Both the position numbers and the translations under genes were made by a program. 64,000 nt of DNA from a virus. This document shows positions 1 through 64,000 of this stretch, in pieces (within the stretch, counting starts at the first letter, position 1; every line of letters begins with the position of its first letter). The stretch is taken from the IMG/VR virus record IMGVR_UViG_3300033571_015173, positions 1 through 64,000 of that record; one strand, 5' to 3'. Below the pieces are notes generated by a model, which worked only from the letters and a program-made list of their open reading frames with translations, ran no database searches and was not told where the DNA came from.

Positions 1-247
1 AGCCATTGCCTCTTGCCCTTTCTACAGCAGCTTTTACAGTGGCATTATCATTGGCATTAGCCCAACGAGAGACTTTGTTGATTACAGTCCCTGAAGAGAC
101 AGCATCAGAGTGCCCTCTTAACTTAAGGGCAGATAATGCACTTTTCTGATCAAAAACTGGGAACTTTCCTGTACTACCTACTCCATGTTGAGCCCTGGCT
201 TCTGCAGTTGGATTCCCACTTTCGGTCCTTCCTGCAATTCTTCCCAT
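1..247 (-). CDS. Hypothetical protein, runs off the window edge (MGRIAGRTESGNPTAEARAQHGVGSTGKFPVFDQKSALSALKLRGH...)
   Basis: Translated by hand; ATG at 247, open frame to position 1; starts with the GRIAG motif. Confidence 0.6.
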   Translation of the reverse strand, partial: MGRIAGRTESGNPTAEARAQHGVGSTGKFPVFDQKSALSALKLRGHSDAVSSGTVINKVSRWANANDNATVKAAVERARGNG

Positions 248-389
248 TATTTTGATTCCTCTACCAATTCAGCTAGAGTCCGAAGAGCTAGAACCAGAGC
301 TTCCTTATCTTTAATGGTTCCAAAGATTAAACCAAGAGTGATCATGGTTGCTAGACTTCCTAATTGTTTCCGCATTTCAGATGTAACTT

Positions 390-836
390 TCATAGTTGCC
401 CTCTTGCTTTCCAGCGTTTAAGTTGAAGATTTTCGACAGCGCTCTTACACCTTTCACTCAAGACAAAAGTAACACCTTTCTGCTTCATCAGATCCATACA
501 GTCTGTCAGGACCCTCTCCAGAATGCAGATCAATCTTTCATCCGTATAATCAAATGCAATCTTATCGTACTTGCCAGCCTCTACAATTATCTTTCTAATA
601 CTATCAGCGATCTCATAATCGCTTCTATCATTATCATCGATTGATACAACATCTTCAATGACTGGCATACAGGATTGGGGAAGGAGTAACTTTTCCTTGG
701 GTTCCTCCTTTGTCTTTGTAGGATCAAAACCAGCATTGTATGCTTCTTCTACCGTCTTCTTAAGCTTGTCAGTGAGCTTAACTCTAACGGTTGCATCGGG
801 AGTATTAATTTCGACCCATTCGGATTTTGCCATCAC
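390..836 (-). CDS. Hypothetical protein
   Basis: 148-aa ORF overlapping neighbours in the minus-strand operon. Confidence 0.6.
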   Translation of the reverse strand: MMAKSEWVEINTPDATVRVKLTDKLKKTVEEAYNAGFDPTKTKEEPKEKLLLPQSCMPVIEDVVSIDDNDRSDYEIADSIRKIIVEAGKYDKIAFDYTDERLICILERVLTDCMDLMKQKGVTFVLSERCKSAVENLQLKRWKARGQL

Positions 837-1195
837 TGTTTATACGAAGGATACTGAGCTTGAGGAATAGATGATTGACCTTGACCTTGCTGATTGGAGC
901 AACCTGGCTTAATGCGAACCACTACATCTCTTCCAGCCATCCGACTCCCCCCACCTCCAATCTCAATTGTAATCTCAGAATTCGAGTTGATTGGCTCTAT
1001 CTCCTCTCGATCTTGCATTTGTTCCATTTCTTCGTCATCCGGGTAGGGGTTGCCACCCATCGGATTCTGATTGAGATGAGGCATAGGTGGGGTTTCGCGA
1101 GGGATAGGCATCTGCATTCCGTAATTCATGAAAGCTGCATCATTAGCAGCCATCTGATTGTTGGGAACCCAACCTCTTGGTGTATATGGTAGCAT
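833..1195 (-). CDS. Hypothetical low-complexity (P/M/Q/N) protein
   Basis: ORF abutting neighbours; contains SRMAG variant motif. Confidence 0.55.
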   Translation of the reverse strand: MLPYTPRGWVPNNQMAANDAAFMNYGMQMPIPRETPPMPHLNQNPMGGNPYPDDEEMEQMQDREEIEPINSNSEITIEIGGGGSRMAGRDVVVRIKPGCSNQQGQGQSSIPQAQYPSYKQ

Positions 1196-1196
1196 T

Positions 1197-1472
1197 TCAC
1201 TTCCTCCATTTCTTCATTTCTATCTCATGAATCGTGTTGTCAATGGTTCTTTCTGCGACATGCATTTTAGTTTCTGCTTCATTAATTCCAACTTCTAATG
1301 TTGTCCAGCCTTTATGCTGAGTTATTGTCAGCTCAGTAATGCTATTGCAGGTTTCACACTTGAAGAAGATACTAATTTTTTCGTGTACTTTTTTGGCTTT
1401 TACCTTGTACTGATGAAGCATGTATTCGCCGCAATCAGCACATGCCAACTCTTGATCATCTGACAATATCAT
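1197..1472 (-). CDS. Small zinc-ribbon protein
   Basis: CADC...CETC cysteine pairs. Confidence 0.55.
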   Translation of the reverse strand: MILSDDQELACADCGEYMLHQYKVKAKKVHEKISIFFKCETCNSITELTITQHKGWTTLEVGINEAETKMHVAERTIDNTIHEIEMKKWRK

Positions 1473-1479
1473 TTTCTAC

Positions 1480-3063
1480 CTACCTTGCAGAGTCTAGATT
1501 AGGTCTTCCTGCCATACCAGTTAGACCATATACTGCTGCATCTACTGTATCATCTCGACGAACAAAACCGAAGTTTAGCAGCTCTTTTTTGAGAACCTTA
1601 AAGCCTGGACAGTACTTATTAATAATGACCTTTTTCTTCTGAAGTATACCTGTTATTCCTCGCAACCTTTGAAGTTTGTCGCCTTTAGGTATGACAGTCA
1701 GAACACTCAGATTAAAGATGTTCAAATCATTCTGGATGTAGCTTTGATAGTCAGATTTGAATGAGATTTGATAACTCTGGCCTTCGGCATAGATATTGAC
1801 ATATAGGCCAGTCGGATAGACTTTAGGTAATCCTAATTCAGAATCCAGATCCCAAGTTAACTTACCTGATCTATCTACAAAATAGGGAGTATCAGTTTCA
1901 ATAATTCCATGATCGAGGAGAAGACCAAGAAGGACATTACACTTATCCAGGTTGCCAGTCCACTTACCCCTGCGAATATCAACGAGATAATAAATGTCAT
2001 CCTTCTTACCCATTAGGATGAAGACAGTATAATCAGACTGCTCTTTCTTACTAGCACTAAAATCGGTGCCAACTACTAGAGAGTCCATCTCTTCAACTGG
2101 AGGGACTATATCTTCAATCCACCACTCAGGAGCAACAATGCCAAAGTCATCTTTAGGAATATTGTTTTGATATTGAAGTTCAAAAGCTGCAGGATCATCA
2201 TCACGCAAACCCTGTAGAAATCCAAGTGAAGCTTGAGATGGCCAATAGGATTCTTCTTCTCCGTCTTCGTTTTCTACAATTGCCGCTTCTTCAATAACAT
2301 GCCAATTCCTTTCTTCTGTAAAGGTTGTGGCATAAATATCATCCCCTCCCATCCTAGTACCCAAGCAAATAGCTCGGGCACCTTCATACATCGTGGGACG
2401 AATGGCATTACTCCAGTTAGAAGCCATTTTCTCTCGGATGCTAGGATTGAAGATTTGATCTGGAGATTTGATCAAGTCATCCAAGCAAACTAAGTTAGCT
2501 CGTTTACTGACAACTGTTCCCTTCAAGCCAGCACATGCTAATGTATAGGGCTCACCAGTCAATGTTAGCCCTGCCAAGTTCTTATCGATGTCCCATAGAG
2601 AGGTTCCCCACTTAGATCCTTTTCTAACCCAGGGAAATACTTCTTGATAACGACCTTCCTCAATGATTGCCTGAATTTGTTCTGACTTTAGTAGGGCTAC
2701 ATCTATGGAATAAGAGACGTACATTATCTTTAGTGGAATGCGCACTTCAGGAGCTAGATGAATACCTAACTGATAAGCAATCCACTCAACTAAGAAGCTA
2801 CTTTTTGCGCTATTTCGAGGACTGAGAATTAGAGTATCTGGTCCACCTATTCCATATAAACATTCAGAATCAATTCCCGTATTGAGAACTGAAATCCATC
2901 CCTGGTGATGTGGTGGGGATTCATGACCGCAAACATACTGTCTAAAAATCTCAAAGTTACTTCTAGCTGCAATAGCCTTATCAGAAGCATTTGAGATAGC
3001 TTCTCGATTATTTGCGGCTGTTTTAGCCTCAAACATAGCAACGCGAGAAGCACGGATAACCAT
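1480..3063 (-). CDS. terL: Terminase large subunit
   Basis: Walker A-like SPRNSAKS, Walker B CLDDLIK, motif III GTRM, RNase H-like nuclease motifs GTDFS and DDTVDA, LQYQN linker. Confidence 0.9.
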   Translation of the reverse strand: MVIRASRVAMFEAKTAANNREAISNASDKAIAARSNFEIFRQYVCGHESPPHHQGWISVLNTGIDSECLYGIGGPDTLILSPRNSAKSSFLVEWIAYQLGIHLAPEVRIPLKIMYVSYSIDVALLKSEQIQAIIEEGRYQEVFPWVRKGSKWGTSLWDIDKNLAGLTLTGEPYTLACAGLKGTVVSKRANLVCLDDLIKSPDQIFNPSIREKMASNWSNAIRPTMYEGARAICLGTRMGGDDIYATTFTEERNWHVIEEAAIVENEDGEEESYWPSQASLGFLQGLRDDDPAAFELQYQNNIPKDDFGIVAPEWWIEDIVPPVEEMDSLVVGTDFSASKKEQSDYTVFILMGKKDDIYYLVDIRRGKWTGNLDKCNVLLGLLLDHGIIETDTPYFVDRSGKLTWDLDSELGLPKVYPTGLYVNIYAEGQSYQISFKSDYQSYIQNDLNIFNLSVLTVIPKGDKLQRLRGITGILQKKKVIINKYCPGFKVLKKELLNFGFVRRDDTVDAAVYGLTGMAGRPNLDSAR

Positions 3064-3097
3064 TAGTAAGACCTAATAAAGAAGTGATTTATTTATT

Positions 3098-3517
3098 CTA
3101 CTTCGTAATAATTTGTGGTGTGTAGAATAGGCTGCTTGAGTGATCTGCTAGATTGATTGATGTGTAGCCATGATGTTGATATAAGTATTCAACTATCATC
3201 TTAGCTATTACACCAGGATCATAAGTTGGGAGAGCGTAAAGGGCATAAACAACAGAAGGAGTCTCTAGTAGATCCCTAGTTAATAATTGAGGGGTTGAAG
3301 CGGGACAAGAAGTAAAAAGACCAACTGGTACAATTTGAAAGATGAAAATTCCTGGGTGGTCCTCTTGAAGCTTAATTAAATCCCAGAGTATTTCTCGACT
3401 AGGCATCCTACAAAAGAAGATGTGACAACCTCCAGGATTGATTACTATTGTTACCTGAGCTTTTGCGGGAATAGTAATGCGGGTTGATTTGGCAAGGTAA
3501 TCACTTGGAGTCTCCAT
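3098..3517 (-). CDS. Hypothetical protein
   Basis: 139-aa ORF in operon. Confidence 0.55.
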   Translation of the reverse strand: METPSDYLAKSTRITIPAKAQVTIVINPGGCHIFFCRMPSREILWDLIKLQEDHPGIFIFQIVPVGLFTSCPASTPQLLTRDLLETPSVVYALYALPTYDPGVIAKMIVEYLYQHHGYTSINLADHSSSLFYTPQIITK

Positions 3518-3563
3518 TAGTAAAGCCTGTATGAATGGGTAAATTCTTAACTTGGTAGCTTCA

Positions 3564-4148
3564 CTAGTGGCTAACTACTTTTTGAGTTGCATTCTTAGTT
3601 TCTTCTTTAAGCTGAAGAATAGCTCCCTCCGCTAACTTGCGGATATAGGGTTCTTCAGGATGGTTTTTAGCACTCGCTAGCATAATCTCAATTGCTCTAA
3701 CGGCTCCCTGCATGGTTGCACTTTCAAAGTCTAACTGCCAGTTAGTACCATGCACCAAGGCTGCAACAGCTCTCATTTCTCTTGAGATAGCTGGCAAACT
3801 TAAGATGGCTTGATTCAAGGAGATTGCATCAGATTCTTCATCGATAACTCGATAATATTCTGCTGCAACCTTATGCAAGTTGGCTAACAACTTATTACAA
3901 ACAAGTAGTGAATCAATACCACTTGCTTCTGAGTTTTCTTGATTGATTTCAGCAGCTTCTAATCCTGGAGCAACATTCCTAGTTCTCCAATGGTAGACAG
4001 TGCTGACATGACAGTTAACTCCACGCTCGATAAGATAAGCATGGAGAGCAGAGACAGAGTGGTAGTTTTGTTTACAATGAACTGCCCACTCGTCACGCTC
4101 GGCTTCTGTTATTCCAGCAAGCCATTGATCGATGATACTTCTCGACAT
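3564..4148 (-). CDS. Helical protein with N-terminal HTH, possible terminase small subunit
   Basis: HTH-like HVSTVYHWR, size and position upstream of terL; function inferred. Confidence 0.4.
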   Translation of the reverse strand: MSRSIIDQWLAGITEAERDEWAVHCKQNYHSVSALHAYLIERGVNCHVSTVYHWRTRNVAPGLEAAEINQENSEASGIDSLLVCNKLLANLHKVAAEYYRVIDEESDAISLNQAILSLPAISREMRAVAALVHGTNWQLDFESATMQGAVRAIEIMLASAKNHPEEPYIRKLAEGAILQLKEETKNATQKVVSH

Positions 4149-4166
4149 GTTCAGTTAACCTACCGA

Positions 4167-4526
4167 CTATTTAGCTCCAACTGGCGTTCTGGGTGCCATC
4201 TTATTCTTGTCTTGCTCATTCCAAAGTTTGGTTGCAGCTTCAGATTGTTTTGCCCGCTCTCTACTATTAGCCGCTTCCATTGCTTGCCTGCGAGTTTCCC
4301 ACTCTTCCATCCTCATTTGTTTGGCGCGATCTGCGTCTTGGTAGAGATTACCACCACCACTACCACTATTAGATGACTGGTCAAAGCCCCACTGCTTGCC
4401 CATCACCTTATCCATATTGTTCATCTGCCATCGAGCTTGAGCACTAGCCAAGCTTGCAGCATCACGCTTCGCTTGATTCTCTTCACGAGATAGCCCAAAA
4501 TCATATCCAACTGAAATACTACCCAT
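4167..4526 (-). CDS. Hypothetical Q/A/R-rich protein (possible virion-internal)
   Basis: ORF with GAGG RBS; low complexity. Confidence 0.55.
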   Translation of the reverse strand: MGSISVGYDFGLSREENQAKRDAASLASAQARWQMNNMDKVMGKQWGFDQSSNSGSGGGNLYQDADRAKQMRMEEWETRRQAMEAANSRERAKQSEAATKLWNEQDKNKMAPRTPVGAK

Positions 4527-4567
4527 TGTTTACTACCTCTTTTTTGCTTGTGTATTTCTGGAATTAG

Positions 4568-5293
4568 TTAGCCTCTAGTTGCAGGCAGGAATGCTGCCAA
4601 TCTTCGAGTATAAGAGTCGTCCCTTTCGATAGCAAGCTGTTGTTGCCGGAATGCATTTTCCATACCCATTCCTATATTGGCTGAGAAGTTAGGAGTATTC
4701 TGTGCTCGGGTCTGCATGTAGGCTATCTTCTCTCGCGATTCATTATCCAGTTCCGCAAGCCTTTCTTGTGCCGTTTTATGGGCCACTACACGCATTTTCT
4801 TTACACCAGGATTACCTAACAGGCCAGCGTCTTCCGTTGACTCTGCCAGCATGTATCCTTCTGGAATATGACGAGAACTTCCACCACCAACCCTCTCTCG
4901 ACTCAAATCAGCACCGGCTTTATTGCCCTGGTTTTGCTGACTCCAAGCCATCTGTGCCATCTCTCTTTGGAAGTTCTGATCACTTCTTTGTGATGCTTCA
5001 CTAGCTGAGATCCTTGCTTGCTGTGAGCTCTGATCTGCTGCGATGGTTTTATCCATCTTTTGCATGTCACGTTGAAATTCATCCTGCTTATCCCACTGGT
5101 TAAGCTGGTCAACTGCAGCTGTAGTATGCAAGGGATCTCTAAATACTGATCCCGGCGCTGTTGCTGTAGTTGAGATAGTAGGATCATTTGCTCGACTGGC
5201 ACCGACCCTACCTTGAGCAGCAGGAACAGCAGTTGAACGAACAGAAGTACTTGCGGTAGAGCCACCTGATCCCCCACTTCCTTTCGCTGCCAT
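4568..5293 (-). CDS. Hypothetical G/S/Q-rich protein (possible virion-internal)
   Basis: 241-aa ORF in operon. Confidence 0.6.
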   Translation of the reverse strand: MAAKGSGGSGGSTASTSVRSTAVPAAQGRVGASRANDPTISTTATAPGSVFRDPLHTTAAVDQLNQWDKQDEFQRDMQKMDKTIAADQSSQQARISASEASQRSDQNFQREMAQMAWSQQNQGNKAGADLSRERVGGGSSRHIPEGYMLAESTEDAGLLGNPGVKKMRVVAHKTAQERLAELDNESREKIAYMQTRAQNTPNFSANIGMGMENAFRQQQLAIERDDSYTRRLAAFLPATRG

Positions 5294-5299
5294 AATTAA

Positions 5300-6085
5300 T
5301 TACTTCCTTTTAACTGCAGGTAATAGTTGAGCTTTGGGTGCAGCGGCAGGAGCTATATAACGATTAACCCCATAGCTAGCAGGACCCACAGAGGTAGCGT
5401 TAGGCTGCTTACCCCACTTATAACGCTCACCAGGATCTCTAAGTTGTTTTGTGCGTTCTATTTCTTGAGTGTAATCCTGGTTTCTTCCTTGAGCGTAGTT
5501 ATTATAGATGTCCTCAACAGAAGAAGTTCCCATAGCTTTCTCTGTTCCTACAACTTTTTCTAGTTGAGAATTAGAAAGCACTCCTCCCTGTTGAACGTAA
5601 ATTTGTCTCATTCCTTCTTGATTGATATTCTTTGCGGGACCATACTTTTCATTGTATTGTTCATACAATTTTGTATCCCGAATAGTTTCTGGAGTTGGAC
5701 GCATATCAATATAGCCAGAACCCCCATTACTGAATTGAAGAACTGCATCTGTTTGACCGTCTCTTGCTCTGTCAATAGCTTTCAAGGCAGATGCAGGATT
5801 GCTAAAGTCTGCAATATTATTAGATCTTGAATTATAAGTGTAGCCATCTTTTGTTTGATGGCTATACGGTTTATTGGGATCATTTGGCCGATCTTGATGA
5901 TTTCCATATTCCACTTTATTCTGTCCAGCAATACGACCAACCTTTCTTATCCAGGGCTGGCTAGCATCATTTGTAAAGATAAAGTTTTTATCATCTGGAA
6001 CTTCCTCACCAAGAAGCCGCTTCATCCGACTTAGACGATCATCTTGTGGTCCAGTAGGCCAATTAACCTGCCCATAGAAGCTCAT
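5300..6085 (-). CDS. Hypothetical protein with KVGRIAG motif
   Basis: 261-aa ORF, GGAG RBS. Confidence 0.65.
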   Translation of the reverse strand: MSFYGQVNWPTGPQDDRLSRMKRLLGEEVPDDKNFIFTNDASQPWIRKVGRIAGQNKVEYGNHQDRPNDPNKPYSHQTKDGYTYNSRSNNIADFSNPASALKAIDRARDGQTDAVLQFSNGGSGYIDMRPTPETIRDTKLYEQYNEKYGPAKNINQEGMRQIYVQQGGVLSNSQLEKVVGTEKAMGTSSVEDIYNNYAQGRNQDYTQEIERTKQLRDPGERYKWGKQPNATSVGPASYGVNRYIAPAAAPKAQLLPAVKRK

Positions 6086-6122
6086 TTGACTTTCTCCAGT
6101 TATCTATTCAATCCTACATTGA

Positions 6123-7010
6123 TCAGGTTCTAGCACTACGAAGACCACTCATGGTGTGTCCAAGTGTATTGACTTGAGCCTGAAGTTGATCTCTAATCCT
6201 TGCAGTTTTCTGCTCTTCTAATGCAGCAGTTAGTTGTCTACCAGTTGTAAGATCAGCTTGGTCGTAATTCCATCGACCAGTAACATTGGCTTCCTTAATC
6301 CGATAGTCACCTGCAACTTTAGTATTCTGAATTTGCAAGTTACCTGCAACTTTGGTATTTTCAATTTGCAAGCCACCTGCAAGTTGTGTGTTCTTTCGAT
6401 CTTCTGCTCCCTGGATTGGAATATTTAGTCGTTGTTGTTCACCTTGAGTTCTAGCAGCAGCTTGACTAGCAGCAGTTGTACGGTTTAATAGGTCTACCGT
6501 ATTTTTATGTTGATAGTCTGCTGCTTGTTTCTCGCCTTCCCATTTTTCCTTTTGCTGCTTATCTGCCTCCTTTCTTGCACCCTCTACTCTTATATTCCCA
6601 ACTCTGACATCCGCTCTGAATTGTTCGGCGAATTGTGGAATTTGGTCGTGACTTAAGCCCTTAGCTCTTGCCTGTTTTAGAAATTCATCAGTTTGTAACT
6701 CATTTAGCCCCTTGATTTTAGCGGCTGTCTTGTAAGCTTGCTCCAAACCAAGGGTTTTATCCATTGGTTTTGGACCACCTATCATCCCAGTGATTCCAGT
6801 TAGCTGTGCTGGAACCCCCATATTACTAAGATGGCCACCAAACCAATTGGCTCTAGGGGATACATACTCGTTGCCAGTGGGAGATAACATTCGATCCCAC
6901 TGTTGTTTTGTCCCTGTACCATAGACTGGGATTTTCTTGCCAGTTCTTTCGTCGTAAGTGTAGTAACTGGGTTGTTGCTGTTGCTGATTTTGACCTTGGA
7001 CTGGTGGCAT
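6123..7010 (-). CDS. Q-rich protein with three 11-aa repeats (NT(Q/K)(L/V)AG), possible ejection/pilot protein
   Basis: KNTQLAGGLQI/ENTKVAGNLQI/QNTKVAGDYRI repeats; function inferred. Confidence 0.6.
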   Translation of the reverse strand: MPPVQGQNQQQQQPSYYTYDERTGKKIPVYGTGTKQQWDRMLSPTGNEYVSPRANWFGGHLSNMGVPAQLTGITGMIGGPKPMDKTLGLEQAYKTAAKIKGLNELQTDEFLKQARAKGLSHDQIPQFAEQFRADVRVGNIRVEGARKEADKQQKEKWEGEKQAADYQHKNTVDLLNRTTAASQAAARTQGEQQRLNIPIQGAEDRKNTQLAGGLQIENTKVAGNLQIQNTKVAGDYRIKEANVTGRWNYDQADLTTGRQLTAALEEQKTARIRDQLQAQVNTLGHTMSGLRSART

Positions 7011-7011
7011 G

Positions 7012-7554
7012 TTAGTAAGACCCCTTAATACCAGTATTAATTAAAGTAGCTAGAGCCTGTTGATTTAGAAATTCAGACATAACATAGTCTGAGCCTAATC
7101 CTTCGGCTAATTCTGTCACGTTAGGACCGGCTAAAGCTTTGCTTGCTGCACCAAAAGCCATAGGAATTGCTAAACCCATCCCTAACTGAAATGGAAGGGA
7201 ACCAGCAATACGCCCAACCTTTCCTAGTGCCCCACCTTTAAGTCTCTGCTTCTGAAGTTGGTAGTCTGCTGCGGAATAATTCTTAACTTTACCAATCTGT
7301 CCAGACTTCCGAAGATCATCTAATTCGTCTTGAGCCCCTCGGAAGTCAAAGGTTGGCTCTGCATATCGCATTGGAGGAGCAATTGGTTTAGTAAGTTGCC
7401 CACCAGGAACTCCAGGAACATGAACTAATGACGACTCTACTGGAATAACATCATCTGCCCACATTCGAGGTTCTGGAATGGAAGGCATCCCTCTCTGAAG
7501 AACACCTTGCGACCCTTCAGATCCAAGTCTATAAACTGCTGGTAACAATGCCAT
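7012..7554 (-). CDS. Hypothetical protein with KVGRIAG motif and hydrophobic segment
   Basis: 180-aa ORF. Confidence 0.6.
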   Translation of the reverse strand: MALLPAVYRLGSEGSQGVLQRGMPSIPEPRMWADDVIPVESSLVHVPGVPGGQLTKPIAPPMRYAEPTFDFRGAQDELDDLRKSGQIGKVKNYSAADYQLQKQRLKGGALGKVGRIAGSLPFQLGMGLAIPMAFGAASKALAGPNVTELAEGLGSDYVMSEFLNQQALATLINTGIKGSY

Positions 7555-7563
7555 AATAATTAC

Positions 7564-7923
7564 CTATGGTAAGAAACTTGATGCTTTTTGAATTCCCTTC
7601 TTAGCCATGTTACCAGCTTGGAAAACATCACCCAATCCTGGAATAGCGAAGATAGCATTCATTGCAGCTCCAGCCAAGTCACCTCTTGCAAGAGAGATCC
7701 CAGTATTAGCTAAATCAGCAAAAGAACCAATTCCAGGAAGAAAGCCTACAACATTAAGCCCCATCTGTACGTTATCTAGCTTATCATTCCAGGGCTTGTC
7801 ACGAATTGCCTTTTGCTCCTCTTCCATTCTCCTAAGCATTCTCGTATCATTCTCAGGAGCTTGAGTACCAATATGAGTTCCTGCAATACGACCCTTATAA
7901 ATTGATGGACCATAGCTTTCCAT
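7564..7923 (-). CDS. Stand-alone pre-toxin TG (PT-TG)-like domain protein
   Basis: LDNVQMGLNVVGFLPGIGSFADLANTGISLARGDLAGAAMNAIFAIPGLG matches the PT-TG pattern. Confidence 0.65.
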   Translation of the reverse strand: MESYGPSIYKGRIAGTHIGTQAPENDTRMLRRMEEEQKAIRDKPWNDKLDNVQMGLNVVGFLPGIGSFADLANTGISLARGDLAGAAMNAIFAIPGLGDVFQAGNMAKKGIQKASSFLP

Positions 7924-8756
7924 TAGAAGCCACCTCCATAAGCAGCGATCTCATCTTCGATGCCCATAAACTGAGGTTGATTTCCTCTTTTTGCTCGTCG
8001 GGCTTCCTCTTCATTCAACCTTTGTTGTCTTCTTAATTGTCTTTCTTGGCCAGAAGGATGAATGATACCAGGAGTGCCACCAGCAATTCTAGATCTAGAT
8101 ACAGATACAGTTGAAGGAAGTAAAGATGTTTGATTAATTACGTCTCTTGCTACTGAAGAAGGATCAATTCCTTTAGTCTGAAGCATGTATAGATCTTCAG
8201 TATAGGGTGTATTAACAATGCCGTGAATATTAGCTGGAGCTCGATGTCCCATGCCAGGTATCTTTATATCTTCTCTAGCTTGAGGAAGAGCTTTTTGCAT
8301 GGGCTGCATATTTGTAGAACCCAAGCTATTCTGAATATTCTGAACAACTTCAGTTGTTGTTCTGCCTTGTGCTGGTGTAGGCCATTGGTCAGGTATAAGA
8401 CTGCGCTCCCACTGTCCCATCGGCCCAGGCTTATATCCAGTCTGTCTGGAGGCTTCTCTATAAAATGCTTCTTGATCTATAGGTCTTGGAGTTGCATTAT
8501 AGTTACCCTTGCTAACTCCGTATGCCGCTTGCTGCCCTTGAGATCCGGTAACATGCACCGGAAGTAATGGACGAGATACCACTCCAGGTAAGCCCGTCAT
8601 TAAGCCATGAATTCCACGACCCGCAGCAACCCCAGCTAGCGCAGAAGTTGGAACACTTACCCAATCAGGAAGCCCCACCATTTCTTCAGCTTTCTTTGCA
8701 GCTAGAGCGGCCCCTATTCCACCTGCAGTTGCCCACATCCACGGCTTAACTTGCAT
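7923..8756 (-). CDS. Hypothetical protein, N-terminal glycine-zipper-like hydrophobic segments
   Basis: 277-aa ORF; SRIAG motif. Confidence 0.6.
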   Translation of the reverse strand: MQVKPWMWATAGGIGAALAAKKAEEMVGLPDWVSVPTSALAGVAAGRGIHGLMTGLPGVVSRPLLPVHVTGSQGQQAAYGVSKGNYNATPRPIDQEAFYREASRQTGYKPGPMGQWERSLIPDQWPTPAQGRTTTEVVQNIQNSLGSTNMQPMQKALPQAREDIKIPGMGHRAPANIHGIVNTPYTEDLYMLQTKGIDPSSVARDVINQTSLLPSTVSVSRSRIAGGTPGIIHPSGQERQLRRQQRLNEEEARRAKRGNQPQFMGIEDEIAAYGGGF

Positions 8757-8767
8757 CTCTTCACCTA

Positions 8768-9082
8768 CTACCTAATTTCAGTAAATCCCCTGGCCATTCT
8801 ACGAATCGGAAGCCCTGCTAGATGTCCCAGTCCGCTACCAACAATAGTCCCAACCCCACCTCCCAGAATAGCTCCAGGAATGATTGTGCCTGCTGACATA
8901 ATATCGGGAACAACATCTCCCATTGGAATATGATCGGCAATAGCACGATTTAATGTCAATCCTGCATTAACCATTCCTCCAGCCCCAATTAGACCACCTG
9001 CAATTCCACCTCCCAAGCCCAACGCATTAGATAGGAGAAGTGCGATTTTCTGACCTCTTTCATCAAAACCTTGTGTTTGCAT
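8768..9082 (-). CDS. Glycine-zipper membrane protein
   Basis: GxxxGxxxG repeats. Confidence 0.55.
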   Translation of the reverse strand: MQTQGFDERGQKIALLLSNALGLGGGIAGGLIGAGGMVNAGLTLNRAIADHIPMGDVVPDIMSAGTIIPGAILGGGVGTIVGSGLGHLAGLPIRRMARGFTEIR

Positions 9083-9084
9083 AA

Positions 9085-9366
9085 TTACGCTCTAGCTCCA
9101 GCTTGCGTTGGCATGTCGGCCCCAGCGGTTGTTCCTGCTGCATTCACTCCAGCAATCCTTCCTCTTCCCATTCGATAGCCTGCTGCAAGACCCGCTGCTA
9201 CACCTGCTGGGATAAAGGGATCTAGATTTGCGCCTACTAACTGATTAGCTCCCATCGTTGAGAGGCCAGCTCCAGCCCCTACTGCTGTAGGCAGCAATGC
9301 AGGAGCCAGTAATTCCCATAATGCCTGACCTTTTTTAAGCTTGTCTTCAAGAGTATGGCTTGACAT
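9085..9366 (-). CDS. Small Gly/Ala-rich membrane protein with GRIAG
   Basis: 93-aa ORF, stop/start coupled. Confidence 0.55.
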   Translation of the reverse strand: MSSHTLEDKLKKGQALWELLAPALLPTAVGAGAGLSTMGANQLVGANLDPFIPAGVAAGLAAGYRMGRGRIAGVNAAGTTAGADMPTQAGARA

Positions 9367-9887
9367 TAGAAATCTTCTCCTCTGCTTTTTCCAATCGATC
9401 TTGCGTATTGGTCTGCAAAGTAGATGTCATCTGCAGCCTTTTGCTTCTCTTTCATCAACCGGAATCTTTCTTTAGCCATCGCCATGTCATCCGGTTGCAT
9501 GATCTGCATTTGCATGGTCCGTTCATTACTAGGTCTGTATGCCATCGCCTGATCGGGTTCGGGACGATAAGACATCTGAGCAGTACTTTGCGGAGGAAGA
9601 GGAGCAGGATCATGGCCAACTCCACGATTCTGGTTATTGGCAACAACTTGAGATTGAACTGGGTCAGAGAGAGTTCCAGGATTCCAGCCTGGTCCCATCA
9701 TCCGATAGGCACCATAACCAAGAAGGCCGACACCTGCAGCAGTTCCGCCCCATGCTGCAACTGGATTCTCAGCATAGACTTTCTTGGCTTCACCTGCGAC
9801 TCCTGCAATTCGACCCTTTAGATCGGGTCCTGTTACGAAGTTTTTGGCTTTTCCAGCCTGATTTTTTACATTACCCCAGAAACCCAT
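9366..9887 (-). CDS. Hypothetical protein with GRIAG and one TM-like segment
   Basis: 173-aa ORF. Confidence 0.6.
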   Translation of the reverse strand: MGFWGNVKNQAGKAKNFVTGPDLKGRIAGVAGEAKKVYAENPVAAWGGTAAGVGLLGYGAYRMMGPGWNPGTLSDPVQSQVVANNQNRGVGHDPAPLPPQSTAQMSYRPEPDQAMAYRPSNERTMQMQIMQPDDMAMAKERFRLMKEKQKAADDIYFADQYARSIGKSRGEDF

Positions 9888-9895
9888 ATTGACTC

Positions 9896-10912
9896 CTACT
9901 TTTGATTTAGATTTAATTCCAGTTGTTCAAATTCGGCTGGAGGTTTCCGATTCATCCTCTTACCCATCAAATACATTCCCGTACCAGCTACAGTTGTTGC
10001 AGCAATTGCAGAAAGAGGAACTTTGTAGCCAAGTAGTTGAACTTCTGGCTCATTATCTAGATTACTCCAAGTCCCCTTGATTACCCCTAAGCCGGATACT
10101 CCTTTAGTTATACCTGGAGTGACAGCTCCAAGTACACTTCCTATTGCTAAATTTTTGCCCAATGCTCCAACAGATCTCTTATTCTTAGTCATTGCGAGGC
10201 CAGTAATTGCACCTGCCCCTCCAGTGAAGATGGGATCTGCCTTTTCTAGCCCAAGAAACTCAGGATGACCCCAGCTTTGATACCTCTGATACTTGAGATA
10301 TTGCTCTGGTGAGACATCTGGTCTTTCCTGAGTGAATCTTTCATAGGGTAGCAACTTGTGTCGAGAGCCTAAGATCCAGCCAGCCAAGGGTTCAAGGACA
10401 GGCATTTTACTCTTGGTTGGATCTTCCGGGTCTGCGAAAACTGCACTATACCCTCGGGGTCTTCCAAGGGCATCCAGATTCCCCATGTCAAAGTTGCCCG
10501 AGGCCACATTCATCGCAGTAGCCAATCCAAACCCCATTGCAGCAGCAGGACCGGCATTAACCCTTGGACCCCCTGCAGCTTCATGAATAAATCCACTTTT
10601 CTTTGCGATGTTCTCGCCAATACTATAGGTGATCCCAAGAGGGTGATTGTATCGCCACCAGAACCCTCTAGTTTTCTCTCCGGCAATGTCACCTGCTAAC
10701 CTGCCTACGCCATATCCAATAGCTCCCGGAACTCCTCCCTCTTTCCAGTAGGGATCTGGAGCGGTTTCGGGTCGGCGCATCGCTTCAGCCATGTCCCTCT
10801 CTCTAGCGTCCTGCCAGAAGTGGAGGCGATGTTCAAATCTGCCTTTCACGGGAACAGCCGTTCGCCATCCTTTACGATACCCCCCTGCCAGATCCCCAAG
10901 TGACATAGCCAA
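9896..10912 (-). CDS. Gly-rich hypothetical protein, first gene of the minus-strand block
   Basis: 338-aa ORF; GRLAG variant. Confidence 0.65.
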   Translation of the reverse strand: MAMSLGDLAGGYRKGWRTAVPVKGRFEHRLHFWQDARERDMAEAMRRPETAPDPYWKEGGVPGAIGYGVGRLAGDIAGEKTRGFWWRYNHPLGITYSIGENIAKKSGFIHEAAGGPRVNAGPAAAMGFGLATAMNVASGNFDMGNLDALGRPRGYSAVFADPEDPTKSKMPVLEPLAGWILGSRHKLLPYERFTQERPDVSPEQYLKYQRYQSWGHPEFLGLEKADPIFTGGAGAITGLAMTKNKRSVGALGKNLAIGSVLGAVTPGITKGVSGLGVIKGTWSNLDNEPEVQLLGYKVPLSAIAATTVAGTGMYLMGKRMNRKPPAEFEQLELNLNQK

Positions 10913-10935
10913 CCTGCAGAATTATTGATCTCTCC

Positions 10936-10960
10936 TAGCATTCTACATCGAGTGCTAAAA
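10936..10960. promoter_or_regulatory. Divergent sigma70-type -10 boxes (extended TGCTAAAAT on +, TAGAAT on -)
   Basis: Between divergent genes; similar TGnTAnAAT at about 14283, 50080 and 52462. Confidence 0.4.
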
Positions 10961-10987
10961 TAAATTATTGACTTTCTCCAGGTATTT

Positions 10988-11749
10988 ATGAGTTTTCAAT
11001 ACGGAAATGAAACTCCAGATCCAAGGACTATGAGTAGGGAGTTCATGATTCAGAATGGTTTGTTGCAAGAAGATGAGTGGGATGTAGTTCGAGCATCACA
11101 AGAAGATTTGAATGTTAACAATGGGATGAAGGAGGTGTTAGAGCAACTTCAGATGATGCAACAAAGTATGCAACACCTGAAACTGCAAAACGCTGATTTA
11201 GAAAAGCAATTAAAAGTACCAGCTCAAGAAGTAAAGGCTTCAGAAGTAGCAACCTGGAATGCTGTACCAATGGAGCCCCCAAGTTTATACCAGGAAGTAC
11301 CACAGCAGAAAAGAGTAGTAGAGGCGAATCCCAAGCAAGAAGCTTTCTTGGCTACGATATATCTTGCAGAGTTAGAGCTAAGTACGATGTTAGCTGCACT
11401 TTACTGCTTTAGTAGTATTCCTCAAAAGCAGACTGGATTGCGAGAAGTCTTCAGCAATATTGAGGGGGAATCAAGAGACGCTTATCTGAGAATTTGCAAA
11501 TTTCTGGTAGCCTCTCAAAATAAGCATGGTATTCCACTTTCGATTAATGTTCAGGCTCTTGATAATTCACCCACTGGTGAAGCCAAGACAGAAGCAAAAA
11601 TCGAGTATATGGTCAATTTTTTGGAAGAATTGGGGACTCGCTATAGATGGCTTCTAAGCACTGGCCTTCTACAGCCAATGTGGATCGAAAGAAGGTTGAT
11701 TGAGATCGAGGAGAATAAACTTAACTTCGTACTTGAGTTAGAAGATTAG
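10988..11749 (+). CDS. Coiled-coil protein with degenerate ferritin-like C-terminal helices
   Basis: LATIYLAELELSTMLAAL...GLREVFSNIEGESRDAYLRICKFL resembles ferritin helices A/B. Confidence 0.45.
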   Translation: MSFQYGNETPDPRTMSREFMIQNGLLQEDEWDVVRASQEDLNVNNGMKEVLEQLQMMQQSMQHLKLQNADLEKQLKVPAQEVKASEVATWNAVPMEPPSLYQEVPQQKRVVEANPKQEAFLATIYLAELELSTMLAALYCFSSIPQKQTGLREVFSNIEGESRDAYLRICKFLVASQNKHGIPLSINVQALDNSPTGEAKTEAKIEYMVNFLEELGTRYRWLLSTGLLQPMWIERRLIEIEENKLNFVLELED

Positions 11750-11783
11750 GTTAGATTTCGATCATGTTACGCTAAAATAAGAT

Positions 11784-11834
11784 GGTGATGAGTTATTGAT
11801 ACCTGGATTGATAACTCATCACTTTGTTTTTTGT
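11784..11834 (+). terminator. Intrinsic terminator
   Basis: GTGATGAGTTAT...ATAACTCATCAC stem followed by T-rich tract. Confidence 0.6.
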
Positions 11835-11860
11835 TCTTTTGTTCATCTCATTCCTAATCA

Positions 11861-12352
11861 ATGGAAGACAATACGACAATTGTTTCAACGTTTCTATTTA
11901 TTGTAAGACAAGACCGGACCTTTGTAGAGAAGATTGAAGCCGTGGATGTGGTTGAAGCTTCATTAGCTCTAGCCACCCTTGTAAGGCTGGCGAATAAGAA
12001 ATCAAGAAGAAAGATCTTAACTAGCTTTGAAGACTTGGAGATAGGCAGCCCATTTATGGAAGTCCAGTATAAACTTCCATTCTTTATTTGCAAGGCTAAA
12101 CCAAGTGTGTTCGTAAAGATTAGCGAATACAACAAGACCAATCTACTTGGGGAGAGAGCTATTGTTCCCTTAAATAGAGAAGTGTTAGCTTTTGACGATG
12201 AAGAGATCTTTGAGCTTGGCTCTATAATTAAGGAACTGTCAACCAAGGGAATCTTAGCTAGCCTCTTTTGTCCCCTGGATGAAGAGATGCTTGCAAAGTT
12301 GTTTGGTAAGCTGATTGGACTACTACGACTACCACCAGAGGAAAGACTATGA
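11861..12352 (+). CDS. Hypothetical protein
   Basis: 163-aa ORF, ATGA overlap with dps. Confidence 0.6.
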   Translation: MEDNTTIVSTFLFIVRQDRTFVEKIEAVDVVEASLALATLVRLANKKSRRKILTSFEDLEIGSPFMEVQYKLPFFICKAKPSVFVKISEYNKTNLLGERAIVPLNREVLAFDDEEIFELGSIIKELSTKGILASLFCPLDEEMLAKLFGKLIGLLRLPPEERL

Positions 12353-12894
12353 GATCTGGGTATCAACCTGCAGCTCCCTACGTTCAAAAGCAGAAAGAAG
12401 ATCATGCTAGTGGTGAACATGGCGATTGTGCCGTAGCACTAAGCCAGTTACTTAGCAGCACAATTGTAATGACGTATCAAGTTAAGGGTTTCCACTGGAA
12501 CTCACGGGATGAATCCTTCTATGAGCTCCATAAGTTCTTCCAAAAGAACTATGAAGCTATGGATGCAGCAATTGATGAGATTGCCGAAAGGATTGCACAG
12601 ATGAACTATATCGTGCCAACTACCTTCACTCATCACCTTGAGAAGACTCTAATTAAGGAAGTCCCTACCTCAATTGATGGGAGACAGAATCTTAGAATAC
12701 TTGAGCAGTGGCATACAATCTTGGAACATGTCTGCAATGAAAACTTTCAGAAAGCAGAACAAGTCCATGATTATGGATCTCAAGATATTTTCTTGCAGCA
12801 AATGAAGTTCCACGCTAAGTATGGATGGCTAACTAGAAGATTTTTTGCCCCTCCGAAAGAAGTTGTCCCAGACAAAAATCCAAAGTACACTTAA
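12349..12894 (+). CDS. dps: Dps family ferritin-like protein
   Basis: FHWN...FYELHKFF...IDEIAERI ferroxidase signature. Confidence 0.9.
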   Translation: MRSGYQPAAPYVQKQKEDHASGEHGDCAVALSQLLSSTIVMTYQVKGFHWNSRDESFYELHKFFQKNYEAMDAAIDEIAERIAQMNYIVPTTFTHHLEKTLIKEVPTSIDGRQNLRILEQWHTILEHVCNENFQKAEQVHDYGSQDIFLQQMKFHAKYGWLTRRFFAPPKEVVPDKNPKYT

Positions 12895-12925
12895 CCCAGT
12901 AGTAATTCCAGTGAGGTACTAACCT

Positions 12926-13333
12926 ATGGAGCCTGAAATTAATACTGATCCAGCTAATAAAGGGTCAGAACAGGGAATGCAACTCTCAGTACGAGTTATC
13001 AGTCAGGCTGGGATTGTAATTTATCAAGTGGAACAGACAGGAGAGTTCTTAACTCCACTAGATACCTATAGTCAGCTGACCGCAATCCCAACCGCTAACT
13101 TACAAGCAAGACTCAATCAGACTGTGCCTCCAGGAGAAGTAGCTCTAGTTGGAGAGAATCAAATCTTAGAGTGGCTGAAGATTGATCGGCCTGAGATCTT
13201 CGAGGACTTACCCAAGGTTGGTTATCGAGCTAGCGTTCTCGCCATGATGGAACAGCGCATGAAAGCTTCTCCGATCATTATCCCTGGAGTACAACAGCCA
13301 CCTGGTCTAATGACAGAACATCGTCTACAATAG
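12926..13333 (+). CDS. Hypothetical protein
   Basis: GAGG RBS, 135 aa. Confidence 0.6.
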   Translation: MEPEINTDPANKGSEQGMQLSVRVISQAGIVIYQVEQTGEFLTPLDTYSQLTAIPTANLQARLNQTVPPGEVALVGENQILEWLKIDRPEIFEDLPKVGYRASVLAMMEQRMKASPIIIPGVQQPPGLMTEHRLQ

Positions 13334-13379
13334 CCCCAGTTTAGTTCGCGAGCTAAACATCATCGGAACAGGACACTAG

Positions 13380-13407
13380 AGAACCTTCTTCGGAGGGTTC
13401 TTTTTTT
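13380..13407 (+). terminator. Intrinsic terminator
   Basis: AGAACCTTC-TTCG-GAGGGTTCT followed by T-run. Confidence 0.85.
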
Positions 13408-13860
13408 GTCTGCAATACTCTCACCTTAGACCTTTTTGTGCCCCATTACACAGAATGTACACGATCCAAAGATCAGTAAGCATGTACTAAGTCATCACAG
13501 TCACTGCACTGCAATGACTTCAGACTTATTTAGTAACCATATAGATTAAACCCTATGAATATCATAGAGCCTACTTTATGTACTGGGGTTAGAGCTTTTA
13601 CAAAGTCTGATGTCCCCACCACCGACGACCTGGGCATGATCCACTTTTTGATCCGTTTGATCTAGGTAATTATACTTAAAGTCTCATCAACGAGACGGGA
13701 ATTATCTACTAAATATTTGTGGCTCTTAACATAGCTGTTACAATTCAGCCCAAAACGTCATTATCCTTCCTGGAAAGAGGCTCAAATAAGGTTTACACTT
13801 AACATGTTCCCTTGTCAAGATGCTGATATACAAGGGTTGTATGGACTTATCCTGAGTGCG

Positions 13861-14255
13861 TTTTGATTTTGCACCCTGAAACCCTTATGCTGCAATGACT
13901 TTTTGACTTGTTATGACTTTCTAACTCATAACAAAGTATCGAGCTTCATTCCTAACCTGAGTAAATAAGAAATAATCTATGAGACTATTCAGTATCATAG
14001 ATTGAAGTCTATACAATAGAGTGCTCTCTATGCAAATCGAAAAAAGTCATGACATCTTTTATACGCGAGGGTAAGAAAATCAAATGAGTCCAGGGTTCTA
14101 TAAGGACTTGAAAAGTCATGACAAGTCAAACAGTCACAGCGTGGCAAGGGTTTCAGCCCGTAAAATCAAAACAGCCTCACGACATTCTCAACACAAGTCA
14201 TGACAAAACCTTGAACCCCCTGCACGGTAAAGATTTCAGCCATCAAAATCAAAAA
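13861..14255. repeat. Origin-like element: 60-bp imperfect inverted repeats (13861-13920 / 14112-14171) with TGACTT/GTCATGAC iterons
   Basis: Arms compared directly; third partial copy about 14195-14255; non-coding. Confidence 0.65.
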
Positions 14256-14333
14256 TGGATGGTATAGATCCTTGAATTTGTTGCTACAATTGAATTGTAG
14301 GCTGCAAACAACAAATTTAACCAGGGGTAAAAC

Positions 14334-14816
14334 ATGAGACTTCGCCTTTCAGTTCAAATGATGCGTGACATTGAAGAGCATTATGCTCAAACTCACAACA
14401 GAAAGTGGATCGCTAGTCAGGTAGGGTGCAGTGTTGCTACTGTTGTTAAGCATTTAACAAAAGTAGGATTACTTCCAGACGAGAGAACAAAAAGAGCTAT
14501 ACAGGCAAGATCGTTAGGACTTGCCAGGAGAGATCTTATACCGGACGATTGCGAGTTCCAAGATAGATCAAATAGATCTTCAGGTTGTCGCGTTACTGAA
14601 GAACATTTATATAAAATAAGAGCGTTGTATGTAGAAGGATTTACATTAACAGAGATTGCAGCAATCTCTGGTTTTAATTATGGTACTGTAGCTGTCCATA
14701 TAAGAAATACACCACTTGCTGCATTTGAAAGAATTGTTCAAGAAAGAGGGGTTAATTACTTGCCAAGAAAATACGATGGAATAGTAAGTGAACCAAAGAA
14801 GAAGCTGGACTACTAA
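14334..14816 (+). CDS. Double-HTH DNA-binding protein
   Basis: IASQVGCSVATVVKHL and TLTEIAAISGFNYGTVAVHI. Confidence 0.7.
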   Translation: MRLRLSVQMMRDIEEHYAQTHNRKWIASQVGCSVATVVKHLTKVGLLPDERTKRAIQARSLGLARRDLIPDDCEFQDRSNRSSGCRVTEEHLYKIRALYVEGFTLTEIAAISGFNYGTVAVHIRNTPLAAFERIVQERGVNYLPRKYDGIVSEPKKKLDY

Positions 14817-14907
14817 CTCCCACATCCCCATCGATAAACCGTAGTTTCCACCTGTACAAAATCCTCTTCTGCGAAATGTTATCCTTGGGTCAGAGTGGAG
14901 CCTAATT

Positions 14908-15294
14908 ATGTACTGGCCAATTAAGTTACAACAGCTTGATCAAGTATTGCTTGAACTTAAGAAGGTCCAACAGTCTTTAGGTGCTATGCAGGCTGCTATT
15001 GCAAACCTATCTGGAGATCAAAAAATCATGGCTGGTGAACTAGAAAAGGTATTGGCTGCGGTTAGCGAGTTACAAGCCACTGTCCTGGATAAGGTTGTGG
15101 ATGAACTGGAAGAGATCAAGGTTCTGATTCAAGCTCCCACCTTTGATGTCGCTGCTGCGGTTGCAAAGATCGAGGAAGTCAAAGTCTCCCTGGCTGCAGA
15201 AATCAGTGGTATGAGTGATAAGTTAGCTCCTGCCCCTATTCCTGCCCCTCCTGAGCCCGAAGTACCCGCTGATCCAGCACCTCCCATCGACTAG
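14908..15294 (+). CDS. Coiled-coil protein with Pro-rich tail
   Basis: GGAG RBS; heptad pattern; alternative start near 15028. Confidence 0.55.
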   Translation: MYWPIKLQQLDQVLLELKKVQQSLGAMQAAIANLSGDQKIMAGELEKVLAAVSELQATVLDKVVDELEEIKVLIQAPTFDVAAAVAKIEEVKVSLAAEISGMSDKLAPAPIPAPPEPEVPADPAPPID

Positions 15295-15641
15295 TACTAC
15301 AATTAAGAAGATCAAACAAGCAGATGTACCCCTTTGGCTCTCCTCCCAGAGGGGTTTCTTCTGTCAAGTCATTCCCTCAAAGTCCCACTCCTCTAAGTCA
15401 TTCTCTCAAAGCCTCTTCCCTTCACCGGATCAGTCCCTTTCTCCCCACCTCATACGCCGACGACTGCTCAAGAGTGGTCCGAGCCCATCCGGGCAGCATC
15501 CAACCCTGTCTCCACCCCCTCAACAGAGGTCAATACAGCCTTGCCAGGGCTCAACAGAGGTCAATCTGAGCCTGCTAGGACTCAAAAGTGATGCAAACCC
15601 CTTACATACCCCTCTAATTAAGAATTTTTCCCAAAAAGACA

Positions 15642-15893
15642 CGTTCGCGAGGCTGGAAAGCGTTGCGGGGACGGGTTTTCAGGGTTCTGTGCAGAATTTT
15701 GGCTCTTTTCGTTAGATCATTCATTGCAAAGTAGTACTTTTGTTCTGCCATTCACTGCAAAGTAGCTCCACTGCTCTATTTTCATTGCAAAGTAGTACTT
15801 TTGTTCTATCCTTCCCTGCAATCGGCTGCGCCTTCCCTGCAAAGTAGGCGTTCGCGAGGCTGGAAAGCGTTGCTGGGAGCGGGTTTCAGGGTT
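15642..15893. repeat. Two ~45-bp direct repeats enclosing five TTCa/cYTGCAA(AGTAG) iterons
   Basis: CGTTCGCGAGGCTGGAAAGCGTTGC at 15642 and 15849; iterons at about 15720, 15751, 15781, 15812, 15833. Confidence 0.75.
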
Positions 15894-16249
15894 TCGTGTC
15901 TAAAAATGACCGTAAGTAACGTCATTCTTCGGGCTTGAGTAGGGCTAAAGTGATGTCTTTATTGATTTCAAAGGTGATTGCTACTTTGATTTCTTACTCA
16001 AGTCTTCAGTGATGCATACTCCGTATGCGATCGATGAGTACAGAGGTACTATTTCTTCTGCAGAAAGAATAGAACTTCTCGGGCTGGCCTTCATTTTCAA
16101 AATTTTTGGGAGGAGGGGTTTGCCTGGAATGATCTTACTTGTGAGACAACTTCAAACCTGGATTAGAGCTGGAGAAAGTATTGGTGAGTCGCTCGCCTAT
16201 GCTCGCTTATACCTCCCGACAAAAAGAAAAACCCCGCGTGAGGACGAAC

Positions 16250-16560
16250 CCGACCCGTGGGCCAGTACCTTCGGTCACAAGAGGAGGGGTAGGGGGGAGG
16301 ACTCGGAACCCTGGACCACCCGGACCACCCGGACCACCCGGACCACCGGACCACCCGGATCCGATCCAATCTCCCCATCAGACTCGAAGTCTTGATCCGA
16401 ACCATCGGGCCACTACCTTCGGTCTATAGATAATCATCGGGGGGCTGCACCTTAGTAACCGTCATCATTGCGGGATCGCAGTGAGCCATAGGTTACACCA
16501 TTCCAGCCTCCCTCATCTGACTCGAAGTCTTGATCCGATCCACGGGTCATTACCTTCGGT
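16250..16560 (+). promoter_or_regulatory. Three tandem copies of the CCGATCC-N9-TA(A/C)CTTCG motif at the head of the early-like region
   Basis: Copies at 16250, 16397 and 16535; the last two share about 50 bp of context. Confidence 0.6.
16313..16356 (+). repeat. 9-bp tandem repeat GGACCACCC x5 (one copy 8 bp)
   Basis: Direct reading. Confidence 0.85.
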
Positions 16561-16609
16561 CTTTAGGTTACGTGTTACGACTCACCACTCACTCAAGGAG
16601 ACCACGGCC

Positions 16610-16933
16610 ATGTCTACCACCACCACCTCGATCTTTCAAACCAACAGCCGGATCGACGGTTTGCTGCCGAATAGTGGACTAGTCTTACTAGTTCATACCG
16701 AAGCTGGCCCTCGCCTTATTGTTCACACCTCGCGTGTGAATCGGTTACTTGCCCTCATCCGGGAGACCTTCCCTGGTTGCCGTTACCAGTGTGTTGACCC
16801 GGAACATGGTAGCCGGAGGATCAATCCGGGCCATGCCAGTTTTAGGTTGACTGGTGACGGTGACCTCGATGCTTTCGAGGATTACCTAGCCAATCTCTCT
16901 GGCAAGGGAGGAATCTGGGTCTACTCTATCTAG
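16610..16933 (+). CDS. Hypothetical early protein
   Basis: AAGGAG RBS before ATG 16610. Confidence 0.65.
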   Translation: MSTTTTSIFQTNSRIDGLLPNSGLVLLVHTEAGPRLIVHTSRVNRLLALIRETFPGCRYQCVDPEHGSRRINPGHASFRLTGDGDLDAFEDYLANLSGKGGIWVYSI

Positions 16934-17038
16934 TACCCAGTCCTTTACTGGCGACTTCCGAGGTTACTAAGGAAGTCTAGTCCTACGCTGAGGCTCACAT
17001 CCTATTAGTGGAATAGGCACCCCTCCTATTTTGCGAGT

Positions 17039-17101
17039 CAGGATTTCTGGTGAGCCTCCGCCTTCGTTCGCATACAGGATTTCTGGTGAGCCTCCGCCTT
17101 C
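17039..17101 (+). repeat. 27-bp direct repeat CAGGATTTCTGGTGAGCCTCCGCCTTC x2, 36-bp period
   Basis: Direct reading. Confidence 0.8.
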
Positions 17102-17439
17102 CTTCGCAACATTAGATTTCCTTTGCCTTCTTTCGCAGCATCAGACTTGAAATGGTGCATCACTTCATCTGTCTATCGCTTTATAGCGATGGATGGATTT
17201 AGCGATTCATCGATTTACCTATAAAGTCATTGAGATTGTCTTATATGCGGAATTCGCATAACCTAATGCGGAATCAGCATGAGCACCTTTGCGAAGTCTG
17301 ATTTTTCTCTCGGACCCCTTTAAGTGAGCCCGTCGTTGAGGACGTGGGGATTAAGTGATCGCTGATATGGAAGACCTTTTACTAGCTTCTGGCTATCTAA
17401 AGGGTGAACTTCCTTACCACGCCCTTTCAAGGAGAACAC

Positions 17440-17670
17440 ATGTCTTCCAAGCAAGTCTTTACGTTGTCTTCGCTGGTAATCGCCTTCCTGACTCTGGTGA
17501 GTATCTTACTTGCCTTAAACCCCGTCGCACGGGGAGTAATTGCGCTCCCTGGATATGAACATGCGGTCTACTTGTGCGGCGAGTCACTCGTGGTAAATGC
17601 TGGTCATGAGAGTGATCCGCAAATCCGTGAGTTAATTCAGCTTGCACATACTGAGTGTGCCAAGTACTAG
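17440..17670 (+). CDS. Small membrane/secreted protein
   Basis: AAGGAG RBS; hydrophobic N-terminus. Confidence 0.6.
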   Translation: MSSKQVFTLSSLVIAFLTLVSILLALNPVARGVIALPGYEHAVYLCGESLVVNAGHESDPQIRELIQLAHTECAKY

Positions 17671-17751
17671 AGTTTCCTCTCTACCAGCCCTGGTTTGTAT
17701 CATGGCTGGCTACAGGGTAAATTCTTTTTCACACCCTGCTCAAGGAGAATC

Positions 17752-17985
17752 ATGTCTTTACTTTTGAATAGCCTGGTTGCTGAAGGTTGTGCAGCTTACT
17801 ACACAGCGAAGCCATGTCCGTATTCCCACCGTTCAATCGAACGGGAACTATGGAAGCGAGGTTTCGAGCTTGCAGGTCAGGCTTCAATCGCCTCTCGCTG
17901 TGTGGATATTATCTGCGACTCTGTGAAGCAGCTTGAGTATGAGATGACCGATGGAGATGTCGTTGAACTCGACATCCTCTTTTAG
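17752..17985 (+). CDS. Hypothetical protein
   Basis: AAGGAG RBS; CPY...W..GF pattern. Confidence 0.6.
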   Translation: MSLLLNSLVAEGCAAYYTAKPCPYSHRSIERELWKRGFELAGQASIASRCVDIICDSVKQLEYEMTDGDVVELDILF

Positions 17986-18158
17986 CTTCTTAATCTGGCT
18001 CTCGGACCACTTAGAGATCCTGCCGTCTGTTGAGGGCGTGAGGATCCGATCCGGGGGCCAGTAACTTCGTTCGCAATATCAGGTGTAGGAGAACTCTCTA
18101 CTAGCTTCTGGCTATCTAGAGGGTGAACTTCTTTATCACACCCTTTCAAGGAGAACAC

Positions 18159-18437
18159 ATGTCTACTATCACTTCCTTTGCTGGTCATTATTACAGCACC
18201 TTGTTTCAGCTATATGGAACATGGGAGTTCTGGGCAATGCAAATCCCTTTCTTCGTCTTAACCGTGCTTTGCACCGTTAAGTTTTGCGAGGGAGTAAGAG
18301 ATCTGGTGGATTCTTATCACTCCTCCGAGCTGATCGCTTACTACAAAGCGAGAGCCCGCTTCCGGTACAAAGTCCTTTTGTCGGTGAACCTTCTTTACCT
18401 GCTCTTCGGGGTCTTGTACGTGTTTAACCACATGTAG
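18159..18437 (+). CDS. Two-TM membrane protein
   Basis: AAGGAG RBS; two hydrophobic segments. Confidence 0.6.
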   Translation: MSTITSFAGHYYSTLFQLYGTWEFWAMQIPFFVLTVLCTVKFCEGVRDLVDSYHSSELIAYYKARARFRYKVLLSVNLLYLLFGVLYVFNHM

Positions 18438-18515
18438 CCCCCGTTAGTCCCTCTCTACCAGCCTTCGGGCTGGCTACAGGGTGACTTTCTTTATCACACT
18501 CTGCAAGGAGCAATC

Positions 18516-18863
18516 ATGTATTTCTATCAAACACCTGAATATCATCGGGCAATTGTAGATGTTGAAGATACAGACATTTTGAAATCGCTGCGTTACGTCC
18601 GTCAAAGTGGAGAACGGCTAATTTATCGGGTGAGATTCCCGAACCAGCCGTGTCAGTACGAAGACGAGTTGATCTTGACTCTCGACAGGGAGATGCGTCT
18701 CTCTGTTCGGGACATCCGTACTTGGGCGGATGACGGCCAGATTGAGACGAAGATTGTGTCAGTTGAGAAATTGACTCGCAACCTCCCCTATATGGGGAGC
18801 TATGACAAAGCGATTTCGTTGCGATTCCTTGCCTGTGCGCAAGGTTTCGTTGAAGCGGAGTAG
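18516..18863 (+). CDS. Hypothetical protein
   Basis: AAGGAG RBS. Confidence 0.65.
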   Translation: MYFYQTPEYHRAIVDVEDTDILKSLRYVRQSGERLIYRVRFPNQPCQYEDELILTLDREMRLSVRDIRTWADDGQIETKIVSVEKLTRNLPYMGSYDKAISLRFLACAQGFVEAE

Positions 18864-18879
18864 TTTGATCTCTCAGGCT

Positions 18880-18947
18880 GGGCTTAGTCTAGACTGACTC
18901 TGTATGTGAGTCTAGGCTGATGTGGGTTCGACTCCCACACTGAGTCT
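18880..18947 (+). ncRNA. tRNA-like element (perfect T-arm plus acceptor-like stem, no D-arm)
   Basis: TGTGGG-TTCGACT-CCCACA at 18921-18939. Confidence 0.4.
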
Positions 18948-18971
18948 TGTTTAGTGTTTTGGAGGAAGTTA

Positions 18972-19352
18972 ATGAAGGGCTTTGCTTACGAGCAAGCCTG
19001 CATCGAAGTGCTAATCAAGGCTGGGTTTAAGCCAGTCTCGATTACATCCCAGCAACGGGCTCGACTGGTTTCGCAGTTTGAGCCTAAGTTCAAGAAGGTC
19101 GCCAGTGAAGGTGGTCTTCTTGTCCAGGATCTGTCTGATAGGGACATCCTGGATTATGCTGGGGTCGATTTCGTGGCCACATACAGGGGTTGGCCAATTG
19201 GAATCGACTTCACTTTGAAGTCTGACACTGCTTCAAAGGAGAGATGCGGGAAGCTCATCAAGAAGTGTCTGAGTCTTGACTTCTTTGTTGTCTATAACGG
19301 AGATGTTCAAGATGTCGTTAAGGGCGTTCGCAAGGCTATGGGCTTGCCCTAG
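18972..19352 (+). CDS. Putative PD-(D/E)XK nuclease-fold protein
   Basis: GGAGG RBS; E...GVDF...IGIDFTLK. Confidence 0.45.
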   Translation: MKGFAYEQACIEVLIKAGFKPVSITSQQRARLVSQFEPKFKKVASEGGLLVQDLSDRDILDYAGVDFVATYRGWPIGIDFTLKSDTASKERCGKLIKKCLSLDFFVVYNGDVQDVVKGVRKAMGLP

Positions 19353-19425
19353 TCTGTGTTCGTCCTGGGGGCTCCCTCTCGATCCTGGAGTCCCCGAATT
19401 GCGTGTCGTTAGTTTAGAGGTCTTT

Positions 19426-19686
19426 ATGGATAAGAACCACTGGCTAGAGGGTGAATGGGGTTTCAATCCCCGACACTACGCTGAAGAGTTGTTGCTACTA
19501 CTGGAGAACGCTCCAGATGGGCAACAGAAGAGGGACGATATAAGATTGTTGTCCATGATTCTCCAGCAAAAGGAGAGTACGTGTCTAGATCCCCCCGAGG
19601 AATGGGACTACGCCTACCACTTGCACTGTCGAGTGGAGAAGGCCATGTTACGCGATACACGCTGGGAAGACTGGAACAAGATTTAG
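19426..19686 (+). CDS. Hypothetical protein
   Basis: GAGG RBS before ATG 19426. Confidence 0.55.
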   Translation: MDKNHWLEGEWGFNPRHYAEELLLLLENAPDGQQKRDDIRLLSMILQQKESTCLDPPEEWDYAYHLHCRVEKAMLRDTRWEDWNKI

Positions 19687-19811
19687 TTCCTCTCGTAAGC
19701 CCTTAGATCATCCGAATCCGATCCGAGGGCATATAACTTCGTTCTAGGATTCGGACAAGTAGCCTAAGAACTATAGATGAACCCGGTTTTTAGCCTTAAC
19801 AGTAGGGTTCA

Positions 19812-19891
19812 GTTGCTACATGGGATTGTCTCTATTGACTTCTTCTGTTGGTGGTCATGGAGCATTGAGGTTCGACTCCTCAAGTAGCAGT
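19812..19891 (+). ncRNA. tRNA-like element
   Basis: TTGAGG-TTCGACT-CCTCAA T-arm; GTTGCTAC/GTAGCAGT closing stem. Confidence 0.4.
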
Positions 19892-19928
19892 TGCTGTGTA
19901 AATCCTTTCACAACACAGCGGAGGTTTC

Positions 19929-20615
19929 ATGTTGGTAACTCAAGCTCAAGCTCGGATGATCGATGTCTTTTTCAAGTCTGTCTCTAAGACTTTAGACATC
20001 TCTCTGGAGTGTGCGCGGAGGGATCTTCCATTGGTCTGGAAGGTTGTCTCTACCATTGCCGTTATTAGTGCGGCTGCATCCTACGGAGCTGGATGGGGAA
20101 GTCGCAAGCTACTCCATCGTTTAATGACGTGGATCGACAGTTACGTTCAGTACTGCATGGAGGTTCACATGGAGGTTGACATGAAGGTTGATATGGACGA
20201 TCCCATCCTGGAAGCTCCCGCCCGCGAATGGGAAGAGCAAGAGGTTTGGTGGGACGAGATCAGTTGCGAGGATGAAGACTTCCAGTCCTGTCCTCCCCCT
20301 CCCGAATACCTGCAAGAGATCATCGACTGTGAATATCTTCACCCTGAAGATCATCCCTTCGGTGAGGCGTTGTTGCATCCTGATCCAGTGGTTGAGTTTG
20401 CTGTCGAGCTCTCCATCGGGGAAATGGTTGAAGTTGAGGGAGAAATCCCAGTATTGACAACTCCATCTCCAACCTTCTTTCGGGAGGAGTTAATGGGTTG
20501 TGGATTGCCCTACTTGATTGCGTTGGCTGAAGTTCTTGAAGTCGATGTCAACCAGGTTCCTTACAAAGGATACAGGAAAGCCCCGCTGGTGGAGGCTATC
20601 TTAGCCGCTCAGTAA
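19929..20615 (+). CDS. Acidic protein with Rho-N-like C-terminal helix pair
   Basis: GGAGG RBS; LIALAEVLEV...YRKAPLVEAIL. Confidence 0.55.
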   Translation: MLVTQAQARMIDVFFKSVSKTLDISLECARRDLPLVWKVVSTIAVISAAASYGAGWGSRKLLHRLMTWIDSYVQYCMEVHMEVDMKVDMDDPILEAPAREWEEQEVWWDEISCEDEDFQSCPPPPEYLQEIIDCEYLHPEDHPFGEALLHPDPVVEFAVELSIGEMVEVEGEIPVLTTPSPTFFREELMGCGLPYLIALAEVLEVDVNQVPYKGYRKAPLVEAILAAQ

Positions 20616-20936
20616 TCGCTCAATCCGAACCGGGGGTCCTTACCTCCGGTTGTTTCCTTGTTTGATTGTCGTTTTAGCTGGAGTTTCACTATGAGCTACG
20701 GTCGCCCATTGCGCGAGTATTTTGGAAGGGGTCGCACTCCTTTGCTGGATCCTAAAGTTTGTCACGGTATCGCTCTCTATCATCGGCGCAAGCCTGACGG
20801 TGGAAAAGATGCTCGTCTGCGTTTGGGTTGGGAAATTGCGTTTTTGTCTGCTCCGATGCGCAATTTCCGTTAATTGTTGTGGGCCTGAGGATTAATCCAA
20901 TGGCCCTTTTGTTTTCTTACTTATTGGAGGTTCATC

Positions 20937-21227
20937 ATGATTCTGTATATTCAGGTTGGGTCTAGAACTCTCAAGGTCTTTGAGGCTGATGGGAAAGTAA
21001 TCAATGCAAAGATCGTTCCTAATTTACCTGGGAATACTACATTTGCGGTATCGGGGTGGGATCTAGTTACTGAACAACAATCATCCTACGCTCATGATTG
21101 TGAGCGGGAGTTCTGGACTCCCAAGGATGAGGCGGAGTATTTGGAGCTGGAGATGGATAGGAACTGCCATTGCGGTTCTGGTCAACCCTGGCATAGTTGC
21201 TCCACTAAAAGCCCTGAGTGTGGATAG
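20937..21227 (+). CDS. SEC-C-motif protein
   Basis: C-terminal CHCGSGQPWHSC. Confidence 0.6.
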   Translation: MILYIQVGSRTLKVFEADGKVINAKIVPNLPGNTTFAVSGWDLVTEQQSSYAHDCEREFWTPKDEAEYLELEMDRNCHCGSGQPWHSCSTKSPECG

Positions 21228-21385
21228 GAAGCCATGAAAACTTTCTTTGCGATTTTCCGTTTTAATCGCGAGTACAAGAAGGTCCGAGTTGGGCCTCTCT
21301 ATCTCGTTCGTGAAACGGCATTGGAGCATTGCGGTGTCGGATGCTGGGTAGAATCTGTTCCTTACCCACACCCCTAGTTCATTCG

Positions 21386-22055
21386 TATGAGCCCAAAGAT
21401 CCTTCGATCCCGATCCAAGGGCTCATAACTTCGTTTTTATTTACCTCAAATTACAAGGAGCATTCGTATGAAGTCCTATAACTTATCCGCTAAGTCTATT
21501 GAAGTCGCTGGAAACGCTCTTTTTGTTATCCAACTGGGAGAGGCTGGTAGGGCAAGGGTTCTGAATTCTATCAAGTGCCCCCTCTATCTGAAGGACGGTG
21601 ACTTTGCAACACCTATCTTCTCAGAGATCAAGGCTAGTGGAGTGGCAACGAAGCCAAGTATCTCCGCAGGTGGAGATGGTGAAGGTTGGCTGGCGAGAAT
21701 CAGCACATTATCCTCCTATGTTAGAGGAGCTGATGGGAACGTCAGTTATGATCCAGCATTCTGCCCCACACCACCAAGGTTACTGGCAAAAGGATCTGGG
21801 GCATTCGGATTGGCTGGGGGAACTGGAAGGTGGGACGATCTCATCGTAGCGGTTGAGGACAACACCATCCTGCGCGTCAAACCTAGCAGGGGAGATGCAT
21901 ATTACCTGTATTTTCAGGAAGATAGAGTGTCTCAGTTGACCCGTGACCAGCTTGAATTATTGGATCTAGAATTCAACCTGGATTCTAGAGTTCGGATCTA
22001 ACTTTATGAGCCCAAAGATCCTTCGATCCCGATCCAAGGGCTTATAACTTCGTTT
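21386..22055 (+). repeat. 51-bp direct repeats (21386-21436, 22005-22055; 1 mismatch) flanking one gene
   Basis: Direct comparison. Confidence 0.9.
21468..22001 (+). CDS. Hypothetical protein
   Basis: AAGGAG RBS, 177 aa. Confidence 0.7.
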   Translation: MKSYNLSAKSIEVAGNALFVIQLGEAGRARVLNSIKCPLYLKDGDFATPIFSEIKASGVATKPSISAGGDGEGWLARISTLSSYVRGADGNVSYDPAFCPTPPRLLAKGSGAFGLAGGTGRWDDLIVAVEDNTILRVKPSRGDAYYLYFQEDRVSQLTRDQLELLDLEFNLDSRVRI

Positions 22056-22087
22056 GCAAATCATAACAACAAATCAGCCGGAGGAAT

Positions 22088-22381
22088 ATGATCAAAGTTA
22101 CTTACGACCAGAAAGACGGGTATGCAATCGCAAATATCGAAATGAGTGAGGTTGTTCGGGCATGTGAGTTGAATATGATTGACCTCTCGCCGACTCCCCC
22201 CTTTAACCAGGGGATCATCGTCAATGGAAGGATAACCACCTGGGTTGCTGGCTTCCTAGTTCACCAGTTCCATCCATATCAATGGGTGGGAATCAATGAT
22301 CCCCGTCTAGGGGGAGGAGTGGTGGTTTCAAGACACCATGCAGATGCTCCCGAGGTGGGGGCAATCTTTGTTTGGGAGTAG
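22088..22381 (+). CDS. csx3: Csx3/Crn3 family cA4 ring nuclease
   Basis: GIIVNGRITTWVAGFLVHQFHPYQWVGINDPRLGGGVVVSRH matches the Csx3 pattern GR..W....H..H......DPRL...VV..H. Confidence 0.8.
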   Translation: MIKVTYDQKDGYAIANIEMSEVVRACELNMIDLSPTPPFNQGIIVNGRITTWVAGFLVHQFHPYQWVGINDPRLGGGVVVSRHHADAPEVGAIFVWE

Positions 22382-22516
22382 GTGTAGACTAACTTCTTCG
22401 GTGTCCATGCACCGTATGCCAACATGGATCCTAATTGAGGCTGGTTTGATGATAATTTGATTGCTGGTTCGCGTTTTTGCCGTTGTACGGGGAACAGAAA
22501 CAACGGTTTTCTATTT

Positions 22517-22578
22517 GGGCTGCGTTCTGGAGAACGAGAGATGAGAGCCTCTCTTGGGTTCAATCCCCTTGCTGCCCG
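22517..22578 (+). ncRNA. Degenerate tRNA-like cloverleaf
   Basis: GGGCTGC/GCTGCCC ends, two internal hairpins, GGGTTCAATCCC T-loop. Confidence 0.3.
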
Positions 22579-22609
22579 CATTGTCCAACGCCACTAAAGG
22601 AGAATTATC

Positions 22610-23065
22610 ATGGGTATTCGCTTACATTTCGGTTTGGTTCCAGTCCAAGTCTACAATGCTCTGAACATGACTCCTCAAGAGTTGGAGCTGGCGTTGTTGC
22701 TGGACAAGATGGAGGCTTTGCGTTTTGATCGCAGGGTGAGTGTTTCAGAGGAGTATCAATGCGATCCCACTTTCGTTCTTTATGAAGCAGGTCAGCGAAT
22801 TGAACAAGAAATGACTAGCGTTTCTCGCTATCGCAGACTTGTCGATGGCGAGATTGGAAAAGTGTATCCTGACAAGGAGTGGAAACCAGCCGACTTTGAT
22901 GAGACTATCAAGAAGGAGTATGGTTATACCTCCATAGATCAGGAATTGATTCTGAATATGATCAATAAAGCCTATACAGAGGATTATCTTGACTCTGTGG
23001 AGTGGATTACATTGATCAGTCTCTACAAAGCTAACCCATCATCTGTGAAGATGTATTGGTGTTAG
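22610..23065 (+). CDS. Hypothetical protein
   Basis: AAGGAG RBS. Confidence 0.65.
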   Translation: MGIRLHFGLVPVQVYNALNMTPQELELALLLDKMEALRFDRRVSVSEEYQCDPTFVLYEAGQRIEQEMTSVSRYRRLVDGEIGKVYPDKEWKPADFDETIKKEYGYTSIDQELILNMINKAYTEDYLDSVEWITLISLYKANPSSVKMYWC

Positions 23066-23079
23066 CCTAAGTCGTGCTG

Positions 23080-23679
23080 GCCTGAGGATTATCTGTCACT
23101 TCCGATCCTCGGGCTAGTAACTTCGTTCGATTTCTTATTAGTTCATAAGGAGAGTCATGATTATTAACGGAACTGAAGGTCTGACTCATATTAATATCTA
23201 TTCTCGTTCCCAACTTTCTTTGGGGCGATGGTTGAGCAACTTCGCATACTCTCCGATTGTTACAGAGGATGGCAATTTTAACTCTATTGAAGGGTACTGG
23301 TATTGGCTTGGAGTCCTGGAGGGAACGGAAGGTCGGGACACGCTGAGAAAGCTGCATGGATATTCTGCAAAGGAATTTGGTAGAAAGATCAGATCTGCTA
23401 ATTTATGCATGATTCCTGAAGAGGAATTTAAGCGTAAGGTTTTAGCTGCAATAGATTTGAAGCTGAAGTCTGATCTAAATAACTTGAAGCTTCTTGCAGA
23501 AAGTGAGCTTCCCTTTAGTCATTATTATGAGTATAAAGGCAAGCGGGTAGATGCAGGTTTTGGCTGGCTTGTGGATCACTTTACGCAGAGAAGGACTTTA
23601 CTTAAAGAGAAGTGGCTTAAATAATTTATTAGCCTGAGGATTATCTGTCACTTCCGATCCTCGGGCTAGTAACTTCGTT
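23080..23679 (+). repeat. 48-bp identical direct repeats (23080-23127, 23632-23679) flanking one gene
   Basis: Direct comparison. Confidence 0.9.
23157..23624 (+). CDS. Phage NADAR-like protein
   Basis: HINIYS...LGRWLSNFA...FNSIEGYW...AKEFGR. Confidence 0.6.
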   Translation: MIINGTEGLTHINIYSRSQLSLGRWLSNFAYSPIVTEDGNFNSIEGYWYWLGVLEGTEGRDTLRKLHGYSAKEFGRKIRSANLCMIPEEEFKRKVLAAIDLKLKSDLNNLKLLAESELPFSHYYEYKGKRVDAGFGWLVDHFTQRRTLLKEKWLK

Positions 23680-23710
23680 TCTAAATCAATCAATTAGAGA
23701 GGAGAAGACA

Positions 23711-23935
23711 ATGACGATCTCAGCGGGATACGGTATTGACATTGTTCCCACCTGGCACACTCACTGGGGGCACTTATGCTCTGAGGAGCGCAATGTGTTG
23801 GACGCTATTCGAGACCTAGAAGAAGCATCGCAGGACTCGGAACAGCTTGCTTGCATCTTTCAGGCTGCATACGATACTCTGCCGCGAATCCTGAAGGATG
23901 CCTATGATGAGGCATTCAATTATCTAGCTCCATAG
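23711..23935 (+). CDS. Hypothetical protein
   Basis: GAGGAG RBS. Confidence 0.6.
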   Translation: MTISAGYGIDIVPTWHTHWGHLCSEERNVLDAIRDLEEASQDSEQLACIFQAAYDTLPRILKDAYDEAFNYLAP

Positions 23936-23947
23936 GAGAAGAGCAAC

Positions 23948-24406
23948 ATGATTGCATTCTATCCATTTAATCTGCACAACTCTCTATTGGTCCAAGCTTT
24001 CTCTCGTTCTGTTCGGGCAGATCGGGACACAGCGCTAGGGAATCCGTTTGTAATGACGGAAACCCACAGTAGAGATCAGGTTTGTGCTGGATACGAGAAG
24101 TATTTTCAGCTGATCCTCTCTGGTTCTGAACCGGAGGATGCCGCTTATGAGGTGGCGGAAGAGCAGCAACTTTTGATTGGGAAGTTCTGGAAAAATCCTA
24201 ATCGAAAAGCCTTTGTTAGAGCACTTAATGACATCTTTGAGGCAGCACTGAAAGACTACCAACAAAGAGGAATCCATACAGTGTTTCTTCAATGCTGGTG
24301 TGCTCCCCAGAAATGTCATGTGGACACAATCTGCAGCTATTTCAACACAAAGATCGAAGGGATGCTTGAGAAGATCAAACCCTTCGATTATTCTGACCCG
24401 CGTTGA
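23948..24406 (+). CDS. DUF4326-like protein
   Basis: DR...LGNPF...R.QV...Y and LQCWCAPQKCH. Confidence 0.75.
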   Translation: MIAFYPFNLHNSLLVQAFSRSVRADRDTALGNPFVMTETHSRDQVCAGYEKYFQLILSGSEPEDAAYEVAEEQQLLIGKFWKNPNRKAFVRALNDIFEAALKDYQQRGIHTVFLQCWCAPQKCHVDTICSYFNTKIEGMLEKIKPFDYSDPR

Positions 24407-24674
24407 TTTCGATTTCACCTTATGGAGGGGGGTCAGCAATGGCCCCTAATTTGATTATGAAAATGTATCTTGACAAGTATGCAGATAAGCCAGTGTTAAT
24501 TTTACAGACTGGCTATTATGCAACCTTCTTTTATTTTTGGGGCTGGAACTGTGAATGGCTGGCTCTCAAGTTTGGCAAATCTAAAGTTCATGTAGACAGT
24601 GATTGTATCAACGAGATTACTGAATACAGCTTTGATAGTTGGTGGTTAGGCTCTCATCGTTCTTGGAGATAATC

Positions 24675-25157
24675 ATGAAGATAATGGTTACGGGTCCACG
24701 CTCGATTGTTGAGTTGACTCTAGAAGAGCGACTCGCAATTGTTGATAGAATCGCGATTCAGTTTGAAAAGATTAAGCCTAAGTTAATCCATATAGGCATG
24801 GCTGAAGGCTTTGATGAATTCAGTGTCTATGCTGCGGTTAGGCTAGGGCTTCCCTTTATCGCTTGCTTACCATCTCCTGGGTATGGCCAATATTATTGGC
24901 GAGATCATAGCAAAACTGGTTTGGACAGGTTCGCTAGATTTGAGGCCATGTTGGAAAAAGCCAGTGACATTATCGTGGTCTGTAGAGATCACCAAATGGG
25001 TCGAGCGAATTTTCTCCGCAATACCTATATGGTAGAGCGGTCTGAATTAGTGGTGTCTTACCTTGAAAGCTACCCTTCCCCTGGCACAAGACATGCCTTA
25101 AGAGAGGCGCGGAATCATAAGTTAGATATTGTCTTCACTGAGGAGGTTCCATTTTAG
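24675..25157 (+). CDS. SLOG superfamily (YspA/DUF1273-like) protein
   Basis: IMVTGPR, GMAEGFD, RNTYMVERS, PGTRH. Confidence 0.75.
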   Translation: MKIMVTGPRSIVELTLEERLAIVDRIAIQFEKIKPKLIHIGMAEGFDEFSVYAAVRLGLPFIACLPSPGYGQYYWRDHSKTGLDRFARFEAMLEKASDIIVVCRDHQMGRANFLRNTYMVERSELVVSYLESYPSPGTRHALREARNHKLDIVFTEEVPF

Positions 25158-25159
25158 CT

Positions 25160-25429
25160 ATGGACTTAGCAGAAGTTTTGCAAATTTTGAAGGACTTGGC
25201 TGATAACCTTACTGAGGTTGACGGCTGGGATGATAACGAAGAGAAGGTAAAGTTTGAAGAGATGCTAGAAAACTTCAATCCTTCTCATCGCGAGTTCGTA
25301 CTTCAGTTGAGAGATGACTGCCTGGACGCAAGCCAGATGCAGTGGGCCTTACTTCTCTCGCATGTCGCTCATGTTATGACAGAGCCTGGTTTGTGGGAAG
25401 GCAAAGAAGTTCAACTATCTTGGAATTGA
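25160..25429 (+). CDS. Hypothetical protein
   Basis: ORF in operon. Confidence 0.55.
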   Translation: MDLAEVLQILKDLADNLTEVDGWDDNEEKVKFEEMLENFNPSHREFVLQLRDDCLDASQMQWALLLSHVAHVMTEPGLWEGKEVQLSWN

Positions 25430-25430
25430 C

Positions 25431-26288
25431 ATGAAGGCATTATCTGGATCCGGTGTGAAAATGTTGAGCTTGACTCAGCACCAAGCCAAGAATACTGAGG
25501 ACTGGCAGTTCTTAATGAGTCTTCTTGATCAGAAGCTAATCTCTCAGGCAGAAGCTTCGATGGTGAAAATCAAACACAGGCTGAATGAGTACCCACCTGA
25601 GTACGACTTTGCATTTAGTGCAAACGTACTTATTAACTCATATAGGGTCCAAGCTTACCCTGATCACTTGCATACGATCATTGGCTACGAAGACTACTGG
25701 AAAAGGGTTCAGCATAAAAGTCTGTCGGTAGTAACAAAGGGCTATATCTTGTCAGTTTGTCAAGAAGCTGTCAGGCTGAATCAGCAGGCGAATTCCACTC
25801 AGCGGGTCCTCATGGAAGGGGATTTGACTGCAAAGGATACGACTTTAGTGAAGGCGTACTTAGATGACGTTCTTCCGGGGTTGGATTATCTTACAACTCA
25901 TGTTCCTAAAGGAGTGTTTGCCCGGTTTAATATACACCCCTGTTTGGCATGGTTCTCTGCTGATTATCAAGCGGAGATTGATGGGAAGACCATGCTTCAG
26001 ATTCGGTGGTCGTTGGCTAGCAAACCTATGTCTGGTATTGTTGCCAGAACGTTGGCATACTGGCTTCTTGAAGACTGCAAGCATGAGGAGTGTATTATTG
26101 CCCTACCAAGGCAAGAGCAAACCCTCACCATTGACCCCAAAGACTTTCTTAATGGGAGTATTTCTGTTGCTCGCTCAGATGTTAGAACAATGTCAAGACT
26201 TAAGATGTCAGCCATTCTTGAGTCTAGAAAAACAAAGACGTTGGGAGAACTATCAGACGAGTATCAACAACGATTAAGAGGGTTCTAG
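25431..26288 (+). CDS. Hypothetical protein
   Basis: 285-aa ORF. Confidence 0.65.
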   Translation: MKALSGSGVKMLSLTQHQAKNTEDWQFLMSLLDQKLISQAEASMVKIKHRLNEYPPEYDFAFSANVLINSYRVQAYPDHLHTIIGYEDYWKRVQHKSLSVVTKGYILSVCQEAVRLNQQANSTQRVLMEGDLTAKDTTLVKAYLDDVLPGLDYLTTHVPKGVFARFNIHPCLAWFSADYQAEIDGKTMLQIRWSLASKPMSGIVARTLAYWLLEDCKHEECIIALPRQEQTLTIDPKDFLNGSISVARSDVRTMSRLKMSAILESRKTKTLGELSDEYQQRLRGF

Positions 26289-26372
26289 CTGTATGAAGCG
26301 AGGTTATCGAGTCCGATCCAAGGGCTCGTAACTTCGTTTCTAGATCAACTTAAGAAAAGACAAGGAGGAAAT

Positions 26373-26663
26373 ATGTACGCAGGACTTAGTGAAGATGAAT
26401 TCGACGAGTACTTGGAAGAGATGTACTGGGACTGCTACACCAGGGTCCAAGAACAGGCTTACGAAAAACTGAAAGCTGTTGCTGTCAATGTTGGCAGTCT
26501 CAAGCCTCTTTCCCCTGGCTTTAGCGTATATGCTCCCTGGAAGGACTTGCAACAACTGAGATTGCTCTCGGAAGCGGTTCGCTCTGGAATCAGGGAGTTC
26601 CGGGAGAGCTATCAGTCGTGCTTGTTACCCGCGTTCGCAGAAGACTGGCCTGAGTATTTTTAG
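26373..26663 (+). CDS. Hypothetical protein
   Basis: AAGGAGG RBS downstream of a motif copy. Confidence 0.65.
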   Translation: MYAGLSEDEFDEYLEEMYWDCYTRVQEQAYEKLKAVAVNVGSLKPLSPGFSVYAPWKDLQQLRLLSEAVRSGIREFRESYQSCLLPAFAEDWPEYF

Positions 26664-26761
26664 GTTTCTCGTTTGTCTGAGCCCAAGGATTCCCCGATCC
26701 CGATCCAAGGGCTCGTAACTTCGTTTTCTATTAACTCAAGAAGAAATCCCAAGGAGGGAGT

Positions 26762-27211
26762 ATGCAAGCATCATTCTTTGTCTATCAGACTGACAATCAG
26801 AGCCTACTTTCGCTGCGAGTTTATATTCCTGCGAGTGAAGAGGTTCCAGAAGCATGGGTTGAGGCCCAGGAGAACTTAGACTGTCTAAATACTAAATCAT
26901 GGGGCCATCATGGAACAGCCCTGTGGTTCCGCACTAAGTCTAATGATCTTCTTGACCTGGTTCGAGTCTATGTTTCTCACAAGCAAATGTTCCAGCTCCC
27001 TCCCAGTCTGCGGCACAGACAGGAGCATAGACAGTTATTAAAGCAAGCTCTGGCCTACGCTGAAGAAGATCAGAAAAAACTGGCCGCTCAGATTGAGAAA
27101 GATGCAGAACATGGATCCGCTTTCTCTCAGTTGAAAGATACTGCACTTGCCCAGGTTCGGCAAACACTGGAGGAGATCAACCAGTACCGCCAACTGTTTC
27201 GCTTAGTCTGA
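26762..27211 (+). CDS. Hypothetical protein
   Basis: AAGGAGG RBS downstream of a motif copy. Confidence 0.65.
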   Translation: MQASFFVYQTDNQSLLSLRVYIPASEEVPEAWVEAQENLDCLNTKSWGHHGTALWFRTKSNDLLDLVRVYVSHKQMFQLPPSLRHRQEHRQLLKQALAYAEEDQKKLAAQIEKDAEHGSAFSQLKDTALAQVRQTLEEINQYRQLFRLV

Positions 27212-27286
27212 TATTTTCTAGGGGCTCCGATCCAGGGGCTCCTAACTTCGTTCTCATATAAACTCAGTCATCTAATTAGGAGCATC

Positions 27287-27601
27287 ATGGTTTTTCAAAA
27301 TCCTTCCTATCATAATTGTGAAGTTGAAGTGACTCTGTATGAGCGTGTTTTTCAATCCGAGTTATTACCTGCTAGCATCGCTGTTAGTCTTGTTATGTGC
27401 GTCGAGCAAGAAAGTCGTTGGGCTACTAATAACGATGATGTGGACTACAACGAAGCCGATGGGCTGGGCGGTGCTAAATACTATTATCTGCGTCAAACTT
27501 TCCAGGTGAGAGTAGGCTCGAAAGTTGTTAAGATCACCGATTGTTATAACACAGCGGTCCAACACTACTTTGCAACCAGTGTCTCGTTTGAAGCTATCTA
27601 A
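27287..27601 (+). CDS. Hypothetical protein
   Basis: AGGAG RBS downstream of a motif copy. Confidence 0.65.
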   Translation: MVFQNPSYHNCEVEVTLYERVFQSELLPASIAVSLVMCVEQESRWATNNDDVDYNEADGLGGAKYYYLRQTFQVRVGSKVVKITDCYNTAVQHYFATSVSFEAI

Positions 27602-27619
27602 GAATGCAAGGAGAATCTA

Positions 27620-28090
27620 ATGTACGAATTTACTTATGATCCTCATTTCATGTTCCAAACACCGTGGAAGTCTAAGTCATCGGACTTAACTGCTTACACG
27701 CCTCATGGGTTGTACTTGATTTGTTTATACCCAGAGTTGCAAGTTCGACATGAAATCATGAAGTTCGAGGATCAACCTAAGAAGTTACTTAAGTACCTGG
27801 ATAGCATCACTTCAACTCGCGAGGTTGGAATTGCTAAGAAGGTGGAGATGATGACGTGGGTACAGGAGTATGCCTTCTCCTACCACAATCCCATCATGCG
27901 GGAAACCTTGCTGGAGTCTCAAGGTCCCATTGTCTACTACACAAGGAGTGATCCTTTCTGGGGAGTGATGGCCACATTCCACAAAGACGGACGCATTACG
28001 TCCAAAGGTGGGGATAACCGACTCGGAATTATCATCCAGAGCATTCGTGATCGTCTTGTTAAGGAGTCTCGTGATGGAACAAACAAATAA
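27620..28090 (+). CDS. Divergent NADAR-like protein
   Basis: MRETLLES...DPFWG...GDNRLGIIIQSIRDRL matches the NADAR C-terminal pattern. Confidence 0.6.
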   Translation: MYEFTYDPHFMFQTPWKSKSSDLTAYTPHGLYLICLYPELQVRHEIMKFEDQPKKLLKYLDSITSTREVGIAKKVEMMTWVQEYAFSYHNPIMRETLLESQGPIVYYTRSDPFWGVMATFHKDGRITSKGGDNRLGIIIQSIRDRLVKESRDGTNK

Positions 28091-28376
28091 TAAGTGGATC
28101 TGGCTGTTTCAGTTTGGAGTGGGTCCCCTGTACCATCGGTTTTATGTGGAGGGGGTCAACTCTCATCAGGCTTTGATGACGTTACGAGAGAGGCACCCGG
28201 AATTGAGGCCCTTGAAGTTAAGGTCTGTGCTCCTAGTTGCACAACCTCTAGAGGCTTTTGAGGATGAGCCGATTGATCCTCGTTTCGGTCCCAACGCCGA
28301 AGATACTGGGTTTAGTGTTGGACTAAGCAGGGCAGAAGTATTCACCTATTCGGAGAAAGATTATGAACTTGATTAA
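28074..28376 (+). CDS. Hypothetical protein
   Basis: AAGGAG RBS before ATG 28074. Confidence 0.55.
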   Translation: MEQTNNKWIWLFQFGVGPLYHRFYVEGVNSHQALMTLRERHPELRPLKLRSVLLVAQPLEAFEDEPIDPRFGPNAEDTGFSVGLSRAEVFTYSEKDYELD

Positions 28377-28592
28377 GCTTCTATTGGTCTTCTGTGTGAT
28401 TAGTAGTGTGTTGCTGATCATCGGTCTAGCTACCAGGGGAATCGGTTTACTATTTCTTCTGCTGATTTGTTTGGCGTTACTTAAGCTCTTGCCTCAAGAG
28501 GTGTGATAGAGTTTACTCTCGGATCCGATCCGGGGGCTTTTTACTTTCAGTTCAATCGTAAATAACAACAACAAGCCCAAGGAGGGCACATC

Positions 28593-29366
28593 ATGAATAC
28601 CATCACCATTTCTGGGACCATCGCTAATATCGAGCAAGATGGCAAGAACTTGATTTTTACCCTGCACAATGGATCGCTGGACTATTCCTTCCGTTGTCAA
28701 ATGTACGAGACTCTCTATTCCTCGAACTACGAGGGAGACCCCAGCGAGTTAGAAGGTGCTGGGATTGTTATTTCTGGAGAGCTGATTCCGAAGACTGAAG
28801 GTCAAGTTCGTTTCCACATGATCCGCGTATCTCGCATTCACGCTATCGGAGACGTGGATGACCGTGTGAACATTATCAATGTCATCGGTCGGGTTACTGG
28901 CGGCAAGAAGACTGAGCATGAGCCCGAGGGAGTTGCAGTGTCTGTCCGTCACTTTGACGAGACTCGTGTTGCCAACTTCAATATCGCACTCAACAGTTTT
29001 CTGGACGGTGAGAAACTGGACTGTTACTTCCAGGTTTCCGCCTGGGGTAAAACCTGCGATACGGCTGAACAGTATTTGGTTAAAGGGAAGCAAGTGGGTA
29101 TCACGGGCTCTCTACGAGTTACCAAAGGCAATACCGGAGGTAAGTTCGTCTCTATCAATACTGATCCGGTTGGTGGGTTGTTGTTGTTGGCAGATCCTGC
29201 GGAATCGTCGAATGGCACCTATGGAGATCCGCCTCCTCGCCGTTCTGTGACTCCGACCCGGAAGCCACGGCCTGCAACTCCGGCAGCTCCGGCAGCTCCG
29301 GCAGCTCCGGCAACGGATGAACCCCCGGCACCTCCGACCAACTTTGACGAAGTGCCGTTCGCGTAG
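28593..29366 (+). CDS. ssb: Single-stranded DNA-binding protein with two OB folds
   Basis: NTITISG and NIINVIGR starts, VSAWGK..AEQYLVKGKQVGITGSL, acidic tail DEVPFA. Confidence 0.85.
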   Translation: MNTITISGTIANIEQDGKNLIFTLHNGSLDYSFRCQMYETLYSSNYEGDPSELEGAGIVISGELIPKTEGQVRFHMIRVSRIHAIGDVDDRVNIINVIGRVTGGKKTEHEPEGVAVSVRHFDETRVANFNIALNSFLDGEKLDCYFQVSAWGKTCDTAEQYLVKGKQVGITGSLRVTKGNTGGKFVSINTDPVGGLLLLADPAESSNGTYGDPPPRRSVTPTRKPRPATPAAPAAPAAPATDEPPAPPTNFDEVPFA

Positions 29367-29373
29367 TCTAACT

Positions 29374-29414
29374 GCTAAGGCGTAACATTGGTTGCGTCTT
29401 AGCAATCTTTTTTG
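29374..29414 (+). terminator. Intrinsic terminator after ssb
   Basis: TGCTAAGGCGTAAC/GTTGCGTCTTAGCA stem followed by T-run. Confidence 0.6.
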
Positions 29415-29504
29415 TGGTAGCTTGCGTAAGTGGTGCGAACTAGACATTAGAAACCCGTTTGGAGAGGGGTAACTCTCAAAGCAGACCCAGCAAGCTATCA
29501 CAAA
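29411..29504 (+). ncRNA. Putative structured RNA leader
   Basis: 15-bp closing stem TTTGTGGTAGCTTGC/GCAAGCTATCACAAA and internal GAGAG/CTCTC hairpin. Confidence 0.4.
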
Positions 29505-29514
29505 TCGGAGACTT

Positions 29515-29826
29515 ATGATACCAACCTTAAAGCTCAAGCATCACTTTCTCCCTCTGATTTACAAGGGAGAGAAGACAACAACAATCAGGAAGGGAAGGCT
29601 CGACTTCCTTGAGGAGTGCAAAGAACTTTTATTTGACTGTGGCTATCATGGGACAGCCAAGGTCAAAATCAATTCTTTGATTTATCTTAGAGCTAAATAT
29701 CTAAGAGAAATCGATGCCATCTCCGATGGCTTTTGTTCTCTTGACTCCCTTAAGAAGAATCTTAGAGAGTTCTATCCTGACCTGAAAGAAGATAGCTGGG
29801 TAACTATTGTCTATCTGAGGATTTAA
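29515..29826 (+). CDS. ASCH domain protein
   Basis: IYKGEKTTTIR and DAISDGF...L..FYP. Confidence 0.8.
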   Translation: MIPTLKLKHHFLPLIYKGEKTTTIRKGRLDFLEECKELLFDCGYHGTAKVKINSLIYLRAKYLREIDAISDGFCSLDSLKKNLREFYPDLKEDSWVTIVYLRI

Positions 29827-29832
29827 TTAAAT

Positions 29833-30198
29833 ATGTCCAATTGGATCGCCTCGGAAATTACCGTTGTAGAAGGTAAGTTAAAGGCCAAAAAGGAAAGAAG
29901 GGAAAAGCAAATTCAATTCCAGCAAGGATTTCTTAAAGTCCCCATTAAGAATACTAAGGTTAAGGGGATCTCTCATATCGAAAGACTAAATGGAGAGGTT
30001 GATAATCTGCACATGAGATGTCAGCTAATCAAGAAAATTTTTGAGATTTATAGTGCGGTGTTCAAAGATGACTCTGCGTTCGAGGAATACTTGACAATTA
30101 AATATGGAAGTTCAATTCTATCGGAGTATACTCTGAGTGAGCTACAAGAAGTGGAGGGCTATTTATGTCCCGTGCCAGTGAATTCCACAGCGATTTGA
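29833..30198 (+). CDS. Hypothetical protein
   Basis: ORF in operon. Confidence 0.55.
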   Translation: MSNWIASEITVVEGKLKAKKERREKQIQFQQGFLKVPIKNTKVKGISHIERLNGEVDNLHMRCQLIKKIFEIYSAVFKDDSAFEEYLTIKYGSSILSEYTLSELQEVEGYLCPVPVNSTAI

Positions 30199-30621
30199 AT
30201 AGCTTTAGAAAGAGATGGCCTGATTGTGCCATATTCGCTATGACCCCAGATCAATTTCAGATGGGGTGGGGTTCGCCAGAAGCTGTGGGTATGGCAGCCC
30301 TTGTTGGATTGCACAATCCTCTGCTCTCGGACGAAGAGTTAGCAGAGTATGAGGCATCCTCCGATCCAGGGGCTGATACCTACGGTAGTTAACTAAAGTA
30401 CGTGAGAACTGAGGTGGTGAATTATTAATTTAGTTCACCACTTTCCTTTATCATGAAAGATAATATTTGCGTTTTTGGATTAGGTGGAATGGAGCCAAAA
30501 ATAATTAACTATCATGAACCGTGTGAGAAGGATGAGTGTTGGTGTAAAACCTCACCTAGCCTTCTCACTTGGTTTAATTTTTATGCCTTCCTGCCATCCG
30601 AACTAACTCGACAAACTAGGG

Positions 30622-31461
30622 TTAGTAGTCTTCGATCCTCTCTTTCGGAATGACTGGAAGCTGGTGATTGCGTGGGCTTGATTCGGGAGTATGCTTCCGA
30701 AGATCCCATACTATTGCCAGGGTTAGAATGCTGATAGTAAAGGTTAGAAAGTAAAGGGAGAGATAGATTTTCCACTTTACTGCAGTTCTTCCTTGCGGAG
30801 GAACAATCAACCAATCGAAGACTTTCGCTAGCATTCCCCATCTAGTTGCGGGGGGCGACGATGAGCCGACAAGATTTGCGGCATACTCACTCATTAGTGA
30901 GGACTCCTCGAATGGGATGAAGGTGTCTCTCATTCCATCTTTAGGCCAATTTTCTGGCTCCCATAGATCCACTGGAATCGTGGGAGAAGGACTTGTGGCA
31001 CAGTAAATACCTCCCAGTCCATCTTTCGGAGTATTAACTCCAAGCCAGATTCTCTCTCCACCTGCAATGAGAATCCCTTTTCTATCGACACGTATCCATC
31101 CTTCTTTATTGGCGACCCAAACGCCAACACTAGACTCAAAATATTCAAGCTTACCTTTGCGAGTAAGGTAACTCCCTCCAGAATAGATATGGAAGGACTG
31201 ATCTTTGCCACGAAATTCAATGGTAAAATGAATTCGCGATAGTCTTGAAGTGTTATCTTTTTTAGGCACAAAAACGAGACTGCAATACTCCAACCTTCCT
31301 GCGGTCCAGTATTGATTGGATCCCTTTTCATCTATTACATCAAGCGAAAAAGAAGATCCAACGAAATTAAAATCCGGGTCCTTACTGTCAACTACCTGAA
31401 GAACCGGAAATGAAGGGCTAAAAAACAAAAAAAGTGAGGGACAGGTAATGGTGCCATCCAT
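30622..31461 (-). CDS. FHA-domain membrane protein
   Basis: AGR...SRIH...SSVGVWV FHA motifs; C-terminal TM; true start uncertain. Confidence 0.6.
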   Translation of the reverse strand: MDGTITCPSLFLFFSPSFPVLQVVDSKDPDFNFVGSSFSLDVIDEKGSNQYWTAGRLEYCSLVFVPKKDNTSRLSRIHFTIEFRGKDQSFHIYSGGSYLTRKGKLEYFESSVGVWVANKEGWIRVDRKGILIAGGERIWLGVNTPKDGLGGIYCATSPSPTIPVDLWEPENWPKDGMRDTFIPFEESSLMSEYAANLVGSSSPPATRWGMLAKVFDWLIVPPQGRTAVKWKIYLSLYFLTFTISILTLAIVWDLRKHTPESSPRNHQLPVIPKERIEDY

Positions 31462-31759
31462 TGGGGAAATCCTCAGGAATAAAGACTGGGAGAGTAGGAA
31501 CGATAGTAGAGTGCGGTTTGTAAAGATCCAGCTAAAGGGATCTTACTCATCCATTGTAAAAATTTTAACAAAGTTCCGTCGCACTAGGACGTGGAGAGCT
31601 ATCAAAAATTGCGGGTGGGGAGAGGAAAGATCTCTCATTTTTGTAGCCGCAATCACCACCGACCTATTTGCCGCTCAAAAATGGTGGGAAGAGAAAGCAT
31701 TGGATTTCAACGTCGGAATTATTCTATTTGACATAGCAAAGGAGGACCCCGATCTATGA
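31448..31759 (+). CDS. Hypothetical protein
   Basis: ATGA overlap with the next gene. Confidence 0.5.
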   Translation: MVPSIGEILRNKDWESRNDSRVRFVKIQLKGSYSSIVKILTKFRRTRTWRAIKNCGWGEERSLIFVAAITTDLFAAQKWWEEKALDFNVGIILFDIAKEDPDL

Positions 31760-32325
31760 CTAGAATACTTCCATCGAAAGTTGGAAGGTGGAACATCTTA
31801 TCTCCGGCTGTAGTTAGGAGAAAGAAAGGTTACTGCTACTATTTCCATTTCTGCAGGTGTGACTGCGGAACGGAGAAGTGGGTAAGCAGGACACACCTTC
31901 TTAGTGAAAAGACTAGATCTTGTGGCTGTTATAAGAAAGAGGCCAACAGAATATGGAAGTCTCTAACCTCCAAGAAGAATGAAAATATAGCAAGAGAAGA
32001 ATGGGAGCGAATAAGATCAGATAGTGAATGGTCTGATTTTGTTTCCTTCTACCGAGATACACAGCCTCAACGAACCAGGAGGCATCATCTTCACAAGATT
32101 AATAAAGACTTACCTTATTCTAAAGACAATTTTAGATGGGTAAAAAGTAAACACAAGATAATTGAATTTAACGGGAAGAGCCTAGTCCTAAAAGACTGGG
32201 TAAAGGAACCAGAAGCTAACGGACTATCTTTAAGCCTCTTACATAAGAGGTATGATCGAGGTGATCCACCTGCAGAAATATTTAGACCTAATGGCAAAAT
32301 ACATTCCGATAAAGAAAGGAACTAG
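31756..32325 (+). CDS. HNH homing-endonuclease-like protein (degenerate)
   Basis: CRCDCG...RSCGC, LHKIN...YSKDNFRW. Confidence 0.7.
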   Translation: MTRILPSKVGRWNILSPAVVRRKKGYCYYFHFCRCDCGTEKWVSRTHLLSEKTRSCGCYKKEANRIWKSLTSKKNENIAREEWERIRSDSEWSDFVSFYRDTQPQRTRRHHLHKINKDLPYSKDNFRWVKSKHKIIEFNGKSLVLKDWVKEPEANGLSLSLLHKRYDRGDPPAEIFRPNGKIHSDKERN

Positions 32326-32962
32326 GTTTGGTTTCTTAACCGCTCTAGAACTTCAAGAGGGATCTCATCCTTCTCTTTTTGAGTTGAGAAATTGGGCTTG
32401 CCGCTGTGACTGTCAAAGAGATACCATCGTAAACGAATTAGAATTAAGGATGAATAAGAGGATTGCCTGTGGACAAAGAGGATGTCACATTGCAGACTTG
32501 GATCTTTCTGCTACAGCTCCTCATATTGTTCGTCCATCCTCTATTGCCGAGTTCCATTCATGGAAGTTCATTTTGACTGCTTGCACCAATCCTGCGAGTA
32601 GGCATTATGAGTTTTATGGAGGGAAGGGAATTAAGATGCAAGAGGAGTGGATTAGGTCTTTTGACACCTTCTATTTGGATATGAAGGAAAAGCCTACTCC
32701 TAAGCATCGTCTTTCTAGAAAGGTGGCGGAGAAGGGATTCATTAAAGGCAATTGCTATTGGGGTTCTATTTCTCCAACTGAAGAACCTCTCCTCATTACC
32801 TACAACGGGATCAAACTAAGTTGTACTGAATGGTCGAACTATTTGGCCCAGTACGAAAACTTGAATTTAACCCCGCAGCTCATTCGAGCCAGGTACTTTG
32901 TCTATGGGTGGGACGCGGAAAGGACCCTGACCACCCCATCTAGAAGCGTAAGAAAAAAATAG
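32291..32962 (+). CDS. HNH homing-endonuclease-like protein, paralog of the previous gene
   Basis: CRCDC, YGGKGI...W..SFDTFYLDM, GNCYW. Confidence 0.7.
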   Translation: MAKYIPIKKGTRFGFLTALELQEGSHPSLFELRNWACRCDCQRDTIVNELELRMNKRIACGQRGCHIADLDLSATAPHIVRPSSIAEFHSWKFILTACTNPASRHYEFYGGKGIKMQEEWIRSFDTFYLDMKEKPTPKHRLSRKVAEKGFIKGNCYWGSISPTEEPLLITYNGIKLSCTEWSNYLAQYENLNLTPQLIRARYFVYGWDAERTLTTPSRSVRKK

Positions 32963-33103
32963 TCGCCTTTTGCGAATATTTTTTTTATCTATGCTAGTAT
33001 AGTGGGCAGCAGACTAGACTGCTACATAGAATCCTGATTGGGAAGTGACCAGATAGGAGACTATTACTGTCTAGTTTGCTGTCTATTTTTTCGAGGATTA
33101 AAC

Positions 33104-33655
33104 ATGAGTCTGTCCGATGTTGAGGCGGAATTGAGCCAGAGATTGGCAATTGGTGAGGAATGGATCACGAAAAAAGAATTAATGGAGCTATACAACATAG
33201 CTAGTCTCGTTACATGCCGAGAATATCTATCTGTATGCGGACTACCTACGTCTTCGACTCAATATCACATTGAGAAGGAGATCCGAACTCGATTTCATCT
33301 GGCCTATAAGATGCGCCAAGAAAAGAAGTCGATGGCTCAGGTTAGGGCTTTCTTTCAGGGCAAAGACATAATTCCTGAAGATGAAGACTCCCTCGCTCAG
33401 GAGAATAGTCGGGAACAGCAACAGGAGATGTCTGGGTTTGCCATCCAGTTAGCTGAGAGGGTTATGCAGCAAGCACTAGAGGAAGCATTCGATCAAGTAA
33501 TGCAACCTGATGTATTGGTGCCAATGGTTCAGAGAGTCATTGCCAATCGAATGCGATGCAATTCTGAGTCCATTCGCAAATCGATGAAGCAAGTAACCGA
33601 AAAAAAGTTATTGCTTCCCTCAGAAGACTTGCCAACCACTACGATCCTTATGTGA
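33104..33655 (+). CDS. Putative DNA-binding protein
   Basis: GAGG RBS; N-terminal HTH-like ITKKELMELYNI. Confidence 0.5.
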   Translation: MSLSDVEAELSQRLAIGEEWITKKELMELYNIASLVTCREYLSVCGLPTSSTQYHIEKEIRTRFHLAYKMRQEKKSMAQVRAFFQGKDIIPEDEDSLAQENSREQQQEMSGFAIQLAERVMQQALEEAFDQVMQPDVLVPMVQRVIANRMRCNSESIRKSMKQVTEKKLLLPSEDLPTTTILM

Positions 33656-33696
33656 TCGCGGCCATTGCAACCCTCATCTACAGGAAATTGAGCATT

Positions 33697-34179
33697 ATGC
33701 AATACGAGCAGTTTGCCTTATTGGAAGAGTCCGAGATTGAAAGGACAGGTCAGAAAAGATTCCTTGGTGGGATGAGCATGGGGTTTTCAATCGCTGCGAT
33801 CCCCCTTTCAATCTTCATTGCATTCGCGGATTTACCGCGAGAATACAAGTTCTTAAATCAGATCGGGGCTATCAGTGGTCTACTCTCGATCTTCTCTGTT
33901 GCTTCGGCAGCCTGGAAAGTCACCACCCCAACTGACGACGAAACTTTGAAAGGGGGCGAGGATTACTTTGAGAAAGCTAAACCTCTAGCAAGTCACTATT
34001 CAGCGCGAGAAGAGATTGAAGATTGCTACCCAATTCCCTCTGACATTCCTGACAGATCTAAGACTATGGCAGATTTCTTTCCCCCCTCTCCAGCTCCTGT
34101 TACTTTCACGTATGAGCCGGAGTTGGAGGAAGATCGCAAGCCGGAAGTGAAAGACAAGCCAAAAATAACTCCTTACTAG
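33697..34179 (+). CDS. Two-TM membrane protein
   Basis: Hydrophobic segments; start uncertain. Confidence 0.55.
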   Translation: MQYEQFALLEESEIERTGQKRFLGGMSMGFSIAAIPLSIFIAFADLPREYKFLNQIGAISGLLSIFSVASAAWKVTTPTDDETLKGGEDYFEKAKPLASHYSAREEIEDCYPIPSDIPDRSKTMADFFPPSPAPVTFTYEPELEEDRKPEVKDKPKITPY

Positions 34180-34196
34180 CTATTTGGGATCTCCAC

Positions 34197-34808
34197 ATGA
34201 AGCTTAGAATTACATCGACCGGATTCAAGTTTGATGGGACACCGGAAGAGCTGGTGGCTATGTCTCAATCGGAGATCCCGTATACAGCAATCAACGCTTA
34301 TACAAGGCCCCGACTTGAGCAGCAACAGGCTTATCTGCAGCCCAAGCTAAAGGGTATTCCATCTTCCTTGTCTGATTTCAGACTGGATCATGGTGTTATC
34401 CCTGAAATCCCAGTTGTTGAAGATAAGTTGGCTAAGGCTTCCGAAGTAGTCAGGCTGAAAGGTCAAGAAGCACAAATAGAAGACCATGCTGCTGCTGAAC
34501 CCACTCAAATCCAGACTGATACTAAATTGCAATTTGAGCCTGTAAAAACCTGGGCTCAGAAATGGGAGGTCATCCAAAAGGTTTTTGAGGTCGTGGGCTG
34601 GATGGCAGTTCTTTTAGTAGCTGGGTTTTTAATGGTGTCTGCCTATGAGCAGGGATTCTTTAACAGCGTTAAGCCATCTCCATCTTCTTCTCCTTCTCCA
34701 TCTCCATCTCCATCTCCATCTCCATCTCCATCTCCTTCTGCCATTCCTTCGTCGAATGACATTAGGATTATTCCTGTTCCACCCCCACCCCCACCCGTAG
34801 GAGGATAA
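34197..34808 (+). CDS. Single-TM protein with (PS)n and poly-Pro tail
   Basis: CCATCT hexamer repeats at about 34674-34735. Confidence 0.65.
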   Translation: MKLRITSTGFKFDGTPEELVAMSQSEIPYTAINAYTRPRLEQQQAYLQPKLKGIPSSLSDFRLDHGVIPEIPVVEDKLAKASEVVRLKGQEAQIEDHAAAEPTQIQTDTKLQFEPVKTWAQKWEVIQKVFEVVGWMAVLLVAGFLMVSAYEQGFFNSVKPSPSSSPSPSPSPSPSPSPSPSAIPSSNDIRIIPVPPPPPPVGG

Positions 34809-34810
34809 CT

Positions 34811-35158
34811 ATGATGTTTACATTCCACGATGATAAACCTGAGGATTACGCAATAGATGAGGAACCAAAATCTTCTCCTGTTAAGCACTCATCTGGATTC
34901 TCTGCGGTGATTACTCCTAAAAAAGCCTCCACTACCAATTGGATGGAGGTCTTTTCGTTCTTCGCTATGGGAGCAATTACTATTGCAATTCTTTCCAAGA
35001 TCTTGTTCCTTGTTGGAATGCCTAAGATGGCAGGCTTTTTTGGGCTAACTGCTACGAGTTCTTTTATTCTTGGACTGGCTGTCCAATCGAATAATCGATC
35101 CCGATTGGTGGCTATAGCAGTCGGAACATTTGTCGGTTACTTACTAGTTTTGCTATGA
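34811..35158 (+). CDS. Three-TM membrane protein
   Basis: GGAGG RBS; hydrophobic. Confidence 0.65.
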   Translation: MMFTFHDDKPEDYAIDEEPKSSPVKHSSGFSAVITPKKASTTNWMEVFSFFAMGAITIAILSKILFLVGMPKMAGFFGLTATSSFILGLAVQSNNRSRLVAIAVGTFVGYLLVLL

Positions 35159-35496
35159 AAACCCTAATTGTCAGAAACCAATCAGTGGAGATCACTCCAC
35201 AGCAGGCTGGCTTTATTCAGTTGCAAGTTCAGATGGATGTTGAAATCCTCGCATCTGACTTGGTTGTAGCCTTCAATTTCATTGGAGCGCTAATGGAAAA
35301 AGAAATCCAGCTTACACAATTAGGAGCTCCACAAGAAGACATAGATAACTGTAAGCCACTATTCACGATCAACATAATTGCGTGGCTACTTTATTTGGGC
35401 TTCTTTACAGAAGACCTTGCACTAAGAAAGGCTTCTTTAGTTGAAAGAGCCATGATTGTCTTGCAGTCTTTGGATGATTTTGAAAGTGGCAAGTGA
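35155..35496 (+). CDS. Hypothetical protein
   Basis: ATGA overlap. Confidence 0.55.
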   Translation: MKTLIVRNQSVEITPQQAGFIQLQVQMDVEILASDLVVAFNFIGALMEKEIQLTQLGAPQEDIDNCKPLFTINIIAWLLYLGFFTEDLALRKASLVERAMIVLQSLDDFESGK

Positions 35497-36991
35497 CATA
35501 CCAGGTTATTACGTGCGAATAATGGAACTATCAGCTTTAAGACGGAACCAATATATTAGAGCTGCTCATATCCCAGCTCTGGAGCTAGAAATTCTTCGTT
35601 TAGCTTCCGAAGAAGAAAGACAAAAACACTTCCGTTATTTGGTAGGGCAGCTAGTCTATACTGCACTGAGGGAAAGAGATTCAAGTCTGCTCAAAGACAC
35701 GCGCAAGTATGCCCAAGACAAACATGGGATTAATCCCTCGGTTTTCTTGGACATTGAGCGGGAAGTGTCACAAGCAGCAAGCGTTCCTATCCTCTCAGAA
35801 AATATCATCCCAACCATTGCGGTTGAGAAAACTACTCCAAGGATCAACTCTCTTGCCGATAGGGGCAAGCTAATGGTTGAAGCCTGGAGCGCTCAAGGGA
35901 TGAGGTGTGAATTAGTTGGCTCCTCAGAAGAACCGGCTAGATGCCGAATCTTCAAGTTTAAGAAGGACATCAACCAGACCTTTGCCAGCTTTAGTCGCTA
36001 CCTACCGGAGGTCTTATCGAACGCAGGATATGATCCAGAATCAGTTATTCCGATCCTGGCTCTTCCTAACAATGAGTTCATGCTTCAAGTTCCCAAGTCG
36101 CCTTCGGAGTGGACCACTCTTTGGTGGTTCAAGGCCGATGAAGCTGAGAATCTTAAAGATCTGGTTGAAAATGTCAAGCAATACTTCCTTGAAAATCCCG
36201 ACTCTTTCCCGGTCGGGCAGAAAGTATCCGGCGAACCTCTCTTGATTAAGCATCGTAACTCTACTTTCGCTATCGGGGACTCCCGCAGTGGGAAGAGCAA
36301 CTTTCTTAGAATTCTCATTCTAGATCTCGTACTTGCTTATACCCGTCAGCAAGTTGAAATCTTCCTATGGGATTTCAAGATGGGCTTAACCTTTAATTGT
36401 TTTAAGGCAGCTCCACAAGTTACAAGCTTCGTCTTTAATGGCCAGGAAGGTCATGACTTCTTGGATGAGGCAAGAGAAGATATTGACTTCTTTTACGATG
36501 CTGCAGCTTATAGAGGAGAAATCTTTAGGAAGAGTGGAGTAACAGACATCCATGAATTCCATGAGAAGTTCCCGTTAGGAAAGAGACTCCCATACCTCTT
36601 TCTATTTATTGATGAATTAAGGAAGTGTAAGGAGTTGCTGGGAAAGGACTTGTTTGTTTCCTTCCTTACTGATGCCGTAACCCAGTGGCAGGCATTAGGC
36701 ATTTATGTTGTCTGCGCAACTCAATATCCTGCACAGGCGGATTCATTGTCTCCTTCGGTAAGATCCTCATTCGTTAATAAGGTTTCATTTGTTACTTCAG
36801 ATTCAGGAATTGGTCTGCTGTTTCCAAAGGGCTCTCCTGGTTTAAGGATTGTCCCTAGTCTCTTAGGGGGTGGGGACTTCTTTATTCAGAACTCAGGAAG
36901 AGGTCAGTGCCTTTTTCTGAATGATGCCTTGGTTCAAAAGATCATCAAGTTGCTATCTGTAGATACACCAGACTGGGAGGAGTGGAACTGA
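35456..36991 (+). CDS. FtsK/SpoIIIE family ATPase
   Basis: Walker A GDSRSGKS, DFK, Walker B LFIDE, ATQYP; real start may be GTG 35486. Confidence 0.85.
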   Translation: MSCSLWMILKVASDIPGYYVRIMELSALRRNQYIRAAHIPALELEILRLASEEERQKHFRYLVGQLVYTALRERDSSLLKDTRKYAQDKHGINPSVFLDIEREVSQAASVPILSENIIPTIAVEKTTPRINSLADRGKLMVEAWSAQGMRCELVGSSEEPARCRIFKFKKDINQTFASFSRYLPEVLSNAGYDPESVIPILALPNNEFMLQVPKSPSEWTTLWWFKADEAENLKDLVENVKQYFLENPDSFPVGQKVSGEPLLIKHRNSTFAIGDSRSGKSNFLRILILDLVLAYTRQQVEIFLWDFKMGLTFNCFKAAPQVTSFVFNGQEGHDFLDEAREDIDFFYDAAAYRGEIFRKSGVTDIHEFHEKFPLGKRLPYLFLFIDELRKCKELLGKDLFVSFLTDAVTQWQALGIYVVCATQYPAQADSLSPSVRSSFVNKVSFVTSDSGIGLLFPKGSPGLRIVPSLLGGGDFFIQNSGRGQCLFLNDALVQKIIKLLSVDTPDWEEWN

Positions 36992-37554
36992 TGAAGCGAA
37001 TCTATATCCCCTTAATGATCCTGGCTGGCTTTTTTATAGGTTCTGTATCCGCAAACCTGGCTCTCAATCTAATCGCAAAGTCTACCAATCAAGAGCCAAC
37101 CTATCAACTGACCTTGAACCGGAAGCTCGACTTTGTGAAGGAGCGTCATTACCTGGGAACAGCCCCTCTATATCATGGGAAATATGAGGGGTTTCTTCTG
37201 CAGCATATTGATACTGGCGAGTCTTTAGCCAGGTATAACATCATTCTTCAAGGGAGAATTCGGATTGCTGACATAGTTCAGCAGTCGAATGCCGTTATTC
37301 TTCCGGCTCCTACCTTTGAAGTCAGGATACAGGATCTTGGCATTACTCCAGTCAGGAAGAGCTGGTTTAGACCGGCGAATCCAACGGATCAAGAGTTGAA
37401 TGAAGAAGCAAAGGCCAAGCTCTCCCTCATGCTGCGGAGGGAGTGTACTTCTTTGCTGGAGGAGGTGAATGATCAGGCCAAGGAATTCATTCAGCCTCTG
37501 GTTAATACCCCTGTAATCACCAATCTTGATCCATGCTTTCAAGACAGACAATAA
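36991..37554 (+). CDS. Membrane-anchored DUF4230-like protein
   Basis: GGAGG RBS; N-terminal TM; VILPAP motif. Confidence 0.45.
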   Translation: MKRIYIPLMILAGFFIGSVSANLALNLIAKSTNQEPTYQLTLNRKLDFVKERHYLGTAPLYHGKYEGFLLQHIDTGESLARYNIILQGRIRIADIVQQSNAVILPAPTFEVRIQDLGITPVRKSWFRPANPTDQELNEEAKAKLSLMLRRECTSLLEEVNDQAKEFIQPLVNTPVITNLDPCFQDRQ

Positions 37555-38222
37555 TTCTTGGTGGACTTATAGGATTATTCATCCTGGGCGGTGGAAAGAA
37601 TTTGCCTCCGCCAAGTTCACCCGTGCCCTTGGTTTCTACTCCGACAAAAAGGCAAGTCCAATACTACTACAATTTATTCGATAGTAGTATGCTTATCAGT
37701 TGCCTAGTTGGTAGGGCTGAAGGAACCAAGGATCTTAGCTGTCAAAAGAATTCAGCATGGTATGGACATACAGATCCTGGCGATGGCTTATGGAACCGGG
37801 GTTGGTGTTCCTTTAGTTTAACCAGACATGGTATGAAAGTTGGAGATACCCCCGAAGAAGCAGATAAACAATGTCGCATTCTAATAGCGAAACGTGCTAA
37901 GATATTACAAGAACAGTTTGATAAGTTGCGGATTAAAACACATCCACTAGCAACTATCAATGCACTAGATTTGGCCATCCAGTCTCCGCAGGCAGCATTT
38001 GGGGATGAATGCAACCCCGGATATGCTCGGAACTTGAATGACTATATCTACGATAATCCGAAGGCTCCACTTCTAACTCAGATTATTGAGGCTAGAGTGA
38101 AGAGTTACTGGAGCAATTGTTCTGGTAAATATGAAGTTTGGTGCAAGTCCTATGAGTGCATCAAGGCAGACCAAGAGAGAAGGGTGTATGCTATCTTATC
38201 TGCATACAAGCAGATCAAATGA
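37533..38222 (+). CDS. Putative lysozyme-like secreted protein
   Basis: Signal peptide; AEGT...YGHTDPGDGLWNRG pattern, which I recall from cyanobacterial proteins; Cys pairs. Confidence 0.5.
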   Translation: MLSRQTIILGGLIGLFILGGGKNLPPPSSPVPLVSTPTKRQVQYYYNLFDSSMLISCLVGRAEGTKDLSCQKNSAWYGHTDPGDGLWNRGWCSFSLTRHGMKVGDTPEEADKQCRILIAKRAKILQEQFDKLRIKTHPLATINALDLAIQSPQAAFGDECNPGYARNLNDYIYDNPKAPLLTQIIEARVKSYWSNCSGKYEVWCKSYECIKADQERRVYAILSAYKQIK

Positions 38223-38444
38223 ATAGGATCATTCGTAATCTCTGTCTAATAATGCTTGCGCTGAATGGTGCAGCATTAACAAGTCTGCTACAATGGGAAG
38301 TCGGATACAGCTTTTATCTTCTAGGACTCTCTTACCTGCTATTTGAGTACCTAGATTCTCCGAAGCATCCCAATCCCCGAGCCAGGGGTAAGTGGCTCCG
38401 CCTAAAAAGCAGGAAAATCTCACCTATATATAGAGGAAAACATC

Positions 38445-38894
38445 ATGCCACGTCGGAAAGCTATTGTCGAAACAACCGAAGGAACCGAAGTGACCGAAGG
38501 AACCGAAGTGACCGAAGCCCCGAAAGCCAAGCGGAAGCGTCGGGTATTGACTCCAGCACAACAAGTGCAGGAGACACTGGCCAAACAGAAGGAATCTGTG
38601 GCCAAGAAACAGCAAGCGTTGGAAGCGGAAAGACTGAAGATTGAGCAAACCCTGAATCTATTCTTCCTGCAGATTCGTCGGACCGTTCAGGAGCTTCCTC
38701 TGGAGATGGCCGAGCAAGTTATCAACCAACTGCAGAAGGATCACGCTGACACTGTAGCTGGATACCCTCCGAATCTGAGCTCCAATGATGAGCCAGATGA
38801 AGAAGATGAAGAAGACGAAGATGAAGATACGGAAGAAGAAGATACGGAAGATTTGACTGAAGGTGCTACCGTTCCTGAATGGCAAGTTGCCTGA
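38445..38894 (+). CDS. Basic/coiled-coil protein with acidic tail
   Basis: GAGG RBS; TEGTEV repeats; E/D-rich end. Confidence 0.7.
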   Translation: MPRRKAIVETTEGTEVTEGTEVTEAPKAKRKRRVLTPAQQVQETLAKQKESVAKKQQALEAERLKIEQTLNLFFLQIRRTVQELPLEMAEQVINQLQKDHADTVAGYPPNLSSNDEPDEEDEEDEDEDTEEEDTEDLTEGATVPEWQVA

Positions 38895-38916
38895 TAAGCG
38901 ATCGGTCTTTTGTCCT

Positions 38917-38954
38917 AAATAGCGGGTGTCTTTAATAGATGCCCGCTTTTTTAT
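38917..38954. terminator. Terminator between convergent genes
   Basis: AGCGGGTGTCT/AGATGCCCGCT stem with T-run. Confidence 0.7.
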
Positions 38955-39415
38955 TCGACATTCCCCAGATCCTTCACTTCGACCTGCCTATCCCTTCTTG
39001 CCCTTTCTACATTCCGTTGAGCTACCCACCTTTCGTGAGCATCCCATGCTTGAGCTTCTGCTTGCTGCCTCCGGCCTACATTGGCATAGTTCGGATTCTC
39101 AGCGACAGTCCGCTGAAGTCCTTTGATGTAGTTAGCGTGATGGGCTCCACTTGCAAGCCCTGCAGCTCCAGCAAGTAAAGACATGATTGCATAATCTTTA
39201 GCATCAATTGTGTCTCGACTACTAAGCATTGCCTGACCAGCATCAGCAATTCCTACTAGGCCGAGTCCCCCAAGGGCTGCGGCTGCTGGATGAGTTACAT
39301 AGGATGTGTTTGCTGGTCCTATTTTCTCGCCCAGCTTGCTTACTTGATTACCAATCCATTGACGCATGGCTTCCTCAGAGGTTGTTACAAGTTTGTAGTT
39401 CAAGCAATAAATCAA
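38951..39415 (-). CDS. Gly/Ala-rich membrane protein (likely start MRQW)
   Basis: GAGG RBS before internal Met. Confidence 0.55.
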   Translation of the reverse strand: MIYCLNYKLVTTSEEAMRQWIGNQVSKLGEKIGPANTSYVTHPAAAALGGLGLVGIADAGQAMLSSRDTIDAKDYAIMSLLAGAAGLASGAHHANYIKGLQRTVAENPNYANVGRRQQAEAQAWDAHERWVAQRNVERARRDRQVEVKDLGNVE

Positions 39416-39770
39416 TCGCTTTATTCATAGCTTTTTCTAGCTTCGTATCAACTTTAATGTCAATCTCTCCAGATTTCTCCACGGATTGAACACGTCTTTT
39501 AACTTGCTCATACTTCAAGTAGACAACGCAATCTGCTACTTCTTCAATGGCCTGTCCGACCCCATTAGTTCCTTGAGGACCAATGAATTTGCCTGCGGGT
39601 GTACAAGCGGATAGGGGCGTACCATATTTCTGGATTGCCAATTCTTTCCTTTGGTTGAAAACCGGGATTAATGCTATCAATTCTGGTCTATCTTTTTGAG
39701 TCGCCAGATTTCTTAAAATCAGATCTACTACTGGGAGACCCCAGCTTGATTTGCTTAGGTTTGATTGCAT
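39375..39770 (-). CDS. MazG-like all-alpha nucleotide pyrophosphatase
   Basis: KYGTPL...AIEEVADCVVYL. Confidence 0.55.
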   Translation of the reverse strand: MQSNLSKSSWGLPVVDLILRNLATQKDRPELIALIPVFNQRKELAIQKYGTPLSACTPAGKFIGPQGTNGVGQAIEEVADCVVYLKYEQVKRRVQSVEKSGEIDIKVDTKLEKAMNKAIDLLLELQTCNNL

Positions 39771-39833
39771 AAGTTAATCGGTTTTTCCGAGGGTTTAAGT
39801 TAGAATTATTTTAGCATTTCTAGGACAAAAGAC

Positions 39834-42800
39834 ATGGCTCTAGTTTTTGACCCCAGTACTGGTGGGTATTCAGTTGCGGGCCACCCTCGCAGTTTGTATC
39901 CAAGAAAGAATATTCTGACCAGCCAGGGCTGGGACCAGATGGCTCTATCGGATTACGAGCCCATTATTGACCCGACAACGGGTGAGCCTATCCGGGACCA
40001 CTACGGAAACCCCCAATACAAGCAGGTTAGAGACACAGGAACTGCTATCACGGGTCGGTTTCCAGTGGTGGGAAGCTCCTATGCGACAGATGAATATGCC
40101 AATTTAAGCCGCAGTCCTGGTTTCTTGTCTGACCTGTGGAGAAAATTACAAGGGGCTAGCTCGGGCATTGGATCGGAGCTGAAGGCAGATCTCTATGGTC
40201 CCCCAGTCAAATCAGCCCCTCCAGCATGGCCAATTGATCTTGGCATCGGAGGACAACCAGCAACAATGGCTGATTATTTCGCAGCACTTAAGGCGCAAGA
40301 TCAACCTATTCCTTTCGCCGGTGGGGGAATGGTTGACAAGCTAGAAGCGCTGAAGGCACAAGAAGTGTCTGGTGTTACTGCGAAAATGAAAAAGATTGAA
40401 GATGTCAAAAACCTAGAAGCAAGAGTTAAGGCGGCAAAAGCGGCTCTTCAGGACAACCTTAAGCAGGCATATTACCGTAAAGTTCTGGAGCAAAGATTCC
40501 CAGGTATCAAACTAGATGGAGTTCCATTAAATACCGGATGGGATATAGAAAAGGCTCTGGGTTTACCTGCTGAACAGTTAGTAGGTATGACTAAAGAGAC
40601 TGGTCTAAGATCTGCCCTTTCTGAGGCTTTAAGACTAAGAAATCTTGCCCCTGCCGAACCCGGTAAACTGTCTGATCAAGTTCTTGATCCTCGCCTTAAA
40701 GCTTTAATTGAAGCTGAAAACATCCCACGAATGGATGCTGCAGGCAACGATCCAAGTAGAGCGGATCTTGCTTTGCTTCTAGAGCATGGAATAGCAGATG
40801 AAGAGGATCTACTGGCATTTCCAAAGGCTCGGGCTGCATGGAAAAGAATGAAGGCGAAACAAGCGGAAGATATTGAATTCAATAAACGGCTTGCAGCTCA
40901 AGGTGGTGTAGTAGAAGATCCAAGACTTTTTGATAATCCACATACGGTATATGGTCCAGGAGGACCTATACCCGTAGCTCCCAGAGAAATTGAACAAATT
41001 CCGCAATGGTTACATGATGCAGCACACCCAAAACCTACTGCTGATCAAGTAGGCGATGCCAAGGAAGTAGTTAGAGAACAGCAAGAATATAACCGGGATA
41101 TTAGAAGACTGCTTGCTGGTTCGGCCAAGATGGAAGGTTGGGATCCTGTATCTGCTCCTTACCATGTAGTTCAACAAAGACTAACGGGTGCTAAGAAAGG
41201 AGATAAATTTCCGGGTGGAGTTGTCTACAATCCTGAGCATTTACAAGGGATTTTAGACAATCGTGCGATTATTGCAGCACATGCTCTCAATGTGCCAGAA
41301 CGCAGATTTACTCCTCACATGCCAGTTTTAGACTGGTGGATGAATCCCAGGACTCAAGAGAGTAATTTTCAGAATCCAGATTGGCAGAACGATTATCCCA
41401 GGAATATCACACTTCCTGACGGAAGAATTGTCCAGACTGCTTATACAGGAGAAGAAGTTCTAGCCGATATTAATCGGCAAATTGCTTCCCCGTATGGATT
41501 TGAAAAGGCAGGTGTTCGGGACTTAACCCCTGGACAAATGCAAGCTATCTATGACCAGAAGAATCCACTAGAAACTGCTGAATTAGAGCTTAAGCAACAT
41601 GCCTATGATTCCCAAATGGGAATTAAGAATGCTGGTCTTCAAGCTTATGGCATTCGAGATCCTGAACTGGCGTTAAGAGAGGGAGGTTATATTCCTAGCC
41701 TCAAGCATTACGCCAAGAAGGATAAGTCTGGGAGATACATTAACTCCTACCGGACTAATGTTGAGGCTAGGAACGCAGCCAAAAATAACATTCTGTTCAA
41801 TCAAGCCTTGCTTGATACTGAGATTGGAAGGACTATCCAACCTTTCTGGGCAGAACGGAATCAGATGCTGAAGGTCGATGCGAATAGACCGGAATGGTGG
41901 GGGAACACTTTATCTCAGTCTGGAACGAACTACGATTACGCCATCCGCCCAACCCCTATCGATGTCGAGAAGCAGAAAGCTACCAGACAGCTCTTCGATC
42001 TTTACAGATATGGAGGCCAGGGGCAGACAGCTTATCACGATCCTTTGGGTGTCTACAATAAAGCTGGAGGCCGTCCTGCATTTTCTAGTACTGGTCTGCT
42101 TAAGCCTGGTTCTAGCGTTCTTGATGCTAGTACTTATAGTTTAGGTTCTGACAGGCTAGGAGTTGCATACCCTCAGTCTGCATTTTCTAGCGCTGGTCTT
42201 GCTAATGCAGTAGAAACTGTTCCCTCAACATGGGCTCCAGACGGTCGGTATACTCCAACCGATCCTGCATGGATGGGGCTGGAATCTTATCGTCCATCGC
42301 GAGCTATTAGAACTCAAGCTCCTTCGATTCTTGATCAGTTTCAGGGAATGACTCGGATAAAGGATCAATTATCCAGGGCTCCTGGTCCTATTGCTCCTGT
42401 TGTATTACAACAACTTCTACCTGAAGTACGTCAAGGTCCTGCATCAACTTTAATTCCAGGTAGAGCTCTTGCCGAACTTGGAATTAATCGTGTTACTGCT
42501 CGGAATACTGAAGATCCTTGGGCTGTAGTTAGAAGAGCTGGGAAGTATAAGCGTACTCCTTTCCCTCTTGGGGCGGAAGATCTTTCTACTCCTGCTACTC
42601 GCGCCTATGCAGAGAATGCCATGTTCCAAAGCACTAAGCCTTTTTATCCATCTGTCATGGATAGGAGTGCTAAGTCTTTGCTACCCCAGCTTCGACCTTT
42701 AGAGTCTGGTAGAGAAGCCTATCTCAGACTTCAAGAAAAGAATGCTGATGATATTGCAAGATATGGTGTTGCTACTTCTCCTATGTTTAATGCACAGGAG

Positions 42801-44591
42801 TATGTTGACAGCCATTACGGTGGCTTTCGTCCAGAAGAGAAAGCTGCAATCGCAGCATCGATGAATGAGTCGGCACTTGATGCAACTCTCGGTGATAGTG
42901 CGAGTAAGGCTCAGAGAATGGCTCGTAATTTGGGCGATGCTCTTGGCCTTCAAGCTCGGGCTGACATCGGTTGGGACCCAGCATTGAAAACCTGGCAAGG
43001 AGTTCAAGGTAAGAAAGTTTACGATGTCGGATCTACTCAGAGAGCACAACTAAGAATACAAGGTTTGCAGGAGGAGCTTGCAGATCCAGCTAATCAACTG
43101 CAACGAAAGTTGTCTCCCCAGTTTGATAGCATGATGAGACAAAAAGAGGAGACAATTGCAAGCTTAGGAGCTTTTATCGCTCCCAAGACTGCTCTTCCTC
43201 CTTATTCTTCGGTTCCTGCTAATCGTCCAGTTCTGAGACAGATGTTTGCGGAGGCTGCTAATACTGGAATTGGCCCAGAGTTTAGACAGTTTGATGCTAG
43301 AGGCTTAGATCAACAGCAGAAAGTTAGTGAATTACTTGATGTTGTTATTGCTAACGAAGAGTTAAAGACAGGAAGACCAACTTTGATTCCTCCAGTCGAG
43401 CCTATTCGGATGCTGGAAGAATCAGAAAGGTTGCCTTGGCAAAGTACTAAGAAAATGTGGACTTCGGGATCTAATGCCAGAGGTTTGAGCTCCGTTCAAC
43501 CGAAGTTAGCATCTCATCTTATGGAGAAGGGTCTGCCAGGTATCTTAGCCCTAGCTTACGATACTAAGCAACCAGTCTTCCAAACCCCGTCTCTAGCTTT
43601 TGGAGATCGTGGGATCAAGTTAGCTGGAGAGAGAGATGCTCTTATTTCCCCGGAGGATGTAACAGAACTCTATCGTGAGACTCTACCTGAGGGTCATGCA
43701 AAATATGAAGGCATGAATTGGAGAAGTGGAGCTCCCGTCCAGTTCGAGCCTGCAGGTCGCTATAGCGCACCAAATGAGCGGGATCTTATTGTTCCTGAGA
43801 AAATGATGGTTGCAGAACGCGATCCTCAAATTCAAAAGGCTAGAGATTATCTAACTGCTCATGGTAGACGCTGGACCTTTGGGGAGGAAAGCCCTAGAGA
43901 AGCCGGTGTTATTGGCAAGATGCAAGCTGGTAATCTGGGTGCTCTAGAGATGGTTGAAGAAGCGAAGAATCTCAATATCCAAGACTCGATGCTTCGTAGC
44001 CTGCATGGTGGGAGTTATGGATTTACTCCATCCCCACTCTTAAAGCAATTTGTTTCAGATAATCAATCTGAAATACAAGCGGCTAATGAAAGAAGACAAG
44101 CTCGTAAACAGGAAGCTATTATTTCTGCTGCACAACCTGAGAAGTTTGGAGTTGTTACTCCTGCTTTCTCCGATGACTATCTTGGCAGCAGGCTCACTGG
44201 GAAGAGCACGGCAACCAGTCAAATCTTAAATGATGCGCTAGAGGCGCAAAGAACTACCGTGGCAAAAATCGAAAGACCTGATTTCTATATTGATCCCGGA
44301 GAGACAAGACAGATTGGATTTGTTGATCAAGAAAGGAACTTTGTTGAACCGGGTAGAACCAATCTAGAGATGGCGCAAGTCCAAGAAGTTCGAGAACCAA
44401 GAGTAAGATTAACTTCTCCATCTGATCCTAGCGATTTAAGAGCTAGGGCTGCCGCACTACTTGAGAAGAAAGCAGCGAGATCTCAGTCAACCTATCAACC
44501 TGATTTAGGTCGGGATGTCCGCATTCAAAGACCAACAACTGATGTAGCTGAAGATCTCCTGTCTACCATTCGCCGCACTTATCGGCGATAA
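39834..44591 (+). CDS. Large 1585-aa protein of unknown function (possible virion-internal)
   Basis: Long ORF; A/G/P/Q/R-rich, no Cys seen; no catalytic motif recognised. Confidence 0.75.
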   Translation: MALVFDPSTGGYSVAGHPRSLYPRKNILTSQGWDQMALSDYEPIIDPTTGEPIRDHYGNPQYKQVRDTGTAITGRFPVVGSSYATDEYANLSRSPGFLSDLWRKLQGASSGIGSELKADLYGPPVKSAPPAWPIDLGIGGQPATMADYFAALKAQDQPIPFAGGGMVDKLEALKAQEVSGVTAKMKKIEDVKNLEARVKAAKAALQDNLKQAYYRKVLEQRFPGIKLDGVPLNTGWDIEKALGLPAEQLVGMTKETGLRSALSEALRLRNLAPAEPGKLSDQVLDPRLKALIEAENIPRMDAAGNDPSRADLALLLEHGIADEEDLLAFPKARAAWKRMKAKQAEDIEFNKRLAAQGGVVEDPRLFDNPHTVYGPGGPIPVAPREIEQIPQWLHDAAHPKPTADQVGDAKEVVREQQEYNRDIRRLLAGSAKMEGWDPVSAPYHVVQQRLTGAKKGDKFPGGVVYNPEHLQGILDNRAIIAAHALNVPERRFTPHMPVLDWWMNPRTQESNFQNPDWQNDYPRNITLPDGRIVQTAYTGEEVLADINRQIASPYGFEKAGVRDLTPGQMQAIYDQKNPLETAELELKQHAYDSQMGIKNAGLQAYGIRDPELALREGGYIPSLKHYAKKDKSGRYINSYRTNVEARNAAKNNILFNQALLDTEIGRTIQPFWAERNQMLKVDANRPEWWGNTLSQSGTNYDYAIRPTPIDVEKQKATRQLFDLYRYGGQGQTAYHDPLGVYNKAGGRPAFSSTGLLKPGSSVLDASTYSLGSDRLGVAYPQSAFSSAGLANAVETVPSTWAPDGRYTPTDPAWMGLESYRPSRAIRTQAPSILDQFQGMTRIKDQLSRAPGPIAPVVLQQLLPEVRQGPASTLIPGRALAELGINRVTARNTEDPWAVVRRAGKYKRTPFPLGAEDLSTPATRAYAENAMFQSTKPFYPSVMDRSAKSLLPQLRPLESGREAYLRLQEKNADDIARYGVATSPMFNAQEYVDSHYGGFRPEEKAAIAASMNESALDATLGDSASKAQRMARNLGDALGLQARADIGWDPALKTWQGVQGKKVYDVGSTQRAQLRIQGLQEELADPANQLQRKLSPQFDSMMRQKEETIASLGAFIAPKTALPPYSSVPANRPVLRQMFAEAANTGIGPEFRQFDARGLDQQQKVSELLDVVIANEELKTGRPTLIPPVEPIRMLEESERLPWQSTKKMWTSGSNARGLSSVQPKLASHLMEKGLPGILALAYDTKQPVFQTPSLAFGDRGIKLAGERDALISPEDVTELYRETLPEGHAKYEGMNWRSGAPVQFEPAGRYSAPNERDLIVPEKMMVAERDPQIQKARDYLTAHGRRWTFGEESPREAGVIGKMQAGNLGALEMVEEAKNLNIQDSMLRSLHGGSYGFTPSPLLKQFVSDNQSEIQAANERRQARKQEAIISAAQPEKFGVVTPAFSDDYLGSRLTGKSTATSQILNDALEAQRTTVAKIERPDFYIDPGETRQIGFVDQERNFVEPGRTNLEMAQVQEVREPRVRLTSPSDPSDLRARAAALLEKKAARSQSTYQPDLGRDVRIQRPTTDVAEDLLSTIRRTYRR

Positions 44592-44612
44592 TAGGGTGGG
44601 ATAGTTCCTTGT

Positions 44613-44642
44613 GGGTGTAGTTAATCTACACCCCTTTTTTTA
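44613..44642 (+). terminator. Intrinsic terminator
   Basis: GGGTGTAG/CTACACCC followed by T-run. Confidence 0.75.
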
Positions 44643-44819
44643 TGAATCAATGCTCAGTCTGCGGAAACAAAGGGTATTATCTCAAGCTCTCTCTGGAAAT
44701 CCCGAAGGTTCCTGTAAAGGATGGAGTTCCAGTGCGTCGAATCGAGCAGAAAGTTGCTTGCAATTGTAAGCTTGGAAGACTATGGTGGGAAGCACAAGTA
44801 GAAAATTGGAAGATATAAT

Positions 44820-45251
44820 ATGAGAATTTTAGTTTCAGATCTTCGGATCCTGGGAGAAAGCTTAGACGAAATAGAAAGATTGTACACACTGGGTTTTGAT
44901 TACTCTACTCAGAACCCTCTTGTGAGGGGTATTAATTCTACACAGATTGGTGGAGACATAATAGTAACTATATGGCTTCACGATAATAATAAGGCAGTAG
45001 ATCGCAGTATCATCAACATCGCATCCGGGAGAGATGGACAGCCTCCGATTTCCACAGATAGTCTAGACCCTATTAATAAGGGAGGCTATTTTTTGGAGGT
45101 GTGCAGGGTATGGCCAAAGATGACAACTGGTACAAAAGAAGAAGAGTGCTTAGGTCGAATATTTATATTTGACAACCCAGCAAGTACATCAAGACTTTAC
45201 TTGAATGTCATGACTTCCAAATTCTCGGAGTACAAGAATGGAAAAACTTAA
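44820..45251 (+). CDS. Hypothetical protein
   Basis: ORF in operon. Confidence 0.55.
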   Translation: MRILVSDLRILGESLDEIERLYTLGFDYSTQNPLVRGINSTQIGGDIIVTIWLHDNNKAVDRSIINIASGRDGQPPISTDSLDPINKGGYFLEVCRVWPKMTTGTKEEECLGRIFIFDNPASTSRLYLNVMTSKFSEYKNGKT

Positions 45252-45627
45252 ATCAGCAGAAGACCTCAAGAAGTTCAAACGTCAACCCAAGTTCAGCGAG
45301 CATCGATTGATTACCGTACCAGTTGCAGATAGCGATCTCCTCTTTGATGCCGAAACAAGACCTCCATACATTTTTTATATTGAAGGTCGAGCTTGGTTTC
45401 ATATTCTAGGTTTCAGCTTTCCTGGGTTTTGGACAGGAAGAATTAGCCTGGTAGATGCTACTCATGCTTTTAAGATCTTGGAGATTCTTTCAGCTCAACC
45501 CGCACAGAAGAGATTTTATCTTTTGGGTGGAGCTCTCTTACACAACTATGGTAGTCGTAAAGTCTATCAACTTTGGGTAGGTAATCTAGACAGTTGTGAC
45601 GAATTAAGGGTGGTGACCTATAAATGA
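45238..45627 (+). CDS. Hypothetical protein
   Basis: GGAG RBS. Confidence 0.6.
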   Translation: MEKLKSAEDLKKFKRQPKFSEHRLITVPVADSDLLFDAETRPPYIFYIEGRAWFHILGFSFPGFWTGRISLVDATHAFKILEILSAQPAQKRFYLLGGALLHNYGSRKVYQLWVGNLDSCDELRVVTYK

Positions 45628-45884
45628 AGAAAAGAATTCAGACAGTATTAGGGAGCACTCCAGTTAAGGTGACTGTGATAGCCAGCGACAAGAGAAGTAC
45701 TAGCTATTTCATTTGCACCCTAGAACAATTCCAAGAGGCTAAACCTACCATCATAGATGGGCTGACAACAGTTGTAACCGAGGATGTAGCCACATACTTC
45801 GGACAAGAAGTCCTTAACCTAGCCTATAGAATGCAAGCTGGGGAGGTGATTTCTTTTTTGGCTGAATTAGTCCAGGAGATCTAG
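45624..45884 (+). CDS. Hypothetical protein
   Basis: ATGA overlap. Confidence 0.55.
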   Translation: MKKRIQTVLGSTPVKVTVIASDKRSTSYFICTLEQFQEAKPTIIDGLTTVVTEDVATYFGQEVLNLAYRMQAGEVISFLAELVQEI

Positions 45885-45944
45885 CATCTCCAATCCAGGG
45901 GCAAGTATCTTCGATCTAAACCTAGAAAAACAGGAGCTAAAAGT

Positions 45945-46478
45945 ATGAGCAGTTTATTCGAGATTTCCGATGCAATTCTTCATCTGAATGACCAGCTGGA
46001 TAATCTGGATGACGAAGATCTAGATGATGAGGCTCTTGCAACTATTCAAGAGTTTTTGGCAGGACTTCTTAAGGAAACAATTAATCAGCGGGACCATAAG
46101 CTGGATAATTATGGAGCTCTTATCAGAGAAATCAAACTCCGAGCTAGTGTTAGAAAGCAAGAGGCTGAAAGGTTGATTAAGCTTTCAAGATTCGATGAGA
46201 ATAGAGCTAATCGGCTTGAAGAGTGCTTGTTCAAGTTCCTGGCTGCTCACAATCTGAAGAAGCTCGATACTACCAGATTCCGATTTTCTGTTTGTGTCAA
46301 TGGTGGAAAGCTTCCCCTGGTACTCGATGAAGAACTAGAACCAGATGACTTCCCAGAAGAGTACACTTATCCAGTGACGGTAGTAGACAAAGTGGCTATT
46401 CGAGAAGCATTAGAAGCAGGGAAAGAACTTACCTTTGCTAAACTTGGTGAACGAGGATCCCACTTAAGGATCAGATGA
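45945..46478 (+). CDS. Siphovirus Gp157 family protein
   Basis: LFEI...KLDNY...EAERL...DKVAIREALEAG...HLRIR. Confidence 0.85.
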   Translation: MSSLFEISDAILHLNDQLDNLDDEDLDDEALATIQEFLAGLLKETINQRDHKLDNYGALIREIKLRASVRKQEAERLIKLSRFDENRANRLEECLFKFLAAHNLKKLDTTRFRFSVCVNGGKLPLVLDEELEPDDFPEEYTYPVTVVDKVAIREALEAGKELTFAKLGERGSHLRIR

Positions 46479-46633
46479 AACTAGAGGTTCAAAGGTTGCG
46501 CGGCGGATCCTGGCATTTTAAGTCCTGGTTCTGCCGCTCTGCATATCATGGCTGCTTCATTAAAAGCGTTCCAACTAGTGATGTTGGTTTTCGGATTCTA
46601 ATTAGGAGGCGAAATGGAAAGCTTTATCAGTAA
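46475..46633 (+). CDS. VR-like module 1: [52 protein letters not shown]
   Basis: Hand translation; ATGA overlap with gp157. Confidence 0.75.
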   Translation: MKLEVQRLRGGSWHFKSWFCRSAYHGCFIKSVPTSDVGFRILIRRRNGKLYQ

Positions 46634-46772
46634 AATTGTGCGTGGTGCTTCCTGGGCGTGCAATCTCACTATTTCCTACTCGGCTTTTCGTGAAGAGGTT
46701 GGTCCAGTAGCTAGAGATGATTCTATTGGTTTTCGGATTGCAATCAAGGAGAAAAATGAAAAGACCTGTTAG
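46614..46772 (+). CDS. VR-like module 2: [52 protein letters not shown]
   Basis: AGGAGG RBS; hand translation. Confidence 0.75.
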   Translation: MESFISKIVRGASWACNLTISYSAFREEVGPVARDDSIGFRIAIKEKNEKTC

Positions 46773-46911
46773 GATGATGTTGCGTAGTAACCCCTGGAGT
46801 ATTTGCCTCTGGGGTCGCTCGGCTTGTCGGCTTGACAACGATCCCAATAATTATGATCCTGATATCGGTTTTCGAGTTGTGATTGGGAGGAGAAATGAAA
46901 AGACCAGTTAG
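46756..46911 (+). CDS. VR-like module 3: [51 protein letters not shown]
   Basis: AAGGAG RBS. Confidence 0.75.
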
Positions 46912-47056
46912 TAGATGGCCTTTGTTACGTGGTGGTTCCTGGCATTTCAATCCCGATAACTGCCGCTCGGCGTACCGTAGCGGAAACAATACCCTCTATC
47001 GGTTTAATAATGCCGGTTTTCGGATTGTCAAGGAGGGAAATGAAAAGACTAATTAG
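46895..47056 (+). CDS. VR-like module 4: [53 protein letters not shown]
   Basis: GGAGG RBS; closest to the canonical FGE C-terminus. Confidence 0.8.
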
Positions 47057-47192
47057 GAAGCTGTCTTTGTTACGTGGCGGTTCCTGGAGTCTTGAGACTA
47101 ATTTTTGCCGTCCCGCGTTTCGTGGTGGAGACTATTCCGATTACCAGGATAATGACATTGGTTTTCGAGTTGTGATTGGAGGCAAAAAATGA
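47040..47192 (+). CDS. VR-like module 5: [50 protein letters not shown]
   Basis: AAGGAGG RBS. Confidence 0.8.
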
Positions 47193-47350
47193 AAAAGTTT
47201 ATCAGTAAAGCAATCCGCAGCGGTTCTTGGTATAGCTATGCTGATTCTAGCCGAACGGCTTATCACGATCTGCAGGATGTCTGGAATCGGAATAACTATA
47301 TTGGTTTTCGGATTGTAGTTGCAAAGAAAAAGAATGAAAAAGCAATCTGA
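47189..47350 (+). CDS. VR-like module 6: [53 protein letters not shown]
   Basis: GGAGG RBS, ATGA overlap. Confidence 0.75.
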   Translation: MKKFISKAIRSGSWYSYADSSRTAYHDLQDVWNRNNYIGFRIVVAKKKNEKAI

Positions 47351-47504
47351 ATTCCATAAGATATTGCGTGGTGGTTCTTACCTTTTTGATCCTGAATACT
47401 GCCGGTCTGCATATTGGTATGTTGGCCGCCTTGTATATCGTGATCACCACTACGGTTTTCGGATTGTTATTGGAGGAGCAAGCCATGAAAAGCAGAAGCT
47501 TTAA
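47334..47504 (+). CDS. VR-like module 7: MKKQSEFHKILRGGSYLFDPEYCRSAYWYVGRLVYRDHHYGFRIVIGGASHEKQKL
   Basis: Overlapping start. Confidence 0.75.
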   Translation: MKKQSEFHKILRGGSYLFDPEYCRSAYWYVGRLVYRDHHYGFRIVIGGASHEKQKL

Positions 47505-47685
47505 GAGTCCTATTCTTCGTGGCAACTCTTGGCTGAATAACGCAAAGAATTCCCGTTCAGCTTGTCGTACTTGGTATGACGCTACACTTGCACTTAATAA
47601 CTTTAGTTTTCGAGTTGTTGTTAGAGGAGTGAGCCGTGAAAACATGGAAGACAGCGAGGGGCAGCGCTTGGAACAGCAGACCTAG
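47485..47685 (+). CDS. VR-like module 8: MKSRSFKSPILRGNSWLNNAKNSRSACRTWYDATLALNNFSFRVVVRG...
   Basis: GGAGG RBS. Confidence 0.75.
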   Translation: MKSRSFKSPILRGNSWLNNAKNSRSACRTWYDATLALNNFSFRVVVRGVSRENMEDSEGQRLEQQT

Positions 47686-47773
47686 GAAGTGCCGTTCGGC
47701 TTCCCGAGAAAATGATGCCCCTGATCAAGATAATTACTGTTATGGCTTTCGAGTTGTGATCAATAAACCATGA
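47636..47773 (+). CDS. VR-like module 9: MKTWKTARGSAWNSRPRKCRSASRENDAPDQDNYCYGFRVVINKP
   Basis: GAGGAG RBS, GTG start. Confidence 0.75.
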   Translation: MKTWKTARGSAWNSRPRKCRSASRENDAPDQDNYCYGFRVVINKP

Positions 47774-47907
47774 GTCAGAAAATAGCGCGTGGTAATTCCT
47801 GGTTTGGAAATCGTACTTACTCTAGATCAGCCTCCCGCAATGTTAGCATCCCCAGGTATGATGAAGATATTTTTGGCTTTCGTATTGTGATCAAAGATAA
47901 ACCATGA
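47770..47907 (+). CDS. VR-like module 10: MSQKIARGNSWFGNRTYSRSASRNVSIPRYDEDIFGFRIVIKDKP
   Basis: ATGA overlap. Confidence 0.75.
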   Translation: MSQKIARGNSWFGNRTYSRSASRNVSIPRYDEDIFGFRIVIKDKP

Positions 47908-48164
47908 GTCAGAAAATAGCGCGTGGTAATTCCTGGTTTGGAAATCGTACTTACTCTAGATCGGCCTTCCGCAATGTTAGGACCCACAGATATGATGGGG
48001 AGATTTTTTTTGGCTTTCGGATTGTAATGAAGAAAAACCATAAAGTAAAGACAATGCGTGGTGGATGCTCGGGCAACGACATAGAATATTGTCGCTCTGC
48101 ATCTCGTACTATGAGCGGATCACACAATGCCAGTTTGATTATCGGCCTTCGAGTTGTGAAATGA
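47904..48164 (+). CDS. VR-like modules 11+12 fused in frame (second ATG at 48027)
   Basis: Two RG..S...RSA.R...G(F/L)R units in one ORF; module 11 is a recent duplicate of module 10. Confidence 0.75.
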   Translation: MSQKIARGNSWFGNRTYSRSAFRNVRTHRYDGEIFFGFRIVMKKNHKVKTMRGGCSGNDIEYCRSASRTMSGSHNASLIIGLRVVK

Positions 48165-48307
48165 AAAACGAAAAAGAAAAATCAATCCGCAGCGGATCCT
48201 GGGTTGCTAATGACGATCTCTGCCGCTCACCCTTTCGTTCAAGAGAATCTAACAAGTACTGGGACAACTACATTGGATTCAGGATTCTTATCAAGAAAAA
48301 GCCATGA
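48161..48307 (+). CDS. VR-like module 13: MKNEKEKSIRSGSWVANDDLCRSPFRSRESNKYWDNYIGFRILIKKKP
   Basis: ATGA overlap. Confidence 0.75.
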   Translation: MKNEKEKSIRSGSWVANDDLCRSPFRSRESNKYWDNYIGFRILIKKKP

Positions 48308-48462
48308 GGTACAAAAAGAAGATACTAAGAGGTGGAGGTGGGACTATTATTCCCAAGTACTGTCGGTCAGCCTATCGAGTCAACCATTATCTTCCTTACA
48401 GCTTTGAGCGATTCTTTGGATTTCGGATTGTTGTTAGAGGGACAGGAAGTGAAGGAACTTAA
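48304..48462 (+). CDS. VR-like module 14: MRYKKKILRGGGGTIIPKYCRSAYRVNHYLPYSFERFFGFRIVVRGTGSEGT
   Basis: ATGA overlap; hand translation. Confidence 0.75.
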   Translation: MRYKKKILRGGGGTIIPKYCRSAYRVNHYLPYSFERFFGFRIVVRGTGSEGT

Positions 48463-48604
48463 GTCTATACGTGGTGGTTCTTGGGGTGATTATTCAGCGT
48501 TCTGTCGGTCGGCTGTTCGGAATGACTATCACTCCAACAATGACCATGATAACCGTGGCTTTCGGATTGTAGTTAGAGAGTACAAGAATGGAAGAGCAAA
48601 TTAA
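48449..48604 (+). CDS. VR-like module 15: MKELKSIRGGSWGDYSAFCRSAVRNDYHSNNDHDNRGFRIVVREYKNGRAN
   Basis: GAGG RBS, GTG start. Confidence 0.75.
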   Translation: MKELKSIRGGSWGDYSAFCRSAVRNDYHSNNDHDNRGFRIVVREYKNGRAN

Positions 48605-49325
48605 GTACAAGTCTCAGCGTGGTGGGTCGTACTATAACTTTCCCTGGCCCTATCGTTCGAGTTACCGCATTAGGAGTAACTCCAAAGATGCTGATTCTCT
48701 TCTCGGTTTTCGGATTGTAATCATTGTTCATTTATTCGTGAGAACAACTATGCCTGAGTTTCAAATTGAGATGGTGAATATTCCTGCTGGAGAATACGTG
48801 ATGGGTTCTCCAGACAATGAACCTGGTCGCTTCTCTGATGAAGAGCAACACCTGGTTAAGCTTGAGGGTTTCAGGATGAGTAAGAATCTAATTACTCAGA
48901 AAGAGTGGAGGTTTGTTGCCAGCTTGCCACAAATAGATATTCCACTGAAACCTAGCCCCTCCTATTTTACGGGGGACGATCTGCCGGTGGAATCTGTTAA
49001 TTGGTATGAAGCAATCGAGTTCTGCAAGCGTCTTTCAATTTACCTGAATGAGGAGGTAACTTTACCCTCTGAAGCTCAGTGGGAGTATGCTTGCAGAGCA
49101 GGAACCACTACTGCCTACTACACTGGAGAGACATTGGATCTGACGGAGGCGAACTTCTGGGCTGAAGGAAGTCCGAAGAAGACCACCCCGGTAGGAACTT
49201 ATCCTCCGAATGCCTGGGGACTGCATGACATGCACGGCAATCTGTGGGAATGGTGCCTAGATGATTGGCATGATACCTATGAAGGTGCTCCCACTGATGG
49301 CAGTGCCTGGATTGATCCAGAGTAG
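48588..49325 (+). CDS. FGE-sulfatase (SUMF1/CLec-fold) protein, circularly permuted: module 16 followed by core (core ATG 48750)
   Basis: IPAGEYVMGS, PVESVNWYEAIEFC, LPSEAQWEYACRAG, PNAWGLHDMHGNLWEWC; stops before RGGSW, which is instead N-terminal. Confidence 0.9.
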   Translation: MEEQIKYKSQRGGSYYNFPWPYRSSYRIRSNSKDADSLLGFRIVIIVHLFVRTTMPEFQIEMVNIPAGEYVMGSPDNEPGRFSDEEQHLVKLEGFRMSKNLITQKEWRFVASLPQIDIPLKPSPSYFTGDDLPVESVNWYEAIEFCKRLSIYLNEEVTLPSEAQWEYACRAGTTTAYYTGETLDLTEANFWAEGSPKKTTPVGTYPPNAWGLHDMHGNLWEWCLDDWHDTYEGAPTDGSAWIDPE

Positions 49326-49490
49326 TACATCGAATATCACATAGTCGGTTGGGCAGGGGGTTAAGACTCCACTAGTGGTCCCTTCCCTATTGGCAGCTAG
49401 TTTACTAGTTCTGGAATAAGTCCAATATGCTATCCGACGAATAACACAGTAGCCTACATGAATAGAAGCTACTGTGTTATTTCTAGTGTT

Positions 49491-49567
49491 AAAAAAGAAC
49501 CTCTCAAAGAAAGACCTCTCAAAGAAGACCCTCCTAAAGAAAGACCTCTCAAAGAAAGACCTCTCAA
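49491..49567 (+). repeat. Five 15-bp imperfect tandem repeats (AAAGAAAGACCTCTC)
   Basis: Direct reading; preceded by hairpin AATAACACAGTAGC/GCTACTGTGTTATT (49440-49481). Confidence 0.8.
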
Positions 49568-49570
49568 CCT

Positions 49571-49987
49571 ATGTCACATTTTGATGATTTACGATATTTC
49601 GCAAAGAGATTCAGTGACGAATGGACCAAAGAATTTGACAAAAAATTTGACAAGGAGGATGAACTCCAACCCCCTGTAAAGCCAATGTCGTATTACGATG
49701 AGCTACGAACTTATTTGAGCACACCTAATGAGGAGAACAAAATGGCTAGCGAGAAAAAAGATATTATCTTGGCGGAAAAGATCTATCGGGCGGATTACAG
49801 ACCTGATGATCCGTCTAAGTATTCCCGGTTTAATTTAAGTGATGTTCTGCTTTATCGAAGTATTTCAGAAAACCTTGAGAATGAAATCGAGTCTATCGTT
49901 AAGCCTGGAGTCAGTTTGGTTAAGGTCCAGTTCGCGATTACGATTCTTGAGCACATCCCACCAGAGCCAAAAGAAGAAAATTTCTGA
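49571..49987 (+). CDS. Hypothetical protein (possible internal start at 49742)
   Basis: ORF; GAGGAG before MASEKK. Confidence 0.5.
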   Translation: MSHFDDLRYFAKRFSDEWTKEFDKKFDKEDELQPPVKPMSYYDELRTYLSTPNEENKMASEKKDIILAEKIYRADYRPDDPSKYSRFNLSDVLLYRSISENLENEIESIVKPGVSLVKVQFAITILEHIPPEPKEENF

Positions 49988-50112
49988 ATAATCGCTCAAC
50001 ATAAGATAAGGTGAGGGGGTACATTGCTATCCCCCACTTTATTTTCGTTTGAAAGTGTATTGCGTTTTTTTTCGTGTCATGCTACAATTTTTGTAAATTT
50101 GGAGGTTTTATC

Positions 50113-50958
50113 ATGTCAATTCAGACTGAAAGTGCAACTTTGATGTTGCCGGGATGCTTCCAGCGTACCATTCCTTACCTGGAAACCCTGCCTGAAGTAG
50201 AGGAGACTTCGACCTATCATCCTTTGACCCATATCCAGTTGATCACGCTGATCGAATCAAAGATTCAAACCCTGGATGGTTATGAACTGGTTCCGTATAC
50301 CTGGAATGCTCCTATCGAGGAGTTAAAACCAGAGGACCAGGTGAATGAAGAAGGTGTAAATCGTTTTAAGACTATTACTCAGGACTTTGCAATCGGGACG
50401 AATCGAGCAGGGACTACATTATTTGGCATTGCTCAACTGCGGGCTACCAACGCTCAGAACCCTCACCAGCATTTGGCGGTAGGGTTTCGTAACTCGACCA
50501 ACAAGCAATTCGCGGTCGGGTTTACTTGCGGAGTCAAGACTTTAATTTGCAGCAATCTCTGCATGTCTGGTGACTTTGTTGGGTATGCCAAGCACGTCCA
50601 CAAGGTTGATTGGAATGACTTGATCGATCAAGCATTCGAGGCTGTTCCCCTTCGGTATGCAGATCTGACTGAAAAGATTGAGGGCTTGCGCGAGAAGAAG
50701 TTTACTGATTTTGACTCCGCAAAAGCCTTTACTCTGGATGGAGTACTCAACAAAGCTATTCCTCCCAATATGGTGCAGGATGTCTGGAAGTACTATATTG
50801 AGCCGACTCATGAAGAGTTTGCCTCTGATGGTTGGACTCAATACCGTCTCTTACAAGCACTGACGGAAGCCTACAAGAAGGAGAACTCAGTGTCTCAGTA
50901 CTTACAGCAAACCATTTCCATGAACCGAATGTTCGGGTTTATGCCCAAAGAAATGTGA
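50113..50958 (+). CDS. DUF932 family protein
   Basis: GGAGG RBS; GFRNS...LICSNL...H; WTQYRLLQALTE. Confidence 0.75.
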   Translation: MSIQTESATLMLPGCFQRTIPYLETLPEVEETSTYHPLTHIQLITLIESKIQTLDGYELVPYTWNAPIEELKPEDQVNEEGVNRFKTITQDFAIGTNRAGTTLFGIAQLRATNAQNPHQHLAVGFRNSTNKQFAVGFTCGVKTLICSNLCMSGDFVGYAKHVHKVDWNDLIDQAFEAVPLRYADLTEKIEGLREKKFTDFDSAKAFTLDGVLNKAIPPNMVQDVWKYYIEPTHEEFASDGWTQYRLLQALTEAYKKENSVSQYLQQTISMNRMFGFMPKEM

Positions 50959-51011
50959 TTAATAGATAGAGGCATTTCCAATCCTGGGGCCTCTATCTTC
51001 GATTTGTCAAA

Positions 51012-52109
51012 ATGCAAATACCTGAGGCTAGTATTATGGTTGCAAAGAAAGAGAACCCAGCTATCGAAGTGGAAGTGATGACCGAACGCAGTTATCAGTC
51101 TCCGGTTTCCGAGGAGGTCAAGCAGTTAATGATGCACCCCGCTATGACTAGTGCTACAACTACTGTTGCACTAGGGCAGATGATTGCTATCAACACCAAG
51201 CCCGCTCCCTATCATGGATATTTCCTGAAGGCGACAGATGCAGCACTTTCTGGCTGGGTATCTGAATATCAGCCGAACTACACACATCAATTCGCTGGAC
51301 GAGCGGGACAGCCTGGTAAGAAGGAACTGGGATACCTATTTCATGGGCTGGCAGATGATACTCTTGGGATTTCAGCCGACAAGTTCCCAGCTCCAATGAT
51401 CCAAGTGCTGGGCCATATTGGACCTTTCATTGAGATTCAAAGAGGCAATGCAAAAGAATGGGCTCCTCCCATCGGATTAGATGGCAAGCCCTTGACCGGA
51501 AAAGACGGGATCGAGATTCGTCCTGGTGACTGGGTTGGCGAATATCAGTTGGGAGGAAAGAATCCTCTCTATGACTATATCAAGAAGCAGGGTATGGCTT
51601 CCTTGCGATCTGTTTATTGGATCTTCCTGTGGGAGAGAGTCAATGGCAAACTGCAGCCAATGCACAGACTGCCCCTAACTCTTCCAATTCATGGATCTGC
51701 TGCTCGCTCGCTGGGTATGAGCTTAGTGCAATTTCGTAGCCAGTGTGCTACGTTATTTGCCACTCTAACTGAGCAGCCAGTGAAGACGAACTGGAGCGAC
51801 CAGTTCTATGCTAATTTCCTGTTCATTCCGGTACTTCACCCGGAAGATCAAGGTGAAGGCAAAACCAGTCTCTGTACCTGCATTCAAAGCTTCAGTATTA
51901 TCCCGATGCTAAACGAAGAGCAGATTTCGGCTACTCAATTCTTTTATGCACAAGGACAGCTAGATTCCCTTATGGGATCCTTTGCGGAAAAGTCGGACTT
52001 TCACCGCATCATTGCACTACCCCCTGCCTCAATTGAGGCGACAATTGAAGGGGACATGGGCGATGAATTTCCTACAGCTCCCTTGATGCTAGAGGGTACG
52101 GTAGAATAA
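51012..52109 (+). CDS. Hypothetical protein, DUF5895-like (possible annealing/ssDNA-binding role)
   Basis: HRLPLTLPIHGSAA motif, acidic tail, position between DUF932 and nuclease genes; tentative. Confidence 0.4.
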   Translation: MQIPEASIMVAKKENPAIEVEVMTERSYQSPVSEEVKQLMMHPAMTSATTTVALGQMIAINTKPAPYHGYFLKATDAALSGWVSEYQPNYTHQFAGRAGQPGKKELGYLFHGLADDTLGISADKFPAPMIQVLGHIGPFIEIQRGNAKEWAPPIGLDGKPLTGKDGIEIRPGDWVGEYQLGGKNPLYDYIKKQGMASLRSVYWIFLWERVNGKLQPMHRLPLTLPIHGSAARSLGMSLVQFRSQCATLFATLTEQPVKTNWSDQFYANFLFIPVLHPEDQGEGKTSLCTCIQSFSIIPMLNEEQISATQFFYAQGQLDSLMGSFAEKSDFHRIIALPPASIEATIEGDMGDEFPTAPLMLEGTVE

Positions 52110-52488
52110 AGCGGTACATGTGATTCTCCTTGAGGATGGGTGACTAAATCGCAAGAAATAGTCACCCTTTTTTGTCTATCAATCATCATGAAATCATTAG
52201 AAGAAATCGCAATAATTACAATCGATCGATGTTGGTTAATCATCGAAGAGTATTCACAAGAGCTAGATTTATTGCCTCCCGAAGATTCCACTTTTATTTG
52301 GGGGACTGCGGAATTATTTGGAGGGTATCTCTCAAATATGATCCAAGGAAGATGCTCATTAGCTGAGTCAATCGAATTTGATCTGAATGATTGTGTGATG
52401 ACTCGGCTCAGAGATGTCAAGACCATCTGGAAAAAATGTAGGGCTCTAAGAAGTGGATAAATGCTAGAATATCAACAGTTTACTACTG

Positions 52489-53520
52489 TTGATCATGCCT
52501 AGCAAATTACCAAAACCTAGAATTGGACGAATCTATGATACCCCTTGGGGACCAAGAGCTTCTGTCACCTCAATCATTGAAGCGACAGCCCCAGTTAGTG
52601 AGAGGGCGGCCCTGGAGAAGTGGGCGGAAAAGCAGAAGAAAAGAGGAAAGCCTACTTCTGCAAAGGACGCTCAAGAGAGAGGGACTGCAGTTCACGCTTT
52701 AAGAGTTTTATATCTTGAGGCGAAAGAGAGAGGGGACTCAACTGACATCATGGATCTAATTGCGTTGCTAAAAATAGCAGATAAAGGCGCAGATTTTATC
52801 CAAGAAGTCTATGATCTTTTTGTTCAGCTGGTTCCGTATTATGACAACTACGGAGATATTTTCTGGTTAGAAAAGCCAACAGCCCATCTACTTAGGATAG
52901 AGCCTGGAGCAAAGAAATATCTCAGCAAAGATGAGAATGGAGAAGAGAGAGGCTTCCTTTCGCATCCTGATTTTGCTTACGCTGGATGCCCCGATGATAT
53001 TGTCGTGCTCAACTATAAAGGAGAGCCAACAATTACCTTGAATGATCTTAAGACTTCTAAGCGTGCCTATAGAAGAGATAGACCACAACGACCAATGAAT
53101 GGGGTCTATGCAGATGCAAAGAAAGAACTGACTTTAATTACGAATGCTTTGCAAGAGGCAAAGGAAAAAGAAGGGATTGGGTTTTTCACAGAAGAAGAAT
53201 TAGAAGCGGCTACTGCATTACATGCCGGAAAAGCGATGAAAGAAGTGAAGGCTTATAGAGAAGCTTCTGCAGGTCATCACTCTTTCAAGAAGTGCTGTAT
53301 GCAGATTGCTGCTTATCGTCCACTAGCAGAAGCTTGCCTGGGAATCAAAATTCCTAAGCTAGCTATCACTGTCACCAGTCCAGGAAGAAAACAGTTTTTC
53401 CAGCTTTCTCCCAGAGAGATGGTAACTGCTGAAGTCGAGTGGAATAAAAGATTAGAACAATTTGTGGGAGAATACAGTGACGGATTACAGAACTTCGCTA
53501 GAACTACAACAACTTCTTAA
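52489..53520 (+). CDS. PD-(D/E)XK (Cas4/RecB-like) exonuclease
   Basis: SVTSII, RGTAVH, YAGCPD, DLKTS, QIAAY. Confidence 0.8.
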   Translation: MIMPSKLPKPRIGRIYDTPWGPRASVTSIIEATAPVSERAALEKWAEKQKKRGKPTSAKDAQERGTAVHALRVLYLEAKERGDSTDIMDLIALLKIADKGADFIQEVYDLFVQLVPYYDNYGDIFWLEKPTAHLLRIEPGAKKYLSKDENGEERGFLSHPDFAYAGCPDDIVVLNYKGEPTITLNDLKTSKRAYRRDRPQRPMNGVYADAKKELTLITNALQEAKEKEGIGFFTEEELEAATALHAGKAMKEVKAYREASAGHHSFKKCCMQIAAYRPLAEACLGIKIPKLAITVTSPGRKQFFQLSPREMVTAEVEWNKRLEQFVGEYSDGLQNFARTTTTS

Positions 53521-53887
53521 GACATTATCTCCATCTGATATGAAGTTGTATCAGCATTTGCTAGAGCTTTATAGCCCGAGTGAGCTTATAAAAGCTCATA
53601 AGATAAAGAAGAAGCTGTCAGACATCGACGGGATTGACAAGGTTTCAGCTCAGTATCGATACTGGCGAGCTTTAGAGATGAATCCAAAAGAGACAATGGA
53701 GATCGATGGTAAAGAGATTCCAGTTTGGCAGGAGTCGGAAGGTTTTCTTCCTGGATGGAGTCTCGACAAAGCTCGGGTAACAGCTCACATTCATCGGAAG
53801 ACGATAGAAGCAGCTTTGAAGATCCAAAAGCACCATGACCCTGACTTCCAGATGACCATCCTTCGGTATTTTCCAGATATTCCCTAG
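53462..53887 (+). CDS. Hypothetical protein
   Basis: ORF; likely GTG start near 53477. Confidence 0.55.
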   Translation: MWENTVTDYRTSLELQQLLKTLSPSDMKLYQHLLELYSPSELIKAHKIKKKLSDIDGIDKVSAQYRYWRALEMNPKETMEIDGKEIPVWQESEGFLPGWSLDKARVTAHIHRKTIEAALKIQKHHDPDFQMTILRYFPDIP

Positions 53888-54090
53888 TCAGAAAATTCTT
53901 GTTTTTCTGACGGTGTAAGAGTATCATGGGAGAACAAAAACAAAGAAGCCAGTGGGGACTGGCTTCTAGCGGGGTACAGGTGTGCGCGATTCGGATTTTT
54001 CTGCTCGGACAAATCCTGAGTGCCTGATTGATCAGGGACTACAATCTAGCATACACTACCTCTCCAAAACTTGCAAATCTGGAGAAGGAC

Positions 54091-57000
54091 ATGGTAGTAG
54101 AGGTTTATGCGCCAGTTGCTATTAGAGGCTTTGCGTTTGAAGTCAACAGATATGTCAGGAACAAGCAAGTTCTAGTCGATTCAGAATTCCCTCATGTGAT
54201 TCTGAATTCCAGCTACACTCGGATTGAAGGGACAATTCATGATGTAGCGAGGGAGATCCAGCAAGGACATGCAATCTGTGGATCTCTTTTGAAGCAAGGG
54301 GGCAGAGCAAAGAAGACTGATTACTTCGATGGGATTAACTGGCTAGTTATTGATATAGATAACAAGACCCCCGGAAGAAAGAAAGGCGAGAAAACAGAGA
54401 TCTATGATCGTAATCACTCAAGACATGTTTCCATTGCGGGTGTTCTTCAAAACCCATTCGTCAGATCTTATGCCTCTCTGATCTACACTACCCCTTCTCA
54501 TGATCCACAGGAAACGGGAAGAGATTGCTTCCGTATTATTTTTTGCCTTTCAAGGCTGATTGAAGATCAGAAATTAGCGTCAAAGTTAATTGTCAATCTT
54601 CAAAACTTTTTGATTAATGAGGGATTCGATCTGGATGTGGTTTGTAAGGATCCATCCAGACTTTTTTATGGGAATGATCAAGCCATCATCCCATTAATCC
54701 AGGATGTGGGATTGCCAGAATTCTTCATCGATGCTGCAATTAAACAGCTTGAAGAAGAAGCTAAGATCGACTATGAGGCCAGAAGTCGCAAGCCCATATT
54801 CCATGAAAGATCTACAGATGGAATAGCATTTGAGCACCTCCCAGAGATTGAGCTGGTTCAGTATATTGAGCAAGCTCTGAATTGGGTTAATGCTGATTCA
54901 TACGATACCTGGTTTCGTATTGGTGCAGCACTAAAGTCTGCGGAACAGAAACTAGGATCATTGGCTTTCCAGTTGTGGGATGATTGGTCGAAAAGCTGTC
55001 CATCGAAGTATGATGCTGCAGCAACTCGAAGAAAGTGGGATCAATTAAATAGCTCGGGAATCACCTTAGGTACTCTCTTTTTCTTTGCAACTAATGCAGG
55101 GATGGAGAAGACAGGACTTAAACAGTTCCTGCGCAATCAACGATTCCAAAGTAATCAGATTGCTAGACCGCAAAGAAATAGAGCTCACTTCCAAAGTCTG
55201 ATTACAAAGATTCCCGAAGTGATTTCTTTTTTGCAGGATGACACTTTAGGTGTTGCATACGAAAAGCTAACTGATGCTAATGATGATTTCTTCATTTTTC
55301 CCTCCAGTACAAGATCAGCCTTTGGAGTTTATTATCCCCACCCCACCGGCGACACCCCTCTTAAGCGGGTCAAGCTAGTTAAAGCTGACCCCAGCTCCAG
55401 ATGGAAGAGTGTAGATTCCACTACTTCCTTGGTTCCATATTATCTTTCTGAGGCTCTTGCTGCGATAGAAAGCGCAAGGAATAATGGATCGAATGTTAAT
55501 TCGATTCTGGTAGTAGAAGAACCGGAAGTGGCAGCATTACTAATTAAGTATTGTCACACTCCGGTTATTTCTTTGAGTGAGCCCGGTCGTGTGGATTGGA
55601 TCAGGCTTGCAGTTATGTTGAAAGAAAAGAATCTGTTCCCTGTGTTTATTCCAGGTGATTTTAAGTCTCGCGATACCGTGAGGCTTGATGAGAGACTGGA
55701 AAAAATCCGTTCTGAATTTCACGGGCAAGAATGGCCATTTCTTTATTTGCCATTCAAATCAAGTAACTTCAAAGCAATGAAAGATGATGAACTATCAGAA
55801 GACTCAGAAAGTGTTGAATTGCCTTTTGGGGATGATCCCGTGGCAGATGCCTGGGGTCATATCGGCGGAGCTGCTGCAACTGCCAGTCAAGAGTACATTC
55901 AATCGTTAGAAAGTTCACTCACTGCCTCTATTAGTACCCCAAGAGGGGGACATCCCGAGCTACCCAAGAAGACTGTTGCCTATGCCGCAGATATTAAGGA
56001 GCTCTGTGAATCTTATCTAAGATGGGATTCCGCAACTAGGCAGTGGATGGGCTATGACTGGAAGAAGCCTAATCAATGGGCTCCTGTTAGCTCCGAAACA
56101 GTGATGCGGGAAGTTATTTCTTCTCATCTTGAAAATCTAGGAATCGAACTTAGTTTGAATTCAATGGAGCAGATTGCTTCTATCCTCAAATACAAGCTAG
56201 AAGATCGGAACTGGAATACCTTTGGAGTATATATTCCTTTTGCAAATGGGGTATATGACAAGGATGCAAACACTTTTCTGAGCCACTCCCCAAGACATAA
56301 GCTAGTGTGGCAGATGCCACATGAATTTACCCCTTCTGACAAAACAAGAGAAGAGCTAATTCAAGACTGTCGCATCATTTGGGATTGGCTGGTTGAAAGT
56401 GTTCAGAATGTGGAAGTAGCCGTTCTTATGCTGGCTTATCTGGCAGCTATTATTCGCAACTATACTGAACTTCAAAAGTTCATGATGTGTGTTGGCAGGC
56501 CAGGGTCAGGGAAAGGAACCTTTCTTAGATTAGCAGCGGCTCTAGTTGGGAAGGGCAACTCTTGCTCAACCACACTATCGGATTTATCGAGCAATCGATT
56601 TACGATGGCGAAGTTGATCAAGGTTCCTCTCATTCTGATTGGAGAAGCTCAAAACTGGATTCACGATGTAACGGTACTCAAAGCCTTAACAGGCCAAGAT
56701 GTGAATTCAGTTGAGGTTAAAGGAGTTCAGCAAACCCCTGAGGATGATCAAGCGGCTAGCGGTCTAATCCTAATGGCTGGAGAAAGGATTCCAGCTACAA
56801 AGGATACAGGTGGTCTGCAGAGAAGGCAGATTGTAGTTAACTTCAAGCACAATCCCAACATCGGGCCAGTCAGAGACTTAATAACTATAGGTCCGAATGG
56901 AGGGATTACTGGGGAGTTTGCTCCATTTATTCCTGCTTTTTTTAATTTGATCCTGTCATTTACTAAGGAGGAGATTTTCTATTTGATTAAGAATGCCTCT

Positions 57001-57504
57001 AAAATCCTTCCTGAAGTTGGTCAGGCTGGCAAGGACGCTATCTTATCTGGTAGTTCTCTTATGCAGTGGATTGAAGCCTGTGTCTACTATGTTGAAGACG
57101 GAGATCAATTTGAAGTTCCTGAAACACAAGTAGGAAACCTGAGGAAGAATCAGGGAGAGTTTGTCAATCCTAGATCTTGGCTATATGCCAATTACAGAGC
57201 ATATTGCGATAGATCTGCGATCACTGCCCCACTTGGGTTGGCTCACTTCGCTAATGAAGTAGATCATGTCTTTAATAGTCAACTAGGACTGAAGGTAGAG
57301 TTTCTAGATCGGCCTAAGAGAGTTAAGGGGATAGGGCTAAGAGCCTTTGATGAAGACTGGGAGCAGGAACTGGAGACAACAAGCTATCCTAGAGTGGTTA
57401 CTGAAATCTATACTAATACTCTAGAAGAACGTGATGGGGTTGAAAGTTCTTGCAATCCATTCCCGGACTTTGCAATTCTCTATCCCAACGGACTGCCTTA
57501 TTAG
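54091..57504 (+). CDS. Primase-helicase: AEP-like primase, PriCT-2, D5_N and SF3 helicase
   Basis: VIDID, YTTPSH, YDTWFRIGAALK...WDDWS, IPFANG, Walker A GRPGSGKGT, LKALTG; RBS supports ATG 54091. Confidence 0.88.
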   Translation: MVVEVYAPVAIRGFAFEVNRYVRNKQVLVDSEFPHVILNSSYTRIEGTIHDVAREIQQGHAICGSLLKQGGRAKKTDYFDGINWLVIDIDNKTPGRKKGEKTEIYDRNHSRHVSIAGVLQNPFVRSYASLIYTTPSHDPQETGRDCFRIIFCLSRLIEDQKLASKLIVNLQNFLINEGFDLDVVCKDPSRLFYGNDQAIIPLIQDVGLPEFFIDAAIKQLEEEAKIDYEARSRKPIFHERSTDGIAFEHLPEIELVQYIEQALNWVNADSYDTWFRIGAALKSAEQKLGSLAFQLWDDWSKSCPSKYDAAATRRKWDQLNSSGITLGTLFFFATNAGMEKTGLKQFLRNQRFQSNQIARPQRNRAHFQSLITKIPEVISFLQDDTLGVAYEKLTDANDDFFIFPSSTRSAFGVYYPHPTGDTPLKRVKLVKADPSSRWKSVDSTTSLVPYYLSEALAAIESARNNGSNVNSILVVEEPEVAALLIKYCHTPVISLSEPGRVDWIRLAVMLKEKNLFPVFIPGDFKSRDTVRLDERLEKIRSEFHGQEWPFLYLPFKSSNFKAMKDDELSEDSESVELPFGDDPVADAWGHIGGAAATASQEYIQSLESSLTASISTPRGGHPELPKKTVAYAADIKELCESYLRWDSATRQWMGYDWKKPNQWAPVSSETVMREVISSHLENLGIELSLNSMEQIASILKYKLEDRNWNTFGVYIPFANGVYDKDANTFLSHSPRHKLVWQMPHEFTPSDKTREELIQDCRIIWDWLVESVQNVEVAVLMLAYLAAIIRNYTELQKFMMCVGRPGSGKGTFLRLAAALVGKGNSCSTTLSDLSSNRFTMAKLIKVPLILIGEAQNWIHDVTVLKALTGQDVNSVEVKGVQQTPEDDQAASGLILMAGERIPATKDTGGLQRRQIVVNFKHNPNIGPVRDLITIGPNGGITGEFAPFIPAFFNLILSFTKEEIFYLIKNASKILPEVGQAGKDAILSGSSLMQWIEACVYYVEDGDQFEVPETQVGNLRKNQGEFVNPRSWLYANYRAYCDRSAITAPLGLAHFANEVDHVFNSQLGLKVEFLDRPKRVKGIGLRAFDEDWEQELETTSYPRVVTEIYTNTLEERDGVESSCNPFPDFAILYPNGLPY

Positions 57505-57565
57505 CTCACAAGAATCAACAAGACCCCCAGCACTCCTGGGGGTTCATAGTATTGAGGGTTTTAGT

Positions 57566-57895
57566 ATGGATTTAGAAGTTGGTACTCCCGTCTTAGTTGC
57601 AGGAGAGACTTGGTTTGCCGGAAGGAAGTATACAATGCTGGGCTTCATTGTTGCTTTCCTTCCTAAGGGTTCATCACCCTCTGAGATTTATCCTGCTTGT
57701 GACTGTCTTGCCTATTCTCAGTTGAATGGTGTTCCGGTCCCAGATGATCGCTATCTGATCGAGTATAGGTGGGGGCCAGAAAGGAATGCAGGAAGCCTCA
57801 GTTACTCTGCCTTGAGGACTGATATGTTCAGGGTGCTGACACTAGAAGAAGCTAGCCAAAGAAAAGATGTTCTAGAGTATATAAAGGAGGGTTGA
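57566..57895 (+). CDS. Hypothetical protein
   Basis: GAGG RBS before ATG 57566. Confidence 0.55.
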   Translation: MDLEVGTPVLVAGETWFAGRKYTMLGFIVAFLPKGSSPSEIYPACDCLAYSQLNGVPVPDDRYLIEYRWGPERNAGSLSYSALRTDMFRVLTLEEASQRKDVLEYIKEG

Positions 57896-58116
57896 ATGAG
57901 TATTCCTTCACTACATGACTTAAGAATTATTGTCAGAAAGTCGATTGTTGATTCGGATTTTAAGCAGCCCCAGTATTATTGGGAAATCCTTACTGAAGAT
58001 GGTCGCAGCTATTCCAATGTTGGAAAGCTTGTCATCAACAAAGAAGCCTGTCTTAATAAGTCTGAATGTATTGAAGATCTGATTTCATTTTTGAATAGAT
58101 TTTTTAAGGAGGTCGA

Positions 58117-58713
58117 ATGATTCCTATTCAACGAACAAATCGAAAGTTGGATGCATGTATAGAAATTCTTCGTGAGGTGATTGATCAACTGAATATTAAT
58201 GCAATCAACTTTGAATCGAATCCCGTCCTTTCTTCCGATCCTAAATTGGGAGCTGACTATGTTCGTCATAAAATTGCTTTTTCTAATCTAGTGAAGGCTC
58301 AGTATTCGATTGACGTTGCTAAAACAGCAATAGGAAGAATGACATCATCCAAGCCCTCAACAGATGTGCTTCTGATAAACCTGGTTGAAGATTACTGGGT
58401 TGCTGTAAATGGGACCATTCTTTTCTTTTATTGCGATGAGGTTGTACCTTGCGTGAGACAAGCAGTTAAGAATGCAATCTTATTTGCAGATCCTGAAGCC
58501 GAAGTTAGGACTGGATTTCTTGATCTAGATGAATATTTTAGTAAGTGGGTCTACATACAAGATACCAGCGGAGACTATGTAGTTAAGGGAACTGATCAAA
58601 GGTTTATCACTGAATCTATGGTGGTAGAATGGCTGATTGAGGAAATGTGGCCTATGTTGATTGCTTGTATGGATCACGAGGATCCTTCATTATGGGATAA
58701 GGAGGATAGCTGA
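58117..58713 (+). CDS. Hypothetical protein
   Basis: AAGGAGG RBS. Confidence 0.65.
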   Translation: MIPIQRTNRKLDACIEILREVIDQLNINAINFESNPVLSSDPKLGADYVRHKIAFSNLVKAQYSIDVAKTAIGRMTSSKPSTDVLLINLVEDYWVAVNGTILFFYCDEVVPCVRQAVKNAILFADPEAEVRTGFLDLDEYFSKWVYIQDTSGDYVVKGTDQRFITESMVVEWLIEEMWPMLIACMDHEDPSLWDKEDS

Positions 58714-59094
58714 ATGAATGAAGATCAATATACTCAAGAGGACATCCAGAGAATGGGGTATGATCATACCGCCATGTGTTGTCATCTTACCTGGCGTCCT
58801 GCGATTGATAAGTACTGGGAAGACCTCCCCATTGGTGCCGATGTTCAATGGGAGAATCACGAGAGCCAGATTGAAGAAGTAATTAAGACGGCTGGCTATG
58901 AAAGTGAGCAAGGTGATAGAGATTTCTCCCCCTTTGAATACACAGCGAAGGAGCTTAACGATCTAGACGAGGTGGTTAGCTGGGACCCTTGGGAAGCATT
59001 TAATAAGGGAGTTGCTCAAAACATTGACGAATGGTGGGAAGTTAATAAGGGCTACGTTGCCAATTACTGGGAGGCTAGCATCTTCTTGTCGTGA
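58714..59094 (+). CDS. Acidic hypothetical protein
   Basis: AAGGAGG RBS; D/E/W-rich. Confidence 0.65.
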   Translation: MNEDQYTQEDIQRMGYDHTAMCCHLTWRPAIDKYWEDLPIGADVQWENHESQIEEVIKTAGYESEQGDRDFSPFEYTAKELNDLDEVVSWDPWEAFNKGVAQNIDEWWEVNKGYVANYWEASIFLS

Positions 59095-59347
59095 GTTACT
59101 TTGTTGCAAAGCTGAAGTATGTTCAAGCTCCCCATTTCTATGAAGAAGAAGATCGTCCAACTGGTCAGACTGAGTGGGTTGCAATCTATCAGTATGGCTA
59201 TCATCCTCGCGCAATAGATGCAATGAGGGTTTGCCTTGCAGATATGGACCCAGACTTAGCCGATATTCCTGATAAAAATGTCAGAAAGCATTGGCCATCC
59301 TTTAGAAGGAGATTTGGCTTTAAGATCTGCCGAACCCAGGACTGATC

Positions 59348-59589
59348 CTTGTCATGACTTTTTTTGACTTTGATTGGCTGAAACCCTTACCCTGCAATGA
59401 CTTTACTGACTGTTGAGACTTTTTGACTCCTGGGCAACCTCCTGATTCCTTAACCCCACCTAATAGTCTAGACTCTATGGTTTTCATAGAGGTGAGTCTA
59501 TGAACGAGGAGTAGTGATCTGCAGGGGTGCCCGTGGACTGAGAAAGTCATGGAAGTCCTTCAAGTCATTGCAGGACGGGGGTTTCAGCC
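59348..59589. repeat. Second origin-like element: 28-bp inverted repeats (59376-59403 / 59562-59589, 24/28 match) with TGACTT iterons
   Basis: GGCTGAAACCC....CCTGCAATGACTT on both strands; same motif as at 13.9-14.2 kb. Confidence 0.7.
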
Positions 59590-59617
59590 CGACACACTCA
59601 TAACTGGAGCGTTGAAA

Positions 59618-59866
59618 ATGGAACCCCGAGTTTTTGGAACTCTTTTGACTACTGATGTTGAATTCCTACAAGGGCTGTTAAGTGTTCTCAGATCGAAATG
59701 TCAGGAAGACATAAAGAAGCTTGATGAAACTAAGAAGGTACATTCTGGCTTTAGAGAGGGAGAGTTTGATACCAGGGCTATGGATGCTCTTGAGAAAACC
59801 TACTTTGAACAGTTGGCCCAGATTCAAAGGATTCGAGAAGATCTTGGAGGGATGGTATCTTATTAG
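59618..59866 (+). CDS. Hypothetical protein
   Basis: GGAG RBS before ATG 59618. Confidence 0.5.
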   Translation: MEPRVFGTLLTTDVEFLQGLLSVLRSKCQEDIKKLDETKKVHSGFREGEFDTRAMDALEKTYFEQLAQIQRIREDLGGMVSY

Positions 59867-59987
59867 CTCCTCATTTTCGATCCACGGGCTTGTACCTACG
59901 GTGTATAATCAAGAGGTGACTCAATCACAATCCGGGTATGCCCTTAGAGCTTGATCTTTAAGGGCATTTCTTACTTTAGGGGTAACT

Positions 59988-60476
59988 ATGGACAGAAAGA
60001 TTCAAGTTGCAATTTGCAAACAAAGCAAGCGAAAAACACACGAACAGTACCTTGCAGTGAAATTTGATAGGGTTATTCCCTTCAAGGACTGGTGGAAGCT
60101 TGACCTAAAAACTAAGGTTGATTATCTCTCTTTTCTCTTTGCTTATAAAAGAGGGGTAATAGAAGATAGCTATCGCACCAACATTGACATTGGATATGAT
60201 GTTATTGATTTCAGTGAGCTAGGGCTCGATGAAGCAATTGTAGAGGCGATGGTTACATTTCTAAGCTGTACTGGGAAGAAGCCTACCATCTTATTCGTGG
60301 GACGGGAAGATGCTGCAAGAATATGGCAAATCCAATCAGAACAGTTTGCCATGAAAGGTCAAATTCATCTTCTAATAAATGGCAGGCCAGAGCTATTCGG
60401 GATGGAGGTTCACGTTATTCCTTGGATGCAAGGGATATTTCCTTGTCATCCTGATATGTTAGATCGGAAATACTAA
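59988..60476 (+). CDS. Hypothetical protein
   Basis: 162-aa ORF. Confidence 0.6.
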   Translation: MDRKIQVAICKQSKRKTHEQYLAVKFDRVIPFKDWWKLDLKTKVDYLSFLFAYKRGVIEDSYRTNIDIGYDVIDFSELGLDEAIVEAMVTFLSCTGKKPTILFVGREDAARIWQIQSEQFAMKGQIHLLINGRPELFGMEVHVIPWMQGIFPCHPDMLDRKY

Positions 60477-60576
60477 GAGGCTTGATTTCACTCCCGCATA
60501 ACTAAAGAGGCCCGTCGTGGGGGTGTGGAGACAGGGTTGAATGCGGTTTGAATGTTGTCTTTTTCTGGATGTGATT

Positions 60577-61185
60577 ATGCCACTTTATCACGGTACTGTT
60601 CTTTCAAGATTGCCCTCCATACTTAAAGACGGGTTTCAGCCTACCTACCTGAACTATAATCATACTGTCTGGCATTCCTCCACTGACTTCTATGTGTGGA
60701 ATTCTAAGCTGATAAGGAAGGAGGATATTGCAACTAACGCAGAAGAGGCGGCCCTGGAATTGGCTGCAGAGTCTGCTAGTTTTCATTTACCTAACTGTCC
60801 ACTAATTAGAAGGATCATTTTTGAGATTGAACTAACTAAGGAGCTCAGAAGAAAGATCAAACGGGATGAATCGGATCCCTGTATGCTTCGGACTGGAGCT
60901 ATGGAGATCGATACTGTAGTTCCAGCTTCGTGTATTAAGACAGCCTATGTTGATAAGGTGGACTTGCGCTTTTTTACAGCATACTATGCGCACTTGCTCG
61001 CCAGTAGAAAGAATACTCGTGTGGATTTCGGATTTCCAGATTCAGAGATGATTGATGCTATGAGGGATGCTTTTCCTGAAGTCCACTGGTTTGAAGATTT
61101 CTACTGGAATGATTGGGATTTAGAGGGGCTGCAAATTTTATCGAGAAGAGTAGAAGTAGCATTAACAGCATTAGAAAGGATCTAA
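60577..61185 (+). CDS. ADP-ribosyltransferase-fold protein (tentative)
   Basis: N-terminal LYHGT....LPSILKDGFQP and IIFEIE strand. Confidence 0.5.
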   Translation: MPLYHGTVLSRLPSILKDGFQPTYLNYNHTVWHSSTDFYVWNSKLIRKEDIATNAEEAALELAAESASFHLPNCPLIRRIIFEIELTKELRRKIKRDESDPCMLRTGAMEIDTVVPASCIKTAYVDKVDLRFFTAYYAHLLASRKNTRVDFGFPDSEMIDAMRDAFPEVHWFEDFYWNDWDLEGLQILSRRVEVALTALERI

Positions 61186-61337
61186 ACAATGAACAATTTC
61201 AGCTGGTTTCTAACATTACTTGCGGGCTCTTTTGTTGGCATTTATGTAAAGACGGTCTTTCCTCTCGAACTTCAAGTGCAAAGTCCGGTAGCGGTTGTTG
61301 TTATTGGATTCTTTGTTTGGATTACCTGGTTGCTGCG

Positions 61338-61793
61338 ATGAGCGAAGTAGAAAGAGGGGCACTAGAAATAGCGAAAGCTTTTTCGGGTAGTATTGTGTTT
61401 GACAAGAAGGAGGGGATGGATACAGCTCTGGCCTTACTAGAGGAGCTGATCATGAACTTCAATCAACCTCCAGAAGCCTCAGTTAAAAGAGGTCGGAAAA
61501 CTAAAGATGTTATTGCGGAATGGAGAAGCTTTTCAGCTGAGTTTGTAGAGTCTGGTGGCTTTGTAGAGGATTTGACTTTGAAGGCTATCTGGGTCGCTAG
61601 ATATTGGAATCATAAGTGGATTGGAATCTACCTGGTTGGAGGAATTACTATCCTCGCTAACCAATATTCTCTGCATCTTCTTCCAGTTGCTAGCACAGCA
61701 TTACAAAGTAAAACCCCGGTTGTTATTTCTTTGAATAATGCAATGTTCAGAAGTCTTGTTCTGACTAGATACAATCCAAAATGGAAGGACTAA
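61338..61793 (+). CDS. Hypothetical protein
   Basis: Likely start MSEVERG. Confidence 0.5.
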   Translation: MSEVERGALEIAKAFSGSIVFDKKEGMDTALALLEELIMNFNQPPEASVKRGRKTKDVIAEWRSFSAEFVESGGFVEDLTLKAIWVARYWNHKWIGIYLVGGITILANQYSLHLLPVASTALQSKTPVVISLNNAMFRSLVLTRYNPKWKD

Positions 61794-61794
61794 C

Positions 61795-62205
61795 ATGGGT
61801 AAGAATACTGGATACAACCGTCATCAAACAGTTCAGAACTTGACCTTGGATTTGATTGCAAGATGCAAGGCTTTTCACTGGTCTAGTAAGAGGCTCAACT
61901 CCGAGTGGAACAATCTTAGAGGGGGTGAGCTATTCTCAAAGATGACTGGCTATTATCGATGGCACATCACAGGCTTTTATGAGGCCGCTAGAAAATTTGG
62001 TATTGATCCTCTCATTGCCTGGGGCCATTGGATTGATGGCGTATTTGTTGAGAAGGGGACAACAGAACAGACGGTGAGAATCATTAAGGAAGGGATCCCC
62101 TGTGTTGCAGTCTGGAGGGATGATCCTACCAAACCCTGGTGGCCGACTGATGAAGAGACTAAGCAAATGATTGCTGATACACTTTATGGAGATAAGAAAT
62201 TATGA
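61795..62205 (+). CDS. Hypothetical protein
   Basis: ORF in operon. Confidence 0.6.
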   Translation: MGKNTGYNRHQTVQNLTLDLIARCKAFHWSSKRLNSEWNNLRGGELFSKMTGYYRWHITGFYEAARKFGIDPLIAWGHWIDGVFVEKGTTEQTVRIIKEGIPCVAVWRDDPTKPWWPTDEETKQMIADTLYGDKKL

Positions 62206-62558
62206 GAAGTTTCATTCTAGCATTAGCGATTGCTCTAGGATTTGCAGCTCCATCTTTAGCTGAATTTCGATTCGTTCAAGAGCTCCCAGACGGAGCAAGC
62301 GTGTATTATGATGACGAGAATATTGAGTATAGCCGACAAAAGAGCATGGTAAGTTTCTCACTTGTAAGAGTGGACATGAAAGATATTGGGATTGTTCGAG
62401 TGGAGGCTCTTTGCAATACGAATAAAGCCAGAATTCTAGCAATACTCCATTACGATCCAATAACCGAAAAGTTTGATCCAGTTGGTGGTGCAACTAGATA
62501 TTTTGTCCCAATTTCAAAAACTCCAATCGATAAAGTTCGTCGTCTTCTTTGCAAGTAA
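62202..62558 (+). CDS. Secreted protein (surface-adhesin-E-like pattern)
   Basis: Signal peptide ending APSLA; two Cys. Confidence 0.55.
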   Translation: MRSFILALAIALGFAAPSLAEFRFVQELPDGASVYYDDENIEYSRQKSMVSFSLVRVDMKDIGIVRVEALCNTNKARILAILHYDPITEKFDPVGGATRYFVPISKTPIDKVRRLLCK

Positions 62559-63079
62559 TGGGCAAAAAAAGAAAAGAACCTGAAGTAACAAAGTTTTCAC
62601 TCCCTAATGGGGAGACTGTGCGAGGTGGTGACGCAGTAGATGTGCTATTTACTAAGTCGGTTTATATTGCAGCATCTACTGCTGATCCACCTGCATTTTC
62701 AAGCGATAAGATTAAGGTGGTGCAAGCCTGGATTATGGGCTATTATGTTTTCGACTTCTATTATTTCACTCCAATGGGTGAGCAGAAGATTAAGAACCTG
62801 CCCGAACATCTAAAGAATCAATTCCATAATCCAGCGTTGATCCCCCTCTATAGGAAGTGGAAAACACGACTCATGCCAGAGGGTCGCAATCTTTATGATT
62901 CTAGACCTATCGCTTTTAAGAAAGAAGAGGTTAGGAAGCATCGCAAGGATGGTGATGCTATTACCTTTGAGGACTTCTATCTAGTTAGTCATGGTCAGGC
63001 TGATATTAAGTTTGCTGGCTATGAATCAAAAACTGAGGACTGGGACAAACATTCGTACTATGAGGAGAGATCACGATGA
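62549..63079 (+). CDS. Hypothetical protein
   Basis: ORF in operon. Confidence 0.6.
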   Translation: MQVMGKKRKEPEVTKFSLPNGETVRGGDAVDVLFTKSVYIAASTADPPAFSSDKIKVVQAWIMGYYVFDFYYFTPMGEQKIKNLPEHLKNQFHNPALIPLYRKWKTRLMPEGRNLYDSRPIAFKKEEVRKHRKDGDAITFEDFYLVSHGQADIKFAGYESKTEDWDKHSYYEERSR

Positions 63080-63990
63080 GTATTGAGGGCAACATGATAA
63101 CGGCAAGGTTCCTTCCTCTTGCAGATTCTGAACCAATTGCAATCACAAGAGCAATCCTGCAAGAGAAGTATCTTCCTAGAGTTGGCACTTACTTAGAGTT
63201 TGATTGTTGGGATCTTAATTTAGCAACCTCCATTCAACCAAGATGCTGGTATCTGAATTTTGACAATGTGGATCTCATGTATCTGTATGAGCTCATTGTC
63301 ATGAATGATAGCTGGGAAGATTATTTGATCTCTTACTATCATCCAGGATCTTTCTCAAAGAGAGGCTATCTTGAACTCAGGGACAAATTTAATAGCTCTC
63401 CGAGCTACACTCATCATGCGTCTGGGCAGGGAAAGAAGATAAGTGAAATGAGAGATAGGAGTGCAATGTTTTACTATTTGGCAAGACTTTGCTATCAGCA
63501 TCGTCCCAGATACAGTCGAAAGAAAGAGTTCAATGCTGCCTACCGATCAATGACTTCTCCTCTTCCATCTGAACTTCAAGATTGTATCCCCTCAATTCAA
63601 GCGTTCCGCAAGTGGTTTGATCCAGCTATGGAGAGAGTTCTTTTTAGCAAGTATGACTTTGATAGCTTTCTTTCTGCTTATCATCAGGCTGACAGTCAGC
63701 GATTATCGTCACTGTGGGGTGGAAAACCAGGTAAAGGAGATGTCGTCAAAATTAAAGTTTCCCCCTTTGAAATGCAATTCATAAGGAAGAAGCTCGATCC
63801 GTTGATTAAGGATGGTGCAACTATTGTTCTTACGACTTCAATAACGAATGGTAGTAATGATTATCCAACCTATCAGCAAGCGCTGTCTCTTTTGGAGAAG
63901 GAAGGGGACTCAATAAAGGTTGAGTGCTTTCAAATGAGAAAGAAATACACGTTGTTAGCAGTCTACAATCCATGTACGGAACCATCCTGA
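63076..63990 (+). CDS. Hypothetical protein
   Basis: GAGGAG RBS, ATGA overlap. Confidence 0.65.
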   Translation: MSIEGNMITARFLPLADSEPIAITRAILQEKYLPRVGTYLEFDCWDLNLATSIQPRCWYLNFDNVDLMYLYELIVMNDSWEDYLISYYHPGSFSKRGYLELRDKFNSSPSYTHHASGQGKKISEMRDRSAMFYYLARLCYQHRPRYSRKKEFNAAYRSMTSPLPSELQDCIPSIQAFRKWFDPAMERVLFSKYDFDSFLSAYHQADSQRLSSLWGGKPGKGDVVKIKVSPFEMQFIRKKLDPLIKDGATIVLTTSITNGSNDYPTYQQALSLLEKEGDSIKVECFQMRKKYTLLAVYNPCTEPS

Positions 63991-64000
63991 AAATTGTTCA

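Follow-up and report, generated by a model that had tools for sequence, protein, structure and literature searches.

The complete genome of a cyanobacterial virus (87,814 bp; 87.8 kb) appears to encode a fixed, ready-made library of binding surfaces; the virus itself lacks a mutator enzyme. In the 64,000-nucleotide stretch that was analysed (the window), positions 46475-48749 hold 16 units, each coding for the last ~45 residues of a domain of the FGE-sulfatase/C-type-lectin (CLec) fold. The last unit runs in frame into the core of such a domain, at the N terminus of the core. The best explanation of this layout, to which we give a little less than an even chance, is that separate peptides complete the lectin-fold core in trans. 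We infer the translation of these peptides, their binding in trans and the ligand.

The preliminary description of this DNA had counted 16 copies of the motif in 15 ORFs, and a six-frame motif scan confirmed the count. It found exactly 16 modules; these lie from 46499 to 48719 and all on the + strand, and the rest of the window has none (Table 1). The ORFs number 15 because modules 11 and 12 sit in one ORF. The x12 spacing reported for 14 copies, with x13 in two, was likewise recovered, modules 11 and 14 being the longer ones. The module body measures 34 codons in 13 of the 16, 35 in modules 11 and 14, and 33 in module 3, where the first loop is shorter by one residue. Successive units are spaced by 131-151 nt, and all three reading frames are used (1, 2, 0, 1, 2, 1, 2, 0, 1, 0, 2, 2, 1, 0, 1, 2 for modules 1 to 16). 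The modules have a single orientation; neither an inverted repeat nor, on the + strand, a terminator-like site was found within the array.

Table 1. Features of the array and its flanks (positions counted from the first nucleotide of the window)
Feature	Position	Strand	Basis
Sipho_Gp157 / Mu Gam-like gene, upstream	45945..46478	+	PF05565 E 1.1e-29; phrog_253
Module 1 mini-ORF, 52 aa, ATG	46475..46633	+	tip HMM 39.9 bits
Module 2 mini-ORF, 52 aa, AGGAGG upstream; scaffold Cys and Arg substituted	46614..46772	+	31.9 bits
Module 3 mini-ORF, 51 aa	46756..46911	+	start scan; sister-strain comparison
Module 4 mini-ORF, 53 aa, GGAGG upstream; most canonical module; co-fold partner	46895..47056	+	58.7 bits
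Module 5 mini-ORF, 50 aa	47040..47192	+	start scan, tip HMM
Module 6 mini-ORF, 53 aa	47189..47350	+	start scan, tip HMM
Module 7 mini-ORF, 56 aa	47334..47504	+	tip HMM 50.2 bits
Module 8 mini-ORF, 66 aa, long tail	47485..47685	+	start scan, tip HMM
Module 9 mini-ORF, 45 aa, GTG start after GAGG	47636..47773	+	start scan, tip HMM
Module 10 mini-ORF, 45 aa; recent duplicate of module 11	47770..47907	+	
Modules 11 and 12, single 86-aa ORF; internal ATGs 48027, 48054	47904..48164	+	
Module 13 mini-ORF, 48 aa	48161..48307	+	start scan, tip HMM
Module 14 mini-ORF, 52 aa, x13 loop	48304..48462	+	start scan, tip HMM
Module 15 mini-ORF, 51 aa, GTG start	48449..48604	+	tip HMM 52.2 bits
245-aa ORF: module 16 (residues 11-44), hydrophobic linker and FGE-sulfatase core; circularly permuted	48588..49325	+	Pfam, AF2, Foldseek
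Core proper, from internal Met55	48750..49325	+	Pfam
Perfect 14-nt inverted repeat, 14-nt loop, after core	49440..49481	+	repeat search

Across the 16 module bodies, not one stop codon falls in the module frame, as had been noted earlier for the motif; the other two + frames contain 5 and 59. Every module has an ATG or GTG in frame, 6-11 codons ahead of the R of RGGSW. Ten of these starts follow an SD-like site (GGAGG/AAGGA/GAGG-type) at a distance of 5-10 nt; no such site was found upstream of the starts of modules 7, 10, 11, 13, 14 and 16. An overlap of 4-50 nt between a start and the stop before it is seen at every junction, including that between the Gp157-like gene and module 1, where TGA overlaps ATG (ATGA, 4-nt overlap). 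The claim that each ORF has its own start, with a ribosome-binding site (RBS) and/or an overlap, is borne out. Since starts and RBSs are inherited with each duplication, it is only their retention, and not their presence, that argues for translation.

Between module bodies, nucleotide identity is 51% at the median, and, apart from modules 10 and 11, the exact stretches common to them are only 14-17 nt long. Modules 10 and 11, the sole recent copies, are 94% identical; their differences cluster in the second loop and comprise mixed substitution types, third positions included, and a 3-nt indel. The copies have diverged to saturation with the scaffold still in the right frame. Scaffold codons show a pN of 0.19 and a pS of 0.61, and loop codons a pN of 0.60, in agreement with the reported conservation of the scaffold and variability of the x positions. 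The scaffold dN/dS of ~0.17 points to purifying selection. As the scaffold codons have diverged synonymously, the copies are old and individually maintained. Intact frames, retained starts, a coupled chain of ORFs and this dN/dS are all consistent with the proposal that the array is translated rather than decayed.

The core ORF matches PF03781 at positions 4-208 of 255 (E 7e-42; 144 bits, the gathering cut-off being 23.3 bits), and the modules align to positions 213-254. In the PF03781 search, single modules score 21.5-22.6 bits, at or just under that cut-off. With a tip-specific HMM, for which 52 canonical C-terminal modules of homologues served as input, all 16 score 28-59 bits and shuffled peptides at most 3.8. 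The core ends five residues past a DGSAW motif, at the point where canonical proteins run on into RGGSW. The full domain (1-255) in canonical order is not found in one chain: the core is without its C-terminal part, of which 16 homologues are encoded upstream, as the idea of a split domain had it. The picture of 16 modules beside a separate core held for 15 free modules and had to be amended for module 16, which is fused to the core in a circular permutation. For the 245-aa ORF, AF2 gave a pLDDT of 73.7 and a pTM of 0.80, and Foldseek matches were PvdO, human FGE and TvpA. Human FGE has its catalytic Cys pair, Cys336 and Cys341, in the C-terminal segment. The modules carry one conserved Cys (in CRSA) or, in modules 2, 3, 6, 8, 10, 11 and 16, none, and a formylglycine-generating enzyme proper was rejected for want of that pair; the modules resemble TvpA-like binding proteins rather than such an enzyme.

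Complementation of the core by a peptide is sterically predicted. The co-fold of core residues 55-245 with the module-4 peptide scored 0.97, against 0.10 for the best of three controls, and passed a mark that 58 of 80 solved complexes attained, as did 2 of 110 mismatched pairs. Between runs, at least 96% of the contacts agree, the partner pLDDT is at least 81, and the pLDDT of the core is 95 with the module-4 peptide against 62-64 with unrelated partners. The peptide-core complex proposed earlier is thus predicted for module 4; as the two are halves of a solved fold, the pass measures likeness to a known fold and is not proof of binding.

Multi-tip designs recur across many unrelated phage contigs, and the array is the extreme member of a recurrent multi-tip FGE/CLec gene set in phages without a reverse transcriptase (RT). 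The norm among the closest relatives is a circularly permuted protein with one to four tips fused in frame, N-terminal to the core (IMG/VR loci L003, L004, L033 and L035; proteins P0005, P0016, P0119 and others). Core identity is 50-62%. The array shares with them the DGSAW boundary at which the core ends, tips upstream of the core and RT-less records; their tips, however, all lie in one polypeptide, whereas stops and frame changes free 15 of the 16 tips here, and the 16 copies are four times as many as in the largest case elsewhere. In some relatives, the tips lie in the -1 frame after a slippery heptamer. At locus L209, a separate two-tip ORF comes directly after a core-only ORF (Pfam 5-194), and no tip is fused; metagenome alleles of this two-tip ORF (P0123-P0128) have a common scaffold and different loops. 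Four further core-only ORFs from other metagenomes end at the same DGSAW boundary. Locus L086 has at least three free-standing tip mini-ORFs, and a core was not found anywhere in its record, which is 72% complete. Genes adjoining the relatives were judged by eye, from their translations, to be dTMP kinase-like, dCTP deaminase-like and primase genes. The earlier remark that no described system with this layout was known agrees with the literature, in which no paper was found on tip arrays or split forms, or on circularly permuted phage FGE/CLec proteins with N-terminal tips, but the layout itself is not unique, its relatives being multi-tip as well.

The neighbours of the array are the Gp157/Gam-like gene, an exonuclease and a primase, with an SSB further off; 43 kb separate the locus from the terminase, which is on the opposite strand. 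Because the locus sits among replication genes, the label of a 'receptor' repertoire was not borne out, and a phage tail receptor-binding protein was rejected on its location. This early/replication context suggests that the ligand is probably an intracellular host or defence component. No match to RVT_1 was found in the complete 87,814-bp genome, nor any RT in the records of eight relatives; resolvase and integrase families had no match in the complete genome, and PADLOC gave none. A site-specific inversion switch was rejected, as there is no recombinase and the sole inverted repeat is placed after the core, where it is a possible end of the transcription unit.

In the reading that we favour, this lytic-type cyanophage would express the locus as a single operon, translationally coupled from the Gp157-like gene onward. 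The operon would yield one FGE-sulfatase/CLec core without its C-terminal ~45 residues, along with 16 diverged versions of that tip, 15 of them in mini-proteins of 45-86 aa and the 16th fused ahead of the core. In relatives, the fold is completed by this C-terminal segment, on which the loops that touch the ligand are located. Each free peptide would insert its RGGSW...GFR[IV]V strands non-covalently into the core and may displace, or compete with, module 16, which is fused and rather degenerate; in the course of infection, one core could then appear with as many as 16 different binding surfaces. The array may have grown as the 5' part of a permuted gene, comprising RBS, ATG and module, was duplicated in tandem again and again. 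The loops would once have been written by adenine mutagenesis of the diversity-generating retroelement (DGR) type and are now germline-fixed, and the array would still be changing as units are gained or lost and entire module bodies are replaced.

Besides the anatomy and coupling, the homology, the selection and the co-fold described above, two lines of evidence support trans completion: the independent split genes (L209, the four core-only ORFs and L086) and the absence of RT, resolvase, integrase and array inverted repeats, which leaves no alternative switching machinery. Against it, module 16 is joined to the core by a covalent link and would be a competitor of the free peptides; peptides would exceed cores by about 15 : 1 if coupling equalises expression; the scaffold Cys or other scaffold residues are missing in modules 2, 3, 6, 8, 10 and 11; 6 of the 16 starts are without an SD-like site; and a co-fold pass is expected for any split of a known fold. 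Since the closest relatives join their one to four tips covalently, the free peptides could also be by-products of out-of-frame 5' duplications.

A sister strain bears on the main rival, a cassette reservoir, which we consider fairly unlikely. Here, only the fused module-16-core protein would work, and the 15 upstream modules would be donor cassettes that reach it by homologous recombination or replication slippage at the conserved GFR[IV]V or RGGSW stretches, through deletion to the core or gene conversion into the fused position. In the permuted order, all modules do precede the core, each with a start of its own, and, as each cassette brings its own RBS and ATG, any deletion would give an expressible module-core gene. 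The array also adjoins recombination genes (the Gam-like gene and the exonuclease). In the sister strain there is one unit fewer, the joint (47869->48007) skipping 137 nt, with modules 10 and 11 merged as a single unit (P0122). The body of its module 3 is replaced, 23 of 51 residues being different between an identical leader and tail (46800-46867, 'same length, diverged'). Its contig has an identical module 5 peptide, and the core ORF is 98% conserved; variants were also found of module 6 (P0135, 87% identical, with a different tail) and module 9 (P0157). The arrays of different length sought in relatives therefore exist, and from these differences it follows that unit-scale recombination occurs. 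However, the unit was lost between the sole near-identical copies (94%), which looks like ordinary unequal crossing-over; the other bodies offer only ~51% identity and exact stretches of 14-17 nt. Between the strains, unit loss and body replacement were seen, with no transfer to the core-proximal position, and no contig, in a data type that drops rare variants, joins an upstream module to the core. Moreover, deletions are irreversible, starts and coupling chain have been kept after saturating divergence, unlike in known silent cassettes, and L209-type loci are without any fused tip.

The loop codons are saturated. NNY codons make up 80% of 305 loop codons against a background of 53%; among amino acids with four- or sixfold codon choice the figures are 73% and 52% (p 7e-6), and residues not encodable by NNY account for 8.9% in loops against 21% (p 3e-8). 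Judged by its codons, the loop make-up is the footprint of DGR-type mutagenesis of variable regions. TvpA of Treponema denticola (PDB 2Y3C) is an FGE-sulfatase-type CLec DGR variable protein, belonging to the category 'b' targets (Wu et al. 2018, PMC5758913). The modules share with TvpA-type proteins the family PF03781, a Foldseek match (2y3c), homology to the C-terminal variable region (RGGSW...CRSA.R...GFR) and NNY-rich loops, and the earlier assignment to this region stands. Unlike in those systems, the genome has no RT, no template repeat was found, and the variable segment is detached, in 16 germline copies of which the only attached one is N-terminal. No module pair differs at adenines only, and no asparagine-rich, template-like copy was found among the modules. 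A self-contained DGR was rejected, the NNY codons being its only mark present. It is decidedly unlikely that a host or co-infecting DGR rewrites the modules in trans, the array multiplying its targets. The NNY-rich loops would fit, as would the replaced module-3 allele, which keeps its leader and tail and whose new loop residues are all NNY-encodable. Recent copying from a single template would, however, erase synonymous differences, and the scaffold pS between modules is 0.61; modules 10 and 11 differ in ways other than adenine replacement, and a phage without an integrase is not expected to reside long in a host. Under such rewriting, cis or trans use of the modules would become a secondary question.

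It is very improbable that the mini-proteins act without the phage core, whether by plugging into or competing with host FGE/CLec proteins (e.g. DGR-diversified cyanobacterial sensors) or through an unrelated peptide function. Such action would agree with the free tips of L086 and with the placement among early genes, and a role as antigen sensors in the conflict systems of multicellular bacteria has been proposed for DGR-diversified CLec domains (bioRxiv 10.1101/2023.09.22.558884). Yet a tip-less core is encoded here in the same coupled operon, the ousting of a covalently attached, folded host tip is energetically unlikely, PADLOC was without a match and the L086 record is incomplete. Least probable of all is functionless debris, left when parts of the 5' end of a permuted gene were copied again and again and tolerated: tandem copying of RBS, ATG and module would account for the layout without selection for it, and copy number does differ between strains, but 16 bodies without stop or frameshift at ~50% nucleotide divergence, the scaffold dN/dS, the 16 of 16 start codons kept and the recurrence of multi-tip designs in unrelated phages speak against it.

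Several known systems invite comparison. In silent or orphan cassette systems (pilE/pilS, vlsE, orphan CdiA-CT/Rhs-CT arrays), the cassettes are without starts and are not independently translated. The array resembles them in its one constant part with adjacent alternative ends, its conserved junction motifs and a copy number and content that vary between strains; it departs from them in that each start is retained, mostly with an RBS, in a coupled chain, and conversion into the expressed copy was not seen. Mu Gin, P1 Cin and the R64 shufflon have invertible tail-fibre or pilus tips, with a recombinase and inverted crossover sites. Alternative C-terminal binding ends for one constant protein are common to them and the array, which, in contrast, has no recombinase, no inverted repeat and one orientation, and is not a tail gene. 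In donor-strand complementation (chaperone-usher pili) and engineered split proteins, an incomplete fold is finished by the strands of another polypeptide. The same principle is proposed here, and the co-fold is consistent with it; the difference lies in a repertoire of alternative fragments, whose binding is a prediction. We know of no natural system where such a repertoire creates binding diversity.

As a wider and more doubtful proposal, RT-less cyanophages may obtain binding diversity in a hitherto undescribed manner, from one lectin core and interchangeable tips that come in at least three genetic forms: (1) separately translated complementing peptides (here 15 and one fused), (2) tandem in-frame N-terminal tips and (3) alternative C-terminal tips reached via -1 frameshifting. 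The window would then hold the first natural non-covalent fragment-complementation repertoire. If true, this would be the germline-encoded equivalent of hypermutation by a DGR, and a host DGR might refresh it in trans.

The IMG/VR virus record is 87,814 bp long, has direct terminal repeats and an estimated completeness of 100%, and carries 16 tandem units on its plus strand. In a six-frame scan of the whole window, the motif R-G-G-S-W ... C-R-S-A-x-R ... G-F-R-[IV]-V was matched 16 times in the array and nowhere else. The units are spaced by 131-151 nt and use all three frames with irregular switching; the module bodies are of 34 codons, save one of 33 and two of 35. The counts given in the preliminary description (15 ORFs and 16 copies, with the x12 spacing in 14 and x13 in two) are thus correct. 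The last ORF of the array covers positions 4-208 of the 255 of the Pfam FGE-sulfatase profile (E 7e-42), and the modules correspond to positions 213-254. With a tip HMM built on 52 C-terminal segments of canonical type, taken from homologues, all 16 modules scored 28-59 bits, and shuffled controls 3.8 at most. The array is real and far beyond chance. The core terminates five residues past a conserved DGSAW, which is exactly the point where canonical proteins enter RGGSW, and no module was found 3' of it in any frame by the motif scan. A perfect 14-nt hairpin lies downstream, and just past it is a short tandem repeat. The mini-ORFs are either uncalled or annotated 'formylglycine-generating enzyme'; an FGE enzyme was rejected, as the modules carry just one Cys or none.

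Features of the module array and of related viral loci (L-handles)
Feature	Location	Strand	Remarks
Window, module array	46475-49325	+	16 units
Window, last ORF of the array	48588-49325	+	245 aa; module 16 and core
Window, hairpin	49440-49481		14 nt, perfect
Window, tandem repeat	49494-49567		15 nt, 4.9 copies; encodes (K/E)ERPLKE-like repeats
Window, ORF containing the repeat	49458-49679		73 aa
Window, antisense ORFs	46602-47645	-	81, 81 and 132 aa
Window, large upstream ORF	39834-44591		1585 aa
X2 contigs, joint	47869 to 48007		137 nt skipped, exactly one unit
X2 contigs, diverged segment	46800-46867		same length, diverged
Sister-strain contig, TGA read as Trp	48162-48164		end of module 11/12 ORF
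L003, L004, L035			permuted; 2 tips each fused before core
L033			permuted; 3 tips fused before core
L010	6472-6810		first tip in -1 frame
L005, L017, L019, L020 (twice), L021, L022, L024, L026, L027, L028, L029, L064			first tip in -1 frame
L209	3384-4351		core-only ORF, then two-tip ORF
L007	5761-7545		stop-interrupted; 1 tip upstream, 6 downstream
L184	448-1794		stop-interrupted; 1 tip upstream, at least 4 downstream
L005			stop-interrupted; 3 tips
L086	8974-10039	-	at least 3 free-standing tip mini-ORFs, 48-55 aa

Across the 16 bodies the module frame is free of stops, while the other two frames contain 5 and 59. Every module has an in-frame ATG or GTG 6-11 codons ahead of RGGSW, and in 10 of the 16 the start is preceded by a GGAGG, AAGGA or GAGG site. 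At every junction the start overlaps the preceding stop by 4-50 nt, the first being an ATGA overlap with the Gp157/Gam-like gene upstream, and no terminator-like site was found interrupting the chain. Such a chain of overlapping starts and stops is, as far as sequence can tell, the layout of a translationally coupled operon. The module bodies share only about 51% nucleotide identity; pS is 0.61 and pN 0.19 at scaffold codons, and pN reaches 0.60 at loop codons. From the low identity and the scaffold values, it follows that the copies are old and that selection has preserved the scaffold of each one in its own frame. Since starts and ribosome-binding sites are carried along with each duplication, it is their retention after divergence that counts and not their mere presence. 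A frameshift or read-through linking successive modules was also considered and set aside, as the frame steps are irregular, with +1 and -1 mixed, and no slippery heptamer was seen when the window junctions were read by eye. Antisense ORFs also run through the array; they are probably no genes and only a by-product of NNY codon bias, the minus-strand frame opposite the NNY codons having only 8 stops across the 16 bodies.

Among the 78 viral loci fetched with a related core, most are ordinary, with a single tip after the core, while multi-tip layouts recur. In the permuted proteins, one to four in-frame tips stand ahead of a core ending at DGSAW. Of the 120 best homologues in the database, at least 20 have this form, with a maximum of four tips (protein P0119), and the last ORF of the array is of this circularly permuted kind. 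In another 14 loci, of canonical order, the core is followed first by a tip in the -1 frame and then by one that has returned to the frame of the core. Here, the first tip ends in a stop, and the linker of about 40 aa before the second tip is the off-frame reading of the first. In 9 of the 14, a heptamer G_GGA_AAG (once A_AAA_AAG) lies in phase 12 nt ahead of the first-tip RGGSW, which suggests programmed -1 frameshifting that would yield two isoforms with different tips. Two proteins, P0008 and P0054, apparently have two such putative sites in series.

Separation of core and tips is also seen. In L209, immediately after a core-only ORF (Pfam positions 5-194 of 255), comes a second ORF, in another frame and with its own ATG, that encodes two tandem tips. 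The metagenome alleles of this two-tip protein (P0123-P0128, 107-111 aa) have leader, linker and tail in common and differ in the loops. Four more core-only ORFs stop at the DGSAW boundary. Stop-interrupted arrays were seen in four loci, L007, L184, L005 and L086; the first two are phage loci of high GC, in which one tip is fused ahead of the core and the downstream tips use two or three frames, and some of their tip pairs are identical in protein sequence. In L007, a 549-aa ORF traverses the array off-frame and terminates in an in-frame tip. The mini-ORFs of L086, two of them in tandem with stop and start overlapping, occupy the end of a phage contig of 34 kb, beside lipase-like and nuclease-like genes; this record, 72% complete, holds no core. 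The preliminary description called for a search for comparable arrays and rearrangements in relatives, and both were found, as these multi-tip loci and as a unit change in a sister strain. The window thus stands at the far end of a recurrent theme, in which a single core has several tips. The literature searches turned up no account of permuted, split or arrayed forms. Other searches added little: a loose DNA pattern for tandem modules gave, among the matches listed, mostly chance hits, with only L119 and L184 real; synteny through the Gp157-like protein returned only relatives of 31-33%, none carrying modules; and a single-peptide search of small-protein space matched only the query itself. 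A 600-aa member of the module-5 cluster, P0247, was discarded as a spurious low-complexity ORF.

The split was further examined by co-folding of peptide and core, as the preliminary description had proposed. Core residues 55-245 with the module-4 peptide scored 0.97, against 0.10 for the best of three controls. Among solved complexes, 58 out of 80 attained that mark, as did 2 out of 110 mismatched pairs. Agreement between the runs extends to at least 96% of the contacts, the partner pLDDT is at least 81, and the GFR strand of the peptide packs on core residues 95-102, 142-146 and 219-222. Since both partners are parts of one fold for which structures have been solved, the pass indicates a sterically sound split and is not proof of binding. 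The confidence of the core is 95 with the module-4 peptide and 62-64 with unrelated partners. The cis protein of module 16 and core is modelled at moderate confidence (pLDDT 73.7, pTM 0.80) with an FGE-like fold; its best Foldseek matches, PvdO, human FGE and TvpA, indicate that fold only, as the alignment is sequential. The AF2 model of the three-tip L033 protein (pLDDT 47.7) has all tips disordered and is uninformative on which tip docks.

The core fold would not be closed without a tip, and alternative peptides may complete it non-covalently. This reading is favoured, tentatively and at something short of even chances, on account of the coupled mini-ORF chain, the selection on the scaffold, the tip-free cores of the L209 type and the lack of a recombinase, reverse transcriptase or inverted repeats. 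No recombinase was found in the genome and no inverted repeats in the array, and an inversion switch was rejected on these grounds. The split-domain library put forward earlier is partly supported: the split and the separate, scaffold-selected modules stand, and the mechanism may be trans complementation or cassette exchange.

The main rival, a reservoir of cassettes feeding the fused position by recombination, is rather unlikely. It fits the permuted order and the differences between strains; however, identity between units is low, the starts are retained and deletions are irreversible. The strain differences come from X2, contigs of a second sample of the same study that are a few per cent diverged. 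In the sister strain, modules 10 and 11 are a single unit (P0122; proteins from 14.6-kb contigs), module 5 is identical, and modules 2, 6 and 9 have other tails and between one and a few changed residues. At position 3, 23 of 51 residues differ while leader and tail are identical, and no donor for this body is present in the window's array. The ORF of module 16 and core differs at 4 of 245 positions (98% conserved). The X2 joint and the sister-strain proteins thus point to ongoing gain or loss of units and replacement of single bodies. Two scans of metagenome contigs, and a scan of viral sequences with a back-translated module-2 pattern, gave no match, in sets that may lack near-identical records. 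Both the near absence of X2 cover at 47317-47606 (at 85% likeness or more) and the absence of an X1 contig linking an upstream module to the core are contig data only and carry no evidential weight. A 932-nt sister-strain contig reads through the end of the module 11/12 ORF, and in protein P0242, this ORF reaches 176 aa by out-of-frame reading of the units that follow.

The loops have a codon usage of their own. Codons ending in C or T account for 80% of the 305 in the loops, compared with 53% in the other genes of the window; within four- and six-fold degenerate amino acids, the values are 73% and 52% (Fisher p 7e-6). The residues for which no NNY codon exists (K, E, Q, M, W) account for 8.9% of the loops versus 21% (p 3e-8). 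It has been reported that an AAC template codon rewritten by a diversity-generating retroelement (DGR) gives 15 amino acids (PMC5758913). On codon statistics, the loop spectrum is that expected from rewriting AAY codons of a DGR template, and such an NNY spectrum also accounts for the lack of stops. The array itself was rejected as a DGR: the profile search of the 87,814-bp record gave no RVT_1 match, and none of the 16 modules resembles a template repeat. Reverse transcriptase is also absent from the phage records of eight relatives, three of them 98-100% complete. Recent copying from one template is ruled out by the synonymous divergence of the scaffold codons. That the loop variation comes from a DGR working in trans is improbable; such a source would be compatible with either trans complementation or cassettes. 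Three asparagine-rich tip-profile matches among public 40-64-aa 'proteins' (P0162, P0163, P0164; RGGSWNNN...NRNNN...) are almost certainly cyanobacterial DGR template repeats in translation, which were taken for genes and given the names of FGE-family enzymes. Peptides acting independently of the core have a slim chance, and functionless debris a slimmer one still.

As for the setting, the term 'receptor' used for the library earlier is not supported, since nothing marks a receptor-binding protein. An exonuclease gene, a primase gene and the Gp157/Gam-like gene are the neighbours, with an SSB gene upstream, and the terminase is 43 kb distant on the opposite strand. The ligand is more likely something encountered inside the infected cell. 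DGR-diversified CLec proteins have been proposed as sensors of host conflict systems (bioRxiv 10.1101/2023.09.22.558884), and an arms race with such sensors is plausible, as a speculation. Rfam at the gathering threshold gave no match, nor did PADLOC for the core, one peptide and six neighbours. The PHROG label 'kinase' on the core was rejected, as it stems from fused relatives and not from the window protein. For the large ORF that immediately precedes the small-gene cluster, PHROG gave no match.

For prokaryotes and their viruses, the textbook example of targeted diversification of proteins is the DGR-type lectin fold, which to our knowledge has so far always been tied to a reverse transcriptase. 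The present locus and its relatives indicate that the lectin scaffold can be diversified without one, by many ready-made tips for a single core. The locus is an RT-less, split, permuted and arrayed member of the family, and there is a fair chance that it represents a new principle. Mini-ORFs of this sort are missed or mislabelled by gene callers and domain searches. Should the peptides complement the core, the principle would be a repertoire by fragment complementation. It would provide a natural, compact and modular binder platform, with a 190-aa core and exchangeable tips of 45 aa, as well as a handle on the recognition needs of early phage proteins in hosts that diversify their own CLec sensors.

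Follow-up and report, generated by a model that had tools for sequence, protein, structure and literature searches.

The locus described here raises the question of how a phage could make use of sixteen short, variable modules stored in tandem directly 5' of a single protein core that lacks such a piece: whether by rearranging its DNA, or by expressing the modules and completing the core with them at the protein level. The locus lies in the window analysed, the first 64 kb of a virus record that is complete at 87.8 kb and has direct terminal repeats (all coordinates are those of the window); the virus is cyanophage-like. A sequence-only reading had proposed that the array acts as a deletion switch, and had offered as an alternative that a module-less core is complemented in trans. 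The explanation favoured here, tentatively and with a likelihood not far below even, is that the array is an expressed, hard-wired module library whose members complete the core after translation. In this proposal the array would not be rearranged at the DNA level but expressed as a library; each module would supply the ligand-binding and strand-closing C-terminal part (~45 aa) of a C-type-lectin (CLec) fold of the FGE type, and the core the remainder of that fold. Module 16 would do so in cis, making the protein a natural circular permutant; the remaining modules would be made as free small peptides and act on the core in trans or by displacing module 16, so that a single infected cell could contain a mixture with up to 16 binding specificities.

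Genomic setting

The array is preceded by a Gam-like / Sipho_Gp157 gene (45945−46478, + strand; PF05565, 1e-29; phrog_253 Mu Gam-like, 2e-24), the TGA of which overlaps the ATG of module 1 as ATGA. The 245-aa gene that carries the core is flanked by this Gam-like gene and by an exonuclease gene, a recombination-gene neighbourhood. Rfam and tRNA scans of 44000−51000 returned no matches, so that no ribozyme, intron or tRNA explains the join between module and core. A 1585-aa ORF without a Pfam or PHROG match lies just 5' of the array unit (39834−44591).

Anatomy of the module array

The array consists of 16 units of ~140 nt each (46475−48749), which follow the pattern M-leader-RGGSW-x6-(C/S)RSAxR-x12-GFR(I/V)V. 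The modules are separate small ORFs of 36−66 aa, except that modules 11 and 12 share one frame; each begins at an ATG or GTG of its own, stays open beyond GFRIV and (11/12 excepted) overlaps the preceding stop by 4, 14, 17, 20 or 50 nt. In order, the module frames are 2, 0, 1, 2, 0, 2, 0, 1, 2, 1, 0, 0, 2, 1, 2 and 0; since they shift in this way, the array is not one polyprotein. Fusion of the modules through a different genetic code or through stop read-through was considered and rejected, as neighbours differ in frame and all three stop codons are used. A search of the protein collection with a single module matched nothing but the module itself; the stand-alone module relatives from that collection discussed below came from a profile search.

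All modules are on the + strand, and their starts are of several kinds. Module 1 (46475−46633, 52 aa) opens within the overlap with the Gam-like gene. An SD site precedes module 2 (46614−46772, 52 aa; AGGAGG, −10.2 kcal/mol), module 3 (46756−46911, 51 aa; AAGGAG), module 4 (46895−47056, 53 aa; GGGAGGAG), module 5 (47040−47192, 50 aa; AAGGAGGG, −11.9 kcal/mol), module 8 (47485−47685, 66 aa; GGAGGAG) and module 9 (47636−47773, 45 aa; GTG start, GAGGAG); module 6 (47189−47350, 53 aa) combines an ATGA overlap with the SD site GGAGG. Modules 10 (47770−47907, 45 aa), 13 (48161−48307, 48 aa) and 14 (48304−48462, 52 aa) begin in ATGA overlaps. Modules 11 and 12 occupy a common frame of 86 aa (47904−48164), with an internal ATG for module 12 at 48054; module 7 (47334−47504, 56 aa) is without an SD site, and module 15 (48449−48604, 51 aa) has a GTG start. 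Module 16, the last of the array, is part of the 245-aa ORF.

In the variable columns of the modules the third codon base is C or T in 79% of codons, compared to 53% in other ORFs of the phage (p 4e-19), and the corresponding value for the module leaders is 32%; the variable columns are rich in N, D, Y and S, and their share of K, E, Q, W and M is 9% versus 21%. Such an NNY pattern would be expected from adenine mutagenesis of AAY codons, and the bias, which resembles that of a diversity-generating retroelement (DGR), is a trace of origin and not a sign of activity. A search of all 87.8 kb for reverse transcriptases gave no match (PF00078, E ≤ 0.1), and no TR/VR pair differing at template adenines alone was found; modules 10 and 11, the only near-identical pair, have mismatches of mixed types that are not adenine-specific. 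Because of the NNY fingerprint, the lack of a reverse transcriptase and the mixed mismatches between modules 10 and 11, the modules look like archived products of a retroelement, not active targets. The variable proteins of known DGRs (TvpA, 2Y3C; TaqVP; Mtd) have the fold in common with the present protein, and vary in the same C-terminal stretch, RGGSW...CRSAxR...GFRV, with the same NNY bias; however, this phage has neither a reverse transcriptase nor a TR/VR pair, its variation is held in 16 fixed modules, and its domain is split and permuted so that the module is not C-terminal.

The 245-aa protein as a circular permutant

The ORF at 48588−49325 is open over 245 aa, and its residues 61−242 correspond to positions 4−208 of the 255 in the FGE-sulfatase profile PF03781 (Pfam, 144.3 bits against a gathering cut-off of 23.3; 131.8 bits in the genome search), while a module mini-ORF matches positions 213−254 of the same profile (Pfam, one module). 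The core therefore stops just short of RGGSW, and what it lacks is exactly what the modules supply, which bears out what had been read from the sequence; the chain as a whole does not present the PF03781 domain in canonical order. The core stops at WIDPE-TAG, where homologues run on, 5−12 residues later, into LLRGGSW. Module 16 (MEEQ...GFRIVI) and the linker IVHLFVRTT form the N-terminal part of the ORF (48588−48749, + strand) and read in frame into MPEFQIEMV, the in-frame upstream fusion that the earlier reading had described; the module-less FGE/CLec core itself spans 191 aa from an internal ATG to the WIDPE-TAG end (48750−49325, + strand).

An assembly error restoring the normal order, which was named at the outset as one finding that would overturn this arrangement, was not seen. 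In a second sample, a contig of about 97% identity covers 48422−49502 without an indel within the 245-aa ORF; the protein collection contains the identical 245-aa protein on two contigs, and a 14.6-kb sister contig encodes a 245-aa protein that is 98% identical, with four amino-acid changes and an unchanged module 16. The 245-aa ORF is not an assembly error, since it is kept in the sister strain and permuted cores are also found on four other viral contigs (L001, L002, L031 and L033), which likewise have in-frame modules upstream of a core ending before RGGSW. The ORF is a genuine and conserved circular permutation.

AlphaFold2 with a 62-row alignment predicts the core with a pLDDT of 84−97 and a pTM of 0.81; module 16, whose part of the protein is covered by 7 alignment rows, is predicted with a pLDDT of 36−68, and the single-sequence prediction of the 245-aa product has a pLDDT of 30. 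Foldseek with the AlphaFold2 model retrieves the solved members of the fold PvdO (1.7e-12), FGE (1.7e-07) and TvpA (3.4e-07). Each module has one conserved Cys at the most, that of CRSA, and 7 of the 16 lack it; true formylglycine-generating enzymes have a catalytic pair of cysteines. The permutation had been thought structurally plausible and this holds: in the CLec fold the N- and C-terminal strands pair antiparallel (PMC6328139), therefore the slot is in principle accessible to a module relocated N-terminally.

We infer that the free modules dock onto the same core. Free peptides would be expected to lose out to a tethered module 16 unless some core is also produced without a module; the candidate start for such a product, the internal ATG at 48750, has a weak ribosome-binding site (−2.8 kcal/mol). 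The alternative of a module-less core complemented in trans fits the locus better than a switch does, but is weakened in its choice of start codon.

Expression signals

An anti-SD duplex of −6 kcal/mol or stronger is found at 8 of the 16 module starts, compared to 9% of internal ATG/GTG sites, and five further module starts lie in ATGA stop-start overlaps. These starts and SD sites alone do not discriminate between the models, because a recombination model needs both as well. The transcription unit is opened by the promoter-like motif TCCRATCCNGGGGC (45889−45902, + strand), the next copy of which is at 50977 with none between; the window holds 10 copies against 0.09 expected, and these are followed by TAYCTT and lie upstream of genes (45889−45902, 50977−50990 and eight more between 18045 and 30373). 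The motif looks like a phage-specific promoter that would bracket the unit of Gam-like gene, array and core. A hairpin with a perfect 14-bp stem and a U-rich tract (49440−49481, + strand) is the likely end of the unit. Taken from these signals, the Gam-like gene, the 15 module mini-genes and the module 16-core gene appear to form one translationally coupled operon. Directly past the terminator-like hairpin is a 15-nt tandem repeat, AAAGACCTCTCAAAG, of 4.9 copies (49494−49567), which lies inside a small ORF (49458−49679).

Several modules per core in related loci

When 240 related loci were scanned with the core and with an HMM of the module, the majority proved to be ordinary core+module genes, but many viral loci have multiple modules per core in three further layouts. 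In the first, the four viral contigs with permuted cores (52−62% identity) place 2−4 in-frame modules 5' of a truncated core that ends a few residues past DGSAW. In the second, the core is followed by an out-of-frame module and then by an in-frame module; the out-of-frame module is in the −1 frame at 17 of 17 distinct junctions, and at these a slippery site stands in the frame of the core, being GGGAAAG at 10, AAAAAAG at one and CTGGGGGAG at six. Heptamers of the form X XXY YYZ are thus present at 11 of the 17 junctions, and are candidate −1 frameshift sites; GGGAAAG is the slippery site of lambda G/GT. The −1 product at the junctions is a complete module closed by a stop, while the unshifted reading of the module is a linker rich in Ala, Ser, Thr, Gly and Pro that leads to the next site. 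Successive slippery sites serve 3−5 modules in L005, L083 and L085, with five in L005 (6546−7550 of that locus); other loci with −1 junctions are L003, L008, L010, L015−L018, L024, L026 and L027. We know of no arrangement comparable to a cascade of up to five successive frameshift sites, as in L005. In the third layout, that of L243 (4366−5351 of that locus), the order of the parts is normal and the protein is split: WCLSDYEGS-TGA closes the core ORF, and an ATG 2 nt past this TGA opens a separate two-module ORF. Five diverged stand-alone two-module proteins from the protein collection (P0003−P0007) share with L243 a conserved Met leader.

In the window no slippery heptamer joins module to core, and X XXY YYZ heptamers are not its means of connecting modules. 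Compared to the −1 frameshifting that yields alternative C-termini in lambda G/GT and dnaX, the relatives share a lambda-type heptamer, in the frame of the core, at the core/module junction; the junctions of the window are in contrast separate starts, with SD and ATG or with ATGA overlaps. As read from their sequences, the three layouts of the relatives would make several modules from one genome simultaneously, and the docking module in relatives would often lie on a separate chain or at a distance from the core along the sequence. An expressed library is favoured for the present array because its relatives express several modules at once, and often far from the core.

The nearest cellular homologues are from Scytonematopsis, Calothrix and Nostoc (50−58% identity), often with an extra lone module ~1.7 kb downstream; this suggests filamentous cyanobacteria as the host group. 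A lone extra module downstream is the layout typical of a DGR template repeat. Four loci in Calothrix, Nostoc and Scytonema genomes (L162, L166, L173 and L176) have tandem core+module genes together with the lone module ~1.7 kb downstream.

Strain comparison and the array as a possible cassette store

Contigs of four runs were compared with the region, and those that aligned come from one study and two samples. Among 26 listed module SNPs between two strains, 14−17 fall at the third codon position when read in the mini-ORF frames, roughly half being synonymous; the substitution pattern is that expected of coding constraint on the modules. The gene calls of the sister strain retain mini-ORFs (P0012, P0013, P0027, P0032 and P0002), among them module 9, which is kept as P0027; a scan of viral contigs with P0012 gave no match. 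The sister strain differs from the window by events at the level of whole modules: at 46800−46867 a wholly different variable part of module 3 (P0032) stands between identical leader and tail, at 47408−47606 the DNA around modules 7−8 is unlike, and at 47869−48007 a 137-nt deletion merges modules 10 and 11, which share 59 nt, so that P0002 consists of the merged 10/11 module and module 12. This deletion is the sole length polymorphism of the array in the contigs of the two samples. Exchange of modules over evolutionary time is therefore real, and in this one strain comparison the expressed position, module 16, is invariant while upstream modules turn over.

These events are what would be expected if the array were an evolutionary cassette store, in which the module 16-core protein works alone, modules 1−15 are a reservoir whose translation is incidental, and ordinary homologous recombination reshuffles the store within the array or between co-infecting phages. 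That strains of ~97% identity differ in module 3, modules 7−8 and modules 10/11, and that the array lies among recombination genes (the Gam-like gene and the exonuclease), speak for such a store, which is the strongest of the rival explanations but on balance unlikely: it leaves unexplained the SD sites, ATGA coupling and third-position bias of 15 unexpressed cassettes, the invariance of module 16 during turnover upstream of it (again from one strain comparison) counts against it, and the relatives express several modules per mRNA. The silent cassettes of pilE/pilS and vlsE are similar in being a tandem store of variants adjoining one expression site, and in the exchange of modules between strains; here, however, the cassettes have their own starts and ribosome-binding sites, and homology is ≤15 nt and on one side only.

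The proposed deletion switch

The expressed library must also be weighed against rearrangement within an infection, as first proposed: crossovers at the GFRIV box would delete the intervening modules, fuse module n to the core, and yield sub-populations with new specificities within a burst. The shared DNA box on which this idea was founded is certainly there; GGYTTTCGRRTTGT with ≤1 mismatch has 15 sites in 46586−48718 and one unrelated site, against 0.14 expected, and a looser match gives a 16th site in the array at 48275. The predicted in-frame fusion was also reproduced, since simulated crossovers that join any module n to module 16 at the G of GFR always leave one open frame of 236−246 aa, with a start codon supplied by the module itself; such an outcome is to be expected whenever homologous coding segments recombine. 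Together with the over-represented box, the phage recombination genes flanking the array and the one natural deletion between neighbouring modules are the points in favour of a switch.

The machinery and the substrate for it are, however, not apparent. The complete 87.8-kb phage has no match to tyrosine or serine recombinases (PF00589, PF00239) and, as stated, none to a reverse transcriptase; no inverted repeats were found beyond one hairpin and a 75% chance pair; and the longest exact identity of modules 1−14 to module 16 is 7−15 nt, with ≤9 nt for six modules. The whole array is present in assemblies from two samples without any module-n/core joint, though contigs drop rare forms. A switch of this kind would be one-way and would destroy the library, and the relatives handle the same problem at the level of translation. 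The box and its open frames are confirmed, and the switch built on them is not supported; it is considered improbable, rare deletion variants being of a kind that contigs would miss. Shufflons and invertible tail fibres (R64 Rci/pilV, Mu Gin, P1 Cin) likewise combine a constant part with alternative C-terminal segments that set specificity, but this array has no recombinase and no inverted repeats, and its segments have the same orientation and all lie 5' of the constant part.

Possible targets of the modules and of the product

A different role for the free peptides would be to hit FGE/CLec proteins of the host as decoys or poisons, for example DGR-diversified sensors of filamentous cyanobacteria. 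The closest cellular homologues (50−58%) are indeed in Scytonematopsis, Calothrix and Nostoc with DGR-like arrangements, the gene is placed in an early, DNA-metabolism region in this phage and in relatives, and CLec domains of DGR-type cellular homologues have been proposed as antigen sensors (PMC10907252). The host domains, however, have their own covalent module, and the gap of the phage core and the modules fit exactly 1:1; as a result of this match the phage core is the likely partner, and an action on host proteins is held to be a slim prospect. Least probable of all is that the modules are decaying tandem duplicates without function: some of them depart from the scaffold, for instance module 12 (RGGCSG), module 14 (RGGGG) and module 3 (RSNPW), but every one of the 16 has a start and an open frame, the changes between strains are coding-like, and the architecture is kept in the sister strain and echoed in several viral clades.

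If the modules are an expressed library that completes the core, the location of the gene bears on what the completed protein binds. The gene lies in the early DNA-metabolism region and not among the tail genes, and the same is true of relatives, whose multi-module genes have helicase/primase, dCTP deaminase, thymidylate kinase and Sak4-like genes around them; the 245-aa protein has no extra domain for virion attachment. Because of its gene position and the lack of such a domain, the product is more readily seen as a binder inside the infected cell than as a tail receptor-binding protein, and we infer that it binds something there; the early-gene placement raises the question of this intracellular target.

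Significance and comparison to split proteins

CLec-fold variable proteins are a standard example of targeted hypermutation in microbes, and their diversity is to our knowledge always tied to a reverse transcriptase. Variable proteins of this fold are therefore already known; what is new here is that one is diversified without a retroelement, its variable surface being stored as a fixed library of 16 modules beside a body proposed to need one of them for folding. The relatives add at least three other ways of putting several modules on one body. A literature search found no description of module arrays, of split or permuted FGE-type domains, or of frameshift cascades in the FGE/CLec family.

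A broader reading, put forward as a possibility at somewhat less than an even chance, is that cyanobacterial phages possess a repertoire free of reverse transcriptase, in which one CLec body is completed post-translationally by many stored tip modules minted by DGRs; delivery would be by separate peptides in this phage and in L243, by tandem in-frame modules in L031, and by −1 cascades in L005. If true, the diversity would be combinatorial and would arise at the level of proteins. Completion in trans, if confirmed, would be categorically new: free modules completing the body would amount to a natural multi-partner fragment complementation, a new route to viral multi-specific binders, and a compact scaffold-plus-module design that may be of use in engineering binders.

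The closest analogues of such completion are RNase S, the lacZ alpha fragment and strand 11 of split GFP, in which a small end piece closing the fold is likewise separate from the body; the difference is that the one body of the phage would have 16 alternative natural pieces. The split locus L243 and the two-module proteins P0003−P0007 show the same likeness to split proteins, in normal gene order.
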